In this document: one piece after another, positions 1-64,000 of the stretch | Layout: each line of letters opens with the position of its first letter | How positions within the stretch are numbered: the first letter of the stretch is position 1 | Source: Syntrophales bacterium | GTDB taxonomy: Bacteria > Desulfobacterota > Syntrophia > Syntrophales > PHBD01 | Assembly: GCA_963668175.1 (NCBI GenBank) | Contig: OY764159.1 | Location: 3,616,001 to 3,680,000, forward strand | DNA length: 64,000 bases | Direction: 5' to 3' | The notes under the pieces: generated by a model | Databases searched by the model: none | What the model was told of the DNA's origin: nothing | Seen by the model: the letters and a program-made list of their open reading frames with translations, nothing else | Translations under genes and position numbers: made by a program

Positions 1-1
1 G

Positions 2-523
2 CAATCCGCCTCCGATTTCCTGATCCTCGCACCGACGGCAACTCCGGAAGACAGGCCTCTCTTTCCTCCTATGATGTTTTCGGAGTACTGGCTGAAAACG
101 ATAAGCCGGCTGATGATGCCCTGGATCTGGCCGCAGACGCCGGCAACCGCTTCCGCCGATCCTATCTTCTCCGTGCCCGGCAACATGCGCTTCTGGATGG
201 ATATCGTGGGATCGACCGCCACAAGCACCTGGATTTCTCTCATAAAGAAGGATATCGATTATCTGGTGTACGAAACGGGCAGAATAAAAGAAACCCTGAA
301 ACAATTGCAGAGCCAAAACCTGATTTCCCGTAACGGCGAAAGTGCCTTGAGCGAATTCGCTGCGCTGCAGCGCGATTCCGTCGCGCAGACGGCGGTCCTG
401 GCCGGAGAACTTAAGGCCTTGAAAACGGCCGTACATGACCTGAAATCTTCCTTAAAAAAGCAGAAGCCATTGGCCTATCAGTCGCTGAAAAATGAAAAAA
501 TCCGTCCCCGGACACATGCCTGA
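2..523 (+). CDS. Hypothetical protein with C-terminal coiled coil; probably 5'-truncated by the window edge
   Basis: ORF 71..523; the same frame is open back to position 2; heptad-like C-terminal half; no recognisable motif. Confidence 0.5.
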   Translation, partial: QSASDFLILAPTATPEDRPLFPPMMFSEYWLKTISRLMMPWIWPQTPATASADPIFSVPGNMRFWMDIVGSTATSTWISLIKKDIDYLVYETGRIKETLKQLQSQNLISRNGESALSEFAALQRDSVAQTAVLAGELKALKTAVHDLKSSLKKQKPLAYQSLKNEKIRPRTHA

Positions 524-936
524 CCCCCCAAAACCTTCCTTTCCCCACGTAGTGATTGATTAATATCGTATTTTATTGTAATAATATCATGAAAGACCAA
601 CGTAAACATTTGTGACGGTCTGCGTCAGAGATGATTGCAGTCGTAATCCATGCGTCATACGAACCCGATAAGAAGGCATATTCGCTCATCTTTCACCGAT
701 AACGGCCGAACAGGAACGAATTGTGATGCAGCACACAGAAAACCAAAACGAAATATGGCCTGATGACAATCGGGATAGACCAAGTACGTAATGAAACGAT
801 GCATTTTATTGCCGGCTTCCGAATTTGCGGGATATGCTATTCCGGGTCCGGCCTCAGCGAATCCCGAAAAGGCCGGACAACGGCCGGGTTCGCTGCGGGT
901 TCCATAAACGTAAAACGATAATGGGGGCATGCGGAT

Positions 937-3900
937 ATGAATGACGAACTGAAGACGAAAATACAGCTTATCGCTGAACTTAACGCCTTGAGGAAGCAGG
1001 TCGCCGATCTTGCGGAACAAGAGGCTGCACCTCTTGAAAGCAGGGGCGAGCCGACGCCGGAAGACGACACGTACCGCATTCTCCTCGAGAACATTCCGGC
1101 CATCGTTTTCCGCATGCACTTGAGAAAGAATATGAACATGTCTTTTTACAACGACATGCTTAAAACCATTACCGGATATACAGCCGAAGAAATCACCCGC
1201 GACAACGTCTGTTCGATATATCATCTGATACTTGCCGAGGACCGGGAAGGCGTTCTGGCGACGATCGAACAGGCCCTAATCAACAATCAGTCTTTTCAGG
1301 TCGAATACCGGCTGAGACACAAGGATGGATCGATCCGCCACTTTACCGAAAAAGGGACTCCCATTTTCGGCGACGACAGAAAGCCTCTTTTCATCGACGG
1401 CCTTATCGTCGACAATACGGAATATCAACTGACGGGAGCGGCCCTCAGGGAAACCCAGGAAAAATTCCGCAGCCTGGTGGAATCGATCTGCGACTGGATA
1501 TGGGAAATCGACTCCGAAGGAAATTATACCTACGTAAGCCCGAAGGTAACCAATGTCCTGGGATACGATGCCGCATCGCTTTTTGGGAAGACCATTTTTG
1601 ATGTCGTCATACCGGAGGATGCGGAAAAGATGCGGCGGCTGTTCCATGAGACTTTCGTTGCGAAGAAAACCTTCGCAGCGGTGGAAAAGAGATGTCTCCA
1701 CAAGGACGGCCGGCTGCGCATTCTGGAAATGAGCGGTGCTCCCTATGAGGATTCAGAAGGCCATGTTCTGGGGTATCGCGGCCTTGATCGCGACATTACG
1801 GAACAAAGAAACGCCGAGGCAAGACAGAAGTTTAACCGAGACATCCTGAACTGTGTCAACATGGCCGCCGGCCGGCAGGAATTGACGGGGCGGATGACGG
1901 CCCTGATGACAAGCGATGGGGGTTTCGATGCCGCCGCCATTCGTCTGCACGGCGGGAAGACGGCCATCGATTATGAGGCGAAGGGACTTGCTGACCCCTT
2001 CCTGACCCTGGAAAAACACAAAGACAACCTCGACGACACGCAACGCCTCATTAGGCAGGACAGCAGGCCTTCCCTGGAGTACCTTTACGGATGTATCCTT
2101 CGCGGCCAGCCCGACCCCGCCTTCAGCGGCATGAACGACGGCAGCGGTTTCTGGACCAACCGTCTTTCGGAAGAGCCCGATCTTTTTGATCCGCAGGACC
2201 GGCCCTCCCCGTTACGGGAGGCCTTTAAAAAAGAAGGCTACGAGTCACTGGCCTTGATCCCCATGACGGCGGACCGCGAGGTCTTGGGTCTCCTGCAGAT
2301 CATGGACCGGCGGCAGGACCTCTTCAATGCCGATACGATAGGTTTCCTGGAAGAAGTAGGCCGCGCGATGGGGCAATTTTTGAAGAAAGATCGGAAAGTC
2401 AAGGATATCCTGTCTGCCAAGAAACGCTGTGAAGGGCGCCTCGATATCGTCCGGGACTGGATATGGGAAACGAATCAGGACCTCGCCCTGACTTACGTAA
2501 GCAAACAGGTACAGCCCATGCTCGGTTACGGTTCAGCAGAGCTGTTCAATGAAAACCTCCTTGCCGTCATACCGGCTGCGGAGAATGAAGGCATCGAAAC
2601 GTTCATCAAAGAACAGGAATCTCCTGACCAACCTATCGCGAGGAAGGTCTCTTTCAAAAACAGGGAAGGCAACCTTGTCCCATTGGACATGCACGTTACG
2701 GCAATGCTGGACGAAGACGGCTCCCGGAAAGGCTTCCGGGGTATATGCCGGACACCGGCCGTCGAAATGCCGGCGGTCGAAAATATATTCCTTCCGATAG
2801 TCGAGGGCAATCCCGTCGGCATGTGTATCGACCAGGAGGGTATGGTTAAATACGTCAATGACCGGGGCGCCGAGACAATAGGATATGAAAAGGAAACCCT
2901 GATCGGCAAAAAGACGATAGATCTCCTCTACGAGGAGGACCGACCGGCCTTCTCGGATTACTACCGGCGCGTGATGAGCGGCTCAGAAGCCTCGCCGTGC
3001 GAGTTTCGCATCGCCAAGGCCGACGGCTCCGTGATCTGGCTGATGCTGGCGGCCAGGGCGACGCAATATGAGGACAATCCCGCTGTCCTGGGGGTCTTCA
3101 TGGAAACCACGCCGTTCAAGGAGAAAGAGATTGCGGAAAAGCAAACCTGCCAAAGAGAGGCCCTGGGCAAGATGTCGACCGGCCTTATCCGGGAGATCGA
3201 CAATATCCTTTCCTTCATCAGCGGCTATACGGAAATTGCACAGGCCGAAACGATGGCGGAGCCCTTGCGGCAAACCCTCGCGCAAGTCGCGCTGTCGTGC
3301 AGCCGCGGCAGAAATCTGCTCGATAAGATCGTAATGCTCACGGGACACGGCCGCTATGCAAAAGGTTCGGTGGACCTGAACGGTCTGGCAGGGAAGATCG
3401 CGGAAGACCTCGGCAAGACGCTGCCCACCGCCGTTGAAATACGGCCGTTCATAACCGATGAGCCCTGTTTTGTCCTGGCGGATCCGGAACAGGTCCGCGA
3501 AATCATCACGCAACTGTGCGACAATGCCGTCCATGCCCTGCGCGATAAAGGCGGCGTCCTGGAAATACGGACGGAGCGCAGCGACGAGACTCAACCCGGA
3601 ATTGCCCCCTTCGCCCGCCTGGCCGTTTCCGACAACGGCCCGGGTATCGACCCGGCGGATGCCGACCGCATCTTCGATCCCTTCTGGACCGGCAACCCCC
3701 CCGGGGAAAGCTCAGGGTTGGGGCTGGCGCTGGTTCAGGCACTGGTCGAAGACCTGGGCGGAGCACTTCATGTTGCGAACAAACCGGGTAAAGGGGTCAC
3801 GTTTACGGTCGACCTGCCTTTTATCGACCCGTCGCAAGCCGGGGATATCAAATCCGCCGAACTGATTCCGCGGGGCGACGAGCGCATTCTGTTCATCGAC

Positions 3901-4278
3901 GACAATACGGCGATGGCCAACCTTGGCGGCAGCCTCCTCAGGTCGCTGGGCTATCAGACGGTGACCATGACCGACACGGCAAACGCTTTGGAATCGATGA
4001 GCGCCGACGCCGGACGGTTCGATCTGGCCGTCATCGACATGACGATGCCCGATATTGCGGGCATGGACCTGGCAAGAAGAATCGCGGAAATAGCACCCGG
4101 TTTCCCATTGATCCTCTGCAAAGGCAAAACGGAGATCATTGCCGAGGCCGAAGCGAAACGCGCCGGTATCCGGGAGTTTATCATGAAGCCGCTCGCAAGA
4201 AAGAACGTGGCTGCAGCCGTCCGCAAGGTCCTCGACGAGAAAAAGGCAGACGGTACGGCAGAAAGCACGGGGCAATAG
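937..4278 (+). CDS. Multi-PAS/GAF hybrid histidine kinase-like protein with receiver; degenerate H-box (likely pseudokinase)
   Basis: PAS/PAC repeats (EYRLRHKDGS, WIWEID..GNYTYVSP), GAF-like segment, HATPase boxes (DNAVHA, DNGPGI, IFDPFWT, GLGLA), C-terminal REC (FIDD..DMTMP..KP); H-box reads GLIREIDN instead of GIAHDFNN. Confidence 0.85.
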   Translation: MNDELKTKIQLIAELNALRKQVADLAEQEAAPLESRGEPTPEDDTYRILLENIPAIVFRMHLRKNMNMSFYNDMLKTITGYTAEEITRDNVCSIYHLILAEDREGVLATIEQALINNQSFQVEYRLRHKDGSIRHFTEKGTPIFGDDRKPLFIDGLIVDNTEYQLTGAALRETQEKFRSLVESICDWIWEIDSEGNYTYVSPKVTNVLGYDAASLFGKTIFDVVIPEDAEKMRRLFHETFVAKKTFAAVEKRCLHKDGRLRILEMSGAPYEDSEGHVLGYRGLDRDITEQRNAEARQKFNRDILNCVNMAAGRQELTGRMTALMTSDGGFDAAAIRLHGGKTAIDYEAKGLADPFLTLEKHKDNLDDTQRLIRQDSRPSLEYLYGCILRGQPDPAFSGMNDGSGFWTNRLSEEPDLFDPQDRPSPLREAFKKEGYESLALIPMTADREVLGLLQIMDRRQDLFNADTIGFLEEVGRAMGQFLKKDRKVKDILSAKKRCEGRLDIVRDWIWETNQDLALTYVSKQVQPMLGYGSAELFNENLLAVIPAAENEGIETFIKEQESPDQPIARKVSFKNREGNLVPLDMHVTAMLDEDGSRKGFRGICRTPAVEMPAVENIFLPIVEGNPVGMCIDQEGMVKYVNDRGAETIGYEKETLIGKKTIDLLYEEDRPAFSDYYRRVMSGSEASPCEFRIAKADGSVIWLMLAARATQYEDNPAVLGVFMETTPFKEKEIAEKQTCQREALGKMSTGLIREIDNILSFISGYTEIAQAETMAEPLRQTLAQVALSCSRGRNLLDKIVMLTGHGRYAKGSVDLNGLAGKIAEDLGKTLPTAVEIRPFITDEPCFVLADPEQVREIITQLCDNAVHALRDKGGVLEIRTERSDETQPGIAPFARLAVSDNGPGIDPADADRIFDPFWTGNPPGESSGLGLALVQALVEDLGGALHVANKPGKGVTFTVDLPFIDPSQAGDIKSAELIPRGDERILFIDDNTAMANLGGSLLRSLGYQTVTMTDTANALESMSADAGRFDLAVIDMTMPDIAGMDLARRIAEIAPGFPLILCKGKTEIIAEAEAKRAGIREFIMKPLARKNVAAAVRKVLDEKKADGTAESTGQ

Positions 4279-4288
4279 TCCCTGCGGA

Positions 4289-6739
4289 TCAACCCGCCTT
4301 GGCGAGGTCCAGCCTCCCCTTCCACCGCTCCATCAGGACCGCTTTCAGCGCGGCGTGTTCGGGTCTCGAAAGTTGAGGGTCGTCTTCAACGACGGCGAAG
4401 GCGTCCGTTTTCGCTTCGTTGAGGATACGGACGTCCCGGACGATACTGGCCACGCGGAAGTCGGGCAGTCCCGACTGGCGGACCCCCAGGAATTCGCCGG
4501 GACCCCTGATCGCCAGGTCTTCCTCCGCTATTTTAAAACCGTCGGTTGTCGCCTCCATGACGCGCAGCCTCTGTTTGGCTTCCGGGGAGCCGGAATGCTG
4601 GGCAAGGAGAATACAGTATGAAGGAATGTCGCCCCGCCCTACCCTGCCCCGCAGCTGATGCAGCTGGGACAAGCCGAACCGTTCCGCATGCTCGATGACC
4701 ATGAGGGACGCCTGCGGGATGTCGATGCCCACCTCGATGACGGTCGTCGATACCAGGACGTGCAGTTTCCCCGACTGGAAATCCTCCATGACGCCGTTCT
4801 TTTCTTTGCTTTTCATCCGCCCGTGGATGAGACCGATGCGGTATTCGGGAAAGACGTCCTGCTGCAGGTGCTCGGCCATCCGTGAGGCGTCCTTGAGATC
4901 GAGGACTTCCGATTCTTCGACAAGGGGATAGACGATGAACGCCTGATGGCCTTTTTTCAGTTCCTTCCCGATGATTTCATAGACTTTATCACGGTGCTGT
5001 TCGTAATAGACTTTCGTGCGGATCGGTTTTTTGGATGGCGGCATCTCGTCGATGACGGAAACATCCAGGTCGCCGTAAACGGTCATGGCGAGGGTCCGGG
5101 GAATCGGGGTCGCCGTCATGACCAGAATGTCCGGCATGGCTCCCTTCTGACGCAGCATCACCCTCTGGATGACGCCGAAACGGTGCTGCTCGTCGATCAC
5201 GGCAAGACCCAGCTTCCGAAAGGAAACCTGATCCTGGATCAGGGCATGGGTGCCGACGACGATGTCCGCGCCGCCTTTCTCTATGCGTTCCAGGACGGCC
5301 TTTTTCGCGGCGGCGCTTCCCCCTCCGATTAAGACTTCCGTCCGGAGCCCGAGCCGGTCGGCCCAGCCGCCGATGTTGTCGTAATGCTGCTGGGCCAGTA
5401 TTTCCGTAGGCGCCATCAGGGCCGCCTGGTAGCCGTTTTCACAGGCGGTAACGATCGCCGCCATGGAGACGACGGTTTTGCCGGAGCCTACATCCCCTTG
5501 GAGGAGCCGGTTCATAGTCACCGGTTTGGCCATGTCGGCTTCGATCTCCGCAATGACCCGCAACTGGGCAGCCGTAAGCCGGTAGGGGAGAATCTCCATG
5601 AACTTATTCGATAGGGTGCCGTCCTTCCGGAAGGATATCCCGGGATCTATCAGGCGGCTCTTTTTCTTCAGGGCCATTCCCAGCTGGAGAAAGAAGAATT
5701 CGTCGTAGATGACACGCCGGTGCGCTTCGGACCGCCCTTCCAGATACAGTTCCATCCGGGCGTCTTGCGGAGGGAAATGGAGGTCCTGCAAAGCCTCCTT
5801 CATCCCGATCAGCCCGCGTCCCCGGCAGATCGCCTCCGGAATAGGACTGGAGACGGAATCGGCGTATTGAACGGCCACGTTCATCATGATCCGGCGGATG
5901 GTCTTCTGCTTCAGGCCTTCCGTCTCCGAATAGACGGGGACGATCCGCCGGAGATGGGCCGTGTCGGTATCGTCTGGGTCGAGAAGCTCGTAATCGGGAT
6001 GGACCATATTCTTGCCGGAAGCGTATCCTCTTATTTCTCCCGTTAGGACGACCCGCTGTCCCACGGGGAAACTCTTCTTGATATAGGAGGAACTCCCCTT
6101 GAACCAGGTCGCCGTCATCGTTGCCGTACCGTCGCCGATGACTGCTTCGAAGACCCGCCGGCGGGTATAATGCTTCATTTCGGAACGGAGCACCTCGCCG
6201 ACCACGGTTTCTTTCCTCCCCCACTGGGCGGCGGCGATGCTCACGATGGAGCGCCTGTCCTCATAATGGCGGGGCAGGAAATAGACGAGGTCCTCGATCG
6301 TATGGATGCCCTTTCTCGCAAGCATTTCGGCGATCTTTGGCCCTACTCCTTTGATGTACTGAATGGGGACATGGAGATTCTTCGGAGTAACCGCATCGGT
6401 CCGTCGGGGCGGCTCCGCCGGAGGGGGCACCGAATCACTGCGGGCACGATCATCCCGGAACCCGGCGGACAAATCGTTAATAATTGACAAGGCTTCCCGG
6501 ACCCTCGCTTTCTTCTCATCAAGGGCAAGGCGGTCGAATCCGGCGAAGGTCTTCTCCAAAACAAGCAAGACATCCGGCATCTGCATACCGTCAGCCTCAA
6601 GCTTTTCCTCCAGGCGATGCACAAGACCGGTCATGGCCGCTTCAAAATCCCTGACCAGGGTGAGATGACGGAAATCGTCCTTCGATACGAATTCCAGCGG
6701 TGCAGTAATTTTTTGCAGGAGTTCGGCGGTCTCGTTCAT
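4289..6739 (-). CDS. recG: ATP-dependent DNA helicase RecG
   Basis: IKGVGPK wedge region, RLLQGDVGSGKT, MAPTEILAQQH, DEQHRFGV, MTATPIPRTL, QLHQLRGRVGRG, RGPGEFLG.RQSG; start placed at ATG 6739. Confidence 0.97.
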   Translation of the reverse strand: MNETAELLQKITAPLEFVSKDDFRHLTLVRDFEAAMTGLVHRLEEKLEADGMQMPDVLLVLEKTFAGFDRLALDEKKARVREALSIINDLSAGFRDDRARSDSVPPPAEPPRRTDAVTPKNLHVPIQYIKGVGPKIAEMLARKGIHTIEDLVYFLPRHYEDRRSIVSIAAAQWGRKETVVGEVLRSEMKHYTRRRVFEAVIGDGTATMTATWFKGSSSYIKKSFPVGQRVVLTGEIRGYASGKNMVHPDYELLDPDDTDTAHLRRIVPVYSETEGLKQKTIRRIMMNVAVQYADSVSSPIPEAICRGRGLIGMKEALQDLHFPPQDARMELYLEGRSEAHRRVIYDEFFFLQLGMALKKKSRLIDPGISFRKDGTLSNKFMEILPYRLTAAQLRVIAEIEADMAKPVTMNRLLQGDVGSGKTVVSMAAIVTACENGYQAALMAPTEILAQQHYDNIGGWADRLGLRTEVLIGGGSAAAKKAVLERIEKGGADIVVGTHALIQDQVSFRKLGLAVIDEQHRFGVIQRVMLRQKGAMPDILVMTATPIPRTLAMTVYGDLDVSVIDEMPPSKKPIRTKVYYEQHRDKVYEIIGKELKKGHQAFIVYPLVEESEVLDLKDASRMAEHLQQDVFPEYRIGLIHGRMKSKEKNGVMEDFQSGKLHVLVSTTVIEVGIDIPQASLMVIEHAERFGLSQLHQLRGRVGRGDIPSYCILLAQHSGSPEAKQRLRVMEATTDGFKIAEEDLAIRGPGEFLGVRQSGLPDFRVASIVRDVRILNEAKTDAFAVVEDDPQLSRPEHAALKAVLMERWKGRLDLAKAG

Positions 6740-6932
6740 ATATAGACGGATAAGCAAATAATTTTATTTGGAAACACGGTTATTGTTAACAGATAATCTC
6801 CGCAATGGCAAGTGCGGATTGACTTTCGCGGCATTTTGGGTTAAAAATGCCCCTGCCCCGGCCGCCAATGCATATTACCTGTGATATCCAATATATCCAT
6901 TATTCACTCCGGGGCAGAGGAGAAAGAGCGAC

Positions 6933-7982
6933 ATGATCAAGAAGGAATCCTACAAATCCGCCGGTGTCGATATCGACAAGGCCAACGAGTTTGTCGAGCG
7001 GATCAAGCCGATCATCAAGACGACATCCCGCAAGGAAGTGAAGAGCAATATTGGAGGCTTCGGGGCGCTCTTTCATCTCGGCACCGAGAAATACAAGAAG
7101 CCCCTCCTGGTCTCGTCCACGGACGGCGTCGGCACCAAACTCCTCGTCGCACGGATGATGAACAAACACGATACGGTAGGCATAGATCTCGTGGCCATGT
7201 CCGTCAACGACGTCGTCGTCCAGGGGGCCGAACCGCTCTTCTTTCTCGATTATATCGCCACGGGCAAGCTCGACGTCGACACGAGCGTGGACATCGTCAA
7301 GGGAATCGCCGAGGGATGCCGCCAGGCGGGCTGCGCCCTGATCGGCGGCGAAACAGCCGAGATGCCGGGTCTCTACGGCATCAATGAATACGACCTAGCC
7401 GGCTTCTGTGTAGGCGCAGTCGAGGAGGAAAACCTCATCGACGGTTCCACCATACGCACCGGCGACGTCATGATCGGCCTCGCTTCCAGCGGCGTCCACA
7501 GCAACGGCTTCTCCCTGGCCAGAAAAGTCCTCCTCGGTCCGGGGAAGCTGAAAATCCAGTCGCGTGTGGACGACCTGGAGGGAACGATCGGCGAGGAACT
7601 TCTCCGGCCGACGAGAATCTACGTCAAACCGGTCTTGAATATCATCAAAAATTTCGAGATCAAGGGGATCGTGCATATCACCGGAGGCGGTTTTATCGAC
7701 AATATCCCCCGGATCGTCCCGAAATCCCGGCGGGCGGTCGTCAAGAAAGGCAGTTGGGATATCCCGCCCCTTTTCCGTGTAATCAAAAGCATGGGAAAGG
7801 TTGACGATATGGAGATGTTCCGCGTCTTCAACATGGGTATCGGCATGATCCTCGTGGCACCGGAAAAGGAAACCGAGGAAATCATCAGACAACTCGGCAG
7901 CCTCGGGGAAAAGGCATCGGTCATTGGCTGGATCGAAAAAGAGAAAGAGAAGACGGACGTATCGCAAATCTCCTTCGTCTGA
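6933..7982 (+). CDS. purM: Phosphoribosylformylglycinamidine cyclo-ligase (AIR synthetase)
   Basis: Y..AGVDID, GGFGALF, TDGVGTK, GGETAEMPG, SSGVHSNGFSL, HITGGG, FNMGIGM. Confidence 0.98.
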   Translation: MIKKESYKSAGVDIDKANEFVERIKPIIKTTSRKEVKSNIGGFGALFHLGTEKYKKPLLVSSTDGVGTKLLVARMMNKHDTVGIDLVAMSVNDVVVQGAEPLFFLDYIATGKLDVDTSVDIVKGIAEGCRQAGCALIGGETAEMPGLYGINEYDLAGFCVGAVEEENLIDGSTIRTGDVMIGLASSGVHSNGFSLARKVLLGPGKLKIQSRVDDLEGTIGEELLRPTRIYVKPVLNIIKNFEIKGIVHITGGGFIDNIPRIVPKSRRAVVKKGSWDIPPLFRVIKSMGKVDDMEMFRVFNMGIGMILVAPEKETEEIIRQLGSLGEKASVIGWIEKEKEKTDVSQISFV

Positions 7983-8044
7983 TTCGTCCTCGATTTGAAG
8001 CATCGGCTCCGAAGCCGCAAGCAAAGCGGACCGGCATATCATTC

Positions 8045-8707
8045 ATGAAGAAAAGACAACTGCCCATAGGCGTTCTGGTATCGGGAAGCGGTTCCAATCT
8101 GCAGTCGATCATCGACCGGATCGAGGAAGGCAAGCTGGATGCGGTCATCAAGGTCGTCATCAGCAATATCCCCGGCGTTTATGCCTTGGAACGCGCGAAA
8201 AAGCACGGCATCCCCGTCGAAGTGATTGAGCATAAATCCTATCCCGACCGGGAATCGTTCGACCGGGCCATGGTGGAGATCCTTCGGTCCCACGGCGTCG
8301 AACTGGTGGTTATGGCCGGATTCATGAGAGTCCTTACTCCTTACTTCCTTCGTTCCTTCCCCATGAAGATCATGAATATCCACCCGGCGCTCCTGCCCGC
8401 CTTCCCCGGAATCCATGTCCAGAAGAAGGCTGTGGAATACGGTGTGAAATTCTCGGGGTGCACGGTCCACTTTGCCGACGAAGGGGTCGATACGGGCCCC
8501 ATCATCATTCAGGCCGTCGTCCCCGTGTTGGACAACGACACAGAGGAAAGCCTGGCCGCCAGAATCCTGAAGGAAGAACACCGTATCTATCCCCGCGCCA
8601 TTGCGTTGTACGCCGCGGGCAGGCTCCGCATTTCGGGAAGAAAGGTTGCCGTTCTCAAAAGCAGGAGCGTCAAGGAAAAGGCCCTGCATAATCCCCCCCT
8701 CACATAA
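8045..8707 (+). CDS. purN: Phosphoribosylglycinamide formyltransferase
   Basis: SGSGSNLQ, AGFMRVL, NIHPALLPAFPG, GCTVHF.DEGVDTGPII.Q; directly follows purM. Confidence 0.97.
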   Translation: MKKRQLPIGVLVSGSGSNLQSIIDRIEEGKLDAVIKVVISNIPGVYALERAKKHGIPVEVIEHKSYPDRESFDRAMVEILRSHGVELVVMAGFMRVLTPYFLRSFPMKIMNIHPALLPAFPGIHVQKKAVEYGVKFSGCTVHFADEGVDTGPIIIQAVVPVLDNDTEESLAARILKEEHRIYPRAIALYAAGRLRISGRKVAVLKSRSVKEKALHNPPLT

Positions 8708-8729
8708 GCTGCCACGGAGGCAATCGCCC

Positions 8730-10058
8730 GTGATCCCGACTGATTACGATTTCACTGTCTGCAACCTGGGAGAAAGAAAAATCGCCTCGCGCCTGAACAT
8801 CGGCCATTACATTCCCGACGAACGGCGAATCCTCTTCAACATCGACCTCGAACATTACTTAAGCACGGCAACGCCTGCCGGACAACCCCTTTCCGTGGAA
8901 GTGGCGGGGCCGAGGGAAAGGATATTTTTCGACCCATCCCAGACCAAGGCGGCCATCATTACCTGCGGCGGTCTCTGCCCGGGCATCAACAACGTCATCC
9001 GCGCCGTGGTCATGGAGCTTTATCACCGCTACGGCGTGAAGAACATCATCGGCATCCGGTACGGATTCCAGGGACTGGTCCCCCGCTTCGGCCATGACAT
9101 GATCGAACTGACGCCGGAAGCGGTCAAAGACATCCACACGCTGGGGGGCAGTTTTCTCTCGTCGTCGCGAGGCAAGCAGGATATCGCCGAAATGGTCGAT
9201 GCCTTGAAGAGGAAGAACATAGACCTCCTCTTCTGCATAGGCGGCGACGGCACGATGCGGGCCGCCGAGGCCATCACCGGGGAGATCGCCCGGAGAAACC
9301 TTAATATCGGCATCATCGGCATCCCGAAAACGATCGACAACGACCTCAACCTCATCCAGAAAACGTTCGGCTACGACACGGCCATCGCCGAAGCCATGAA
9401 TGCGATCAAGAGCGCCCACGTCGAATCGCGGGGCGCTCCCATGGGAATCGGCCTTGTTAAGATCATGGGCAGGCAGTCGGGCCATATCGCCGTCGGCGCC
9501 GCCCTTGCCTTGAGCGAAGTGAACTTCGTGCTGATCCCCGAAGTGCCCTTCGATCTGGAAGGCGAAGGGGGGTTCCTCAAGGCCCTGCAGCAGAGACTCA
9601 TGGACAGGCAGCACGCCGTGATCCTGGTCGCCGAGGGGGCCGGACAGGAACTCTTCCAAAGCACACCCGATGCAATGGAAACGGACGCCTCCGGCAACAT
9701 CAGACTGAAGGACATCGGTATCCTTCTCAAGAAGAGGATCGAGGACAACTTCAAGAGTATCGGCATGGAGATCAATCTGAAATATATCGACCCCAGCTAC
9801 ATGATCCGCAGCGTCCCGGCCAATGCCAGCGACAGTATCTATTGCGGCGCGCTGGGCCAGTATGCCGTCCATGCCGGCATGGCCGGCAAAACAGGCATGC
9901 TCGTCGGATTGATGAAGGATGAATTCGTCCATCTTCCCCTTCACACGGTCACGTCGGGCCGTACCGTCGATCCCGGGGGCAATCTCTGGATGCGCGTCCT
10001 GGAATCGACTGGACAGCCTTCCATGATCAACTCCGACCGGACCGACGGACCCGCCTGA
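8730..10058 (+). CDS. pfkA: ATP-dependent 6-phosphofructokinase (long, group X-like)
   Basis: TCGGLCPG.N, IGGDGT (Gly form associated with ATP use), PKTIDND, MGR.SG.IA, KYIDPSYMIRS; GTG start at 8730 with GGAGG at 8716-8720. Confidence 0.93.
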   Translation: MIPTDYDFTVCNLGERKIASRLNIGHYIPDERRILFNIDLEHYLSTATPAGQPLSVEVAGPRERIFFDPSQTKAAIITCGGLCPGINNVIRAVVMELYHRYGVKNIIGIRYGFQGLVPRFGHDMIELTPEAVKDIHTLGGSFLSSSRGKQDIAEMVDALKRKNIDLLFCIGGDGTMRAAEAITGEIARRNLNIGIIGIPKTIDNDLNLIQKTFGYDTAIAEAMNAIKSAHVESRGAPMGIGLVKIMGRQSGHIAVGAALALSEVNFVLIPEVPFDLEGEGGFLKALQQRLMDRQHAVILVAEGAGQELFQSTPDAMETDASGNIRLKDIGILLKKRIEDNFKSIGMEINLKYIDPSYMIRSVPANASDSIYCGALGQYAVHAGMAGKTGMLVGLMKDEFVHLPLHTVTSGRTVDPGGNLWMRVLESTGQPSMINSDRTDGPA

Positions 10059-10080
10059 GGAACGCGACAGGATAACCGTC

Positions 10081-10518
10081 ATGAAAAGAACAATCCTCCT
10101 GATCCTGGCATGCCTTTGGGGCTGTTCAGCCATGTCCGATCATTCCGCGCAGGTGAAACAGCCTGCCGACGCCGTGCCGTTTCCGCAGGAACTGCAAATG
10201 GTACCGGTGACGCCCGTGAAAGTTCTCCGCATCCCTCTCGGCCAGACCTTCAAGATCACCCTGCCCTCCAATCCTACGACCGGTTACAGCTGGCAGTTGG
10301 CAACAGAACCGGACTCCGCGATAGTGACGACGGAAGGCCGCGAGTATCGACCCGAAACGCCGGTGCGCAGCGGTTCGGGCGGTCATGAGGTCTGGACATT
10401 CAAGGCTTGCGGAAAAGGAAGGACCGCCGTCACTCTGCAATATGTGCGCCCCTGGGAAAAGGGCCAATCTCCGGCCAACACGAACCGCTTCGAGTTCATC
10501 GTCCTCGGAAGCGAATAA
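10081..10518 (+). CDS. Chagasin-family (I42) cysteine protease inhibitor lipoprotein
   Basis: Lipobox-like LWGC; NPTTGY.W, GSGG and Y.RPW loops typical of I42 inhibitors. Confidence 0.88.
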   Translation: MKRTILLILACLWGCSAMSDHSAQVKQPADAVPFPQELQMVPVTPVKVLRIPLGQTFKITLPSNPTTGYSWQLATEPDSAIVTTEGREYRPETPVRSGSGGHEVWTFKACGKGRTAVTLQYVRPWEKGQSPANTNRFEFIVLGSE

Positions 10519-10538
10519 CGCGCGAGTAAAAGTGCGCC

Positions 10539-10567
10539 TTGACAAGGGTCCGATTTTGCATAATAAT
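10539..10567 (+). promoter_or_regulatory. Putative sigma70 promoter
   Basis: TTGACA (10539-10544), 17 nt spacer, AATAAT (10562-10567), upstream of the ORF at 10617. Confidence 0.5.
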
Positions 10568-10616
10568 ATGGGAATATCAAGCAATTGTGTAGAGATTTCC
10601 AATCGAGGAGAGGTTC

Positions 10617-11075
10617 ATGAAGCGTTGGATGATCCACGTTCTGGCTGCATGCTTTCTGACGGGGTGCGTCGCAGCGGCGCCGCTTCCCGATGACGTCAAG
10701 ATCACCGCACCGCGGGAAAAGCTTCCCTCGTACATCGCAAATTATATCGGCGTCTGGGAAAGAATAGAAGGAGGGGTGGAAGGAGGCACCAAGGAACCCC
10801 AGGCCCTGACCATCGTGATAGAAGAGATTAAACTGCCCAACGTCACGGCCATCTATTCCTGGGGCGACAGGAAGGGCACCAGCAACGGCGGCTGGCTGAG
10901 GGTCAACGGCACCATCACGGGCAAGACCATCGTCCTCAAGTGGAAAACCAGGTTCGGCCGGGACAGGAAGGTGACGATCGTGCCCGGCGATACGCCGGAG
11001 TTCATCAAGGCAAGTTACGAAAAGACACCCGGCAAAGTGAGCCGCCGCTCCATCCTGAAGAAAAAGAGCACCTGA
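10617..11075 (+). CDS. Hypothetical lipoprotein
   Basis: GGAGAGG RBS, signal peptide with LTGC lipobox, beta-rich mature domain. Confidence 0.75.
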   Translation: MKRWMIHVLAACFLTGCVAAAPLPDDVKITAPREKLPSYIANYIGVWERIEGGVEGGTKEPQALTIVIEEIKLPNVTAIYSWGDRKGTSNGGWLRVNGTITGKTIVLKWKTRFGRDRKVTIVPGDTPEFIKASYEKTPGKVSRRSILKKKST

Positions 11076-11504
11076 CGCGGTCGGAGCGAAGCGCCGGTTT
11101 TACAACCCTGCCGGCGTACCCATGGTCCAAAACCGGCCTGCTCCTGCCAGGACTCCCGGCGTTAAAATCGGTTTTTGTCCTTCATATGCAAATCCTCGGG
11201 GTCTTTCACTGCTCCTCCACCCCCACTTTTCCAACAACGGATCGATGTCGATGAAAGCAGTCCGGGCGTCGCGCTTCCACGCATATGCGTTCAATAGGAC
11301 CTTGAACCGGCAAATAATTTCAGAAAACCGGGCGCCGACAGAATAGAAGTCGATCTTTCAGCGATGGCCGGAACGCATGGATTGACGAGCTCATCTGATC
11401 GCTCTGCGTCAGACGGGTCCTTCCCTATTTTCCGTAATCGTGGTAGAGATATCGTCTCAACGAAAGAGACGTCTTACGGCGAATCGTTCTTCTCGGGATA
11501 AGAT

Positions 11505-11978
11505 ATGTCTGACATTGGAGAAAATATCGATCAACGGGCGGCTTCACTTGAAAAGACCCAATGGGCCGCGGATTTCACCTGGAAGGAAATGCACACGCTG
11601 GCCAAATACCTGAGCCGGATGAAGGTGAAGTCGGGGACGCCGGTTTTTGAGGAGGGTTCAAAGGACGCCTACATGTGCATCGTGGTCGAAGGAAGCGTCC
11701 AGGCGTTGAAGCACAATGTGAAGAACGAAACGAAGGTCCTGTCCGTCATCAACGCCGGCAAAACCTTCGGCGAGATGGCCCTCTTCGACAGTGAACCTCG
11801 GTCCGCCAGGATCGTCGCCGCGGAAAACACGACCATGCTCGTCCTTACGAGCGAAAACCTGCAGAGGATGATGACAGAGGCGCCCGGTCTCGCCGCAAAG
11901 CTCCTGTTTAAGATGGGCAAGCTTTTGAGCCAGAAACTCCGCATGACCAGCGGCCGTCTCGTAGACTACATGGAATGA
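11505..11978 (+). CDS. Stand-alone cyclic-nucleotide-binding domain protein (Crp-like, no HTH)
   Basis: VFEEG, G.TFGEMALFD.EPRSA phosphate-binding cassette; 157 aa and ends after the C-helix. Confidence 0.88.
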   Translation: MSDIGENIDQRAASLEKTQWAADFTWKEMHTLAKYLSRMKVKSGTPVFEEGSKDAYMCIVVEGSVQALKHNVKNETKVLSVINAGKTFGEMALFDSEPRSARIVAAENTTMLVLTSENLQRMMTEAPGLAAKLLFKMGKLLSQKLRMTSGRLVDYME

Positions 11979-12096
11979 CGGTGCCTCCCGGCCTTGTCCA
12001 TATTGCCGGCGTCATTCCCCGGCGGTACTATCTGTTCCTCATCTCGCCTCAGTTGCCAAACAATCCGGACATGATCCTGTTCATCCCGCCGGGATA

Positions 12097-12882
12097 TTAT
12101 TTCATAAATGTGCGACGGCAATCCGCCAGAACGGCCCGCAACAGAGAAACGGCGTCTTCGATCCGGGCTGTAACTTCCGCATCCGTCATCCTCCGTCTTT
12201 TCAACGGATCGTCGTTATAGCAGCGTTTGGCGAGAGCAATGGACTCATTGGCCAGCATCGCGACTTCACGCCTCAGATCCTCTTCCGAGGCGATGGTGAT
12301 CGCTTTGATCTTCATAACGGGATTTTCTACGGCGTCGAACCTGCCGTCGAAGGCGTCGTGAACGGAAGAGGCCCACCTGCCGATCTCCCGATAAACCTTA
12401 CCGTCGCCGGCCGGTTCGGCGCCATGGGGATAATTATGAAGGGGCTGGGCGAGGTCGCCGATGAAATGGGCCATGCACATGACGGCGTAATCGTAGTCCG
12501 CACGGGCTTCCGTCGTCTTCAATTTCCTGTAAAGCTCGATGATTTTCCAGTAGAGGACCCCGGCTTCATGAGGGACCATGATCTTGATCGGCCGTCCGCC
12601 GGGCTCCGTTTTTGGAACATACAACGCCTCTATGACGGCGTACCGGTCTATATAAGCGGAATCAACCACGGCGTCAGGCGCCGCGTTATGATAATGGAAA
12701 GGCAGGAGCAGTCTATAATTGTCGTGACGTGAAGCATCGGGGATGCAGGCATATTCAGGATTTTTCATCCCGGCCTGCTTGGCGATATACATGTGGGTTC
12801 TGCACGTCCATCCGTAGCCCGATACGGGTATCAGCAAGGCGGCGCATAAAACGACTGCCAATGCTTCTATTCGCTTCGCCAT
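12097..12882 (-). CDS. Secreted Zn-dependent phospholipase C / S1-P1 nuclease superfamily protein
   Basis: Signal peptide followed by W-x4-H (WTCRTH), HFIGDLAQPLH and HDAFD metal-ligand motifs; start placed at ATG 12882. Confidence 0.75.
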   Translation of the reverse strand: MAKRIEALAVVLCAALLIPVSGYGWTCRTHMYIAKQAGMKNPEYACIPDASRHDNYRLLLPFHYHNAAPDAVVDSAYIDRYAVIEALYVPKTEPGGRPIKIMVPHEAGVLYWKIIELYRKLKTTEARADYDYAVMCMAHFIGDLAQPLHNYPHGAEPAGDGKVYREIGRWASSVHDAFDGRFDAVENPVMKIKAITIASEEDLRREVAMLANESIALAKRCYNDDPLKRRRMTDAEVTARIEDAVSLLRAVLADCRRTFMK

Positions 12883-12907
12883 ATACGTATTCCCCTGCGT
12901 CAGTCTC

Positions 12908-13354
12908 TTATTCCAATACATGCCCTTTCGTCTTTTCCAGGGAAATGATCCGCTGCCGTATTTCGTCGGGGATCGCCGCCTTCCGTTTTTCACGGTAATG
13001 GAAGGAGACGATTTCGCCGTCGCCCTCGGCAGCCGTCTTGCCGAGTTTCTTGCTCTCAACGAGATAGTGCATCGTGAAGCGGTCCGAACCCAAGCCCGTG
13101 ACCCGGGCCCCTACCAGGACCTCGTCGGGATAATTGAGCGGTATCCGGAACCGGCAGGCCGTGGATGCCAAAATCGGCCCGATTCCGGTCCTGTTCATCA
13201 AGTCGAGGACGTCCAGTTTTTCAAAATAGGCGATCCGGGCGCTTTCGAAATACCGGAAATAGACGATGTTGTTCACGTGCCCGAAAGCATCCATTTCACC
13301 CCAGACCACCGGCAGTTCGATCACGACGGGGTATCCGTCGATGGTTTCCGCCAT
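12908..13354 (-). CDS. Acyl-CoA thioesterase (hot-dog fold, YbgC/4HBT family)
   Basis: WGEMDAFGHVNN..YFRYFESAR motif. Confidence 0.92.
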   Translation of the reverse strand: MAETIDGYPVVIELPVVWGEMDAFGHVNNIVYFRYFESARIAYFEKLDVLDLMNRTGIGPILASTACRFRIPLNYPDEVLVGARVTGLGSDRFTMHYLVESKKLGKTAAEGDGEIVSFHYREKRKAAIPDEIRQRIISLEKTKGHVLE

Positions 13355-13400
13355 ATGTTTTCCCTCCTCATACAGAATTTTTCCGGGAATCCCCTCGGCC

Positions 13401-15359
13401 TCACGCCTCAGCCTGCAGGGACATCGTTGCCTTATATTCGCCGACGGGCATGAGGCGCCACTGATCCGCTCCTTTCAGATTCAGCACGACGTTATGGTAA
13501 TCGAGGATGCTGCTGCGATGGCCGACGCTGATATATTGGATGCCCAACTCTTTCAGTCTTCCATAAAGGTTGGCCTCGTTTTGCGTATCGAGGGCGCTGG
13601 TCGCTTCGTCCAGAACGGCATATTTCGGCCGGTTGACGAGCAGTCGGGCAAAGGCAAGCCGCTGCTGTTCGCCCAGGGAAAGCAAGTCGGCCCAGTCCAG
13701 CTCGACATCGAACCCGCCCACCCGTTCGGGCAGATCTTCCAGGTTGACCGTCTTCAGGACGCTTCGCAATTCCTCGTCGGATATCTGGCGCTCCAGGCGC
13801 GGATAGAGAAGTTGATCCCGGAGCGACCCCAGGAGCATGTATGGGCGCTGCGGCAGGAAGAATATGTCCGTAAGGGACGGACGGCGGATCACGCCTTCCC
13901 CCTGCGTCCAGAGACCGGCAATGGCCCGCAGCAGCGAGCTCTTACCGACGCCGCTCTGGCCGACTATCGCCAGATTCTGTCCCGGAGCGAGGCTCGCATC
14001 CAGATGATCGATCAGGATGCGGCTCTTGTTCGGTGTGGCCACGGCGACACCCTGGAGATCGAACCGTTCGGCGTCCTCCGATTGTATGCCGGGAGTCCTT
14101 TCCTTATCATCGGCCATCGCTTCGGCAAAAGACGACAATCTCTGGACGCCGGCGGCAAATCCTGTGATCTGTTCTATCTGCGAAACGATCAGCGACAGGG
14201 CTCCATAAACCTGCAGAAAAGCGAAATTCGCCTGCACCATGTCACCGTACTCGATCTTGCCGCTGAAGTACTCGGGGAAGAGGACGAGAAAAGGCAGCAC
14301 CACCGGAAGGTAGCTGTAAGCGGTCGTAAAAAAGGAAAGATTTCTCTGCCAGCCGATAAGCAGATTGAAGTTCCCGAGGACCTGGCGGAATCGTTCGCCG
14401 ATACGGGTGATCTCCGGCTTCTCACCCTGGTAGAAGGCAATCGATTCGGCATTGTCCCGCGCATGTACCAGGGAGTAACGGAAATCGGCCTCATAGCGGA
14501 GCTGGTTGAAATTCAGCCGGACCAGGCGCCGCCCTATAAGGACCGTGAGCCCCGTCCCGAAGAAGGAATATCCCAGGACGACGGCAACCAGAAGCGACGA
14601 TTTTGACCAGAGAATACCCGTGAAGGAGATGAGATCCATGAGCGATCCCAGGATGATCAGGAGGAACGACAGCGATATTTTTGTAAAAGTGCGGATATCC
14701 TCCATGATGCGCTGATCGGGGTTGTCGATATGGGATGTTGTCTCGATTTCGTAGTAATTGCGGTTACGGAAATAGCCGCTGAGGAATTCCCCGGTCAGCC
14801 ACTCGCGCCAGCGCATACCCAGGTAGTTCTGTACGTAACTATAGAAAGCGACAATCGGAATCCCGATGAGGAAACCGAAGAAATAGACGTAGACGAAAAG
14901 ATACGCCATGTCCTGGTTTTTCTTGACCAGGGCGTTGGAGAAATAATTGCCGATATAGCTGAAGGCAACGTTGATTCCCGTTACCGAAAGCGACAGGAGC
15001 AGAACGACGGCCAAAAGGGACCAGGCCCGCCAGCGCGTCTTGAGATGTCTGCGCAGGGCGATAAAGACTGCAACCGGCACAATGAGGAGCCCGGCGGCAA
15101 CAAGCCATAAGTCGGATTGAAAGATTTCATTAACCAGGGCCGAAAGCCCGGCGGCAACCTTGACAGTCAATTCCGGTGCAACGCTCGCCCCCGAAAGCGT
15201 CAGGGCCGAGACAACCATGAACAGGACGCCGAAGAGAAAGATGAGTAGCATCGCAAGAAGCAAAAGCGTCAACGCCCCTCCCCTCGGTATGTCGGGGAAG
15301 AAATAGGGTTGGGCGATCATCACGAAACGCCTCCAAAGGGAGCGCTCTTTCTGACTCAT
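13401..15359 (-). CDS. ABC transporter, fused permease/ATPase of the ABCD/YddA (ABC_membrane_2) family
   Basis: IDNPDQRI.ED, EADFRYSL..R.NAESIAFY.GE, GQSGVGKSSLLRAIAGLW, LPQRPY, LSLGEQQRLAFAR, LDEATSALD. Confidence 0.92.
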   Translation of the reverse strand: MSQKERSLWRRFVMIAQPYFFPDIPRGGALTLLLLAMLLIFLFGVLFMVVSALTLSGASVAPELTVKVAAGLSALVNEIFQSDLWLVAAGLLIVPVAVFIALRRHLKTRWRAWSLLAVVLLLSLSVTGINVAFSYIGNYFSNALVKKNQDMAYLFVYVYFFGFLIGIPIVAFYSYVQNYLGMRWREWLTGEFLSGYFRNRNYYEIETTSHIDNPDQRIMEDIRTFTKISLSFLLIILGSLMDLISFTGILWSKSSLLVAVVLGYSFFGTGLTVLIGRRLVRLNFNQLRYEADFRYSLVHARDNAESIAFYQGEKPEITRIGERFRQVLGNFNLLIGWQRNLSFFTTAYSYLPVVLPFLVLFPEYFSGKIEYGDMVQANFAFLQVYGALSLIVSQIEQITGFAAGVQRLSSFAEAMADDKERTPGIQSEDAERFDLQGVAVATPNKSRILIDHLDASLAPGQNLAIVGQSGVGKSSLLRAIAGLWTQGEGVIRRPSLTDIFFLPQRPYMLLGSLRDQLLYPRLERQISDEELRSVLKTVNLEDLPERVGGFDVELDWADLLSLGEQQRLAFARLLVNRPKYAVLDEATSALDTQNEANLYGRLKELGIQYISVGHRSSILDYHNVVLNLKGADQWRLMPVGEYKATMSLQAEA

Positions 15360-16151
15360 TGTTCAGGTATCCTTTCTTTCATCGTGTATAGAAAAGGTTA
15401 CGAATAAAGCCTTCTTTTCCTATAGATATGAAATTACCAATATTGAAACGGGTTGGCAAGGACAATCCGGGTATCCGGAGGAGTGCGTCGTGAACCGCCA
15501 TACCAGAAGCCATTGAAAACAATTCCGGTGATTAATCACTTCCGTTCGGCTCTGTTAATCGTCGCACGCACGCACTTCTGAGTAATTGACCGTCCATTCA
15601 TAACCATCATGACAATAGCAGACATTTAGTGCAGAGATGGGATCCAATATCGATCAATAGCCAGAGATCATTACAAAAGAAATGAGCTTTTTTGTACAAA
15701 ATATGATTTTTTTTCTTGCTATTTGTAAAATATTGTGATACACATGTCATCACGCTTCGTTTTATATCTTTTATATCAAGGCCCAGGAAGGATCGGATTG
15801 CTTATTATAACAACGGCATGTTTCTGCCTGTTTTAATAAAAGGGGAAAACAAAGGCTCTTCGAAAATCCAATTCGCCCGCTTCCGGGAACGGCTGCAATC
15901 CCCGGTATCTTCGCCCTCCCCCGATCATGTTGCAGCGCTTGTTATTCTCCACGAGTCACCTTCGCATAAGTCACGTTTTTGAGATCAGAAACACCGAGAG
16001 CCGGGCCGCTGCCTGCAGGTGCCAAACACGCATTTCAGCGACAGCCCGCTGACAGGAAATGCTGTCGGCTCTCATAGTGATTTACGAGGACAATCAACGC
16101 TTCGTCAAGAAGCACAGATAGTCCGCGCTGAAATCAAACCGGGAGGGCGAT

Positions 16152-18119
16152 ATGAGAAGAGAAGACAATCCGAACGTCATGCCTGCCACCTCCTCGCGCA
16201 TGCATGAAATGGGACTCAATCCCATCACGCTGGCATTTTCCGGTCCTCTGGAGGAGGCGTTTCTCGACGACTACTACAACAATTCCATGACTATGGTCAG
16301 GTTGTCGCTCTTTGCCGGGATCGTCTTGTACGGCCTGTTCGGAATCCTCGACGCAGAACTTGTCCCCACCATGAAATGGAAGCTCTGGTTCCTTCGTTTT
16401 GCCATCGTCTGGCCTGCCCTGATGGCCGTCATCCTCTGGTCCTACTATCCAAGTTTCAAGAGATTCTTTCAGCCTGCCGTTGCTTCGGTCATGCTCGTGG
16501 CGGGTTTTGCCATTATCATCATGATTCGCATCATTCCCCCGCCAATCAGTTATTCCTATTACGCCGGCCTCATCCTCGTCTTCATCTGGGGTTACTCCTT
16601 CACCCGCGTCAGGTTCCTGTGGGCGGCCTCCGCCGGATGGATCATCGTTATTTTTTACGAAATCGTTACCATGTCCACTGCAAACATTCCCCGGGGCGTT
16701 GTCATCAACAACAATTTCTTCTTCATCAGCGCCCAGATTATCGGTATGTTCGTCTGCTATTCCATCGAGTTCTATCAGAGGCGCGACTTCTTCCTGGCCT
16801 GGCAGCTCCAGAACGAGAAGGCCGTCATCATCGACGCCAACCGTCTGCTCGAATCCATCATTCAGGAGCGCACGTCCGAGCTGGTCAAAACGAACCAGGA
16901 TCTGCGCTCACAGATCGAAGAGCGCCAGCGGGCAGAAACGACGCGGAAGAACCTGGAATCGCAACTTCTGCAGGCGCAAAAAATGGAAGCCATGGGAACG
17001 CTGGCCGGGGGCATCGCCCACGACTTCAACAACCTCCTCATGGGCATCCAGGGGAATGTTTCCCTGATTCTCATGGATATGAGACGAGACCATCCCTATA
17101 ATGACAGATTAAGGAATGTTCAGGAACTTGTCCGCAGCGGTTCGCAATTGACCCATCAGCTCCTCGGATTCGCCCGCGCCGGCAAGTACGAAGTACAGCC
17201 TACGAATTTGAACGATCTCGTGAACCGCTGCAAAAACATGTACGGCCGGGCCAAGAAGGAAATCACCATTTATACGGATTTCCAGGACGACATCTGGACG
17301 GTCAACATAGACCAGGGCCAGATCGAACAGGTCCTGCTGAATCTTTTCGTCAATGCCTGGCAGGCCATGCCGGGCGGCGGGAACCTCTCGGTCGGAACGG
17401 AAAACATCACATTGACTCAAACCGAAGCGGACCGCATCGGCATCAAACCCGGCAGGCATGTCAAAATCATCGTCAGCGATACCGGCACCGGCATGGACCA
17501 GGCAACGATGAGCCGCATCTTCGATCCTTTTTTCACAACCAAGGGCATGGGCCGGGGCACCGGCCTGGGACTGGCGTCTGCATATGGCATCATCAAGAAC
17601 CACGAAGGCATCATCACGGTAAAGAGCAAGAAAGGCCAGGGCGCCACATTCGAAGTTTACATTCCGGCGTCGGACGTAGCGATGGGCAGAGACAAGGTCG
17701 TGCCTGTCCCTAAATTGCTTAAGGGAAACGAGACGATCCTGTTTGTCGACGACGAAGAGATGAACGTCGAGACCGGCCAGCGGATATTGGAGACGCTCGG
17801 TTACACCGTATTGACGGCCAGAAGCGGAAGGGAGGCCATCGAGGTTTTCAAGAAAAGCGACAGGGCCGTAACCCTGGTCATCCTCGACATGGTCATGCCG
17901 GGCATGAACGGCGGGGAGGTCTTCGATGCCCTGAAAAGCCTCGCCCCTTCGGTTAAAGTGCTTCTCTCGAGCGGCTACAGCATGACCGGCGAGGCGACAA
18001 ACATCATGGAAAGAGGTTGCGACGGCTTCATACAGAAGCCCTACGACGTCAACACGTTATCCGTCAAGATCAGAAATATTATGGACGGCTTCGGAAACGT
18101 CAAAAGAATGGTGGGCTGA
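16152..18119 (+). CDS. Membrane-bound hybrid histidine kinase with a 6-TM sensor (no periplasmic domain) and receiver
   Basis: About six closely spaced hydrophobic helices, coiled coil, GIAHDFNN H-box, [33 protein letters not shown] with LDMVMP. Confidence 0.93.
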
Positions 18120-18236
18120 CGAGGCCACCGGGAACATTCCGGCGGTCGCAGTTCATGAGTATGGGCGGCCGTCGGCGATCCGCATTCCCTTCAGAAAGGA
18201 GGTCATCCGGCAGCTTGCAACGCCGGAAAACGATCG

Positions 18237-19466
18237 ATGAACTCGAGCGCTAACGTACAGACGAACTACGACCATGGGGAACGCCCCGCTCACTTTCGGA
18301 TCGCCGTTGTCGCCCCGGCGAGAGAGGCCGGCGGCTTTATTTCTGCGGCGTTCAAGAAAGTGTTCGCAGAACTCGAAAGCGAGCATATCCAATTGTGGAA
18401 GAAATTGAACGCACTGCCTCTTCGGGAGGGTGACCTTGAAGAGAAGTTGTACGCGGAGATGCAGACATTCGAATCCTGGCGGCTGGACATCATGGGAACC
18501 TTGTGGGATATGGTGGCCGATTTCGACGACGAACAGAAGCGCGCCCATCAGGAGTACATCCGCAATACCCGTTATTTCCAAATCGTCCAGGAGGCCCCCT
18601 TTTATTGGCGAATCATCAACAAACCGAACGGCTATGCCGGCGACGCCTACATGATGCATTATATTTACCGAAACATGTTCGAGGGCGAGACGCCATTCGG
18701 CAAGTTTCTGCATAAGCATGCCTGCTCGACAATGGCCTGCGTCGCCGTGAGGAACCGTAGACGATTCCTGAAGAATCAGATACTGGAAAAGGCCGGGGGA
18801 AAGGTATTGAGTCTGGCGGCCGGTCCGGCCGAAGAGATATGGGATATCCTTGAGGTCGAAAACCTCGGCAAAAATTATCATTTCCTGGCCCTCGATCACG
18901 ACATTGAAACGGTCCAGCGGTTCAACTCGTCCAATCCGCATACCCGTTTTAAATATTGCCTGGCCAATGCCTTTCAGATCATCGGGGGAAATTACCGGAT
19001 CGCCAGGCCCCGGAGAATGATGGACAAGTTCTGCGTACCGGGAAGCGATTTCAAAGGCTGGCGGATCATGATCAGCGCCCTGAAATACGAATTCACCAAT
19101 CTCGCCTGCAGTGAATTCGATCTTGTTTACAGCGCCGGTCTTTTCGATTATATTAAGACGTTTCCTCTGGAAGACAGCAAAGGAAGCGTGGCCCTGACCA
19201 AGCGGCTGTTCGAACTGGTGAAGCCGGGCGGTTCGCTTATTGTAGGCAATTTCAGCCATAACAACCCGCGGGACCTCAAGTTCGTGATGGAATACATCTA
19301 TGGCTGGCATCTTATCTATCGCGGCCGGGACGAGATGACCCGATTCGCCAGATCCATTCCGCAAAACCAGATCGCCCGGATCGACGTTCTGGAAGAGGAG
19401 TCGGGAATCAACTATTTTCTCAAGATCGAAAAAGCAACGAACAAAGCCCTGCCGCTCAGAATCTGA
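18237..19466 (+). CDS. Class I SAM-dependent methyltransferase, PhcB-like (3-hydroxy fatty acid methyl ester synthase family)
   Basis: KP.GYAGD, AVRNRR, VLSLAAGPA.E (motif I), FDLVYSAGLFDY, L.PGG.L.VGNF...NP, ME...WHLIYR; motif order as I recall it for PhcB-family proteins. Confidence 0.75.
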   Translation: MNSSANVQTNYDHGERPAHFRIAVVAPAREAGGFISAAFKKVFAELESEHIQLWKKLNALPLREGDLEEKLYAEMQTFESWRLDIMGTLWDMVADFDDEQKRAHQEYIRNTRYFQIVQEAPFYWRIINKPNGYAGDAYMMHYIYRNMFEGETPFGKFLHKHACSTMACVAVRNRRRFLKNQILEKAGGKVLSLAAGPAEEIWDILEVENLGKNYHFLALDHDIETVQRFNSSNPHTRFKYCLANAFQIIGGNYRIARPRRMMDKFCVPGSDFKGWRIMISALKYEFTNLACSEFDLVYSAGLFDYIKTFPLEDSKGSVALTKRLFELVKPGGSLIVGNFSHNNPRDLKFVMEYIYGWHLIYRGRDEMTRFARSIPQNQIARIDVLEEESGINYFLKIEKATNKALPLRI

Positions 19467-19552
19467 AACGCCGTTTTGGCAGCATCCGTGATTCGATTCT
19501 TCTAGGCCGGCGAAAGGCCGTTCAGGTCAGGGAGACAGGATAAAGGGCACGG

Positions 19553-19792
19553 ATGGAACAACTCGCAAAACTGATGCGGATCAGGGAGGCAACCGATTTC
19601 ATCGTCAACGGGATGATGTCGGGATGTGTCCAGATGTCCGCCGCAGCCGGAGAGGCCTACAGGGAGATCGTCGATCAGTTCTATCATGAAAACAACGGGT
19701 TCATGACTCCGGAGCAATACCATTTATGTCGTTATAATTTTGTCAGTTTCCTATCCTGCATCGATGCCGCCATCGACCGGTGCCGGAACTAG
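19553..19792 (+). CDS. Small hypothetical protein (79 aa)
   Basis: ATG preceded by a purine-rich RBS-like stretch; helical, protein-like composition; co-oriented with the methyltransferase. Confidence 0.55.
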   Translation: MEQLAKLMRIREATDFIVNGMMSGCVQMSAAAGEAYREIVDQFYHENNGFMTPEQYHLCRYNFVSFLSCIDAAIDRCRN

Positions 19793-19920
19793 CGACCTTA
19801 AAGAAACATCCCCGGCAAATCTCCATTCATTACGGCAAGCGGTATCTTCTCCGGTTTTCAATTACTTCCGGCAAGAACCCTCCGTCTATGATCGTGCAAT
19901 ATGTTTCATGAAAACAAAAC

Positions 19921-19968
19921 GGAAACGGCCGGCCGGAAACAACTGCCCGGTTACAGCCGGCCATTTCC
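19921..19968. terminator. Inverted repeat between convergent genes (putative terminator)
   Basis: GGAAACGGCCGGC (19921-19933) / GCCGGCCATTTCC (19956-19968), 12 of 13 complementary. Confidence 0.45.
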
Positions 19969-19977
19969 CTTGAAGGT

Positions 19978-21918
19978 TTAAGATGCAAAGTCCTTAAAAT
20001 CGGCCGGTCCCTCTTCATCCGTTTTCCCGCCGAAGACGCGACCTTTTCCTGCGTTTCGTCCGGCCGTCGCCGGAAGCGCCAATCCGCCGGATACGTCCCT
20101 CCCCCGGATATGTTTCCTGTCCCGGATTGACATGCCGGTCTCGCGATCGGAAATCCCGTCACCATTGCCGCCGATCACGGAAGCGAGTTCGCGGACCACG
20201 TCTCTCATTGCCATGGCCTGTCCGTTCATTTCCTCGGACGCACTGGCCGATTCTTCCGCATTGGCCGCATTCTCCTGGACCACCCTGTTCATTTCCTGGA
20301 CGGCCCTGCTGACTTGTTCGATGCCTTCCGCCTGCTCCACGGAAGCGGCGGCAATCTCGCTGATCAGTTCGGCGACCTTGGCGGCGCTCTGCGCCACGTT
20401 CGCGAAATCTCCATTGGTCCTGTCGACCAGATCGGATCCGTCCTTGATCTTTTTGATCGTCCCTTCAATCAGGACGGACGTGCTCTTCGCCGCTTCCGCC
20501 GCCCGGATGGCCAGATTGCGGACTTCTTCCGCGACAACGGCGAAACCGGCCCCCGCTTCTCCCGCCCTGGCCGCCTCCACAGCGGCGTTGAGCGCGAGCA
20601 GATTGGTCTGGAAGGCGATCTCGTCAATCGTCTTGATAATCTTCGATGTGTCCTCGCTGGCCTGGGTTATATCTTCCATGGATCCGGTCAGGCTCTTCAT
20701 AGAATCGTTCGCCCGGGATACGACTTGCTTCGTCTCTTCCATCAGCTGATTGGCAGCCCCGGCGTTATCGGCGTTCTTCTTGGTCATGGATGCTATCTCT
20801 TCCAGCGACGATGACGTTTCCTCAATGGCGGACGCCTGCTCGGACGCACCCTCAGCGAGCCCCTGGCTGGCGGAAGCGACCTCCCCGGAGGCCGCCGCAA
20901 TCTGATCCGAACCGGCATTCAGCTTCCTGGAGGCCTGCTGAATCGGTCCGGCGATGGATCTGGCCATCATATAGGCCAACCCGATCGCCAGCAGGGCAAA
21001 GAATATAACGCCTCCGAATATGATGTTTCGGGTCATGCGGGCCGACTGGAGCATCTCGTCCACCGGCACGGCCGTGATGACGCACCAGCCGTTGATCTTT
21101 ACAGGGGCAAAACCGGCATACTTTTTGACCCCGTTATAAACATACTCTAGTACCCCCGTTTCGCCGGACAGGGCCTTTCGCATCACTTCCTCCATCCCCG
21201 CAACTTTGGAGAGGTTGAGCTGCAGAACTTGTTTGGCATCCGGGTATACGATCACCGTCCCGTCCTTGCCGACCATATAGACGTATCCCGTCTTGCCGAG
21301 CTTGATCTCATTGATTTTCTCGGCAAGAAAAGAGACTTTCATGAGACCCGATATCATACCGATCACCTGGCCGTTTTCATCCTTTACCGGATGGGTGATC
21401 GAACAGACGGGCTCGTTGTTCTTCTTGTTGAGGACGACAGAATCCATACTGGCGTTGCCCTGCATGGCCTTCTTGAAATAATCGCGGTCGCCGGCTTTGA
21501 GACCTTTGGCTGCACCGTTTACGCTGTCGGTAAAGACGAGGCCTTCTTTGCCCGCGAGAAAAATGAAATCGTACCGTCCTTTGGCGATGGACTGCAGTTT
21601 GGCCAGTTCTTTCTCCAGGAATGCAACCTTTTCGGAACTGCCGCCGGCATTGATTTCCTTGACGGCCTGAACCACGGCATCCCGCTGGGCAAGCATCGAT
21701 ATCGCGTTCGATTCAGAGGTCATGACGGTATCGACCATGTCCCCGATACTCTTCGAAATCATCAAAATCTGCTGCTCCGTCTCCTTCTCCATGCTCGACT
21801 TCGCGTTGTAAACGGCAATCGATCCGAGAATGATCACCGGGACGATGGCCATAAGACATCCTCCCATCACCAACTTTGCCTTCAATCCCCCAGTTTTGAA
21901 GGAAACACCACTGAACAT
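19978..21918 (-). CDS. Methyl-accepting chemotaxis protein with dCache sensor
   Basis: Two TM helices flanking a Cache domain ([17 protein letters not shown]); [42 protein letters not shown] before ATG 21918. Confidence 0.95.
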
Positions 21919-22006
21919 ATCAACCTCCTTGCTGCTCTTTTTTTCATAAAACCACACCACCTGCGGTGTTTATGATTCAGCATACAACAGCCTCCCGAGG
22001 AGACGC

Positions 22007-23461
22007 TCACGTCGGCCGATGGTTTGCCGCGATCGCCGACTGCCGTCTTTTTCCCGAAACGAGCACCGATAAATCGGCCACAAAGTCTTCCATCTGCTCC
22101 GCCTGGGCGCTTAACTCTTCGCTGGCGGATGCGGACGCTTCCGCATGGGCGACCGTTCCCTGCATCACCCTTTCCATCTCGGATACCGCCTTGTCGATCT
22201 GGCCGATGCCTTCTGCCTGTTCATTGGATGCCGCCGAAATTTCGTCGATGATGCCGCCTATCTTTGCGGATATCTCGACGTTTCCCTTAAAAGCTTCTTT
22301 CGTCTGATCCATGATCTGGCTGCTTTTCCTGGCTACCTGAATCGTGTTGTCGATCAGTCCCGCCGTGTTCCTCGCCGCCTCGGCTGCCCTCATGGCCAGA
22401 TTGCGGACCTCGTCGGCTACGACGGCGAATCCGGCACCGGCTTCTCCGGCACGGGCCGCTTCCACCGCCGCATTCAACGCCAGCAGATTCGTTTGAAAGG
22501 CGATCTCGTCGATCGTCTTGATGATCTTGCCCGTCTCTTCACTGGTCCTGGTTACTTCGCTTACCGCTTTTGCCATGTTGTCCATGTGCATACTGACGCG
22601 GTCGACTATTTCCCTGGCTTCCGCCATGTGCGTCTTGGCTTGATCGGCGCTCGCGGCATTACGCTTGGTCATAGACGCCATTTCCGCGAGGGATGAGGAC
22701 GTCTCTTCGACGGAGGACGCCTGCTCCGAGGCCCCTTGTGCCAGCACCTGGCTCGAAGAGGCCATCTTGCCGGAAGCTGAAGCGACATGCCCCGCACCCG
22801 CGGCCAACCCCTTTATAACGCGATGGATCGGTTTGGTAATCGACCGGACGATCACGATGCCCAGAATAAATACGATGACAAGGCCGGAAACGCCGAAGAT
22901 CAGGACCTTGATCATGATCTCATAGACCACCCGGTCATAATGCGTATTGGGTACGCCGACATAGAAGATGCCGATGACCTCGCCCCGGCTGTTCTTGATT
23001 GGCTCATATGCCGTTTGATACCAGGTACCGACCACATTGGCCTTCCCGATGTACGGCTGTCCCTTCTTGATCACGGCGTCGACGATATTCTCTGCAGCCT
23101 TGGTCCCGACGGCCCGCTCGCCCGAACTATTCTTTACGGTTGTAGCTATTCGCATATCGCCCTGGAAAATGGTGACGGCATCGTTCGACATTGCGGCAAT
23201 GTTGTCCACTGCCGCGAAGTTATCGTTCATCCGGACATCGCCCTTGAATAATTTTCCCTCCTTCACCGACCATTCCCCGGGATACCGGTCGTTCAGCACC
23301 GCGTAACTCAACGCCATATCGCTTCTTAACTTTTCATGGGCCGTGACGATGATCTTGTCGCGGACCGTCATGACGGTGAACAGGATCATGCACGTGAACA
23401 CAATCGCAAACAGAACGAGTAACATGAGAGCTTTTGTCTGAAACTTAAGATTGGAAAACAT
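22007..23461 (-). CDS. Methyl-accepting chemotaxis protein with Cache_3-type sensor
   Basis: TIFQGD.RIATTV...GERAVGT, Y.TAYEPI motifs; MCP signalling hairpin; start placed at ATG 23461. Confidence 0.93.
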
Positions 23462-24302
23462 ATTCACCCCTCCCGATCCTCTTTTCTTTATGGCATCCGG
23501 CGTAAAATACACCGGTTCCCCTCCATTCCGGACGGCGAAAGATTTTCTGACGAGCTTTTGCTGCGGCCTACTGTTTTCGACCGACCGTTCATGCGGCAGA
23601 CCACGGACCGATACCCGCAAGAACGGATTTTGCCGAAGAAAAGGACCGTTCCTTTTACCGCGCTCAATCATCAGTTTCGAATATATTGTAATCCTTTGGA
23701 TATTGCTTTGCGCAGGGCGGACGTGACATAACGGTCATCGTCAGCATCTAAATAGGCGACGACGAAACGACCCATTGTTTAACGAAGGAAATGTTTCGGG
23801 AAATGGGTTACCTGAATTTATGATGGGCTGAGATTGAGGTTCTAACCGAGGTTAATACCGCATCAAACGGCGGCCTCCCGGATTCTTTGGATATCCTCTA
23901 TTTAATGATGTCAGAACAATCCTGTTAAAAATCCCCCCTGACAGTACGCTTTCCTCATTAAAATCGAGAAAACATATCTGTACAGTTACAATCTCATTTT
24001 ATCAATGATTACTGATATTTCCCATATATAAACATCAAACTATCGTCGCCTTGGCGGTATTATAGAGCAAATACACTCTGAGTACAATACGAAATATTCC
24101 ATAAAATAGGATTAAAAATATAATCTGTTTAAGCCTGTGATGTATGTTAATAGTATTATTAGATTTACAACGGTGGCATTGGAAACGGCTGGTTCTTTCG
24201 GTGATCGAGAACATCGGCGGCAGGCATGGTGCAGGAGAAAGAATCGTTCATAATCGCGGGCATCTTCTTCGGATGGCGTTTATATTTCAAGACGTACGAT
24301 GG

Positions 24303-24338
24303 TCGGGTGGACCCGATCTTTCAAAAGGGTCCACCCGA
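24303..24338. repeat. Perfect 12-bp inverted repeat (terminator- or REP-like hairpin)
   Basis: TCGGGTGGACCC - 12 nt - GGGTCCACCCGA, about 120 nt downstream of the MCP stop at 24456. Confidence 0.6.
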
Positions 24339-24455
24339 ACCATGAAGGCGTCTCTAGCCAAAACGGCGGAAACAATAGAATGCCCCGGCAAACGGGCACA
24401 TAATTCAGACGCATACGAATGAGATCATAACGCATCTGTCTCAGGCGTTTACGAT

Positions 24456-26381
24456 CTAATATTTCTTAAACTCCTTGTCGTCCATCGGCAGTATGTCTTG
24501 TTTTGATCCTATTACAGAAGCCCGCAACCTTGAGCCCTCTCTGCTGAAAAAAGGATTACCGCTTCCCGCACCGTCATCCTGAGTAATTGAAGCTCCGTGC
24601 CGGGCGGAACCGGGCACCGATACGTTGCCTTTCATTGTGCCGCTGACAATACCATTGAGATTGAAGATGAGGCCGCGCATCATCTCCGCCTGGGCATTGG
24701 TCTGTTCAGAGGAGCTGGCAAGCTCTTCGGCATTGGCCGCATTCTGCTGCACAACCTTATCCATCTCTGCCACGGCCTTGTTGACCTGATTGATGCCTTC
24801 GGCCTGTTCGGTATTGGCCGCCGAGATCTCGCCCACCAGATCGGCAACCTTGGCGGATCTGTCGGCTACATCCAGGAAATCCTTATTCGTCCTGTTCACC
24901 AATTCGGTTCCTTCTTTAATCTTCTTGACCGTATCCTCGATCAGTCCCGCCGTGTTCTTGGCTGCTTCGGCAGCCCGAATGGCTAGATTGCGAACTTCTT
25001 CAGCGACGACTGCAAAGCCGGCTCCGGCTTCTCCCGCACGAGCGGCCTCTACCGCTGCGTTCAGGGCCAGCAGGTTGGTTTGAAAGGCGATCTCGTCGAT
25101 AGTCTTGATGATTTTCGACGTCTCTTCACTGGCCATTGCGATATCATTCATCGATTTGGTCAGGGTCTGCATGGATTCGTCGGCCCGCCCCACGACCTTC
25201 TTCACTTCACCCATCATTGCGTTGGCCTGAACGGCGTTCTCGGCATTCAGCCTGGTCATGGACGACATTTCCTCCAGAGACGACGATGTCTCCTCGATCG
25301 CCGCCGCCTGCTCCGAAGCCCCTTCGGCCATGGACTGGCTGGCCGTCGAAACCTCCGTTGACGCCGTAGCAATCTGATGAGCTGCTTCAGTGAGTTCCCT
25401 GACAATGCCGGCAACCGGTTTGCTGATACTCCGGGAGAAAAAGACGACGACAACCAGCGTGACGACGAGAAAGGCACAACCGAGAATAAGAATGAAATTC
25501 CTTATCATATGGGCCGGCGCCAGAAATTCGTTCGAGTCTTGTGTAACGGCAACCCGCCAGTTGGTGAGATCGACGGCCGCATATCCGCAAATCTTGTGAA
25601 CACCCTTAAATATGTAATCGTCCACACCGCTCTTTCCGCCGAGCATCCTGGATACGAACTCCTTCATACCGTCCAGTCCGGCGATATTCAATTCCAGGAT
25701 AAATTCCTTTTTCGGATGAGCGATAACGAGCCCCGTTTTGTCCACAATAAAAGGATATCCCGTTTTACCGATCTTAAGCGACGCGATCTTTTCGTTAAGG
25801 AAGTCCATTTTCAGCACCAGTGCCACGATCCCGACAAAATTCCCGGATTCCGCATATATCGGACAGACTACGGGAACCACGGGATTACCCGTCGCTTTCG
25901 ATTTGACGGCGGTGCCTACGTTGGCTTTGCCGGCTTTGGCGTCCTTGAAGTAATCGCGGTCCGCGAAGGACATTCCCCTGTACTTGCCGCCCACTCCGTC
26001 TACAAACGCCACGCCGTTGGCATCCGTCACAAATATGCCTTCATAATCGCTGCCGACTTTTTTCATCATCGCCGCAAGATCGGCCGCTTGCCTGGCAAGC
26101 TGGCCGTCGGCTTCTCCGGATCTGCCCGCCGTTACCGCGGCGGCAACCGCAACGATGTCATTCTTTACAGCCAGAGAATTTACCAGTTTGATCTCTTCCA
26201 GAAAAATCGTCTGAACGGAAGCGGCCAGTTCATTGGCGATATGAGCCGCTTGTTCCGTAGCAGCGTTCATCAGGGCCTTCTCCGATTTAAACGCCGAGAA
26301 GGCACCGACCACCAGGAGGGGAACCAAAACGGCCAAGACCCCGCCCAGTGTCATCTTGAAATTCAATGATCTTTCCTTCAT
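24456..26381 (-). CDS. Methyl-accepting chemotaxis protein with dCache sensor
   Basis: TM-Cache (DRDYFKDA, SKATG.PV, GKTGYPF)-TM; MCP signalling hairpin; C-terminal EFKKY. Confidence 0.95.
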   Translation of the reverse strand: MKERSLNFKMTLGGVLAVLVPLLVVGAFSAFKSEKALMNAATEQAAHIANELAASVQTIFLEEIKLVNSLAVKNDIVAVAAAVTAGRSGEADGQLARQAADLAAMMKKVGSDYEGIFVTDANGVAFVDGVGGKYRGMSFADRDYFKDAKAGKANVGTAVKSKATGNPVVPVVCPIYAESGNFVGIVALVLKMDFLNEKIASLKIGKTGYPFIVDKTGLVIAHPKKEFILELNIAGLDGMKEFVSRMLGGKSGVDDYIFKGVHKICGYAAVDLTNWRVAVTQDSNEFLAPAHMIRNFILILGCAFLVVTLVVVVFFSRSISKPVAGIVRELTEAAHQIATASTEVSTASQSMAEGASEQAAAIEETSSSLEEMSSMTRLNAENAVQANAMMGEVKKVVGRADESMQTLTKSMNDIAMASEETSKIIKTIDEIAFQTNLLALNAAVEAARAGEAGAGFAVVAEEVRNLAIRAAEAAKNTAGLIEDTVKKIKEGTELVNRTNKDFLDVADRSAKVADLVGEISAANTEQAEGINQVNKAVAEMDKVVQQNAANAEELASSSEQTNAQAEMMRGLIFNLNGIVSGTMKGNVSVPGSARHGASITQDDGAGSGNPFFSREGSRLRASVIGSKQDILPMDDKEFKKY

Positions 26382-26523
26382 CGCTCTTCCTCTCCCCCTT
26401 TTTATTTTGTATATTCCAGGATAGGGATCATCGCCCCTTCCATTGCTCCGATCGGCACATAGGAAGCACCGTTCGGCAGATGCGTTTCCGTCCGGGACCG
26501 GCCTTTCGAACCGGCGCCCAAGG

Positions 26524-26536
26524 CCCCCCCCCCCCC
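26524..26536. repeat. C13 homopolymer tract (G13 on the MCP sense strand)
   Basis: 13 consecutive C about 145 nt upstream of the MCP start at 26381. Confidence 0.8.
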
Positions 26537-27004
26537 GAAGCCTTTCGCACTTTATCCTGTTCCGGACCGGTTTATTCAGTCTGCCTGCGAGGCATCATTG
26601 CCGCTTCTCCCCCGGTCATGTACAAATATACCCGTTTCAGCGACGGACCGGTTCAAGGAAGGTCGGCCAGTCTTCTAGTGAAAGCGAAAGACAAATCAAA
26701 TCGAAAACAAAATCTCGGCAGAACGGCTTTGATCCTCAAGAAAAGCACACGGCGGTTCCGGCATCCCTGAGTCTCAGTCCTGTTTGTGAATATACTGATC
26801 AAGCCTCCGGGCTCCCCGATGGAAACAGCAGCCTTCTCCTCCGGGCCTCATGGCAAATAACATCCTCACAGGAGACGCGGAAAAACCGGATGCTCACAGT
26901 ATTATGGTAAGTTGATTATTCTTTGGATGAATGAACGATATTAAAAATGTTTCTTGGGGTCAATACAGAATCTTGATAGAGATAATACAGAGGAGAAATA
27001 CATA

Positions 27005-28519
27005 CTAGCCAAGGGTGAGGAGGTAGGAGCGCAGATTCTTGTTTTGCTTCCTTAAGTTGAGTTTTTTACGGATATTGTTCCGGTGAGTGTTGATGGTGCC
27101 GACGGATGCGTTCAATACCTCTGCGATGTCTTTCGACGCCCTGCCTTGTTTGATCATTTCCGCCACCCGGATTTCGGTAGGAGTCAAATTTCTGTATACC
27201 GCCGATATATTCTGGATGAAGGGTGAAACGATGTCGTTCAGATTGGCCTCCAGAAGCGTCAGATAATCATGATACTTGCCGTTGAGACCCGCCTGCTTGA
27301 GCTTTTCCAGATAGGGAACGACAAGCTCTTCTATGTTGACCTGTAGTCTCTCTTCCAGTTTCTTGTTGTCTTCGGTCTGTCGATTGAGAAGCACCCGCAG
27401 GGCAACGTTGGCTTCTTCCAAATCCTTATTGGCTTTCTCCAGTTCGGAGGTCCTCTCATCCGGGTGCTGCTCCACCTTATCGCGGGCGGCAAGCAGGGCG
27501 CTTTCCTTCATCCTGATTCCGGTGGCATCCCTGAAAATGCCCTGGATGATCATGTGCCCCTTGAATTCGATGGCGGTTCCGGTAATGTCTACGGGTATTT
27601 TTCTGCCATCCTTTGTCAGTATGAAGGTCGCCGTGACCGTTTGCCGACCGTTACTGGCCAATCCCTGGAATACGTTCCATATTTTATCCCATTCTTCCGG
27701 CGGATGAATCCGGGAGATGTGGCTGCCGACGATCTCTTCGATGGTATATCCGAAGAGCTCCTCTGCTTTGCGATTGGCCTCCAGCAGATTCCCCTTCTCG
27801 TCGGCCGTCAGAATCGCATCGTCCGCATTGTTAAGCAAAGACTGGTATTTTTCCTCCGACTGTCTCAGGATTTGTTCCAGACTCCGGCTGTCCACCGGTT
27901 CGGCATGCCGCCGGGCGTTGCTTGTGGTCATATCGTTCACCCGATATCCTGCTGAAGACTCCTGGCCTTGGCGATATGGACGGGTGTTCGCTTCTGATTT
28001 CCGCTGTGCAGTGACATCCTGCATATTCATGACCAAAGCTGATATGACCGCATTATCCGCCATATTCATGCCGATGCCTTCGAGAAAACGTTCCGAACCA
28101 TCCTTATGACTCATGGTGAAGGCATGGGAAAACGCTTCACCTTCCTTCGCGAGAATGGCCTCGTTGAAATCATGCATGGCCCGGGGGATCTCCGATGTCA
28201 CAATATAATCGAAAATGCGGCGTCCGATCAGGTCCTCCGGCTTATAACCGAGAGAACGCTCCACGGAGGGACTTGCATAGGTGATCGTGCCCGATTTGTC
28301 TGCCGCTAGGATGATGTCCCGGCCGGTCTCTGTGATAACCCTGAACAGTTCCTCGACCCGGCGCAGGGAGGAGATAATTTGCCTGAGATGGACATCCGAC
28401 GCCTTCAGTTTTGCGTTTTCCGCACGGAGGGCAGACGATTCGTCAGACTGATTAACGGGCTTCTCGGGATCGATCTCTTTTTCCATTCGCATGATTCCTG
28501 TCGATTTATATGACGTCAC
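27005..28519 (-). CDS. PAS-domain LuxR-family transcriptional regulator
   Basis: Two PAS domains, coiled coil (LEEANVALRVLL), C-terminal LTPTE..VA..I..G..SKDIA.....S..T..THR.NIRKKL; true start may be ATG 28492 or 28486. Confidence 0.92.
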   Translation of the reverse strand: MTSYKSTGIMRMEKEIDPEKPVNQSDESSALRAENAKLKASDVHLRQIISSLRRVEELFRVITETGRDIILAADKSGTITYASPSVERSLGYKPEDLIGRRIFDYIVTSEIPRAMHDFNEAILAKEGEAFSHAFTMSHKDGSERFLEGIGMNMADNAVISALVMNMQDVTAQRKSEANTRPYRQGQESSAGYRVNDMTTSNARRHAEPVDSRSLEQILRQSEEKYQSLLNNADDAILTADEKGNLLEANRKAEELFGYTIEEIVGSHISRIHPPEEWDKIWNVFQGLASNGRQTVTATFILTKDGRKIPVDITGTAIEFKGHMIIQGIFRDATGIRMKESALLAARDKVEQHPDERTSELEKANKDLEEANVALRVLLNRQTEDNKKLEERLQVNIEELVVPYLEKLKQAGLNGKYHDYLTLLEANLNDIVSPFIQNISAVYRNLTPTEIRVAEMIKQGRASKDIAEVLNASVGTINTHRNNIRKKLNLRKQNKNLRSYLLTLG

Positions 28520-28547
28520 AATAATGCGTCGTCACTTCATACATAAT

Positions 28548-28702
28548 CGAAAAATCGTGCCAGGAATCACAATTCTTATGATTATTTAATTATTTTGTTA
28601 TTACACATATTTACAATGTATTCGATTGAAAAACGCATTATCGGTGCGGCGAATCCCTGAGCGGTCAGTGCGGAAAATAGGACGACGTCCGGAAAATCGG
28701 AC
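28548..28702 (-). promoter_or_regulatory. Putative sigma54 promoter with upstream activator sites
   Basis: Minus-strand TGGCACGATTTTTCG (28562-28548; -24 element exact, -12 atypical), AT-rich spacer, tandem GTCCG-N6-CGGAC-type palindromes at 28668-28683 and 28687-28702. Confidence 0.5.
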
Positions 28703-29159
28703 AAAAAGGGGTGGCTGGCCTCAAGCGATGATGTGCAGGATCAGGAATCATTTCCGCATATTATTTCATATCTGTACAATTCGACCGCTATTATTGCACT
28801 CATGAAATTCACTTCACGACCGCATGGGACGCAGAAACCTCAGGAGGCAATAATCGTGAGGTTGTCTTCATATTCTTTAATCGGTTTCGCCTGATCTATA
28901 GAGAAATCACTATTTATCGGCCATGAGAAACGCAATCATGCATATTATCGGGTCGGACGTCCGCCGGACAAAGTACGCGGAACGCACTCGCATCCGGAAT
29001 CCTCACGATCAGCGATCCTATTATCCATTTTCTCGTTATAGATCAGGCTGTATCGACATTGAGAAGCGGCTGGAACGGTATCCATTCAAACGGCATCGGA
29101 TGGAATCACTGGAAAAGATTTATGCATGAAATGTCTCTAGTTGGGGAGAACACCCGTTG

Positions 29160-29723
29160 TCAAGGGGTGTTGCCGCAAGACTCTCCACAGACGGGACAGG
29201 ATTCGTCATCGGGACTCAAATCGCCGCCGCAGACCTCGCAGATGCGCATTTTCGACGTTCCGGCGACCACGGCCAACAGCGTTCCGAGGAAGGCAAAGCC
29301 CAGACCACCGATACCGAGAGCGGCAGGAAGAAAGAAAAATCCTACGTTGTCGCCGGTGGCCAGGCGAACGTCTTTCGGATCGGCAGGGTTATAACGGATG
29401 TTGTGTCGGGTGCCGGGGGTATAGTATCCGGCCTGAATCTGCATCTCCCGTTCGCTGGACGAATCATAGTCGGATAAAGAGCGGGTAACGTAATTTCTCC
29501 CTTGCAGGGCATATTGGAATTCTATTTCCAATCGGTAGCGTGTTTCTTCCTTGGAACCTTGTTGGACAACGACACGGCTGCCCGTAATGAGCGCCCGCGT
29601 AAGAGGCCACGCTCTGGAGGCGGCATACTGACGATAGCCCGTGCATGCCGCGGCCAGAATCAAGACCAGCCCCGTGGCCGCAAGAAGCCCCCCCAATTGT
29701 TTTATTGCCTGACGCCCATTCAT
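29160..29723 (-). CDS. DUF3592-like membrane protein with C-terminal zinc ribbon
   Basis: TM, WP...A.I..S, Y...G..Y, YNP.DP, second TM, then CxxC...CxxC. Confidence 0.72.
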   Translation of the reverse strand: MNGRQAIKQLGGLLAATGLVLILAAACTGYRQYAASRAWPLTRALITGSRVVVQQGSKEETRYRLEIEFQYALQGRNYVTRSLSDYDSSSEREMQIQAGYYTPGTRHNIRYNPADPKDVRLATGDNVGFFFLPAALGIGGLGFAFLGTLLAVVAGTSKMRICEVCGGDLSPDDESCPVCGESCGNTP

Positions 29724-29738
29724 GATACGTATACTGCA

Positions 29739-31868
29739 TTACGGCCGAGACGATGGATTCATCTCAAAGCCGTTACCAGAGGGGCTCACTGTCAGCCGCA
29801 CCGACGCCTTCAGCCCCTGCAGGGACGGAACTCTCCCACTTGTTCCTTCCTGACGCAGTTCCCTTTTACGAACCCACGCAAATTTCGGTTTGGTGGACTT
29901 TACCTCTGCCAAGTCCTTTTCGTCAAGATGCATTTTAGCGAGGATCACGGCAAGGTAATCGGCCCAGGCGTCCGTAACCTCCCCTCGCTGATACATAAAA
30001 TGATAACGCACCGGATTTGCGATGATAGAGGCCAGGTATGCCGCTTCAAGAGGCGTAAGGTCATTCGGTTTTTTATCGAAGTAGTGTCGGGAAGCCGCAC
30101 CTATGCCATAAATACCGGGCCCCCATTCTATAATGTTCGCATAGATTTCCAGAATGCGTTCCTTGCCGAGTTCGTGCTCCAACGCATAGGTGAGGAGCAT
30201 TTCTTCGAACTTCCGGGAAATATTCTTTTCGTTCGTAAGGAAGAGATTCTTAACCGTCTGCATGGAAATGGTCGAGGCGCCGCGGGCGAAACGCCCTTCA
30301 CGGATATTCTGTTCCATGGATCGCCGGATATGCTCAAGCTGAAAGCCTCTGTGAGAAAAGAAACGGCCGTCTTCACAGGTCAGAATGGCCCTCACGGCAT
30401 ATGGCCCTATCTTCTTATAGGAAACGAAATCCGGATTTGAAGGCCCGACCCAGAATTCCTTGATTACTTTGCCATTTTTACGAACACGGTGTAAAAAGGG
30501 GCCTCTCAACCGGGTGATATCGGTCTTTGGCGCCGAAACAATCCGAAAATCACGTATATGTACTACGGGATCGAAGGCAATCGAATTCTTATCGAGCCTG
30601 TTCATAGCAAAGGTGACATCCGCATCGATGACGCCTTCCGCCACGGCACCGCGGACCGTCGGGATGAAATCCGGCGGCAGACTGTCCAGGATGTCGCCTA
30701 TGGGAACGCCGGCGCACCGCAGACGCGTCTTTATCTGCGGTGATTCCGAGTAATCAACGGATCCTTCAACATCCGCCTTCAACGCACCCAATCCTATGCG
30801 GGATGAAAGCAGTTCGACTTTCCTGACTTCCCTGTCCCATTTTATCGTGCCGCTGGTATCAAAGGTCACGTTCTTGATCGGCCGATCAGCCAGACGCCGG
30901 TGATCGATCCCCACCTTCTTCAATGCGCAGTTAAAGGCGACCGTCTGAACAGGATCGGCAGGACAATAGACCGTTTCCACCGATCCGGTGAGTACAGCAT
31001 CATCACCGGCCACCAGCCAGGCAGGGAGGTATCGGGACAAATCGGCCAGCCTGATTTCCCGGCCGGCAAGCCTGATCTTGAACACCCGGACACTGCCCTC
31101 ACCCTCAATGCGTGCTTCGCTCTTCGTTTCGCCGATCCTTGCCGCAGCGTTGAGGGCAATCTGTCTTGTCCTCAAATCATAGTTTACTTTCCCGAAGCTC
31201 CCTGTGACGATCGGCGCCGTCGTCCGTCCGATAACCGTGTTCCGTTGAAGCACGACCCTGCCTCGCTCCCAGGACAGGGTCAGATCCGGCCCCACTGTGA
31301 CGAACCGTCCTAACCCGGCAGAAGAAGAGTCTCCGCCGCCGCCGCTGAAACCCTGCCAACGCTTGACGGCGTCTGCCAAAGGCCAGTGGCCCGTAACAGA
31401 CGGCATTGGCAGCGAACATTCGGCATCGACCAGCATTATACCGCTGATCTTCACGCCCGGCCGCGGCAGCAGACTTAAGCCGTAATGGACATAGACCCTC
31501 GAAGCGGAGAGTAAGGGTAGATCGTTCCCACGGCTGTGGTCGTATATGACGACATCGTGAAATCCGATCCCGTGGACCGGATGGAAACCGACGCTTCCGA
31601 CCCGGACGGACACCTCCCACCTGTTTCCGATATCGCGGATTTTTCCATCCAGTTCCGTCTGCAGAAGGCGGCATCCGTAAAGTCCCACTGCGGCGGACAC
31701 CCCGTAGGCTAGAATGCCTATGACGGCGGTAACGACAGCCAGGCGGCGCACTATCCGCCGGATCTTTTTCTCTGAATCGCTGCAGGCGCCGCGGTGAGTT
31801 CCGTCCGGGCGGCCATCAGGCGCCAGTGACCGCATTTTCCTATATATTGATGATGGATGAATCTTCAT
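29739..31868 (-). CDS. Peptidoglycan glycosyltransferase (GT51, MtgA-like) with a long AsmA-like N-terminal region
   Basis: EDGRFF.H.G, RGASTISMQTVKNLFL, RKFEE, KERILEIY.N.IEWG, YGIGAA...YF; no transpeptidase domain; about 450 aa beta-rich region after an N-terminal TM. Confidence 0.85.
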   Translation of the reverse strand: MKIHPSSIYRKMRSLAPDGRPDGTHRGACSDSEKKIRRIVRRLAVVTAVIGILAYGVSAAVGLYGCRLLQTELDGKIRDIGNRWEVSVRVGSVGFHPVHGIGFHDVVIYDHSRGNDLPLLSASRVYVHYGLSLLPRPGVKISGIMLVDAECSLPMPSVTGHWPLADAVKRWQGFSGGGGDSSSAGLGRFVTVGPDLTLSWERGRVVLQRNTVIGRTTAPIVTGSFGKVNYDLRTRQIALNAAARIGETKSEARIEGEGSVRVFKIRLAGREIRLADLSRYLPAWLVAGDDAVLTGSVETVYCPADPVQTVAFNCALKKVGIDHRRLADRPIKNVTFDTSGTIKWDREVRKVELLSSRIGLGALKADVEGSVDYSESPQIKTRLRCAGVPIGDILDSLPPDFIPTVRGAVAEGVIDADVTFAMNRLDKNSIAFDPVVHIRDFRIVSAPKTDITRLRGPFLHRVRKNGKVIKEFWVGPSNPDFVSYKKIGPYAVRAILTCEDGRFFSHRGFQLEHIRRSMEQNIREGRFARGASTISMQTVKNLFLTNEKNISRKFEEMLLTYALEHELGKERILEIYANIIEWGPGIYGIGAASRHYFDKKPNDLTPLEAAYLASIIANPVRYHFMYQRGEVTDAWADYLAVILAKMHLDEKDLAEVKSTKPKFAWVRKRELRQEGTSGRVPSLQGLKASVRLTVSPSGNGFEMNPSSRP

Positions 31869-32147
31869 GACGAACTGGATTATCGGGAAAAACGGGGATT
31901 ACTTGACAGGATAACTCATGGGCACCACGATACTGCTTTCCTATATTAAGCGAGAGGGCTTCGGCTGTCAACGGAAAACTCGCCGCCGGGATGAACCGCC
32001 CAAGAATGCCTTTACATTTACTTCCCGTCGCGTATCTATTCAGGACATAAGCGAATGCAGGCTTGACCAACCGGTGAGGATATGAGAATGTAGCGAAACT
32101 GCAAACAGGGTTCACGGCCATCCTTATTTCCACGTGTTTTCTCCTGT

Positions 32148-33173
32148 TTGTGTGTTCCTGGCGGGAGGTTTGGATTGGGCCTTAGAAGAAAAATCAAATA
32201 CGCGATCATCCTCCTCTTTTTGATATTCCTGGTCGGCACGGCCGGTTTTAGTATCATTGAAGACCTGAGCATCGTCGATTCGCTCTATACGACGGTTGTC
32301 ACCATGTCGACCGTCGGTTACGGCGATTTTGTACCGAAAACCAACGTCGGGAAGCTTTTCACGTGCATCATGATCGTCTTCGGTGTCGGGACCATGCTCT
32401 ACACACTCGGGCTCTTGACGGAGACCATGGTCGAAGGGCGCTTCAAAACATTGATGGGGAAGGGGAGGCTCGAGAAAATGATCAAGAAAATGCACAATCA
32501 CTATATCATTTGCGGCTGCGGCAGGATAGGATTCCTGATCTGCCGGGAACTCAAAGCCGAAAAGGTCCCCTTTGTGGTGGTCGACAGGAATCCCGAAGTC
32601 ATCCAGAAATGCGAAGAAGCGGGCTACGTCTACTACAGCGGAGACGGCACACAGGACAAGACCCTCATCGAAGCTGGAATCAAAAGGGCCAAAGGCGTGG
32701 TCTGCGTATTGCCGACGGACGCCCTGAATCTTTACGTCATTCTCACGGCCAAGGAATTGAACCCGGACGTCTACATCCTTTCGCGCTCCGAGGAGGAAGC
32801 GTCGGAAAGCCGACTGCTCAGGGCCGGCGCGAACCGGGTTATGTCTCCCTATACCTTAGGCGGGCTGAGGATGTCGATGGCGCTCCTGAGACCGACCATG
32901 CACGACTTCATCGAGATCACGACAAAGAGGCAGAGTCTGGAACTCCGCATGGATGAACTGGACATCTGCGAAGGGTCTCCCCTCGTCGGCCTGACGCTGG
33001 AAAAGTCGGATATACGGCAGCGTTTCGGACTCATCATTGTCGCCATCAAGAAGGATTCGGGAAAAATGATCTTCAATCCCCTTGCTTCCTATATCATCGA
33101 AAAAGGCGACAAGCTCATCGCCATGGGCGAAGACGAGAATGTGAGCCAGTTTTCGACGATGTGCCTGGGTTAG
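32148..33173 (+). CDS. Potassium channel protein (2-TM pore with TrkA-N and TrkA-C/RCK domains)
   Basis: TVGYGD selectivity filter, CGCGRIG Rossmann motif, LRAGA.RV.SP, RCK-C domain; exact start uncertain. Confidence 0.93.
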   Translation: MCVPGGRFGLGLRRKIKYAIILLFLIFLVGTAGFSIIEDLSIVDSLYTTVVTMSTVGYGDFVPKTNVGKLFTCIMIVFGVGTMLYTLGLLTETMVEGRFKTLMGKGRLEKMIKKMHNHYIICGCGRIGFLICRELKAEKVPFVVVDRNPEVIQKCEEAGYVYYSGDGTQDKTLIEAGIKRAKGVVCVLPTDALNLYVILTAKELNPDVYILSRSEEEASESRLLRAGANRVMSPYTLGGLRMSMALLRPTMHDFIEITTKRQSLELRMDELDICEGSPLVGLTLEKSDIRQRFGLIIVAIKKDSGKMIFNPLASYIIEKGDKLIAMGEDENVSQFSTMCLG

Positions 33174-33674
33174 ACCGCGCCTCTCCTTCAGCAGGCTGTT
33201 GAAAAAAGTCCAACTGTCGCGCCCGGCCGCAAGCGCAGGCCTTCCTTTTTCCGTTTCATGCCGAGATTCTGCAGTATCCTTATCGTTCCCGCCGATGACG
33301 AACGGAAGGCGACATAACCTTTTATTTGCCCTGCCTGGGTTGCGGCTTCCGGTTTTCCGCTTTGGAGTGGCCGTAAACGCCCCTGATCGCCCTGTCAAGA
33401 CGGACATTTACTATCCGATACGAAATGAAGAGAGCATGCCGCGGACCGGGGAAGAAGTCTTATTGAAAACCTCAGCAACTTTCAGAGAGTTATCAAAATA
33501 AGGGCAGGATAGTGAAAACAACCCCGAAGCGGTATTTCTTCCGGATTTTTCGGACCTGTTCCGTGATAATGGATTTGGATTATCCGATGGACAAGCGGGA
33601 AACGGCAATATCATGCAGCGCGGAGAAACAGCATCCTATCATCCGCGGCAGCAGACTTCAGCCGGCAAGGAACG

Positions 33675-34883
33675 TCAATCCTTCGGCTCAGCCGTGCTGG
33701 ATGAGACCAAGAACTGGGGATCGGAGAAAAGCCGGCCGAAATTCATCTTGACAGGCGTCGGTTTCCCGAGGGCCGTCTTGATATATTCCAGCATCAGCTC
33801 TTCCACCATTTGCTCCCTGGACGTATTATGGACGGCTAAAGGTTCATCCGCCTTCGTTTTGCTCAGCTTTCCCATTTGAATGACCTGAGACCGTTGCGCC
33901 TGCTGCAGAGCGGCATATTTCTGCTTCAAATCGCCGGCAGGCAGACCTATAAGCCAGCGGTATACGGTAATTATTCGCGGCGAAGCGGGTAGATGCGACG
34001 ATTCCAGAACAGCTTTATGGTTTCGGGCAAAGCGTTTCAAACCTTCGATGATATGATTGGGCTTCACGAAATTGACGCCCAGCCAGCCGGCCTTTATCCA
34101 CTGGAAAACGCCGGTTCTCAGCATAACGGGTGCCGAACCCGATTCCACGTATACACCGATGGAGAAATAATCGTAGATGTACGATTCGACCCAGCCGAGC
34201 CCCGCCTTGGCGGAACCGATTTCACCCGAATAATAGTAGTTCCAGTCGCTGTCATTCCCGATAATAAAGCCTTTTTCCCCCACCTTCGATTTGTCGATTT
34301 GCTTCGATATGGAGATAAGGACCTGACGCCCCTTGTAATTGGCCACAATTAGCGTCCTTTTGAGATCGTATTCATAGTAGACGCCGGTGGTGAGGTCCGG
34401 CGTATTCGAATCGTGCTGGAACCCGTGCAGTATCAACGGGCTTCCTTCCGGAGGAATAGGCTTCCATACGGCAGGAAGTTTCTGTGTCCTTCCCGGCACG
34501 GTGCTCCAGAGCGAATACCGAAGCGATGACGGTCTGGTAACGACCTGAGGAATCATCGGGTTGTAAGAATATTCCATGAATCTGGCAAAGTTGGTTTTCG
34601 TGTCGAACTCCTGATAAGCCCCAGGACATTTTTGAGTTTCCGGAAGGGCATGGTCCTTTTCCGTCTTCGAGCTGAGCACATACTCGGTCAGGGTGGCTAT
34701 ATCGCGTTGATCGAGACCTGCTTTCGGATCGATACAGAACGATACGAGGCGCATGGCCGCTTCGGTGACCTGTTTACGGGAATCTGAGGCTGCATGAGCG
34801 ATGGAACTTAAATAAGATAAAACGATCGCTGAGGCCAGGAGGCAACAAATCGCAAGCGACCTTACATTATTCTTTTTTTTCAT
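33675..34883 (-). CDS. Exported hypothetical protein (about 400 aa)
   Basis: Long ORF, Sec signal ending AHA, no recognised motif; start placed at ATG 34883. Confidence 0.75.
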   Translation of the reverse strand: MKKKNNVRSLAICCLLASAIVLSYLSSIAHAASDSRKQVTEAAMRLVSFCIDPKAGLDQRDIATLTEYVLSSKTEKDHALPETQKCPGAYQEFDTKTNFARFMEYSYNPMIPQVVTRPSSLRYSLWSTVPGRTQKLPAVWKPIPPEGSPLILHGFQHDSNTPDLTTGVYYEYDLKRTLIVANYKGRQVLISISKQIDKSKVGEKGFIIGNDSDWNYYYSGEIGSAKAGLGWVESYIYDYFSIGVYVESGSAPVMLRTGVFQWIKAGWLGVNFVKPNHIIEGLKRFARNHKAVLESSHLPASPRIITVYRWLIGLPAGDLKQKYAALQQAQRSQVIQMGKLSKTKADEPLAVHNTSREQMVEELMLEYIKTALGKPTPVKMNFGRLFSDPQFLVSSSTAEPKD

Positions 34884-35017
34884 ATCCAAATACTGATAGA
34901 CTCCTTTACAATCGGTTTCGCTGATCGCCGCGGATTATAGGAACAACAGTTCTGTCTGTCAATGGTAGTTTGAAGTCGGGTAGAGAGGGCAGGTTTCACT
35001 ATCAAAGACGGCCTACC

Positions 35018-35629
35018 TTACTTTCTGGCAGTGGCCAGTGCCGCACCGAACACCATGAACATCGCTCCGCCCGCCTTGTTGATCATCTTCCCTCCCCGTT
35101 CCGAGGACAGCCATCGCTTCGCCCTTTGCGCACAAAGCGAATACAGACAATGAATGGCGACGACGAGGATACTGTATGTCAGCACCAGGGTGGCGAATTG
35201 CGAGGGATAGTCGCGTGCGGGATCGATAAACTGGGGAAGCACCGAAAGGAAAAAGAAGATAGCCTTCGGATTGGTCAGCTGCAGGGACAAACCCTCGATG
35301 AAGCGGCGTCGGAAACCGGCCGGATGCGAAGGGAGCGTCTGAAAACCGACGGCCGGAGCGCGCCAGAGCCTGATGCCCAAATAGATCAGGTACGCGGCAC
35401 CGATAAATTTGAGGACGGTGAACGCCAGGGCGGATGCAGCGAGGACGACCCCAAGGCCTGTAGCCGACACGGCAGCCACGACCAACGCCCCGCAGGATAT
35501 ACCCAGTATCCCGCCAAACGTCCCCTTAAACCCGTAGCGCAGGGAGTTCGTAAGCGTCATGATCACCCCGGGCCCCGGGCTGAACACTGTTATCGCCGCC
35601 ATACAGAGAAACAGCGGATAAAGTTTCAC
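35018..35629 (-). CDS. LysE/RhtB family amino-acid exporter
   Basis: SPGPG, LKFIGAAYL.YLG, F..G....LTNPK; GTG start at 35629 after AGGA. Confidence 0.92.
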   Translation of the reverse strand: MKLYPLFLCMAAITVFSPGPGVIMTLTNSLRYGFKGTFGGILGISCGALVVAAVSATGLGVVLAASALAFTVLKFIGAAYLIYLGIRLWRAPAVGFQTLPSHPAGFRRRFIEGLSLQLTNPKAIFFFLSVLPQFIDPARDYPSQFATLVLTYSILVVAIHCLYSLCAQRAKRWLSSERGGKMINKAGGAMFMVFGAALATARK

Positions 35630-35873
35630 GAGTTGAGTCCTATCGATCTGTTTTTTATTCGGCGAATAATTAACACGTTTTTGTGCAAATAGCAAAAACG
35701 GAATAACGCGGATCCTATCGATTCCGCCGCTCACCGTGCATCCGTTTGAAACCGGAGAGGACCGGCAAGAGGGTTCCGTCCGACAACCATGAATATTCAA
35801 AAGCATATTCTGTCGAACGACGGCCCGGCAGTCCGTCGATCATCCACCATCCTGCATTCTTTCGACTGTCGTT

Positions 35874-37178
35874 TCACAAACGATGTTGTTCGGTCCCACT
35901 GTCCGGATGTCGATGGGGCATCATCTGTGACGGGAAAATAAAGCGGACGGCCCGCTCGAAGAAGATATAATCCCAGGCCCAGTTGATCAGCACCATTACG
36001 CGGTTACGGAATCCGATGAGATTGAAAAGGTGGATGAAGAGCCAGAGGACCCAGGCAATGAAACCGATGAAGGTTCTTGCGCCGATATCGACGCCGGCGG
36101 CATCGCGGCCGATTGTAATCATTGAACCCCGATCCCGGTATCGGAAATTGCCGGGCTCGGCCCCTTTGATTTGAAGGAGTATATTCCGGGCGGCGGCGAT
36201 CCCCGATTGTATGGCGACCTGGGCAACCATCGGCAGGATGCGGCCGTTCTCCTTGATCTGTGCTAAATCGCCTATGACATATATTTCGGGCCGGCCGGGC
36301 ACTTGCAGGGTCGGCAGCACGCCGACACGGCCGCTCTTTTCCGCAGGTAGGCCCGAAAGTGCAGCCACCGGTTCGCCCCGCACGCCGCTGGTCCAGACAA
36401 CCGTCTCTGTCGGAATGGCGGGTTCGCCCTCCAGATCCACCTCGGACGCCGTTACACTGACGACCCGCGCCCCTAATCGGACATCGACGCCCATCTCGCG
36501 CAGCCGCTTCTCGGCATAGTTGCGCACGGCTTCGCTCATCGCCGCGACCAGACGATCCGACGCCTCCAGGAGTACGATGCGGACGCTTCGGAAATCGATG
36601 CCCGGGAAATCCCGCGATAGGGGTCCATGGATAAGTTCACTCAGGGCACCGGCATACTCAACGCCCGTTGCACCGCCCCCCACTATGGTAAAGGTAAGGA
36701 GGCATCTTCTCTTTTCCTCGTCCGTCTCGCGTGAGGCCCTTTCGAAACAGGAAATGATATGGTTCTTGAGGATAACGGCTTCATCAAGATTCTTGAGACC
36801 GAAAGCGTACGTATCGACACCGGGGACTCCGAACGTATGGGTGACGCTTCCAGCAGCCAGGATGAGATAATCGTAGTCAATCGTCTCCCCGTCCGTTTCA
36901 AGGAGGCGCTTTTCCGGATCAATGCGGCGGACATCGGCAAGGACAAAATCGACGTTGGGAAAACCCCAGAGAATGCTCCGCACGGGGTAGGCGATATCCT
37001 CAGCTTCCAGTTCAGCGGCGGCCACCTGATAAAGAAGCGCGAGAAAGGTGTGGTAATTGTTACGATCAACGACAACGACGCGGATATCCTGGTGGGCCAG
37101 GGTGCGTACGGCCCATAACCCACCGAATCCTGCGCCGACAACGACAACCTGTTTTTTCCCGGTACGATCTTCCTTCAT
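35874..37178 (-). CDS. ndh: Type II NADH:quinone oxidoreductase
   Basis: VVVGAGFGG, LLYQVA, GGGATGVE, IGD, AQVAIQ.G, F.Y.DRG.M.TIGR, C-terminal amphipathic helices. Confidence 0.9.
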   Translation of the reverse strand: MKEDRTGKKQVVVVGAGFGGLWAVRTLAHQDIRVVVVDRNNYHTFLALLYQVAAAELEAEDIAYPVRSILWGFPNVDFVLADVRRIDPEKRLLETDGETIDYDYLILAAGSVTHTFGVPGVDTYAFGLKNLDEAVILKNHIISCFERASRETDEEKRRCLLTFTIVGGGATGVEYAGALSELIHGPLSRDFPGIDFRSVRIVLLEASDRLVAAMSEAVRNYAEKRLREMGVDVRLGARVVSVTASEVDLEGEPAIPTETVVWTSGVRGEPVAALSGLPAEKSGRVGVLPTLQVPGRPEIYVIGDLAQIKENGRILPMVAQVAIQSGIAAARNILLQIKGAEPGNFRYRDRGSMITIGRDAAGVDIGARTFIGFIAWVLWLFIHLFNLIGFRNRVMVLINWAWDYIFFERAVRFIFPSQMMPHRHPDSGTEQHRL

Positions 37179-37765
37179 TTTGTCACCGTATTTGCTCTAT
37201 GTTGTAAAACCGCCGGCCGGTAACGCCAGATGGCCGCCTATTTCAAGCTATCGTGAAATGCCAGCGACAAAAGAGATCATCGGGATGGGGAGCGGGAGGG
37301 GCGAATTCGCAATGGACGCGGGGGCATTCTTTTCTATTATACTAAAAAACCCCAAAATTGTCGCTTATCTTTGTTGAACCTCCCGACAAACGCTGCTGTG
37401 TTACCTATCCGCCGGAAACGTCGTCTTGCGATACAGATCACTCTTGGAGGCTGCCCTGCCCGATGGACAACCACGAAGGATTGGAACGACCGCCGCTGCA
37501 TCCCTTAAGTCTGTTCCTGTCCCGGAGCCGTGACAATACCCATGTTATACGGACGACCTGACAGGCACCGACATTTTCAGATATGGATAAGTATCAAAAA
37601 AGTCTCGATTCCGGATTCCCGGCCGATCGCAAATTACCCCTTGTAATATTACATAAAACTGTATAGACGTATTACACATGAAGCACAGGCCGTCGATTAA
37701 AGCCTCTACGCGGCGCTGGTCATCGGCCTGCATCTGGATGCTGTAATGCAAGCTAAGGCCGATCC

Positions 37766-39169
37766 ATGATCAAGAACCCTGACAGCCCTGAAAATCCTCA
37801 TATCCGACCCAATCAGACCTTCATCTGCAGCGTCGTCTTCATCGACCTGGTTGAGTATTCGAAAAAACCCTTCGTTGAGCAGATCCTGATCAAGGAACGT
37901 TTCAACATACATCTGGCCGATGCTATTAAGGATATATCCCTCAACTACCGGATTGTCCTGGACACCGGCGACGGAGCGGCGATCGGCTTTATCGGCGACC
38001 CGGAGGACGCCCTCTTTGTGGCCATGAGCCTTCGCGACGCCCTCATGGACGACGATTCCGAAGTGGCGCCCAATCTCAAGGTCCGGATGGGCATCAATCT
38101 CGGACCGGTAAAGATCCTTAAAGACATCAACAACCAAATGAACATGATCGGAGACGGCATCAACGCCGCCGAACGCATCATGAGCTTCTCCGAACCGGGA
38201 CAGCTCCTGGTTTCGAGGTCCTATTACGACATCGTCTCCTGCCTTTCGCAGGAATACGCTCAGCTCTTTCATTACCAGGGTTCCCGGGCGGACAAACATG
38301 TCCGCGAGCATGATCTCTATGCCGTTGAACACACCAGGATGAAACCCGGCTCCCTGTATAACCGCCCGGATAGAAAGCAGAACGGCTTCTGCAGTGAAGA
38401 AGATGATCCTGTCGAGCCGGTCCGTCTTGCCGCCGAAGAATCATACCGCGCTTACCCCAGGAAGGTTGATCGAGACGCATCGGCGGGACGGGGAAAGAAA
38501 GCGATCATGATCGGGGGGACTATGGCCGCCGTTCTTGCCGGCCTCATCTTCCTCCTGCCCGGAGAAAAAGCGCCGTCGGAACAACCGAAGGTAGCCGCAA
38601 CTCCCGCAAACGCCGTCCCGGAAAGCAAACCCGTACCTGCCGTAACGACGGCCGTTCCCGAAAAACCGCTGCCGAACCCGAAGGCCCCGGCAACATCCAG
38701 GAAAACCCCGCCCGAGCAGACAGTCGTCTCCGCCAAAACTCAAGAGGAACCGGTCAAAAAAGCTGTGAAGAAGTTGTCCGCCCGGGCCGGCGACGTCCTC
38801 TTCACCTTCATCGATCAGAAATCACAGGGAAATGAAATAACGCTGAGCATCCAAACATATAACGGCTCCAGCGAAACCAAGCGCATCGCCATCTATGACG
38901 ACGCCTACTGGTGGGCCAAGTCTCAGATACTGGACGAAGCCGGCGAGAAACACGACGTCAACAAGGTCGTCTTTCTCAATGATGCCGAGAAGATTTCCAT
39001 GTCCCTCACGGGCACGCAGGGAATTGCCGTCGCCCCCAAAAAATCCGTCATCGCCAACCTGACGTTTAAAAAATCCTTCAAAACGGCAAAAACTCTGGTT
39101 CTACACCCCTTTATCTGCCACGAGGGAAACTGTTCCGAACACAACCTGGTCATGAACCTGAACAAGTAG
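37766..39169 (+). CDS. Class III nucleotide cyclase domain + TM + Pro-rich linker + extracytoplasmic beta domain (paralogue 1)
   Basis: VFIDLVEYS, TGDG, RMGINLGPV, GDGINAAER, GQLLVS; single TM. Confidence 0.85.
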   Translation: MIKNPDSPENPHIRPNQTFICSVVFIDLVEYSKKPFVEQILIKERFNIHLADAIKDISLNYRIVLDTGDGAAIGFIGDPEDALFVAMSLRDALMDDDSEVAPNLKVRMGINLGPVKILKDINNQMNMIGDGINAAERIMSFSEPGQLLVSRSYYDIVSCLSQEYAQLFHYQGSRADKHVREHDLYAVEHTRMKPGSLYNRPDRKQNGFCSEEDDPVEPVRLAAEESYRAYPRKVDRDASAGRGKKAIMIGGTMAAVLAGLIFLLPGEKAPSEQPKVAATPANAVPESKPVPAVTTAVPEKPLPNPKAPATSRKTPPEQTVVSAKTQEEPVKKAVKKLSARAGDVLFTFIDQKSQGNEITLSIQTYNGSSETKRIAIYDDAYWWAKSQILDEAGEKHDVNKVVFLNDAEKISMSLTGTQGIAVAPKKSVIANLTFKKSFKTAKTLVLHPFICHEGNCSEHNLVMNLNK

Positions 39170-39600
39170 AATCAACAGCCCCTCGCGCACTGTGTGCGTA
39201 CCCTTCCTGTTTTACAATTTGCATTCACTCAAACATGAAACGCATTAACATATAATACAAAATCCCTTTTCTCGCGAAGGCCGGTTCGCTTATGGCCCTT
39301 TCATGAATCATCATCACGCCTTATAGATTTTACTACAAGTAAATCAAGGGCCTGCGTATTTTTTTGCTTGTCAATTTCCAAGAAAACGATTAAGTGGGGT
39401 ACGTCGATATCGTTTAGGTATCGCGATCTCGTTGAATAAAGCCAATCCGACCCATATGAACACGCTCGATAAGATCAATCTCTCCTCTCATCATCGCACG
39501 ACTGCGGATACGATCAAGGCTCAGGGAAAAAGAATACGGCCTCACCGGTCAGTTGGATTCGAGGGGCATAACTTGCAGACAAAGAAAAAGAATGCACGCC

Positions 39601-41136
39601 ATGACGAATAACCCGGAAAGCCTGATGGCCCATCATTTCCGCCCCAATCGAACCCTCATTTGCAGCGTTGTCTTTATCGATATCGCCGGATACACAAAAA
39701 AGTCCTTCAACGAGCAGGTGTTGATCAAGGAATGCTTCAATGCCCATCTGGCCGACGCCATTAAGAACATTGCCTTAAGCGAACGCATGGTACTGGACAC
39801 AGGGGACGGCGCCGCCATCGGTTGCATCGGCGATCCGGAAGACGCCCTGACCATAGCGATGAATATCAGAGGTGCCCTAGATACAGACGACTCGCCGGTC
39901 GCGGCCGGATTGCAGGTCAGGATAGGCATCAATCTGGGACCGGTTAGAATCCTCAAGGATATCAACAACCAAATGAATATGATCGGCGACGGCATCAACG
40001 CCGCCGAACGCATCATGAGCTTCGCCGATCCGGGACAACTGCTCGTATCCAGATCTTATTACGACATGCTTTCCTCCCTGTCGCAGGAATACGCGGAGTT
40101 GTTTCAATATCAGGGATCGCGGGCGGACAAGCATGTCCGCGAACATGACATCTATGCCGTCGAACGAGAAGGCGTAATAATTGATCCGGCAGCAGGCAGA
40201 TCGAATATCGAAGAGACATCCGCTGCCGGCGAAGACAACGTTTCCGGGCAAGAGGAAGCCCCTCGCAAGCTGTCAGGCAGCAACATGTCTGTGCAATCGG
40301 GCAAGTCTGCGCATCCCCGGAAGGCGATCAAAATAGCCCTGGCGGCAGGCGCGGCGGTGGCAACGATCGCAGTCACGGTCATTCTCATTTCTGACTACAC
40401 GGTGCCGCCGAAGCTTGCCAGACTTTCCCGGGAAAGCACCCGGATCGTCAGCACGTTCATCTCCGAAAGGTTGGATGCGATCCCAGACCGCACGCCGACA
40501 CCTGCCGCAGACTCCGTAAAGGCGTCAACGCAATCCGGACAACCGGCACCAGCTGTACTGCCGTTGCCGACTCACCGGCTGGCTCCGGAACGTGTAACAG
40601 ACCCTACGACGTCGCCGTCCGTGTCAATCGTGATCGCAGACCGGGAAGAAGCAGCTTCCAAAGCGGTCAATGCCATAGCGCCTCCTGTGAAACAGGCAGT
40701 CAAGAGAGTGTCCGAGCGCACAGACAAGTCGTTCAAGACGGTATCGTCCAGGGCCGGCGATATTCTCTTCACGGTAACGGGAATGCAATCGACCGGCAAC
40801 GAAGTCACTGTTCGTGTCCAGACCTACAACGGCTCCAAGACGTCGAAGCGCATCGCCCTGTACGACAGCACGTATTGGTGGGCCAAGTCCCAAATCACCG
40901 ACGGCGCAGGCGACAAGCACGACGTCAACAAAGTCAGTTTCCTAAGCGGCGACGAGAAGATATCCATGTCCCTTACCGGAACCGAAGGGGTTCCCATCGA
41001 CCCTCAGAAGACCGTCACAGCCGTCATGACCTTCAGGAAGGCCAGGAAAGGCATCAAGACCCTGGTTCTGCATCCTTTCATCTATCAAGGGGAGCACCAG
41101 TCGGAACATCAATTGGTCATGAAGCTCGGCGGCTAA
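39601..41136 (+). CDS. Class III nucleotide cyclase domain + TM + Pro-rich linker + extracytoplasmic beta domain (paralogue 2)
   Basis: VFIDIAGYT, TGDG, RIGINLGPV, GDGINAAER; C-terminal domain clearly homologous to paralogue 1; start 39601 or 39592. Confidence 0.85.
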   Translation: MTNNPESLMAHHFRPNRTLICSVVFIDIAGYTKKSFNEQVLIKECFNAHLADAIKNIALSERMVLDTGDGAAIGCIGDPEDALTIAMNIRGALDTDDSPVAAGLQVRIGINLGPVRILKDINNQMNMIGDGINAAERIMSFADPGQLLVSRSYYDMLSSLSQEYAELFQYQGSRADKHVREHDIYAVEREGVIIDPAAGRSNIEETSAAGEDNVSGQEEAPRKLSGSNMSVQSGKSAHPRKAIKIALAAGAAVATIAVTVILISDYTVPPKLARLSRESTRIVSTFISERLDAIPDRTPTPAADSVKASTQSGQPAPAVLPLPTHRLAPERVTDPTTSPSVSIVIADREEAASKAVNAIAPPVKQAVKRVSERTDKSFKTVSSRAGDILFTVTGMQSTGNEVTVRVQTYNGSKTSKRIALYDSTYWWAKSQITDGAGDKHDVNKVSFLSGDEKISMSLTGTEGVPIDPQKTVTAVMTFRKARKGIKTLVLHPFIYQGEHQSEHQLVMKLGG

Positions 41137-41156
41137 CAAGACAGGGAAGCATCACC

Positions 41157-41510
41157 GTGAAAATTGCCGTTTCATCGACAGGTCCTGAACTGACTGACCT
41201 TGTAGATCCAAGGTTCAGCAAGTGCCGTTATTATATCATCATCGACACCGACTCGCGCGAGACAAAGGCCGTAGAAAATGCCGCCGCCTACGTCTGCGTC
41301 CTCAGGGACACAACGACGGGAAACCTCGTGGCCGGACAGGAGACGGATGTGGTACTGACGGGGCATATCGGACGGAAAGCGGCCGCAATTCTTCTGGCCG
41401 CAGGGGTGAAGATCTTCACCGGGGCATCCGGTAAAATAAGTACCGCCGTTGAGGCCTTTCAGGCCGGCAAGCTCGAAGAAATGACGTCTCCTCCCGCCTC
41501 CGGATCGTAA
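41157..41510 (+). CDS. NifB/NifX-family (FeMo-cofactor-binding-like) small protein
   Basis: KIAVSS.G......VDPRF..C.Y....D, VLTG.IG.KA...L.AAG.KI, AVEAF.AG.L; GTG start at 41157. Confidence 0.82.
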   Translation: MKIAVSSTGPELTDLVDPRFSKCRYYIIIDTDSRETKAVENAAAYVCVLRDTTTGNLVAGQETDVVLTGHIGRKAAAILLAAGVKIFTGASGKISTAVEAFQAGKLEEMTSPPASGS

Positions 41511-41684
41511 TGTCCTTTCCAGAGGAAGATGGCCGTATCAGGCATGCCGTAAGGCTTTCCACGAGTCTATTCCGACCGCAACGGGCAAGTCTCCCGGTGC
41601 GGATTTGGTCCCGTTCAGAGGATTCTTTTCGGGTATACCTCCGATATTCCCCAGCATGCACGAGCATTTCCAGTGAAAGAGGAC

Positions 41685-41720
41685 TTGATATCTGTTCAAA
41701 TTATTTGTATAAAAACGATT
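41685..41720 (+). promoter_or_regulatory. Sigma70 promoter overlapped by an imperfect palindrome (putative MarR operator)
   Basis: TTGATA (41685-41690), 17 nt, TATAAA (41708-41713); AATTATTTGTATAAAAACGATT at 41699-41720. Confidence 0.55.
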
Positions 41721-41762
41721 CAAGATCGGCAGGGGGGCCGATCCGTGCGGAAGGAGACATCC

Positions 41763-42320
41763 ATGGAAAGCAATGCCGCGGTGGTCGCGGAAATTGTCGA
41801 TAATATCCGCCGTATCTTCCAGTCCATCAATGAACACTCCAAAAAAGTGAAACGAGAGACCGGCCTGACCGGACCGCAGCTCTGGGCCATCAAAACCCTT
41901 GCCGAGTCCTCCCCGATGAGCGTTTCCGATCTCGCGCGCCGGATATATTTGCATCCGGCTACCGTTGTGGGCATCCTGGACCGCCTGGAAATCAACGGGC
42001 TGGTAAGGAGAGTGCGATCCATGGAGGACCGGAGGGTCGTGAAGCTGCAACTGACCGCGCGTGGTAACGCCCTGGTTAAAGATGCACCGAATGTGGTCCA
42101 GGGAGTACTGGTTTCCGGACTGGAACACCTGTCGGACAAGAAATTGTCCGCCATTGGAGACGGGCTTTCCGTTCTTGTCGATATTCTCGGCGTGAAATCC
42201 CTGCCTCCGAAATTGATCGGATCCAGGGAAGTGAATGTCCCCCAAAAGAGAATCAGGCATGCCATGAAGAAAAGGTCGCGCATCAAACTGCCGGCACGAA
42301 ACAAGAAGATGAGAACATGA
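41763..42320 (+). CDS. MarR-family transcriptional regulator
   Basis: GLTGPQLWAI, LA....LHPATV.GILDRLE..GLV.R.RS.EDRR...LQLT..G; AAGGAG before ATG 41763. Confidence 0.93.
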   Translation: MESNAAVVAEIVDNIRRIFQSINEHSKKVKRETGLTGPQLWAIKTLAESSPMSVSDLARRIYLHPATVVGILDRLEINGLVRRVRSMEDRRVVKLQLTARGNALVKDAPNVVQGVLVSGLEHLSDKKLSAIGDGLSVLVDILGVKSLPPKLIGSREVNVPQKRIRHAMKKRSRIKLPARNKKMRT

Positions 42321-43048
42321 TAAGGAATGGAGGAAAAATGGAACGAATTCAAAAACACCCTGCCGGAGGGCCCTTTTCCGGGAGGTTCGTATCGATCATC
42401 ACTGCAACACTCTGCCTGGTCGCACTGTTCGCGCTTCAAGCCTGCACCCCGGCGGTCTATCAGATCAACCTCAAATTCATACCGCCGGAAAGGGCCATTC
42501 AGCAACCCCGGCCGGATGCCAAGATAACCGTAGCCACGTTCAACGATATCCGCCGGATGGACGACCGTCTTCTTCTGGGACAGATTAAATCTTCCGGCGA
42601 CGTCGTCCCGATCTTGCCCATGAAAGAGCGCGTCCCAGAGGCGGTCACGAGCAGCATCCGGGACGTCCTGTCCCGGGCAGGCTATAAGCTGACCGATGAA
42701 AGACCTGTATGGGACCTCAAAGAGACAACGATCAATCCTCACTGGGGCAGACTGGTGATCGGAGGTAATATCGACACACTGGAGATGACCGGAGAGGATG
42801 CGATCCCGGTGAAGACTTACCAGACCAAAGTCCGCCTGACTTTTGTCCTGGCCGATTGCGCCGCCGGGAAAATCCTTTACCGTTCCTCCGTGGAAACAAG
42901 TTCTTCCCTTAAGGATATCACCTTTTCAGGGGAGAGAATCGAAAAGGAAATCAACACGACCCTGACGGACGCCCTGATGAAGATGCTCAACGATCCGGCA
43001 ACGACCAGAAAGATCGACGAGGCGCTTTCCGGGAAAATACTTCAATAA
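42317..43048 (+). CDS. Putative lipoprotein (YajG-like)
   Basis: Hydrophobic signal with LQAC lipobox; V..F.D.R motif; overlaps the marR stop (ATGA); start may be 42338. Confidence 0.7.
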   Translation: MIRNGGKMERIQKHPAGGPFSGRFVSIITATLCLVALFALQACTPAVYQINLKFIPPERAIQQPRPDAKITVATFNDIRRMDDRLLLGQIKSSGDVVPILPMKERVPEAVTSSIRDVLSRAGYKLTDERPVWDLKETTINPHWGRLVIGGNIDTLEMTGEDAIPVKTYQTKVRLTFVLADCAAGKILYRSSVETSSSLKDITFSGERIEKEINTTLTDALMKMLNDPATTRKIDEALSGKILQ

Positions 43049-43196
43049 AAATAAGAATGAAGGTGATTCGGTTGGCTGCATCGGGATGTTGAAGGGCATG
43101 ACCTCCGTCCGAGAAAGCTTCGGGGATTCGCCGGATGAATCCTTGCGAATCCTTTTCGTAAATAAATGATTGCAAATCTTCGCAATTTGCTTTATC

Positions 43197-43214
43197 TGAT
43201 TTGTACACAAATCA
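43197..43214. promoter_or_regulatory. 8-2-8 palindrome upstream of pal (putative transcription-factor site)
   Basis: TGATTTGT-AC-ACAAATCA; core resembles the site in the marR promoter. Confidence 0.55.
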
Positions 43215-43455
43215 TTTGTTTAGAAATATCTTTGCCTGAATGTCCATGTCTGCGACCCATGATGGGTGCACAGGTCACAGGCAAGGCGGATCACCGGGGC
43301 AGACGTTTTCCCCGGATGAGATCGTTCCGGCAGACGGGCTCGTCGAAGCTTGTCCGGTATAAGGGGTGATACTGAGGAAAAGGAGGGACTGGAGGAGGCA
43401 GGGGAAAAAATTATCAGAGGAAGATACTCATTTCACGAAAGGAAACGGGAAACGT

Positions 43456-43986
43456 ATGATGCGAAATCGCTCTGTACTCTTGATGGTTGTGACATTCATT
43501 TTTACTACTCTTGTTTTATTCGGTTGCACGCAGAAAGCCGCCGTTAAAGACGATTCGGCAGCAAGTGAGAAGAAGGCGGCAGTTCAACCTGCAGTAAAAG
43601 AAAAAGAGCAGGTGCAGGTGAAACAAGCGGAAGCGAAGCCGGAAGTCTTCGCCCTGGATAAAGTCTATTTTGCCTATAACAGCGCCAAGATCAGAAAAGG
43701 CGACCAGGCCGCTCTCGACAAGAATGCCAAATGGCTGAAAGCCAATAACGCCGCCAAGGTTACGGTCGAGGGTTACTGCGACGAGAGAGGAACGGCCGAA
43801 TATAACCTGGCCCTCGGTGAAAGAAGAGCCAAGTCGGCAGTGAAATACCTGGTCGGCAAAGGCATTTCGGCGAAGAACCTGAAGACGGTAAGTTTCGGCA
43901 AGGATAAGCCTGCGGATCCGGGCCATAACGAAAAGGCCTGGGCAAAAAACCGGAGAGTCGAGTTTGTACTGAACAACGGTCAATAA
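43456..43986 (+). CDS. pal: Peptidoglycan-associated lipoprotein (OmpA-C domain)
   Basis: LFGC lipobox, VYF.Y, EGYCDERGT.EYNLALGERRA, SFGK.KP, NRRVEF. Confidence 0.92.
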   Translation: MMRNRSVLLMVVTFIFTTLVLFGCTQKAAVKDDSAASEKKAAVQPAVKEKEQVQVKQAEAKPEVFALDKVYFAYNSAKIRKGDQAALDKNAKWLKANNAAKVTVEGYCDERGTAEYNLALGERRAKSAVKYLVGKGISAKNLKTVSFGKDKPADPGHNEKAWAKNRRVEFVLNNGQ

Positions 43987-44008
43987 ACCGGCCAATGCAA
44001 ACCTGACC

Positions 44009-44073
44009 TGCAGAGCAGGGTTTATATGGATTTGCCTCCTTTTCTTCCATACCTGCCGCCACCCTGCTCTGCA
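44009..44073. repeat. 13-bp perfect inverted repeat downstream of pal
   Basis: TGCAGAGCAGGGT (44009-44021) / ACCCTGCTCTGCA (44061-44073), 39-nt pyrimidine-rich loop. Confidence 0.65.
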
Positions 44074-44323
44074 TCATTATGAATATCGTTTATTGCATAT
44101 CCGCTCCTTCCGTAAAGGGGTGGTTGAAAAATCTGATTCCTGTTTTAAGCCTTTCCGGATCTTGGTAAAGGCATCGGGGGTGCCCTCGAATGTTTCACTT
44201 CCCGGTTTTGCTTTTCCACCGCGTCTCGATAGGTGTATGCAGTAAAAAAACGATCCGGCCGCATTTGACATCCGGCCCAATTTTTTATAGCCAATCCGGC
44301 AAGGGATATGCTACGGAATCGAC

Positions 44324-45805
44324 ATGATCGTATCAACGAACCCTTGGATGGATGACCTCGCCCGGATGATTGACGCTGAAGGCATCCTGAAAAATCCTGA
44401 TGATGCCCGCTTGGTCCCGGCCCAGTTTTATGCCCGAACACTTGCCGAGTTTTTCGACCAGATGCAGTCCCTGGTCCGTTCATCGGGATGGGAAAAGAGA
44501 CGGATAGCCGTCTTTGTCGACGGTTTTCCGAAACAATCGTCAGAAGGTCGGGACGGCACCATCGACAATGCGTTCCAATGCCTCCTGCAGGACATGGGGC
44601 TCGCCTACGACTGGATCGATCTTTCCTCTGTTCTCGGTTTACCTTCCGCCGATATCCATTCATCACATACCCACATGGACAAGATCCGCGGAACGTTGCA
44701 TGGCCGCGAAAAAGATATCTGCATTGTCCTCGGCTCAGGTACAGTTACCGATCTCGTAAAACACTCCCTGTTTCTTGAGGGATACGCATCGCCGTTGATC
44801 TCCGTGCCGACCGCCCTGACGGTAACGGCATTCACTTCTGCCTTCTCGATCATCGATTTCCATGGAGCCAAAAGGACACAAGTGTCCCGTGAGGTAACGG
44901 CGACGTTCTGGGCGGAACCGTTTTTGAGATGCGCCCCGACACGGATGTCCAGGGCAGGATTCGGCGATCTTTTGGCGCGTTTCGTTGCATACGGCGATTG
45001 GTACCTAGGTTACCGCCTGGGGGTTATGAAACGCTACGATGAACGCGCTTACCGCTTGATGGAACCATTTGTACCAGGAATAAGGACCAGCGCTTCCGGG
45101 TTTGGCTGTCATCCCCTTCCGGCTGAAACCACGGCCTGTACGGCTGCGGCCCTGGCCATGGCCGGAATCGCCATGTCGACGGCCGGAGAGACGACACCTC
45201 TGTCCGGTTACGAACATGTAATCAGCCACGCCCTCGATTTTCTGAACCTCCTCTCGGGCAGAGAACTGGTCTTTCATGGGGAACAGGTAGCACTGGGCTC
45301 ACTTATCAGCGCCCGGACCATCGATTGGCTATTGGCATTGCCCTCTGTTTCGCAAAATGGATGGCGTGTGGAGACGGCAGAGAAAGCGGGTCAAAGTCTC
45401 TCCCTTATGATGGACCGCATTCCTCTGGCTGACGTGTCGCCAATGAGCACGGATGATTCCCTCCGTGAAAAGCTGGAGGCGGCCAGACAGGAATTCGCTG
45501 CCGAATACGAGAAGAAGTCGTCGCTCTGGCGCGATGCGTCACGAAAACGCCAAGCCTTCCCGGACGACTGGAAGGAAATCAGACGGAACCTGGCCCGCCT
45601 GACTTTACGAACGGACGAAATGGAAAAGCTCCTTAAGCAGTCAGGCCTTCCCCTTCGTCCGGAATATACCTATCCGCCGACTTCTGTTGAAGCTTTTCAT
45701 TGGGCCGTGAGTTTTGCCCCATTCGTCCGGTCGCGCATGAATATCGCCGACCTGATCTACTGGCTGGGCAAAGACCCTGCCTTTATATTGGCATCCCGCC
45801 AATGA
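44324..45805 (+). CDS. sn-glycerol-1-phosphate dehydrogenase-like protein (AraM/EgsA family)
   Basis: GSGTVTDLVK, SVPTA, GFGDLLAR, SGYEHVISHALD, HGEQVALG metal and NAD motifs. Confidence 0.8.
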   Translation: MIVSTNPWMDDLARMIDAEGILKNPDDARLVPAQFYARTLAEFFDQMQSLVRSSGWEKRRIAVFVDGFPKQSSEGRDGTIDNAFQCLLQDMGLAYDWIDLSSVLGLPSADIHSSHTHMDKIRGTLHGREKDICIVLGSGTVTDLVKHSLFLEGYASPLISVPTALTVTAFTSAFSIIDFHGAKRTQVSREVTATFWAEPFLRCAPTRMSRAGFGDLLARFVAYGDWYLGYRLGVMKRYDERAYRLMEPFVPGIRTSASGFGCHPLPAETTACTAAALAMAGIAMSTAGETTPLSGYEHVISHALDFLNLLSGRELVFHGEQVALGSLISARTIDWLLALPSVSQNGWRVETAEKAGQSLSLMMDRIPLADVSPMSTDDSLREKLEAARQEFAAEYEKKSSLWRDASRKRQAFPDDWKEIRRNLARLTLRTDEMEKLLKQSGLPLRPEYTYPPTSVEAFHWAVSFAPFVRSRMNIADLIYWLGKDPAFILASRQ

Positions 45806-45886
45806 AGCTTTCCTGTCCGTTTCTTATACCCTGAAATAATAGCAACTTCTTGATAATTAACAACTTATTATAAATCCTCTCCTGCC

Positions 45887-45915
45887 TTGACAAACGATAC
45901 CGTTTTCTCTATAGT
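45887..45915 (+). promoter_or_regulatory. Sigma70 promoter of the ABC importer operon
   Basis: TTGACA (45887-45892), 17 nt, TATAGT (45910-45915). Confidence 0.7.
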
Positions 45916-46017
45916 CGGCGCGCGTAAAGCCTCATACGAGGCAGTAGACGGCGATGCTCGCCGTGTTGCTCCTGTTTGCATATCATCATAAAATCAGCTG
46001 AGGGGAGAGATGATGCT

Positions 46018-47043
46018 ATGAAAAGTATTCGCGTAAAGGGAATGGCGGTTATTGCCGGGGCGCTTTTAATCCTTGGAACAGTCGCGGGGCCGGCGCTGGG
46101 CGCCGAGGCAGCATCCGGAAAAGTCATGATCTATACTTCTATTTACCTGCACATTATCGAACAGTTGAAACCCGTTCTGAAGCAGAAGTATCCCAATATC
46201 GACGTCCAGTGGTTTTATGGGGGATCGGAAAAGGTAATCACCAAGCTCACGGCCGAATTCGAACAGGGCAACACAATGGCGGATCTCATTATGATCGCCG
46301 ATCCCGCCTACTACAACGCGCTGAAGCGCGACAAGAGGCTCCTTCAATACCGGTCGACCAATCACAAATTTCTCTTTCCCGACTATGTGGATAAGGAGGG
46401 CTATTACTCCGGCGTCCGCATGAACATCATGGGCATTGCCTACAATAAGAAACTCGTTTCGGCGGCTAATCTGCCCAAGACCTGGTGGGATCTGGCCGAT
46501 CCCAAATGGCGCGGCAAGGTCGGGATGCCCAACCCCCTGCTTTCAGGAACGGCCTTCGTTTCTACGGCGGGACTGGCCAGGTCGCCGAAGCACGGCTGGC
46601 GTTACTTCGAGGCCCTGCGAAAGAACAACGTCACCTGTGAACCGGGAAACGGTGCTGTTGAGACGAAACTGTTGAGCGGCCAGTTGGCCGTGGGCATGCT
46701 CCTGGAAGAAAACGTTCTGAAGGCTGCCGGTGAAGGCAAGCCTCTGGGCTTTATCTACCCTGCCGACGGCCCCGTGGTCATCCCCGCTCCCATCGGCATC
46801 ATGAGGACCACGAAGAACCCGGCGGCGGCCAAGGTTATAAACGACTTTTTCTTATCCAAGGAAGGACAGCAGGCCATCCTCGCCGGATGGATGGCGTCGG
46901 TCCGCCCGGATATGCCTGCACCGAAAGGCGCTGCCCTGACGATGAAAGACATACGTAAGATCGCCCTGCCTATGGATTGGGACGCCATCAGCAGGGACCC
47001 GGATAAGGTCAAGGAGCAGTTCGACAAGATCGTCCTTCATTAA
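46018..47043 (+). CDS. ABC transporter substrate-binding protein (FbpA/AfuA-like)
   Basis: Signal peptide, IYTS, ADL, IAYN, P.TW.DL.DP.W.GK..MPNP..SGT, YP.DG, F.LS.EGQ; ATG 46018. Confidence 0.88.
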   Translation: MKSIRVKGMAVIAGALLILGTVAGPALGAEAASGKVMIYTSIYLHIIEQLKPVLKQKYPNIDVQWFYGGSEKVITKLTAEFEQGNTMADLIMIADPAYYNALKRDKRLLQYRSTNHKFLFPDYVDKEGYYSGVRMNIMGIAYNKKLVSAANLPKTWWDLADPKWRGKVGMPNPLLSGTAFVSTAGLARSPKHGWRYFEALRKNNVTCEPGNGAVETKLLSGQLAVGMLLEENVLKAAGEGKPLGFIYPADGPVVIPAPIGIMRTTKNPAAAKVINDFFLSKEGQQAILAGWMASVRPDMPAPKGAALTMKDIRKIALPMDWDAISRDPDKVKEQFDKIVLH

Positions 47044-47096
47044 ACGGTTAAAATTTTGCTGCCTGAAGAGTCATCTTCAGCACTCGGTTCACCATT

Positions 47097-47140
47097 GCCC
47101 GACGTCCCGCGATAAGCTCTCGACATCAGGGACGTCGGGC
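47097..47140. repeat. 12-bp inverted repeat between the binding-protein and permease genes
   Basis: GCCCGACGTCCC (47097-47108) / GGGACGTCGGGC (47129-47140). Confidence 0.6.
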
Positions 47141-47252
47141 CATTGAATCGGAAACGGTGCCTCTGCGACGGATCGCGGGCGGTCATCGTCTTTCGGCAGC
47201 GAATATTTTCAGAAGATCGCACATGTAATATGCAAGCGGAGCGACTCCAGCC

Positions 47253-48938
47253 ATGATGCCTTTCAAGGGGATCTTCACGTGGCGCAATACTGTAATCGGG
47301 GCCGCCCTGTTTTTTCTTTTCACTTTTGTCCTCCTGCCGCTTCTCCTGCTCGTCTGGAAGAGTTTCTTCAATGAAGATGGAGTTTTAAGCCTCCAGAACT
47401 ATATTGCCGTATACAGCAAAGGCGGCAATTGGGATGCCGTGGTGTCGACGCTGGTCATCTGCGGGCTCACCATGCTTTTTTCCATGATCTTCGCCACGGG
47501 TCTAGCCTGGCTCGTCGTTCGCAGCGATTTGCCCTTCAAGAACCAGTTCCGGGCTCTCTTCTTCATGCCCTACATCATCCCGCCTTATGTCGGTGCCATC
47601 GCCTGGATTTTGCTGTTGACGCCCGGAGTCGGCTATATCAACCAGATGCTGATCAATCTTTTCGGTTTGGAAGTGCCGGGACCGTTCGATATCTACTCAA
47701 CGGCGGGACTGGTTTGGGTCATGACCCTTTTCTATTACCCGCTGGCCTTTCTCAATGTGGCCAGTGCCCTGGAACAGATGGACAATTCCCTGGAAGAAGC
47801 GGCCAGGATAAGCGGGGCCGGACCGCTACGGGTCTTCCGGGATGTCACCCTGCCCCTCGTAGCGCCCAGTTTCTTTGCCGGAGGCTTGCTCGTTTTTGCC
47901 GCTTCCGCTTCCGCGTTCGGGGTTCCGGCCATGATCGGCATGCCCGGCAGGATCTATGTCCTGTCCACGCAGGTTATGACCTACATCTACATGGGTACGT
48001 CGTCGGGAATGAGGGAGGCGACCGCTCTGTCCGTCGTCCTGATGGTACTGGCCGTCATCACGATGACTGCGGGAAACTGGATGCTCAGCAAAAGGAAATA
48101 TACCCTCGTGGGCGGCAAGAGCACCCGGGTCCTGTCCGTGAACCTCGGGCGGATGAAACCGCTGGCCGTGGGATTCGCCTTGGTGATGGGCTTTCTTCTC
48201 GTCATTTTGCCCATCGGCGCCATCGTTTTGACCTCCTTCATCAACATCTTCGGCGAACCGGTCGGTACGGACAATCTTACTTTAAATCATTACCAGTACG
48301 TCCTGTCCTTCAAGATGGCCATGGAGGCCTTCCGCAACAGCTTTCTTATGGGGGCGGCCGCCGCCACGCTGGCGTTGATCCTGGCGAGCCTCATCGCCTA
48401 TTACCGCGTCAAGGCGGGGAGCAAACTGGCCGCCCTGTCCGATCTGATCGCCACAGTGCCTTATGCCACCCCCGGTACCGTGATCGCGCTGGCGCTCATC
48501 ATCGCCTTCTCCGGTAAATACGGCCTCAATCTCTACAATACGTTCACGATTCTGATTATTGCCTATATGATCAAGTATCTGGCCTTCTCCGTCCGCACCC
48601 TTGCGGCCTCTCTCGAACAGATCGACCTCTCCCTGGAGGAGGCCGCCCAGATTTCCGGGGCGAGTTGGATTCAAAGCTTCAAGGACATTATCCTGCCGCT
48701 GGTCAGACCCGGTCTTATAGCCGCCTGGTTTCTCGTTTTCATGACGACATTCTACGAGCTGACCATGACGATCCTGCTCTACGGACCGGAAACCCACAAC
48801 CTGGGGGTCGTCCTTTACGAACTGCAAACCTATTCCAACCAGCAGGCCGCTTCGGTCCTGGCGGTCCTGATCCTGATTGTCGTCATTGGCGGCAACCTGT
48901 TGATCAGCAAGTTAACCAAGGGAAAGATTGCCATCTGA
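47253..48938 (+). CDS. ABC transporter permease (FbpB/AfuB-like, duplicated domain)
   Basis: About 12 TM helices, two EAA loops (LEEAARISGA, LEEAAQISGA). Confidence 0.92.
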   Translation: MMPFKGIFTWRNTVIGAALFFLFTFVLLPLLLLVWKSFFNEDGVLSLQNYIAVYSKGGNWDAVVSTLVICGLTMLFSMIFATGLAWLVVRSDLPFKNQFRALFFMPYIIPPYVGAIAWILLLTPGVGYINQMLINLFGLEVPGPFDIYSTAGLVWVMTLFYYPLAFLNVASALEQMDNSLEEAARISGAGPLRVFRDVTLPLVAPSFFAGGLLVFAASASAFGVPAMIGMPGRIYVLSTQVMTYIYMGTSSGMREATALSVVLMVLAVITMTAGNWMLSKRKYTLVGGKSTRVLSVNLGRMKPLAVGFALVMGFLLVILPIGAIVLTSFINIFGEPVGTDNLTLNHYQYVLSFKMAMEAFRNSFLMGAAAATLALILASLIAYYRVKAGSKLAALSDLIATVPYATPGTVIALALIIAFSGKYGLNLYNTFTILIIAYMIKYLAFSVRTLAASLEQIDLSLEEAAQISGASWIQSFKDIILPLVRPGLIAAWFLVFMTTFYELTMTILLYGPETHNLGVVLYELQTYSNQQAASVLAVLILIVVIGGNLLISKLTKGKIAI

Positions 48939-48949
48939 GGTGCAAGAAT

Positions 48950-50029
48950 ATGGCTGATGTCGTTTTTGAAAATTTGGCGAAACATTTCGGCACGGTCAAA
49001 GCCGTTTCCGGTTTTACCGAGAGGATTGAGGACGGTGAATTCATTTCGCTGCTTGGCCCGTCAGGCTGCGGGAAGACCACTTGCCTTAGAATCGTCGCCG
49101 GCTTTGAAAAGGCCACGGCGGGCCGCGTCTACATCGGCGGCCGCCTGGTCAGTTGCTCCGAGACCAATACCTATCTCCCACCGGAAGAACGGAACATCGG
49201 CATGGTCTTTCAGTCCTATGCCGTATGGCCCCATATGAATGTATTTGCCAACGTGGCCTACCCGCTGAAAGTCAGAAAGACGCCTAAGAAAATCATACGG
49301 AAAAAAGTCGAGGAAACGCTTGAGCTTGTCCATCTCGCCGGACTGGAAAAACGCCTTCCCAGCCAGCTTTCGGGTGGCCAGCAGCAGCGGGTGGCCTTGG
49401 CCCGGGCGCTGATCGCGGAGCCTTCGCTGCTTCTGCTCGACGAACCGCTTTCCAATCTTGATGCCAAGCTCCGAGAAAGCATGCGTTTTGAAATCAAGGA
49501 CGTCCAGCGGCGCCTCGGAATCACGGTCATTTATGTGACGCATGATCAGGCCGAAGCAATGGTCATGTCAGACCGTATTATCGTCATGGACAAGGGATTG
49601 ATCCAACAGTCGGACGTCCCCAGGAAAATTTATGAATCGCCCGCCAATACGTTTGTCGCCGATTTCATCGGACTCATCAATTTCTTTGAGGCCGCCATCG
49701 TTTCCACCAGCGAAAACGAGGCCGTTGCCGAACTCGTCGGGACACCCGGTCCGGTTCGTTTAGCGTGCTCCGTAACCTCTGCGGTCCAGCCGGGAGACAA
49801 AGTGACGCTGGCATCCCGGCCCGAATCGATCATCCTGTCCGGATCGCCCGAGGAAGGCGCCATTCCCGGCCGGCTTTTGCGGAAAATATATCTCGGAAAT
49901 GAAACGGATTATCGCGTGGCGCTGGGCGACAAGGAAGTGCGTGCCACGGCCTACACCGCGGCGGACGGCTTCAGCGAAGGCAGTAACGTGTGGATGACGT
50001 TCAAGAAGACATTGATTATGAATCGTTGA
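48950..50029 (+). CDS. ABC transporter ATP-binding protein (FbpC/PotA-like with TOBE domain)
   Basis: [53 protein letters not shown] 48950. Confidence 0.95.
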
Positions 50030-50051
50030 CACATGGCCGCCGGGCGACAGT

Positions 50052-50420
50052 TCATGCCCGCTTCTTCTTCGCCTTTTTAAAGGCGTCGATGTATCTCACA
50101 AGGATAGGATTCCTCTCCCCGAAACCGGATTCGAAGGCGATTCCCGTCCGGAAGAATCGGCCGCGCCCCTTCCTGCTGTATACGACGGTCCCCGTCATCT
50201 TCACAATATCCTCTTTAAGACCGATCTCCAGGAGGATGCAGCTTCCCAGCTCAAGGAGCGCATGCGTCTCCAGCAAGATGCCGCCTTCGCTGATGTCGAG
50301 CGTCCTGCCAACCCTGCCGGCGATTTCATTCTTATCCAGGTCTACACCCGTATAAGCGACCATGTTGTGCGACACATGGCGTTCATGTCTTCTCTGTTCG
50401 ACGACCTCTTTCTTTTTCAC
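50052..50420 (-). CDS. Stand-alone PilZ-domain protein (c-di-GMP receptor)
   Basis: RxxxR (RRHER) and DxSxxG (DISEGG); GTG start at 50420 after AAGGAG. Confidence 0.85.
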   Translation of the reverse strand: MKKKEVVEQRRHERHVSHNMVAYTGVDLDKNEIAGRVGRTLDISEGGILLETHALLELGSCILLEIGLKEDIVKMTGTVVYSRKGRGRFFRTGIAFESGFGERNPILVRYIDAFKKAKKKRA

Positions 50421-50561
50421 CCTGCGGTACTCCTTTGTAGAAATATGCATATCAACAATATGATTCAGACACCGGCATAAATACCGTCAAGAAGATCCGG
50501 ACGCCTGATCACGGCCTTGACTTCGCCGACAAGGGCCTGTTTACGGATCTCGGTCTCCCTG

Positions 50562-53099
50562 TTACTCTTTATAGGCGTACTTACGCTTTTTTTGTTCATA
50601 CATCAGGGCATCCGCCTGGGATATGAGATCGTCGATGGAGCCGGGCGTATCGGGATCTTTGTAAACGATACCGATGCTCATGGAAATCATGTACTCTTTC
50701 CGCTGGTGGGCGTTATGTTCGTCGATATGCTGCTGGAGTCTCCGTTTTAAGATATCGGAATCCTCCCGGGAGACGCCTCCGGCCAGTACGACAAACTCGT
50801 CGCCCCCGGTGCGGGCGATGATATCCGATTCCCGGAAGACGCCTTTGAGAATCTTCGCCGTCTCGATCAAGGCGTCGTCCCCTTGCTGATGACCAAGGGT
50901 ATCGTTGATCCACTTTAATCCATCCAGATCGGCGAACAGGAGCAGGATTCTCGTCCGCGCCCTTTCTGCGACTTTCAACTGCTTTTCCGCGAGCGTCAGA
51001 AATCCCCTTCTGTTGAAGAGTCCCGTGAGCTGATCCGTGATCGAGAGGGCCATAATCTGCTCTTCCAGCATCTTATGTTCGGTCATATCCATGGAATTCC
51101 CCAGGATAGCCGGCCTGCCTTCATAGAGAATCGACGTGACCGTTTCCATGATCCAACGAATCTCCCCTTTCTTCGATGTTATCCGGAATTCGTAGGGGGA
51201 ATTCCTGGTACCTTGCAGCATGGCACGGGCGTTTTGCCTGGCACTCTCCCGATCCTCGGGATAAACGAGCTGATTCGCCGGCTGGTCCTGCAATTCATCC
51301 TTGGTATAACCGGCAAATGTGGCGGCGTTGTCGTTGATATAACGGAATTTGCTGTCCTGTACGACATAAACCCCTGCAAAGGACCTCTCGGCGAGGGTAC
51401 GGTAAAGCACTTCCGCCGCCTGCAGGGCCTCCTCCGCCTGCTTGCGGTCGGTATTGTCCCGGATGCATTCAATGGCGGCGATCACATCTCCTCTCGAGTT
51501 GCGCAACACCGAGGCCGAGGCAGCAAGATGCGTCACGCCGCCGGGCAGATTCGGCGTATAGGATTCACCGGACAGGACATCGCCCGTCTTCTGCAGGGCG
51601 GTGTAGTATCTTTCCTTTTCCGGATCGGGATGGAGGGCCAGGTCGATCAGCATGGGTCTTATCGCACCATAGAACGGCACCGTATAGGCATGGTCCCCCT
51701 TGCCGATCATCTCCGCCGCCTTAACGCCGGTCATGACCTCCATGGCACGGTTCCAGGCAATAACTTTACCGTCCTTGTCAATCACGAACGTAGCATCGGG
51801 GAGAAACTGGATGATTTCATATAACCGTTGCTGGGATTCCTTCAATTCGTCTTCGGCGAGTCTCCTCTTGGAAATGTCGCGGAAGCTCCAGACACGGCCG
51901 ACGGGCTTCCGTTCCAGCAGCTGCGGCTGCGAATAACGTTCATAAACGCGCCCGTCCTTTAATTCCAGGACATCGAAGCTCGAATCCTCAGGATGGACAT
52001 TCAGGTCTTGGATGGTAGAGAGAAACGCATTAGGGTCCTGTAACTGTACAAGGATGTGTTTGAGTGCCAGCTCGTCATTTCGCCTCGCAAGCACATCGCC
52101 GGAAAGGTTCCATAGCCTCGCGAATTGCTTGTTGTTACCGGCAAACCGGCCAGCGCTGTCCACGACGAGAATCCCGTCCGTCGTCGATTCGAGAGTCGCC
52201 TGAATGAGCGACAGCGATCTCTTGAGTTCATCGTCAGCCCTTTTGCGATCCGTGATATCTTCCTTGAAGGCTATATAATACTTCATCTGGCCGTTCTCGT
52301 CGACGATGGAAGATATGGATGTACGCTCCCACACGCAGTTGCCGTCCTTCTTCCGGTTGAATAATTCCCCCCGCCAGACCTTACCGGCGGCAATCGTCCG
52401 CCACAGCTGTTCGTAGAGTTCCGGGGACGTGTAGCCCGATTTGAACATACGGGGATTACGGCCGATGACATCATCGAAATTGTAGCCGCTCGTCTCGGTA
52501 AATCTGGAATTGACGAACGTAATATTGCCCTGGAGATCCGTTATGATGACCGAGATGGGACTTTCTTCCACCGCCAGAAGGAACTGGCGCAGGGCTTCCT
52601 GCACCATTTTGTGATCGGTAATCTCGTGAAAGTACCAACTGCGCCCGACGTACGCCCCATCCGGCCCGTTCACCGGTGCGGAATAACAGTCCAGGGTACG
52701 GCCGTCTATCAAGACAAGTTCTTCCCTGCTTATGGACTTCCTGTCTTTGTTGAGGGCATCGATTTTGTGAAGCCACGTCGTTTTATCGGCCAGTTTGCTC
52801 AATATGTGAACAAGGAGAGGTTCCCCCGATCGCGATTCCGCCATTTCCCTGGGCACACCCCACATCTCTACGAACTTTTCGTTGTACGTAAGCATATTGC
52901 CCTGTTTGTCGATAATGAGAACGCCCTCAATATTCACTTCCTGCTGAGCCGAAAAGATGATCTCCTTTAATTTGTATTTTTCCTCCCGGTGCCGGCATTC
53001 TGCAACGGTGTTCTCCAGATCGGACAGGGAGTTGCGCAACACGGACAATTCTTCGATCAGCTGCTTTTTCGTCTTTCCCTCATCCTTCATGCCATCCAC
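50562..53099 (-). CDS. Multi-PAS diguanylate cyclase
   Basis: About five PAS domains; DQLTGL.NRR, DLDGLK.IND..GH..GD, RESD I-site, GGDEF. Confidence 0.95.
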   Translation of the reverse strand: MDGMKDEGKTKKQLIEELSVLRNSLSDLENTVAECRHREEKYKLKEIIFSAQQEVNIEGVLIIDKQGNMLTYNEKFVEMWGVPREMAESRSGEPLLVHILSKLADKTTWLHKIDALNKDRKSISREELVLIDGRTLDCYSAPVNGPDGAYVGRSWYFHEITDHKMVQEALRQFLLAVEESPISVIITDLQGNITFVNSRFTETSGYNFDDVIGRNPRMFKSGYTSPELYEQLWRTIAAGKVWRGELFNRKKDGNCVWERTSISSIVDENGQMKYYIAFKEDITDRKRADDELKRSLSLIQATLESTTDGILVVDSAGRFAGNNKQFARLWNLSGDVLARRNDELALKHILVQLQDPNAFLSTIQDLNVHPEDSSFDVLELKDGRVYERYSQPQLLERKPVGRVWSFRDISKRRLAEDELKESQQRLYEIIQFLPDATFVIDKDGKVIAWNRAMEVMTGVKAAEMIGKGDHAYTVPFYGAIRPMLIDLALHPDPEKERYYTALQKTGDVLSGESYTPNLPGGVTHLAASASVLRNSRGDVIAAIECIRDNTDRKQAEEALQAAEVLYRTLAERSFAGVYVVQDSKFRYINDNAATFAGYTKDELQDQPANQLVYPEDRESARQNARAMLQGTRNSPYEFRITSKKGEIRWIMETVTSILYEGRPAILGNSMDMTEHKMLEEQIMALSITDQLTGLFNRRGFLTLAEKQLKVAERARTRILLLFADLDGLKWINDTLGHQQGDDALIETAKILKGVFRESDIIARTGGDEFVVLAGGVSREDSDILKRRLQQHIDEHNAHQRKEYMISMSIGIVYKDPDTPGSIDDLISQADALMYEQKKRKYAYKE

Positions 53100-53395
53100 C
53101 TTTTACAGCCATCACCGACCGGGGCGCACAACGCGATCGGCCGTGTAATCATTCAACAGCGAGTCGCCCCCATCCCGTATCCCACGTCATGATTTTCGGA
53201 CACCGGCCGCAGCCCCGTCGATCAGCCGCCAGACCTATCGTTTGAATATAACCTTGCATATTTTCATATTTTTTTCAATATGATCGCTGCTTTTCCCCGC
53301 CTTCCTTGATCATGACATCCTTCTTCCGTCGGATAATGCCGACAGATCGCGGCTGCCATATCGATCTTGTGTGCGTTGACGGCTCTTTATCCGCC

Positions 53396-53445
53396 AAGAA
53401 AAAAGCGGCATACGCGTCACCGCCGTCATTGCCGCTTTTCTTCTT
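53396..53445. terminator. Putative intrinsic terminator
   Basis: AAAAGCGGCA (53401-53410) / TGCCGCTTTT (53430-53439) with A- and T-rich flanks, downstream of the YciI gene. Confidence 0.55.
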
Positions 53446-53519
53446 CTCTTATGGATGGAAGCCATAGCGCAATCGAGCCATCCATTGTTTCCCCTTTAAC
53501 TGTCTTTATGCCGCCCGGC

Positions 53520-53813
53520 CTATGCCTGCCTGACAAAGCAGGCGAATCGTTCGTCATACTTAAGTGGAGCGAACGCTATAAACTGATAATCGGCGGCTCC
53601 GTGAATCGAAAAGGGGTCTCGTTTCATTATGTCCCGCGCTTCTTCGACACTATCCACGTCGGCGATGATCACGCCTCCTACTCGCGGGTCCTGGGGACCG
53701 GAACAGACGAATTTCCTGTTTCGGTACTGCTCGTCCAGAAAGCGGCGATGCTCGACGAGTAAGGCGTCGATCTCATCCAGAGGTTTTATATATTTGCTCG
53801 TAATGACGACCAT
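53520..53813 (-). CDS. YciI-family protein
   Basis: H..FL, SGP..PR.GG.I, DPF...G.A.Y. Confidence 0.85.
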   Translation of the reverse strand: MVVITSKYIKPLDEIDALLVEHRRFLDEQYRNRKFVCSGPQDPRVGGVIIADVDSVEEARDIMKRDPFSIHGAADYQFIAFAPLKYDERFACFVRQA

Positions 53814-53909
53814 TGGCTCTCCTTTCGTATGTTCCCTGAGCGTATTCGGGAAGACCGTTTCCCAGCATTATGTCGGCGCGGAACACCGCGGCTTGCCCGG
53901 CCCCGGCAA

Positions 53910-54563
53910 CTAATAGCCAAGGTCTTCGTTAATCAGCACAATCATGATTCGGCCCTTGGGAAAGGATTTTTCCGTAACTGCCCAGACATTGCAGATTCGG
54001 TCCGGGCTCTTGCAATCCTGGCAGAACGCCGTACTCGCGCAGGGGGTCTTTTTGCCCAGCCGGACGGCGTTGATGGGCGCGGCGATATCCTTAACGCGGT
54101 TGAAAGCAGCCTCGAGATCGGGTACGATCTTGTTGCGGCCCACAGCGAGAATGACATTCTTGGGACCGAAATTGATCGCGCCGACCCGATTACCCGTGGC
54201 ATCGAGATTGACGAGTTGACCCTGTTCGGTAAGGGCGTTGGTCCCCGTGATGAAGAGATCGGCCAGAAGCCCCTGACGGCGGCGTTCATAGGATTCCTCC
54301 GGTTTGATCCCGGTCTCATAGGGATTGATGACGGTAAACGTCCCCTTCTTCAGGATGGCGTCCGTCACTCCCGTCGCTCCTATGGTCATGGACCCGCCCC
54401 AGGAAACGACCTTGGGTTTGATCTTGGGAATCAGTTTCTTTAAAATGATTTCTCCGGCCTCGGCAGCCGTCTGTGCCTGGAATACTTCAAAATTGTTCGC
54501 TTTAAGCTCCTTGGCAACGGTTGCCAGTTTTAACTGCCAGTAAGTTTCGATCGGATTCGGCAT
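53910..54563 (-). CDS. LUD-domain (lactate utilisation LutC/YkgG-like) protein
   Basis: GGSMT, AD.F.TG.NA.T..G.LVN.D..GNRV, G.NKIV, AAP.NA.RL, C....C.DC.S..RIC. Confidence 0.88.
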   Translation of the reverse strand: MPNPIETYWQLKLATVAKELKANNFEVFQAQTAAEAGEIILKKLIPKIKPKVVSWGGSMTIGATGVTDAILKKGTFTVINPYETGIKPEESYERRRQGLLADLFITGTNALTEQGQLVNLDATGNRVGAINFGPKNVILAVGRNKIVPDLEAAFNRVKDIAAPINAVRLGKKTPCASTAFCQDCKSPDRICNVWAVTEKSFPKGRIMIVLINEDLGY

Positions 54564-54876
54564 AGGTGTTCCTCCTTCTGTGTGATGTGTCTATCTCCGA
54601 GAACGCCTGTCTCAATCAGGCAGGTATGATGCGCACAGCTCCCCGCCGGGGCAAGATGATATGAAGATGATATAAACGATTCTCCTTCGGAATTCAAGTC
54701 CTTGAGTTCGTTGACCGCGCCTTCCGTCCATATCCTCATGGATCGCCGCTGTCGGCCGGTATCACGTTTTTAATGCGGGCTGTGAGCTTAATGCGGAAAA
54801 CGTTTGGATACCAGCAAGTTGTACGGCCTATGCATCTCTATTCCTCGGCTGGTCTTCTTTTCCCCCGAATTACGAT

Positions 54877-57800
54877 CTAGAGAATCTCCTTGATTTTCCG
54901 CGACAGATCGTAAATCCGGAAAGGTTTCTGAACAAAGCCCTTGCAGCCTCTCGCCATGATTTGCTGTGCCTCGCCATTGATGCTGTAGCCGCTCGACAGG
55001 ATGACTTTGATGTCGGGATTGAGTTCCATCAGGCTGTCGAAGGTCTTCCCTCCGCTCATCCCCGGCATGACCATATCCAGAATGACAAGATCGATCTCCC
55101 GGCCTTTCTCCAGATAAAGGGCGATCGCCTCCTGGCCGCTGCCCGCCGTGATAACCCTGTAACCGAGATTTTCCAGAAGCTCCTTGGTAACGGCGATGTT
55201 GCTCACCTCGTCATCCACAAGGAGGATGGTCTCTTTTCCAGTATAAATGCTCTGATCCTGGGGTTTCTCCTCGGCCGCTTCCGTCTTCTCCGAAGCGGGG
55301 AGATAGATGTTGAACGTCGATCCCCTCCCCTGTTCCGAGTAAACATTGATGAAACCGCCGTGATTCTTGACGATGCCGTAAGCGGAAGCCAGGCCCAGTC
55401 CCGTGCCCTTTCCCGGTCCTTTCGTCGTGAAGAAAGGCTCGAAGATCCGCTCTTTCGTCTTTTCGTCCATTCCTATCCCTGTGTCGGTCACGGACACCTT
55501 CACGTATCTTCCCGCAGCAACTTCGTGAGCTTTGACATCCCAGTCGCGCAGGACGACATTTCTGGTCTCGAGAAAAATGCTGCCCCCCTCGGGCATGGCC
55601 TGCCAGGCATTAATGTACAGATTGTAGAGGACCTGCTCGATCTGCCCCTGATCGGCATCCACCAGCCAGATATCTTTCTGGAACGACTTGATGATTTCAA
55701 TCTCTTTCTTGGTGCGGTTGAACACGTCGGACGATTTATCGATGAGTTGATTGAGATCCGTTGTCTTGACTTCGTACTTCCCGCCTCTGGCGAAACCCAG
55801 CAACTGCCTGGTCATATTGGCAGCGCTCGATATCTGCTCCTCGATTTTCAAGAGCCGGGGACGATGGGGATGATCCGACTTAAGATCGAGCTGCATGAGG
55901 GAAATGTATCCCTGGATCGCCGTGAGGATATTATTGAAATCGTGGGCGATACCGCCGGCCAGCGTTCCGATGGCCTCCATTTTCTGGGCCTGGATGAGTT
56001 GCTCTTCCAGTTTTTTCTGGAGCGTGATGTCCCGGATAAAAATGAGGGTGGCGGGCTTGCCTTGCCATTCGATCGTTACGCCGCTGCATTCTCCCGAGAG
56101 CAAATCCCCCGATTTCGTCAGGAACCTGGCATGATAAAGGGCAGGTACGGCTTCCCCCGTGATCCGCCGCATATGAATGTCCACAACCATGTCCCGGTCC
56201 TCGGCATGGACAAAATCGAGAAAGGACTTCCGGAGAAATTCGTCCATCGTGAAGCCGAGCAATTTTTCCGCAGTAGGATTGGCAAATTGAACGAAGCCGT
56301 TCTGGACGACCGTAATACATTCGTTGGCGTTCTCGATGAGCAGACGGTACATCTCCTCCGACCGCTTCAAAGAATCCATGGCGTTTCTTGTCGCTGTGAC
56401 ATCCGTGACAATCTCGACCGCGCCGATGATATCGCCCTGTTCGTCCTTGACCGGGTAACCGCGCAAGACCCATTGTTTACCATATGAAGAAAGTTCTTCG
56501 TAGATCTGGGGTTCTCCCGTTTCCATGGCAGACCTCGCCGGACAGAATGGACAGGCCGAATCCCGGCCGTGCACCTTGTAACAACGCCCGCCCTCGAAAT
56601 CGGAAGGAGTCAGGTGAAAGGAATCGTACATGGCCCTGTTGGCCCAGATCACCCGGTAATCGGTATCGACGTAGACGACGATTTCCGACATGACGTCCAG
56701 GATGATGGCCTTCTCGCGCTCCGATTTCCGAAGTCTGACCTCCGCTTCCCGGCGTTCCGTGATGTCCCGGGCGGCGGCATATATGAGTCTGTTCTGATAG
56801 GGAACGGCACGCCATTCTATCCATCGATAAGATCCGTCTCTCGCCCGGCAGCGGTTGACGAAGTCGACGACATGCCTGCCCCGGGTCAGTTCGGTCAGCG
56901 CCGCCTTCGTACTGGCCGTATCGTCCGGATGCGTGAGATATAGAAGCTGTTTACCCGCCAGTTCGTCCATCGTATATCCCAGCGTCTCTTCCCAGGCATT
57001 GCTTACCCGCCGGAAACAGCCGTCCGTGTCGGCAATGCAGAGCAGGTCCAGAGAGAGACTGAAGAACCGGTCAAGTTCTTCCTGCTTGAGCAGCAGGGCC
57101 TCCTCCGCTCTCTTCCTCAAAGTGACGTCCTGGACGCTTCCTTCGTAATAACGGACTCCCCCTTCGTCGTTACGTACCATCCGGGCATTGACGGACACCC
57201 ATATACGACTTCCGTCCTTGCGAAAAATTTCGTACTCGATGTTGTCGATGTACCCCTGGGTCGCAAGGAGGCCGACAAACCGCTCCCGGTCGGCGGTATC
57301 TACATAATATTGAGTTGGGATTTCAGTGATGGCGGCAATCATTTCGGCCGGCGATCCGTATCCGCACATCCTGGCCATGGCCGGATTGACATTGATAAAA
57401 CGGCCTGCCGGCGTACTTTGATAGATGCCTTCCACTGCATTCTCAAAGATGCTGCGGTACCTCTCCTCGCTCTCTTTAAGGGCCAGGGTCATTTGCATGC
57501 GCTCGGTGATGTCCCTTACATAGCCCAGCGAAGCAGGCTGTCCCTGATAGAGGATCAGGGAAGACGATATGTCGACATGGATAATGGAACCGTCTCTCTT
57601 AACCAGCCGGCATTCGTAACGGAGTTCCGCGGAATCGCCCTGTTGGCGCCTCTTGATGAACTTCCGTATCATATCGCGGTCGGCAGGATGGACTACTTGC
57701 AGCCGGTCAAGGGAAGCAAAGGCATTCCTGTCGGTATACCCCAACATCTCCATATACCGGTCATTGAAGAAGATACGGTTGTCTTCCCGGAGGATGACAA

Positions 57801-57966
57801 CGCCGTCATTGGAATGCTCGGTGGCCAGACGATAGAGTTCGTTCGTGTCCGGTAAGGTCCCGTTTGTCCGGCCTCCCTCATCGGAGAGAGGAAGGGTGTT
57901 GTCCTGAAAACGTCGCTGCTGCGGTGTCTCTTCCGGACGCTCCTGTGCCTCCCTTTCTTTGGCCAT
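54877..57966 (-). CDS. Multi-PAS hybrid histidine kinase with receiver
   Basis: About five PAS/PAC domains, [43 protein letters not shown]. Confidence 0.95.
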
Positions 57967-58082
57967 GACGCACCTCGCTTATCGTGAATAGCGACAGAAA
58001 CTCTCTTTTCGGACGATGCTCCCTTATAACACAACAGCACATATTGACCAAGGTCTAACTGTCGCGCATGTATTCCTTTTTC

Positions 58083-58112
58083 TTGACGCCTTCGTAACAC
58101 TTTCTCTATAAT
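58083..58112 (+). promoter_or_regulatory. Putative sigma70 promoter of bfr
   Basis: TTGACG (58083-58088), 18 nt, TATAAT (58107-58112). Confidence 0.6.
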
Positions 58113-58165
58113 GGAATATCATTTATAGATGATACTTCATGATTTAATCTACGACAGGAGGAAAC

Positions 58166-58702
58166 ATGGCTCAAAATACAAAAGACGCTCGGAAGAAAAA
58201 GATTATAGAGGTCCTGAACAAGGCGCGTTCCATGGAATTGCACGCCATCCATCAATACATGAACCAGCATTACAACCTGGCCGACATGGACTACGGCGAT
58301 CTGGCGGCCAAGATCAAACTGATCGCCATTGACGAGATGCGCCATGCCGAGATGTTCGCCGAAAGGATCAAGGAACTGGGCGGCGAGCCGACCACCGATC
58401 CGGCCGACAAGGTGCAAAAAGGACAGAAGGTGGAGACGGTCTTCATTTTCGACGCCGGCCTGGAAGACGATACGATCGACTCCTACAATCAGTTTCTACT
58501 GGTATGCAGGGAAAACGGCGACAGTATCAGCATGAAGCTCTTCGAAACCATCACCGATGAAGAACAGGCCCATTTCAACTATTTCGACAACGTGAGCGAT
58601 CACCTGAAGAAGCTCGGGGCCGCCTATCTCGCTCAAATAGCGGGAACCCCGGCGGATACCGGTGCGCCCTCCAAGGGCTTTGTCACCGGTCAGGCGGGAT
58701 AA
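58166..58702 (+). CDS. bfr: Bacterioferritin (Desulfovibrio type)
   Basis: LNKAR.MELHAIHQYM.QHY, IDEMRHAE (haem Met and ferroxidase ligands), EEQAH, C-terminal IAGTP..TG..SKGFV. Confidence 0.93.
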   Translation: MAQNTKDARKKKIIEVLNKARSMELHAIHQYMNQHYNLADMDYGDLAAKIKLIAIDEMRHAEMFAERIKELGGEPTTDPADKVQKGQKVETVFIFDAGLEDDTIDSYNQFLLVCRENGDSISMKLFETITDEEQAHFNYFDNVSDHLKKLGAAYLAQIAGTPADTGAPSKGFVTGQAG

Positions 58703-58715
58703 GCGGTACCGTCAA

Positions 58716-58907
58716 TCCCCGTCTTCCGATGCCGGGGCTGCCCTCTCCTTCCTTGCATCAGAGGAGGAGATGATACTCTTTTACCTGGAATGAAGCGAAG
58801 AAGGCTCTTTCAACGGGGAGAACGCTTTTCTTACCAAGCGTCTGATCGCGGAGGAGCGCACCCGCCTGAAAAAGCTCGTTGCTCTGAGCGGGGGCATGAT
58901 ATTTTGA
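58716..58907 (+). pseudogene. Degraded C-terminal fragment of a ferritin/rubrerythrin-like gene
   Basis: One frame reads DAGAALSFLASEEEMILFYLE*SEEG...KRLIAEERTRLKKL, resembling A...EK.SILFY...II.EE..H...L; internal TGA at 58791. Confidence 0.4.
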
Positions 58908-58966
58908 ATGAACCACGATGGTCGACCGGGACCACGATTCACCGCACAACAGCCAAGGAGTGATGG

Positions 58967-59491
58967 ATGAAAGAAAGGATAAACGCCCTGGAGACGGCCT
59001 TGAAGAATGAAAAGGCGGAACGCGATTTCTATATCAAGCATGCGGAAGAGACCAGGAATCTTTTCGGCAAGAGGCTCTTCGAAAGAATTGCCCGCGAAGA
59101 AACGGAGCATATGGAATCCATAGGCAAACTTCACGGGCAGTGGAAAGCAGCGGGGAAGTGGCCCGCCACCCTGCCCTTGACCGTGCAGGGCACGGAAGTC
59201 AGGACGTTGATCAAGGAAATAAAGAGGCAGGCCGCCGAGATCCCGGCGGGTACCGACGACGACCTTAAAGCGGTCCGTATCGCCCTCGACTTTGAAGCCA
59301 AAGGCAGGGATTTCTATGCGGCCTTGAGGGACCTGTCCGAGGATGAAAAGGAGAAAGACTTTTTCGACCTTCTTTCGCGCATAGAGAACGATCATTTCCA
59401 GTCCCTGAAGGAGACCGAGGAGTTTCTGGTCGACCCGGCGGCGTGGTACCGGAAGAGAGACGTATCCGGCTGGCTTGATGGCGGAGCGTAA
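58967..59491 (+). CDS. Ferritin-like / rubrerythrin-family diiron protein
   Basis: Two repeats of AL..E....FY ... ExxH (REETEH, IENDH); no rubredoxin domain. Confidence 0.88.
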   Translation: MKERINALETALKNEKAERDFYIKHAEETRNLFGKRLFERIAREETEHMESIGKLHGQWKAAGKWPATLPLTVQGTEVRTLIKEIKRQAAEIPAGTDDDLKAVRIALDFEAKGRDFYAALRDLSEDEKEKDFFDLLSRIENDHFQSLKETEEFLVDPAAWYRKRDVSGWLDGGA

Positions 59492-59620
59492 CGAACAGCG
59501 TATCACCGTTGTCCGCAGCCCCTCGATATGGGCGCACTCCGACCTTGTTACGAGCGTGTATATTCCGCATGCCGGATACCCGGGCGCCGCACCGTTTAGA
59601 TTTTTTTACCGAATACCGCC

Positions 59621-60028
59621 TTAAACCTTGAACTCGGTGAGCCAGAGGTCGTGGAGATTACAGAAGCTTGTCGCCCAAAGGTTTCCGTGGAAACCGTCCA
59701 TGAGCTCGTAGTATGACGTAGGGGGAGCCGGATCCGTATAGGCGAAAGTCTTTTCTCCAAGAACGAGACCGTCTTCCGTCAGCAATTCGTGCTTGACAAT
59801 GTAATGTTGCAGACTCATCGGATGGTTTGTGACGATCTTCACCCTACCGGCCTCCATGGTGACGACCGGGGCATGGCTATTGACGATATTTATCCATCTT
59901 CCTGGATTATCCCGCGTATAGATCAGTCCTGGAGGGAATTTCGAGGCCGCATCCGCCCGTATAGCCGATCCCGCGATGAGCGTACCAACGGCCAATACAG
60001 ATCCTTTCAAAAACGCCCTTCTCTCCAT
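59621..60028 (-). CDS. Tat-exported superoxide reductase (1Fe-SOR/desulfoferrodoxin catalytic domain)
   Basis: ERRAFLK twin-arginine signal; HAP, HPM...HYI, CNLH.LW iron ligands. Confidence 0.85.
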   Translation of the reverse strand: MERRAFLKGSVLAVGTLIAGSAIRADAASKFPPGLIYTRDNPGRWINIVNSHAPVVTMEAGRVKIVTNHPMSLQHYIVKHELLTEDGLVLGEKTFAYTDPAPPTSYYELMDGFHGNLWATSFCNLHDLWLTEFKV

Positions 60029-60233
60029 GCTGTTCTCCTTTCTGGCCCGACGGCGGAACGGTTCATGGGCACCCCGCTTCGGCGGTCATGCCGGAGACAG
60101 AGGTAAAGCTCCATGCCCCTGTAAACAGTCTGTGCCCATGAATGCCTTCCACCCTTTAAATGATCAGATTTTTCTCAAACGCCCTCTGCCACGCCTTATG
60201 CATATCCTCCGCACTCGGCCATATTACTCGTTC

Positions 60234-60407
60234 TTAGTGTCTCAAACGGCGCACAAGGTCCGTCATAAAGGCCTCTCGCTCCTGCAGATTCCTGCGAAAT
60301 TCCTTTTTATCCGTATCGGCGATTTCTCTTGTCAGGTCGGGGAGGTATCGCTCGAGGACGACTAAGAGTTTTTCCTCTTCTTGCGCTGACAGATTGAGTC
60401 TGGACAT
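60234..60407 (-). CDS. Small hypothetical protein (57 aa), absent from the ORF track
   Basis: AAGGAGG RBS, ATG 60407, MSRLNLSAQEEEKLLVVLERYLPDLTREIADTDKKEFRRNLQEREAFMTDLVRRLRH, TAA at 60234-60236. Confidence 0.75.
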   Translation of the reverse strand: MSRLNLSAQEEEKLLVVLERYLPDLTREIADTDKKEFRRNLQEREAFMTDLVRRLRH

Positions 60408-60670
60408 GATCTTCCTCCTTTCCTTTGCTGACGGTATATTTAACGGTTAGAAACCAGACAACGCGCCACCGCCTTGATATTATGATTAGGTATTTCAAGG
60501 ATGATTCTCAATCGGGCAAATACTGATTTACGACTTCTAAATAACTGAAGATAGGGGGAGAAGATGATGATGGCAAAAGCGCAAGACGGCCTGAGAAGGG
60601 GAAGAGACTGTTCCTGATGATGACAAACGATTCTCGTCCCCCCCTGACCGGCCGGCCGACAGGGTTTGAG

Positions 60671-61378
60671 CTACTTCATCGCCGCCCTGGCGATCTCGTC
60701 CAGGAGTTTCGCGGCCTGAGGATTGCGGACAATCGGCCGGATCAGGATATCCGAAGGTTTTACTATTTTCCCGTAATAGGCTTCATTCAGGCTGTCCCGG
60801 CTTCCGGCAACGGCTCCCTGAAGCGATACGCCGCCATAAAGCCCCTTCGACCGGGAAAAGCTGAGGATGTCCGCGCTGAGATTGGCGGTCTGGGCCGACA
60901 GCCCCACGCCGAAAGGTCCGACAGCGATGGCGGCATCGGCACCGAGCTTGAAATTGGTTGACTGAAAAGCGGCGACACCCCTGTCCGTCATCACCAGGAG
61001 CAAGACTTCGGAAGATTGGCCGCCGATCAAGAGACCGATACTCGCCCCTCCGATCGTATAGAAAACAGGTCCATTCCATTTACCGTTTCCATCGCGCTGG
61101 AGAAACACGCCGCTGCCGCCCGAGGCACCGACAATGAAGCCCCCTTGAAGCATCTGGGGCATGATAAAGAGCCCTCTGGCATCCTTCAACAAATCGCGCA
61201 TGACCCCCATATATTCATCCTTCATGAGGCTTTGCAGCGTGATGAGAGACTTGTCCACAAGTTCCGCGGCTTCGGTCTTATCATCGGCGAAGGATGGGCA
61301 AACCACAAACAAATCATAACCCGACAAGACGGATACGACCAAGACGACGGCCGCAACTCTCGATAACATCTTTTCCAT
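60671..61378 (-). CDS. Lipid-binding SYLF/Ysc84-domain protein
   Basis: Signal peptide; GGFIVG..GG.GV, W.GP.F, GGAS.G..IG.Q, SRSKGLYGGVSL.G, N.AYYG; ATG 61378. Confidence 0.9.
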   Translation of the reverse strand: MEKMLSRVAAVVLVVSVLSGYDLFVVCPSFADDKTEAAELVDKSLITLQSLMKDEYMGVMRDLLKDARGLFIMPQMLQGGFIVGASGGSGVFLQRDGNGKWNGPVFYTIGGASIGLLIGGQSSEVLLLVMTDRGVAAFQSTNFKLGADAAIAVGPFGVGLSAQTANLSADILSFSRSKGLYGGVSLQGAVAGSRDSLNEAYYGKIVKPSDILIRPIVRNPQAAKLLDEIARAAMK

Positions 61379-61502
61379 ATCGAACCCCCTCCTGTTTATT
61401 TCTTGTCTTTGTCGTCCCTCTTTCTTAAAAGACCTTTCCGGAGAACACCTCTGCCGTGAACAGGTCATTTTCGGAAGTCATCAAGACACGGAATCCGTTT
61501 CA

Positions 61503-63950
61503 TCATCGACTTCGATCGAGTTCTTTACGTACGGCGACGCCGATTCTTTCCAGGATGTAAGGTTTCTTCACGTAAGACCCGGCTCCTAACGCCTGGGCTT
61601 CCTTGACCCTTGACGTCTCGGAATAACCGCTGACGATGATCGCCCTCTGTCCGGGATGAATGGAGAGAATTCTGCGATAGGTATCGAGGCCGTCCATGCC
61701 GGGGTCCATGATCATATCCAGCAAGACCAGGTCCACTTTGTGATTTTCGAGATACTTCAACGCATGTTCACCGCTCGGCGCCGTGATAACGCCGTAGTTC
61801 AATTCGGAGAGCATTTGGGCCGCCAATTCGCGCTGGCCATCTACATCGTCAACGATAAGGACCTTTTCTCCCCGTCCCATGTACTCTACGGTCGGCCTGT
61901 CGATCTGATCGGGATATATTTCCTCGGTTGTCGTCGGCAGGTAGAGGGTAAACGTACTGCCCTTCCCCGCTTTGCTTTCTACATTGATCAATCCGTTATG
62001 GTCTTTGACGGTCCCCCAGACGACGGAAAGCCCCAGGCCGGTACCGCTTCTCCCCATAACTTTCTTCGTATAAAAAGGTTCAAAGATGTGTTTCATGTCT
62101 TCGGGTGTTATGCCTTCTCCCGTATCGGCAATGGAAAGAACTACGTACGTCCCTTCTTTCAATTCGTCAAACCCTGGCAGCCGTTCCTGCAGGCACAAGT
62201 TTTCCGTCTTGATGGTCAGCAGGCCGCCGTCCGGCATGGCTTCGGCCGCATTGGAAACCAGATTCATCAGTGTTTTGTTGAGGTGCACGGGTGAACCCAT
62301 AATATTCTTCAAATCAGGAGCCAGACGGCTTTCCACCCGTACCAGGGGATGAAACGAAAGGAGTTTATCGTACTCGGGCGTTTCCCGGTAATCCTTGATG
62401 AGTTCGTTCAGATTGACTACTTTCTCCGTATGAACGCCTCTTCGGGCCATGGTAAGCAGGTCCTGGACGATAGCCGCGGCCCTCTCACTGCTTTTCATGA
62501 TATTCTCGACATACCGGCGAATGGCATTCCCCTCCTCCGTCTTGAGAACAAGGAGTTCCGCATAGCCGACCAGAACCCCCAGGACATTATTGAGATCGTG
62601 TGCAACACCTCCGGCCAGGGAGCCTAAAGCCTCCATCTTTTCGGCCCGCTGCAGCCTGTCTTCCAATTCCTTCTGTCTTTCGGCTGCCTGTTTTCGTTCC
62701 GTTATATTGCGGGAAACGCCGTAAAGGCCGATAAGTTCCCCGCTGCCGCCGCGCATAGCCTTCATATCGTTGTCCATCCAGACAATCGAACCGTCTTTAT
62801 GGTAATACTCGACTTCCAGCGTTACGGACCGCCCCGGATCAGCGCCATCTGCTTCCCGCTGTAATTCCCGTCCCAATAAATCTCTTGCTCTCATGAGCGA
62901 TGCCGGCGTCATCATCGTTTCCACCGGTTGCTTCTTCCGCTCCTCCTGGCTGAATCCCAGCACTCTCTCTATCGACGGACTGACATACGTCGTCACCATA
63001 TTGAGGTCGAGTATCCAGACGATATCGCCCATATTTTCAGCAATGAACCGGAATATCTCTTGACTTTTCTTCAGGGCATCCTCCGCCCTCTTCCTTTCCG
63101 TGATATCGATAACCGTGCCCCAGATACTCTGGCCGTCGAGAACCGCGCTCAACAGGACGTGCCTCACATCTCCCGTTTTCGTGAGCAGATCGATGTCGTA
63201 ACTGTTCAAAAGACCGCTTCGTTCCAGGGCGGTAACGAATGCCTCCCGTTCCCCCGGCAGTTTATAGAGATTGACGGCGTTGACGTTCACCATCTCTTCC
63301 GGGGAACTGTATTCGAGCATATCGGCAAAAGCCTGGTTGACAAAAAACATCCTCCCGTCCAGATGGGTTTGATAGACTCCGGCGGGCGTGTTGTCGACCA
63401 GGCTGCGGTAATTTCTTTCCGAACGGTACAAGCGCTGGAGGAGGTCCCTGTGTTCCGACTCCAGATACGTGCGTTCCGTGACATCGCGGATCACACTGAT
63501 GAGCGCCTTTGCCTCACCCGCTGTATTCCTGACAAGGGACGAGTTCATCTCCACGGTAATCGTTCCGCCGGTATCAACGCTTAACTTACCTATTTGTCTG
63601 CTCGACGATCCGGCAGCTATCGTATCGGACATATGGGCGGCGACTGCCGTTTTGCTCTCTTCGTCGAAGATGTCTAATATCGATCCGACCTTCGCCAGAA
63701 GTTCATCGATACTCTCTACACCGTGCATTCTCGCTGTTTGTGCGTTGGCGGCGATAATGGCGCCGTCCGGCGAATACATCACGATGGCATCCGGAGACGT
63801 TTCGAACAATACCCTGTAGAGATCGATTCCCTCATCTTGAACCCGGCCCGTCTTTTCTTCTCTTTCCTGCTTTCGATGTTCGGCTAACTGGATACGCAGT
63901 TTCTTAAGTTCGTTTATCAACTGCGTCACGGACTTACTTTCGTCTTGCAT
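61503..63950 (-). CDS. PAS hybrid histidine kinase with receiver
   Basis: Three PAS domains, GVAHDLNN, NLVSNAAEAM, DTGEGI, FEPFYTKK, GTGLGL, REC LDMIM; ATG 63950. Confidence 0.95.
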   Translation of the reverse strand: MQDESKSVTQLINELKKLRIQLAEHRKQEREEKTGRVQDEGIDLYRVLFETSPDAIVMYSPDGAIIAANAQTARMHGVESIDELLAKVGSILDIFDEESKTAVAAHMSDTIAAGSSSRQIGKLSVDTGGTITVEMNSSLVRNTAGEAKALISVIRDVTERTYLESEHRDLLQRLYRSERNYRSLVDNTPAGVYQTHLDGRMFFVNQAFADMLEYSSPEEMVNVNAVNLYKLPGEREAFVTALERSGLLNSYDIDLLTKTGDVRHVLLSAVLDGQSIWGTVIDITERKRAEDALKKSQEIFRFIAENMGDIVWILDLNMVTTYVSPSIERVLGFSQEERKKQPVETMMTPASLMRARDLLGRELQREADGADPGRSVTLEVEYYHKDGSIVWMDNDMKAMRGGSGELIGLYGVSRNITERKQAAERQKELEDRLQRAEKMEALGSLAGGVAHDLNNVLGVLVGYAELLVLKTEEGNAIRRYVENIMKSSERAAAIVQDLLTMARRGVHTEKVVNLNELIKDYRETPEYDKLLSFHPLVRVESRLAPDLKNIMGSPVHLNKTLMNLVSNAAEAMPDGGLLTIKTENLCLQERLPGFDELKEGTYVVLSIADTGEGITPEDMKHIFEPFYTKKVMGRSGTGLGLSVVWGTVKDHNGLINVESKAGKGSTFTLYLPTTTEEIYPDQIDRPTVEYMGRGEKVLIVDDVDGQRELAAQMLSELNYGVITAPSGEHALKYLENHKVDLVLLDMIMDPGMDGLDTYRRILSIHPGQRAIIVSGYSETSRVKEAQALGAGSYVKKPYILERIGVAVRKELDRSR

Positions 63951-64000
63951 TCCCCTCTCCTCAAAAAGCACGGTTCTCACCCAGCTATATATACTATATT

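Follow-up and report, generated by a model that had tools for sequence, protein, structure and literature searches.

Related synthase-receptor systems

In Ralstonia, the signals 3-OH PAME/MAME are made by PhcB and sensed by PhcS (PMC11298618, PMC8578825), and PMC7694676 and PMC11960443 present the product of the characterised family member as a secreted signal. A sensor of the same six-transmembrane (6TM) design, CqsS, has put a cyclase under the control of a lipophilic ligand (PMC4821796, PMC12414865), and fatty acids have been proposed as ligands of mammalian cyclase membrane domains (PMC12414865). CqsA/CqsS of Vibrio and LqsA/LqsS of Legionella likewise combine a linked synthase, a 6TM kinase and a lipophilic signal (for the 6TM design, PMC4821796).

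The locus reported here lies in a window of 64,000 nucleotides from a Syntrophales bacterium (contig OY764159.1). It shares with Ralstonia Phc adjacent, co-oriented genes for a putative synthase and a sensor, a PhcB core with six motifs, and an apparently PhcS-homologous 6TM N-terminus followed by a coiled coil and HisKA. Several features set it apart: the kinase gene comes first in the locus, whereas phcBSRQ starts phcB-phcS; the window kinase is a hybrid with a REC domain, while PhcS carries none; and the window host is anaerobic. Neither phcR nor phcQ is present in the window locus. The best PhcR match of the genome reaches 26% over 412 columns, the PhcQ match covers the receiver domain only, and both are encoded elsewhere. 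The window locus is not an orthologous phcBSRQ operon.

The alpha-hydroxyketone synthases CqsA and LqsA are PLP-dependent aminotransferase-like enzymes, in contrast to the methyltransferase of the window. The membrane domains of the class III adenylyl cyclases AC9 and AC5 and of ImcA, the last being a Pseudomonas diguanylate cyclase and the closest solved 6TM relative, have the same hexahelical fold, whereas the window domain is joined to a kinase and has a candidate ligand synthase next door.

The locus and its host

As the sequence-only reading had reported, three co-oriented ORFs are present, all on the + strand, with a first gap of 117 nt; 86 nt separate the methyltransferase gene from the 79-aa gene (Table 1). 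Contigs from run X1, possibly the source sample, cover 15500-17027 and 17014-20200 with zero differences, and the remaining sequencing runs yielded just short pieces of relatives for the region. Promoter/terminator scans, a repeat search and Rfam returned nothing convincing there. Three MCP genes neighbour the pair; downstream of the methyltransferase gene come the 79-aa ORF and a convergent MCP gene.

Table 1. Features of the locus in window coordinates, with assignments from sequence and predicted structure
Feature	Position	Strand	Details
Hybrid sensor histidine kinase, 655 aa	16152..18119	+	6TM input - coiled coil - HisKA (His290) - HATPase_c - REC (Asp579)
Hexahelical membrane sensor domain, residues 28-222, PhcS-type	16233..16817	+	adenylyl-cyclase/ImcA membrane fold
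PhcB-family class I SAM-dependent methyltransferase, 409 aa	18237..19466	+	
~35-residue insertion, approx. residues 253-287, clade-specific	18993..19097	+	alignment columns about 226-260
79-aa protein, outside known families	19553..19792	+	

The host had been taken for an apparent anaerobe, and its genome agrees, encoding dsrAB (dsrA above the cut-off) and two [FeFe]-hydrogenase matches, with no heme-copper oxidase (COX1) found by search. A LuxI search of the genome gave no match and is uninformative, as control genomes were silent too. Each gene of the pair has a second, unlinked copy in the same genome, and the methyltransferase paralogue, at G000:C1:4472144-4473505, is located inside a fatty-acid-synthase-like cluster (ligase-hotdog-FabG).

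The 79-aa protein has seven homologues with 61-85% identity, none carrying a function name; it matched no Pfam family, and phmmer found no homologues in other loci. Compared with the copy at locus L040, its gene differs at 38 third, 20 first and 14 second codon positions. The ORF is read as a real gene confined to the closest sub-lineage; the earlier mention of a trailing ORF stands, and the ORF is not counted in the conserved module. A divergent ABC transporter and thioesterase were also left out of the module, because neither was seen beside the pair in L007, L008 or L040-L048.

The hexahelical sensor domain

The kinase matches HisKA, HATPase_c and Response_reg in Pfam, its catalytic part is CckA-like with scores under every curated cut-off shown, and it contains no PAS, HAMP or periplasmic domain. 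Six packed transmembrane helices are its sole input, as originally proposed, according to both the domain search and the AlphaFold model, in which residues 28-222 fold into a compact bundle of helices joined by short loops (pLDDT 92.8). In a fold search the 6TM model superposed on the solved hexahelical membrane domains of ImcA (8wcn; Z 18.4, rmsd 2.1, 192 aligned), AC9 (6r3q; Z 17.0, rmsd 2.4, 186 aligned) and AC5 (8sl3; Z 16.6, rmsd 2.4, 193 aligned), at 13-17% identity. MASE8 (PF20968) left the window protein unmatched at E<=0.1 and matched 7 of 31 alignment members (best 1.5e-5), and Atlas neighbours carry MASE8, 7, 6, 11 or 2 in 11-61% of members.

A 6TM profile built without Ralstonia sequences matched every one of the 13 Ralstonia PhcS ORFs, with E values from 2e-27 to 1e-22 and alignments spanning almost the entire domain, and the same held-out profile gave 2 matches among the 15,328 ORFs of the window genome at E<=1. 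The window domain and the PhcS sensor domain are 17-20% identical and have D67, R82, M124, Y136, G139 and a TM6 Phe in common. Direct hhalign comparison of the narrow clade with PhcS-type 6TM domains runs end to end and is weak (probability 5.8%, E 0.0065), so that the homology rests on intermediates. The six-helix input is classed as distantly homologous to the sensor domain of PhcS; the relationship suggested earlier is thus supported by the held-out profile (E<=1e-22), with a weak direct comparison.

The methyltransferase

Ralstonia loci obtained with a published phcB primer served as the PhcB reference, and the kinase beside the reference phcB has His230 and Leu161, in agreement with PMC11960443 and PMC6989110. 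The window methyltransferase is 24% identical to a Ralstonia PhcB over 337 columns (pairwise E 1e-20), and a methyltransferase profile without Ralstonia sequences matched PhcB at E 6e-64 to 9e-59; hhalign gave 99.7%. All six motifs named from the sequence are present, each with a counterpart in Ralstonia PhcB. KP.GY[AP]GD and Y[SCT]AGL[FY]DY each occur in 2 of the 15,328 ORFs obtained from the genome in six frames, a count equal to that of the family members found by profile, namely the window gene and one paralogue. The PhcB family core is full length, with KPxGYAGD, RNR, motif I, YxAGLFDY and WxLxYR present, and G196 (motif I) and D220 (acidic, after strand 2) are invariant across 101 sequences. 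The model (pLDDT 90.2) has a class I SAM-binding fold, with which the fold searches agree, and residues 1-31 are predicted to be disordered.

Unlike Ralstonia PhcB, the window enzyme does not have the ~160-residue N-terminal extension, the profile-defined core starting at residue 160-162 in PhcB and at residue 69 here; PilZ, cNMP and PhcB-type N-terminal domains are all missing from it. It carries the ~35-residue insertion, for which the model shows two strands and some short helices and which is a candidate substrate-specificity element. In quick trees without bootstrap, its clade and the Ralstonia/Paraburkholderia PhcB clade form separate one-branch groups (SH-aLRT 99-100), and forcing the two clades to be sisters lowered lnL by 16.2 (p-AU 0.065, 54 of 84 rows kept). 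The 409-aa protein is assigned on its sequence to the PhcB family of methyltransferases. The original PhcB assignment therefore holds at the level of the family (24% identity, held-out E<=1e-58, six motifs), with the enzyme falling outside the betaproteobacterial PhcB clade. As a member of a separate clade, it may make something other than a 3-hydroxy fatty acid methyl ester. The cultured species Desulfatitalea alkaliphila has a recorded protein at 58% identity.

Sequence searches of Pfam, NCBIfam and the PDB gave no identification of the enzyme, and in NCBIfam no model was matched by Ralstonia PhcB itself at 1e-5. The nearest named relatives of the core are Methyltransf_20 (PF12147; E 0.045, far under the Pfam cut-off) and 3ocj (Z 20.0, rmsd 2.8, 245 aligned), which are long-branch outliers in the tree. 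PF12147 is hydrolase-fused, with the label 'YnbC-type'. L,D-transpeptidase matches, all at E>=0.05, were rejected as noise. At E<=1e-30 the PhcB family comprises 3,225 clusters formed at 50% identity.

Conservation of the gene pair

Within the close clade, the kinase or a piece of it lies directly upstream in 16 of 17 other methyltransferase loci. Among 300 genomes of the order, 15 others have the pair, a patchy distribution. A sample of 401 genomes from the phylum, in which chance adjacency amounts to about 0.2% per genome, gave 29 of 39 methyltransferase-bearing genomes with a co-oriented 6TM gene at <=3 kb in the first search. With a follow-up search, 33 of 43 methyltransferase genomes are paired and 10 of 43 have no adjacent 6TM gene; this tally includes G258 (a Methyltransf_20-type enzyme) and G343 (a fragment), both excluded from the first, and it leans towards pairing because the 330 double-negative genomes were searched for the enzyme with a single sequence only. 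The 6TM profile took in sequences from 18 positive genomes, and among those outside it 15 of 25 are paired, or 11 of 21 without the follow-up search. Pairing was seen in 15 of 20 families and extends over many lineages of anaerobes, with the methyltransferase gene first in 28 pairs and the 6TM gene first in five. Synteny of the kinase-methyltransferase pair, the check proposed with the sequence-only reading, is thus conserved in both the close loci (16/17) and the phylum sample (29/39).

The link persists across kinase, PAS-kinase, GGDEF and PP2C outputs, indicating that the sensor domain, not the output domain, travels with the enzyme. A single receptor subtype is partnered by methyltransferases from several different clades, and 6TM-PAS-GGDEF-methyltransferase occurs as one ORF in three genomes (L068, L191 and L192). 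Receptor and enzyme distances within the clade are correlated (rho 0.68, 0 of 2000 permutations), to which shared ancestry could contribute. Adjoining methyltransferases are missing from 49 of 86 6TM domains, and no family methyltransferase was detected in 28 of 66 6TM genomes. In the sister subclade at 44-47%, the 6TM gene is missing in 5 of 5 stretches, one of them with 88 nt upstream, and several family members in Pseudomonadota have no detectable receptor neighbour.

Proposed mechanism and alternative explanations

The locus probably encodes a Phc-type synthase-receptor pair, in which an ester signal is read by the 6TM kinase. The enzyme would use SAM to methylate the carboxyl group of an acyl intermediate in fatty acid metabolism, and the resulting methyl ester would be neutral and able to permeate membranes. 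One possible product is a 3-hydroxy ester of the Ralstonia kind; another acyl or lipid ester is a slightly more tentative one. The ester would partition into the inner membrane and bind the six-helix bundle near the conserved D67/R82/Y136. Acting by way of TM6 and the coiled coil, it may shift the kinase/phosphatase balance at His290, from which phosphate would pass to the receiver Asp579 of the same protein and then to an unlinked partner. Should the ester leave the cell and build up, the pair would report cell density or confinement. Related anaerobes that keep both genes together probably make and sense a similar signal.

A methylated lipid that stays in the membrane of its producer, with the kinase reading acyl-chain status, SAM status or, for PilZ/cNMP-fused relatives, a second messenger, is unlikely. 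Such self-sensing would suit the receptor-synthase fusions in three genomes, the many family enzymes that carry PilZ or cNMP-binding domains, the paralogue inside a fatty-acid-synthase-like cluster, and the lack of an exporter gene beside the pair among the loci listed. However, an exporter is unnecessary for neutral methyl esters, and the signal made by the characterised enzyme of the family is secreted (PMC7694676, PMC11960443).

It is less likely still that the enzyme tailors lipids or metabolites, with its expression or activity under the neighbouring kinase and no ligand-receptor relation. In its favour, unpaired family members exist, the paralogue is found at a ligase-hotdog-FabG cluster, as are the short-type pairs of genus g18, and a 6TM gene (L131) adjoins a more distant Methyltransf_20 enzyme. 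Against it, the sensor domain rather than the output domain goes with the enzyme, and each partner has its homologue in a proven pair of synthase and receptor.

Methylation of the receptor itself, or quenching of a signal by methylation, as in a CheR-like adaptation or signal-quenching module, is decidedly improbable. Tight linkage and fusion would equally fit a modifying enzyme, and three MCP genes adjoin the pair here, but none was seen beside it in the probed or listed loci, the characterised family member is a small-molecule synthase, and the best structural matches of the methyltransferase are mostly small-molecule methyltransferases. Chance adjacency of unrelated genes, conceivable where kinase genes are abundant and each gene has a second, unlinked copy, has a negligible probability and is refuted by the synteny counts (16/17 close loci, 15/20 families and three fusions).

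Significance

A literature search, with subscription journals mostly outside its coverage, turned up no publication on PhcB or PhcS homologues from Desulfobacterota. PMC12892806 and PMC10787695, on signalling in anaerobic digestion and syntrophs, deal with AHLs, AI-2 or c-di-GMP and leave PAME, phc and methyl esters unmentioned, and a 2024 review describes Phc as a 'unique' system of the Ralstonia complex (PMC11298618). The surprise is limited, since 15 of the 120 closest homologues already bear a PhcB-type product name in JGI records.

In dsr-bearing anaerobes, a conserved PhcB/PhcS-type pair provides a specific, testable candidate for an additional class of signals in sediments and digesters, settings in which it is important that partners aggregate. 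A broader reading, which we regard as doubtful, gives the anaerobic Desulfobacterota of the order a structurally new signal, a lipid methyl ester that may be assembled by the ligase/KAS/FabG cluster of the paralogue. Its receptor would be of the adenylyl-cyclase hexahelical type, connected in the course of evolution to kinase, diguanylate cyclase and phosphatase outputs and in some cases even fused to the synthase.

For the adenylyl-cyclase membrane anchor, no ligand site has been mapped according to PMC12414865. As the window sensor has the fold of this anchor, a bacterial receptor with a neighbouring synthase offers a tractable route to both ligand and binding site. If the broader reading is true, the Ralstonia Phc system would be one offshoot of a large family, and the pairs would provide the adenylyl-cyclase membrane fold with natural combinations of ligand and receptor.

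Locus architecture and host

The sequence-only reading had described a kinase, a methyltransferase and a small ORF in a row, and this layout was found as it had been given, in coordinates, strand and the 117 nt between kinase and enzyme (86 nt separate the enzyme from the small ORF). HisKA, HATPase_c and a receiver were all the domains returned by a Pfam scan of the kinase, and for its N-terminal 200 residues structure prediction gave, at pLDDT 92.8, a bundle of helices joined by short loops, in keeping with the roughly six packed TM helices proposed as its input. By gene content the host is the anaerobe it had appeared to be, with dsrA above the curated cut-off, two [FeFe]-hydrogenase matches and no heme-copper oxidase found in its genome, the controls having worked.

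Coordinates of the features discussed (window positions unless a locus is named; G000, the window's own genome; C1, its contig; L-numbers, loci fetched from relatives)
Feature	Position	Strand	Remark
Kinase ORF	16152-18119	+	655 aa
Methyltransferase ORF	18237-19466	+	409 aa
Small ORF	19553-19792	+	79 aa
Region with SD-like sequence and TTG frame, between kinase and enzyme	18195-18253	+	Shine-Dalgarno-like AAAGGAGG
TTG frame	18215-18253	+	12 codons
ABC transporter and thioesterase	12908-15359	-	
Chemotaxis and PAS-PAS-LuxR genes	19978-28519	-	
Second family methyltransferase	G000:C1:4472144-4473505	+	
Second 6TM hybrid kinase	G000:C1:1072724-1074745	-	
6TM-PAS-GGDEF-methyltransferase	L068:6625-9183		single ORF
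6TM-PAS-GGDEF-methyltransferase	L191:6130-9117		single ORF
6TM-PAS-GGDEF-methyltransferase	L192:5436-8015		single ORF
Convergent receiver protein	L165:7339-8991		
Convergent receiver protein	L169:3397-5034		
Methyltransferase with 6TM-PP2C	L080:678-4542		

The 79-aa ORF is a genuine gene, accessory to the pair: it has seven homologues (61-85% identity), none with a function name, and its differences from the copy at L040, which lies behind the enzyme there, show a third-position bias. Domain searches gave it no family, and no homologue was found in the other loci searched.

Between kinase and enzyme lies a strong Shine-Dalgarno-like sequence. At the usual distance from it there is no start in the enzyme's frame, the TTG frame overlaps the ATG of the enzyme, and that ATG lacks a clear Shine-Dalgarno sequence. 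Three methyl-accepting chemotaxis genes in tandem, together with a PAS-PAS-LuxR gene, are convergent to the locus, and a fused ABC transporter with a 4HBT thioesterase diverges from the kinase; neither group was seen beside the pair in the relatives listed. The best NCBIfam match of the transporter, below cut-off, is a peroxisomal long-chain fatty acyl transporter, and the two divergent genes are suggestive of an acyl signal.

Family membership of the methyltransferase

The phc reference locus was retrieved with a primer taken from PMC5481312 (Table 2), 13 of whose 18 matches were Ralstonia genomes, none of them the strain used for Phc biochemistry. All 13 loci encode a methyltransferase of 464-470 aa followed by a kinase, with receiver genes behind it in the two loci inspected, and the kinase of the R. 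syzygii locus carries His230 and Leu161, the residues named for PhcS (PMC11960443, PMC6989110).

No library model (Pfam, NCBIfam, PDB sequences) names the enzyme, which is 24% identical to Ralstonia PhcB across 337 columns. A profile of relatives from outside Ralstonia recovered 13/13 PhcB ORFs (E 6e-64 to 9e-59), with 1e-4 for the next-scoring methyltransferase in the window's genome; hhalign related the two groups at 99.7%, and all six motifs named in the sequence-only reading are common to both proteins. Structure prediction and fold searches gave a class I methyltransferase fold whose N-terminal portion is helical. The family comprises 3,225 clusters at E<=1e-30, and of the 120 closest homologues 15 bear the PhcB-type product name in JGI records; close homologues with a named source are from Deltaproteobacteria, Desulfobacterales and Desulfatitalea.

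The PhcB assignment stood at the level of the family and not of the clade. In quick trees (84 rows; 54 after removal of 30 long-branch or near-duplicate rows) the enzyme fell into a clade distinct from that of betaproteobacterial PhcB; both clades had good support, and several further deep clades stood alongside them. Sisterhood of the two was neither shown nor rejected (p-AU 0.065, 54-row quick tree). The enzyme lacks the PhcB N-terminal extension and carries an insertion specific to its clade. Judged by sequence, it is a PhcB-family member and not a demonstrated orthologue.

Homology and fold of the receptor

A 6TM profile iterated using non-Ralstonia loci only matched 13/13 PhcS ORFs across nearly the whole domain (E 2e-27 to 1e-22) and, in the window's own genome, only 2 of 15,328 ORFs at E<=1. 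Because direct comparison of the two narrow 6TM groups was weak (5.8%, E 0.0065), the homology runs via intermediates. Residues conserved in 31 sequences, PhcS among them, are D67, R82, M124, Y136, G139 and a Phe in TM6. The closest folds were ImcA (Z 18.4), AC9 (17.0) and AC5 (16.6), the next row standing at 12.2, and Foldseek concurred. A cyclase can be made ligand-regulated by the sensor of CqsS, which shares the 6TM design (PMC4821796, which makes no mention of PhcS), and fatty acids have been proposed as ligands of mammalian cyclase membrane domains, at a site still unmapped (PMC12414865).

Conservation of the gene pair

Synteny bore out the pairing. A kinase gene or part of one lies upstream of the enzyme at 16 of 17 other close loci (55-68% identity): 13 have an intact 6TM-kinase-receiver gene directly upstream, one a split kinase, one is cut at the contig end and one lacks the kinase part, the sole exception being the paralogue in the window's own genome. 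Kinase-bearing close loci span 15 genomes and seven families, and the kinase was present in all seven metagenome loci with enough upstream DNA (of ten in all; two of the seven are near-identical copies). Decayed or mis-assembled copies occur, with the kinase split behind 6TM (L164), the kinase part missing (L180) or the methyltransferase in pieces (L193).

The family enzyme occurs in 32 of 301 genomes of the order. In a survey of 401 genomes of the phylum, single-sequence search found the enzyme in 39, and 66 had the 6TM domain; 29 of the 39 had both genes <=3 kb apart on the same strand, and a profile search of 32 6TM-only genomes added four enzyme genomes, all with an adjacent pair. The combined tally is 33/43 enzyme genomes paired, in 15/20 families, where chance would give about 0.2% per genome, counts that include related, non-independent genomes; 18 positive genomes were contained in the 6TM profile, and 15/25 of the remainder were paired. 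Counting against the pairing, 10/43 enzyme genomes in the phylum were unpaired and 49/86 6TM domains had no enzyme neighbour. Pairing was found in 0/5 of the nearest sister subclade, and a Pseudomonadota sample (301 genomes, 18 positive) gave five clear and three weak 6TM neighbours. Receptors paired with the enzyme's clade form one clade (SH-aLRT 98), which includes the orphan kinase of the window's genome, and the wider subtype partners several further enzyme clades; outputs behind 6TM comprise kinase, PAS-kinase, GGDEF, GGDEF-EAL and PP2C.

Variants and neighbouring genes

In genus g18, receptor and enzyme are fused in three genomes; further g18 genomes carry them as two genes, several beside a ligase-hotdog-FabG cluster. 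In the window's genome each partner occurs twice, with one pair linked and the other split: the enzyme paralogue (59% identical) lies within a KAS/AMP-ligase/hotdog-like/FabG/radical-SAM cluster, and the second kinase, of the same receptor clade, is unlinked.

In four close-clade loci (L165, L167, L169, L170) a receiver protein is convergent to the pair; the two scanned were both HisKA-REC-adenylate/guanylate cyclases, making cAMP a candidate output, and the window's genome has no full-length counterpart. At L080, L079 and L181 a 6TM-PP2C phosphatase and another 6TM protein come after the methyltransferase; small genes ahead of the enzyme at L080 have weak SiaC and slr1658/slr1659-like matches, possibly a Sia-like partner-switch wired to a Phc-type receptor. 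A long-N-terminus clade of PhcB-family methyltransferases, from taxonomic family f64 (L069-L074), sits among housekeeping genes, with a PilZ match in the one scanned and no nearby 6TM gene (one lies elsewhere in 4/6 genomes). Rhizobial-type family methyltransferases (L117, L121, L125, L134) diverge from a GGDEF-EAL gene; the 6TM profile gave a weak match to the N-terminus of its product (E about 1e-5 to 1e-6 in three loci).

Proposed mechanism and alternatives

PhcB produces 3-OH PAME/MAME, sensed by PhcS (PMC11298618, PMC8578825). We consider it probable that the present genes likewise encode the synthase and the receptor of a diffusible methylated lipid. The enzyme would use SAM to convert an acyl intermediate into a methyl ester; the ester would bind inside the membrane bundle of the receptor and, via the coiled coil, switch signalling at His290 and Asp579, the downstream partner presumably being encoded elsewhere, unlinked. 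The paralogue and the g18 pairs at ligase/hotdog/FabG clusters hint at an acyl substrate, in two lineages only.

Cell density would be sensed if the ester is released; intracellular self-sensing, with the same pair, is an unlikely alternative. Somewhat less likely still is a regulated tailoring enzyme. Modification of the receptor or the signal by the enzyme is more doubtful again. Chance adjacency is very improbable.

Relation to the Phc system

The working proposed for the pair is Phc-like but the operon and orthology tests failed, and the system is therefore a variant of Phc, with the gene order reversed in the anaerobe clade (kinase first). The literature searched, incomplete in coverage, yielded no description of such genes from Desulfobacterota. 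To the Phc picture the locus adds a defined clade of anaerobes with the two genes in reversed order, receptor homology supported by a held-out test, a fold link between the receptor and adenylyl-cyclase anchors, and natural receptor-synthase fusions.
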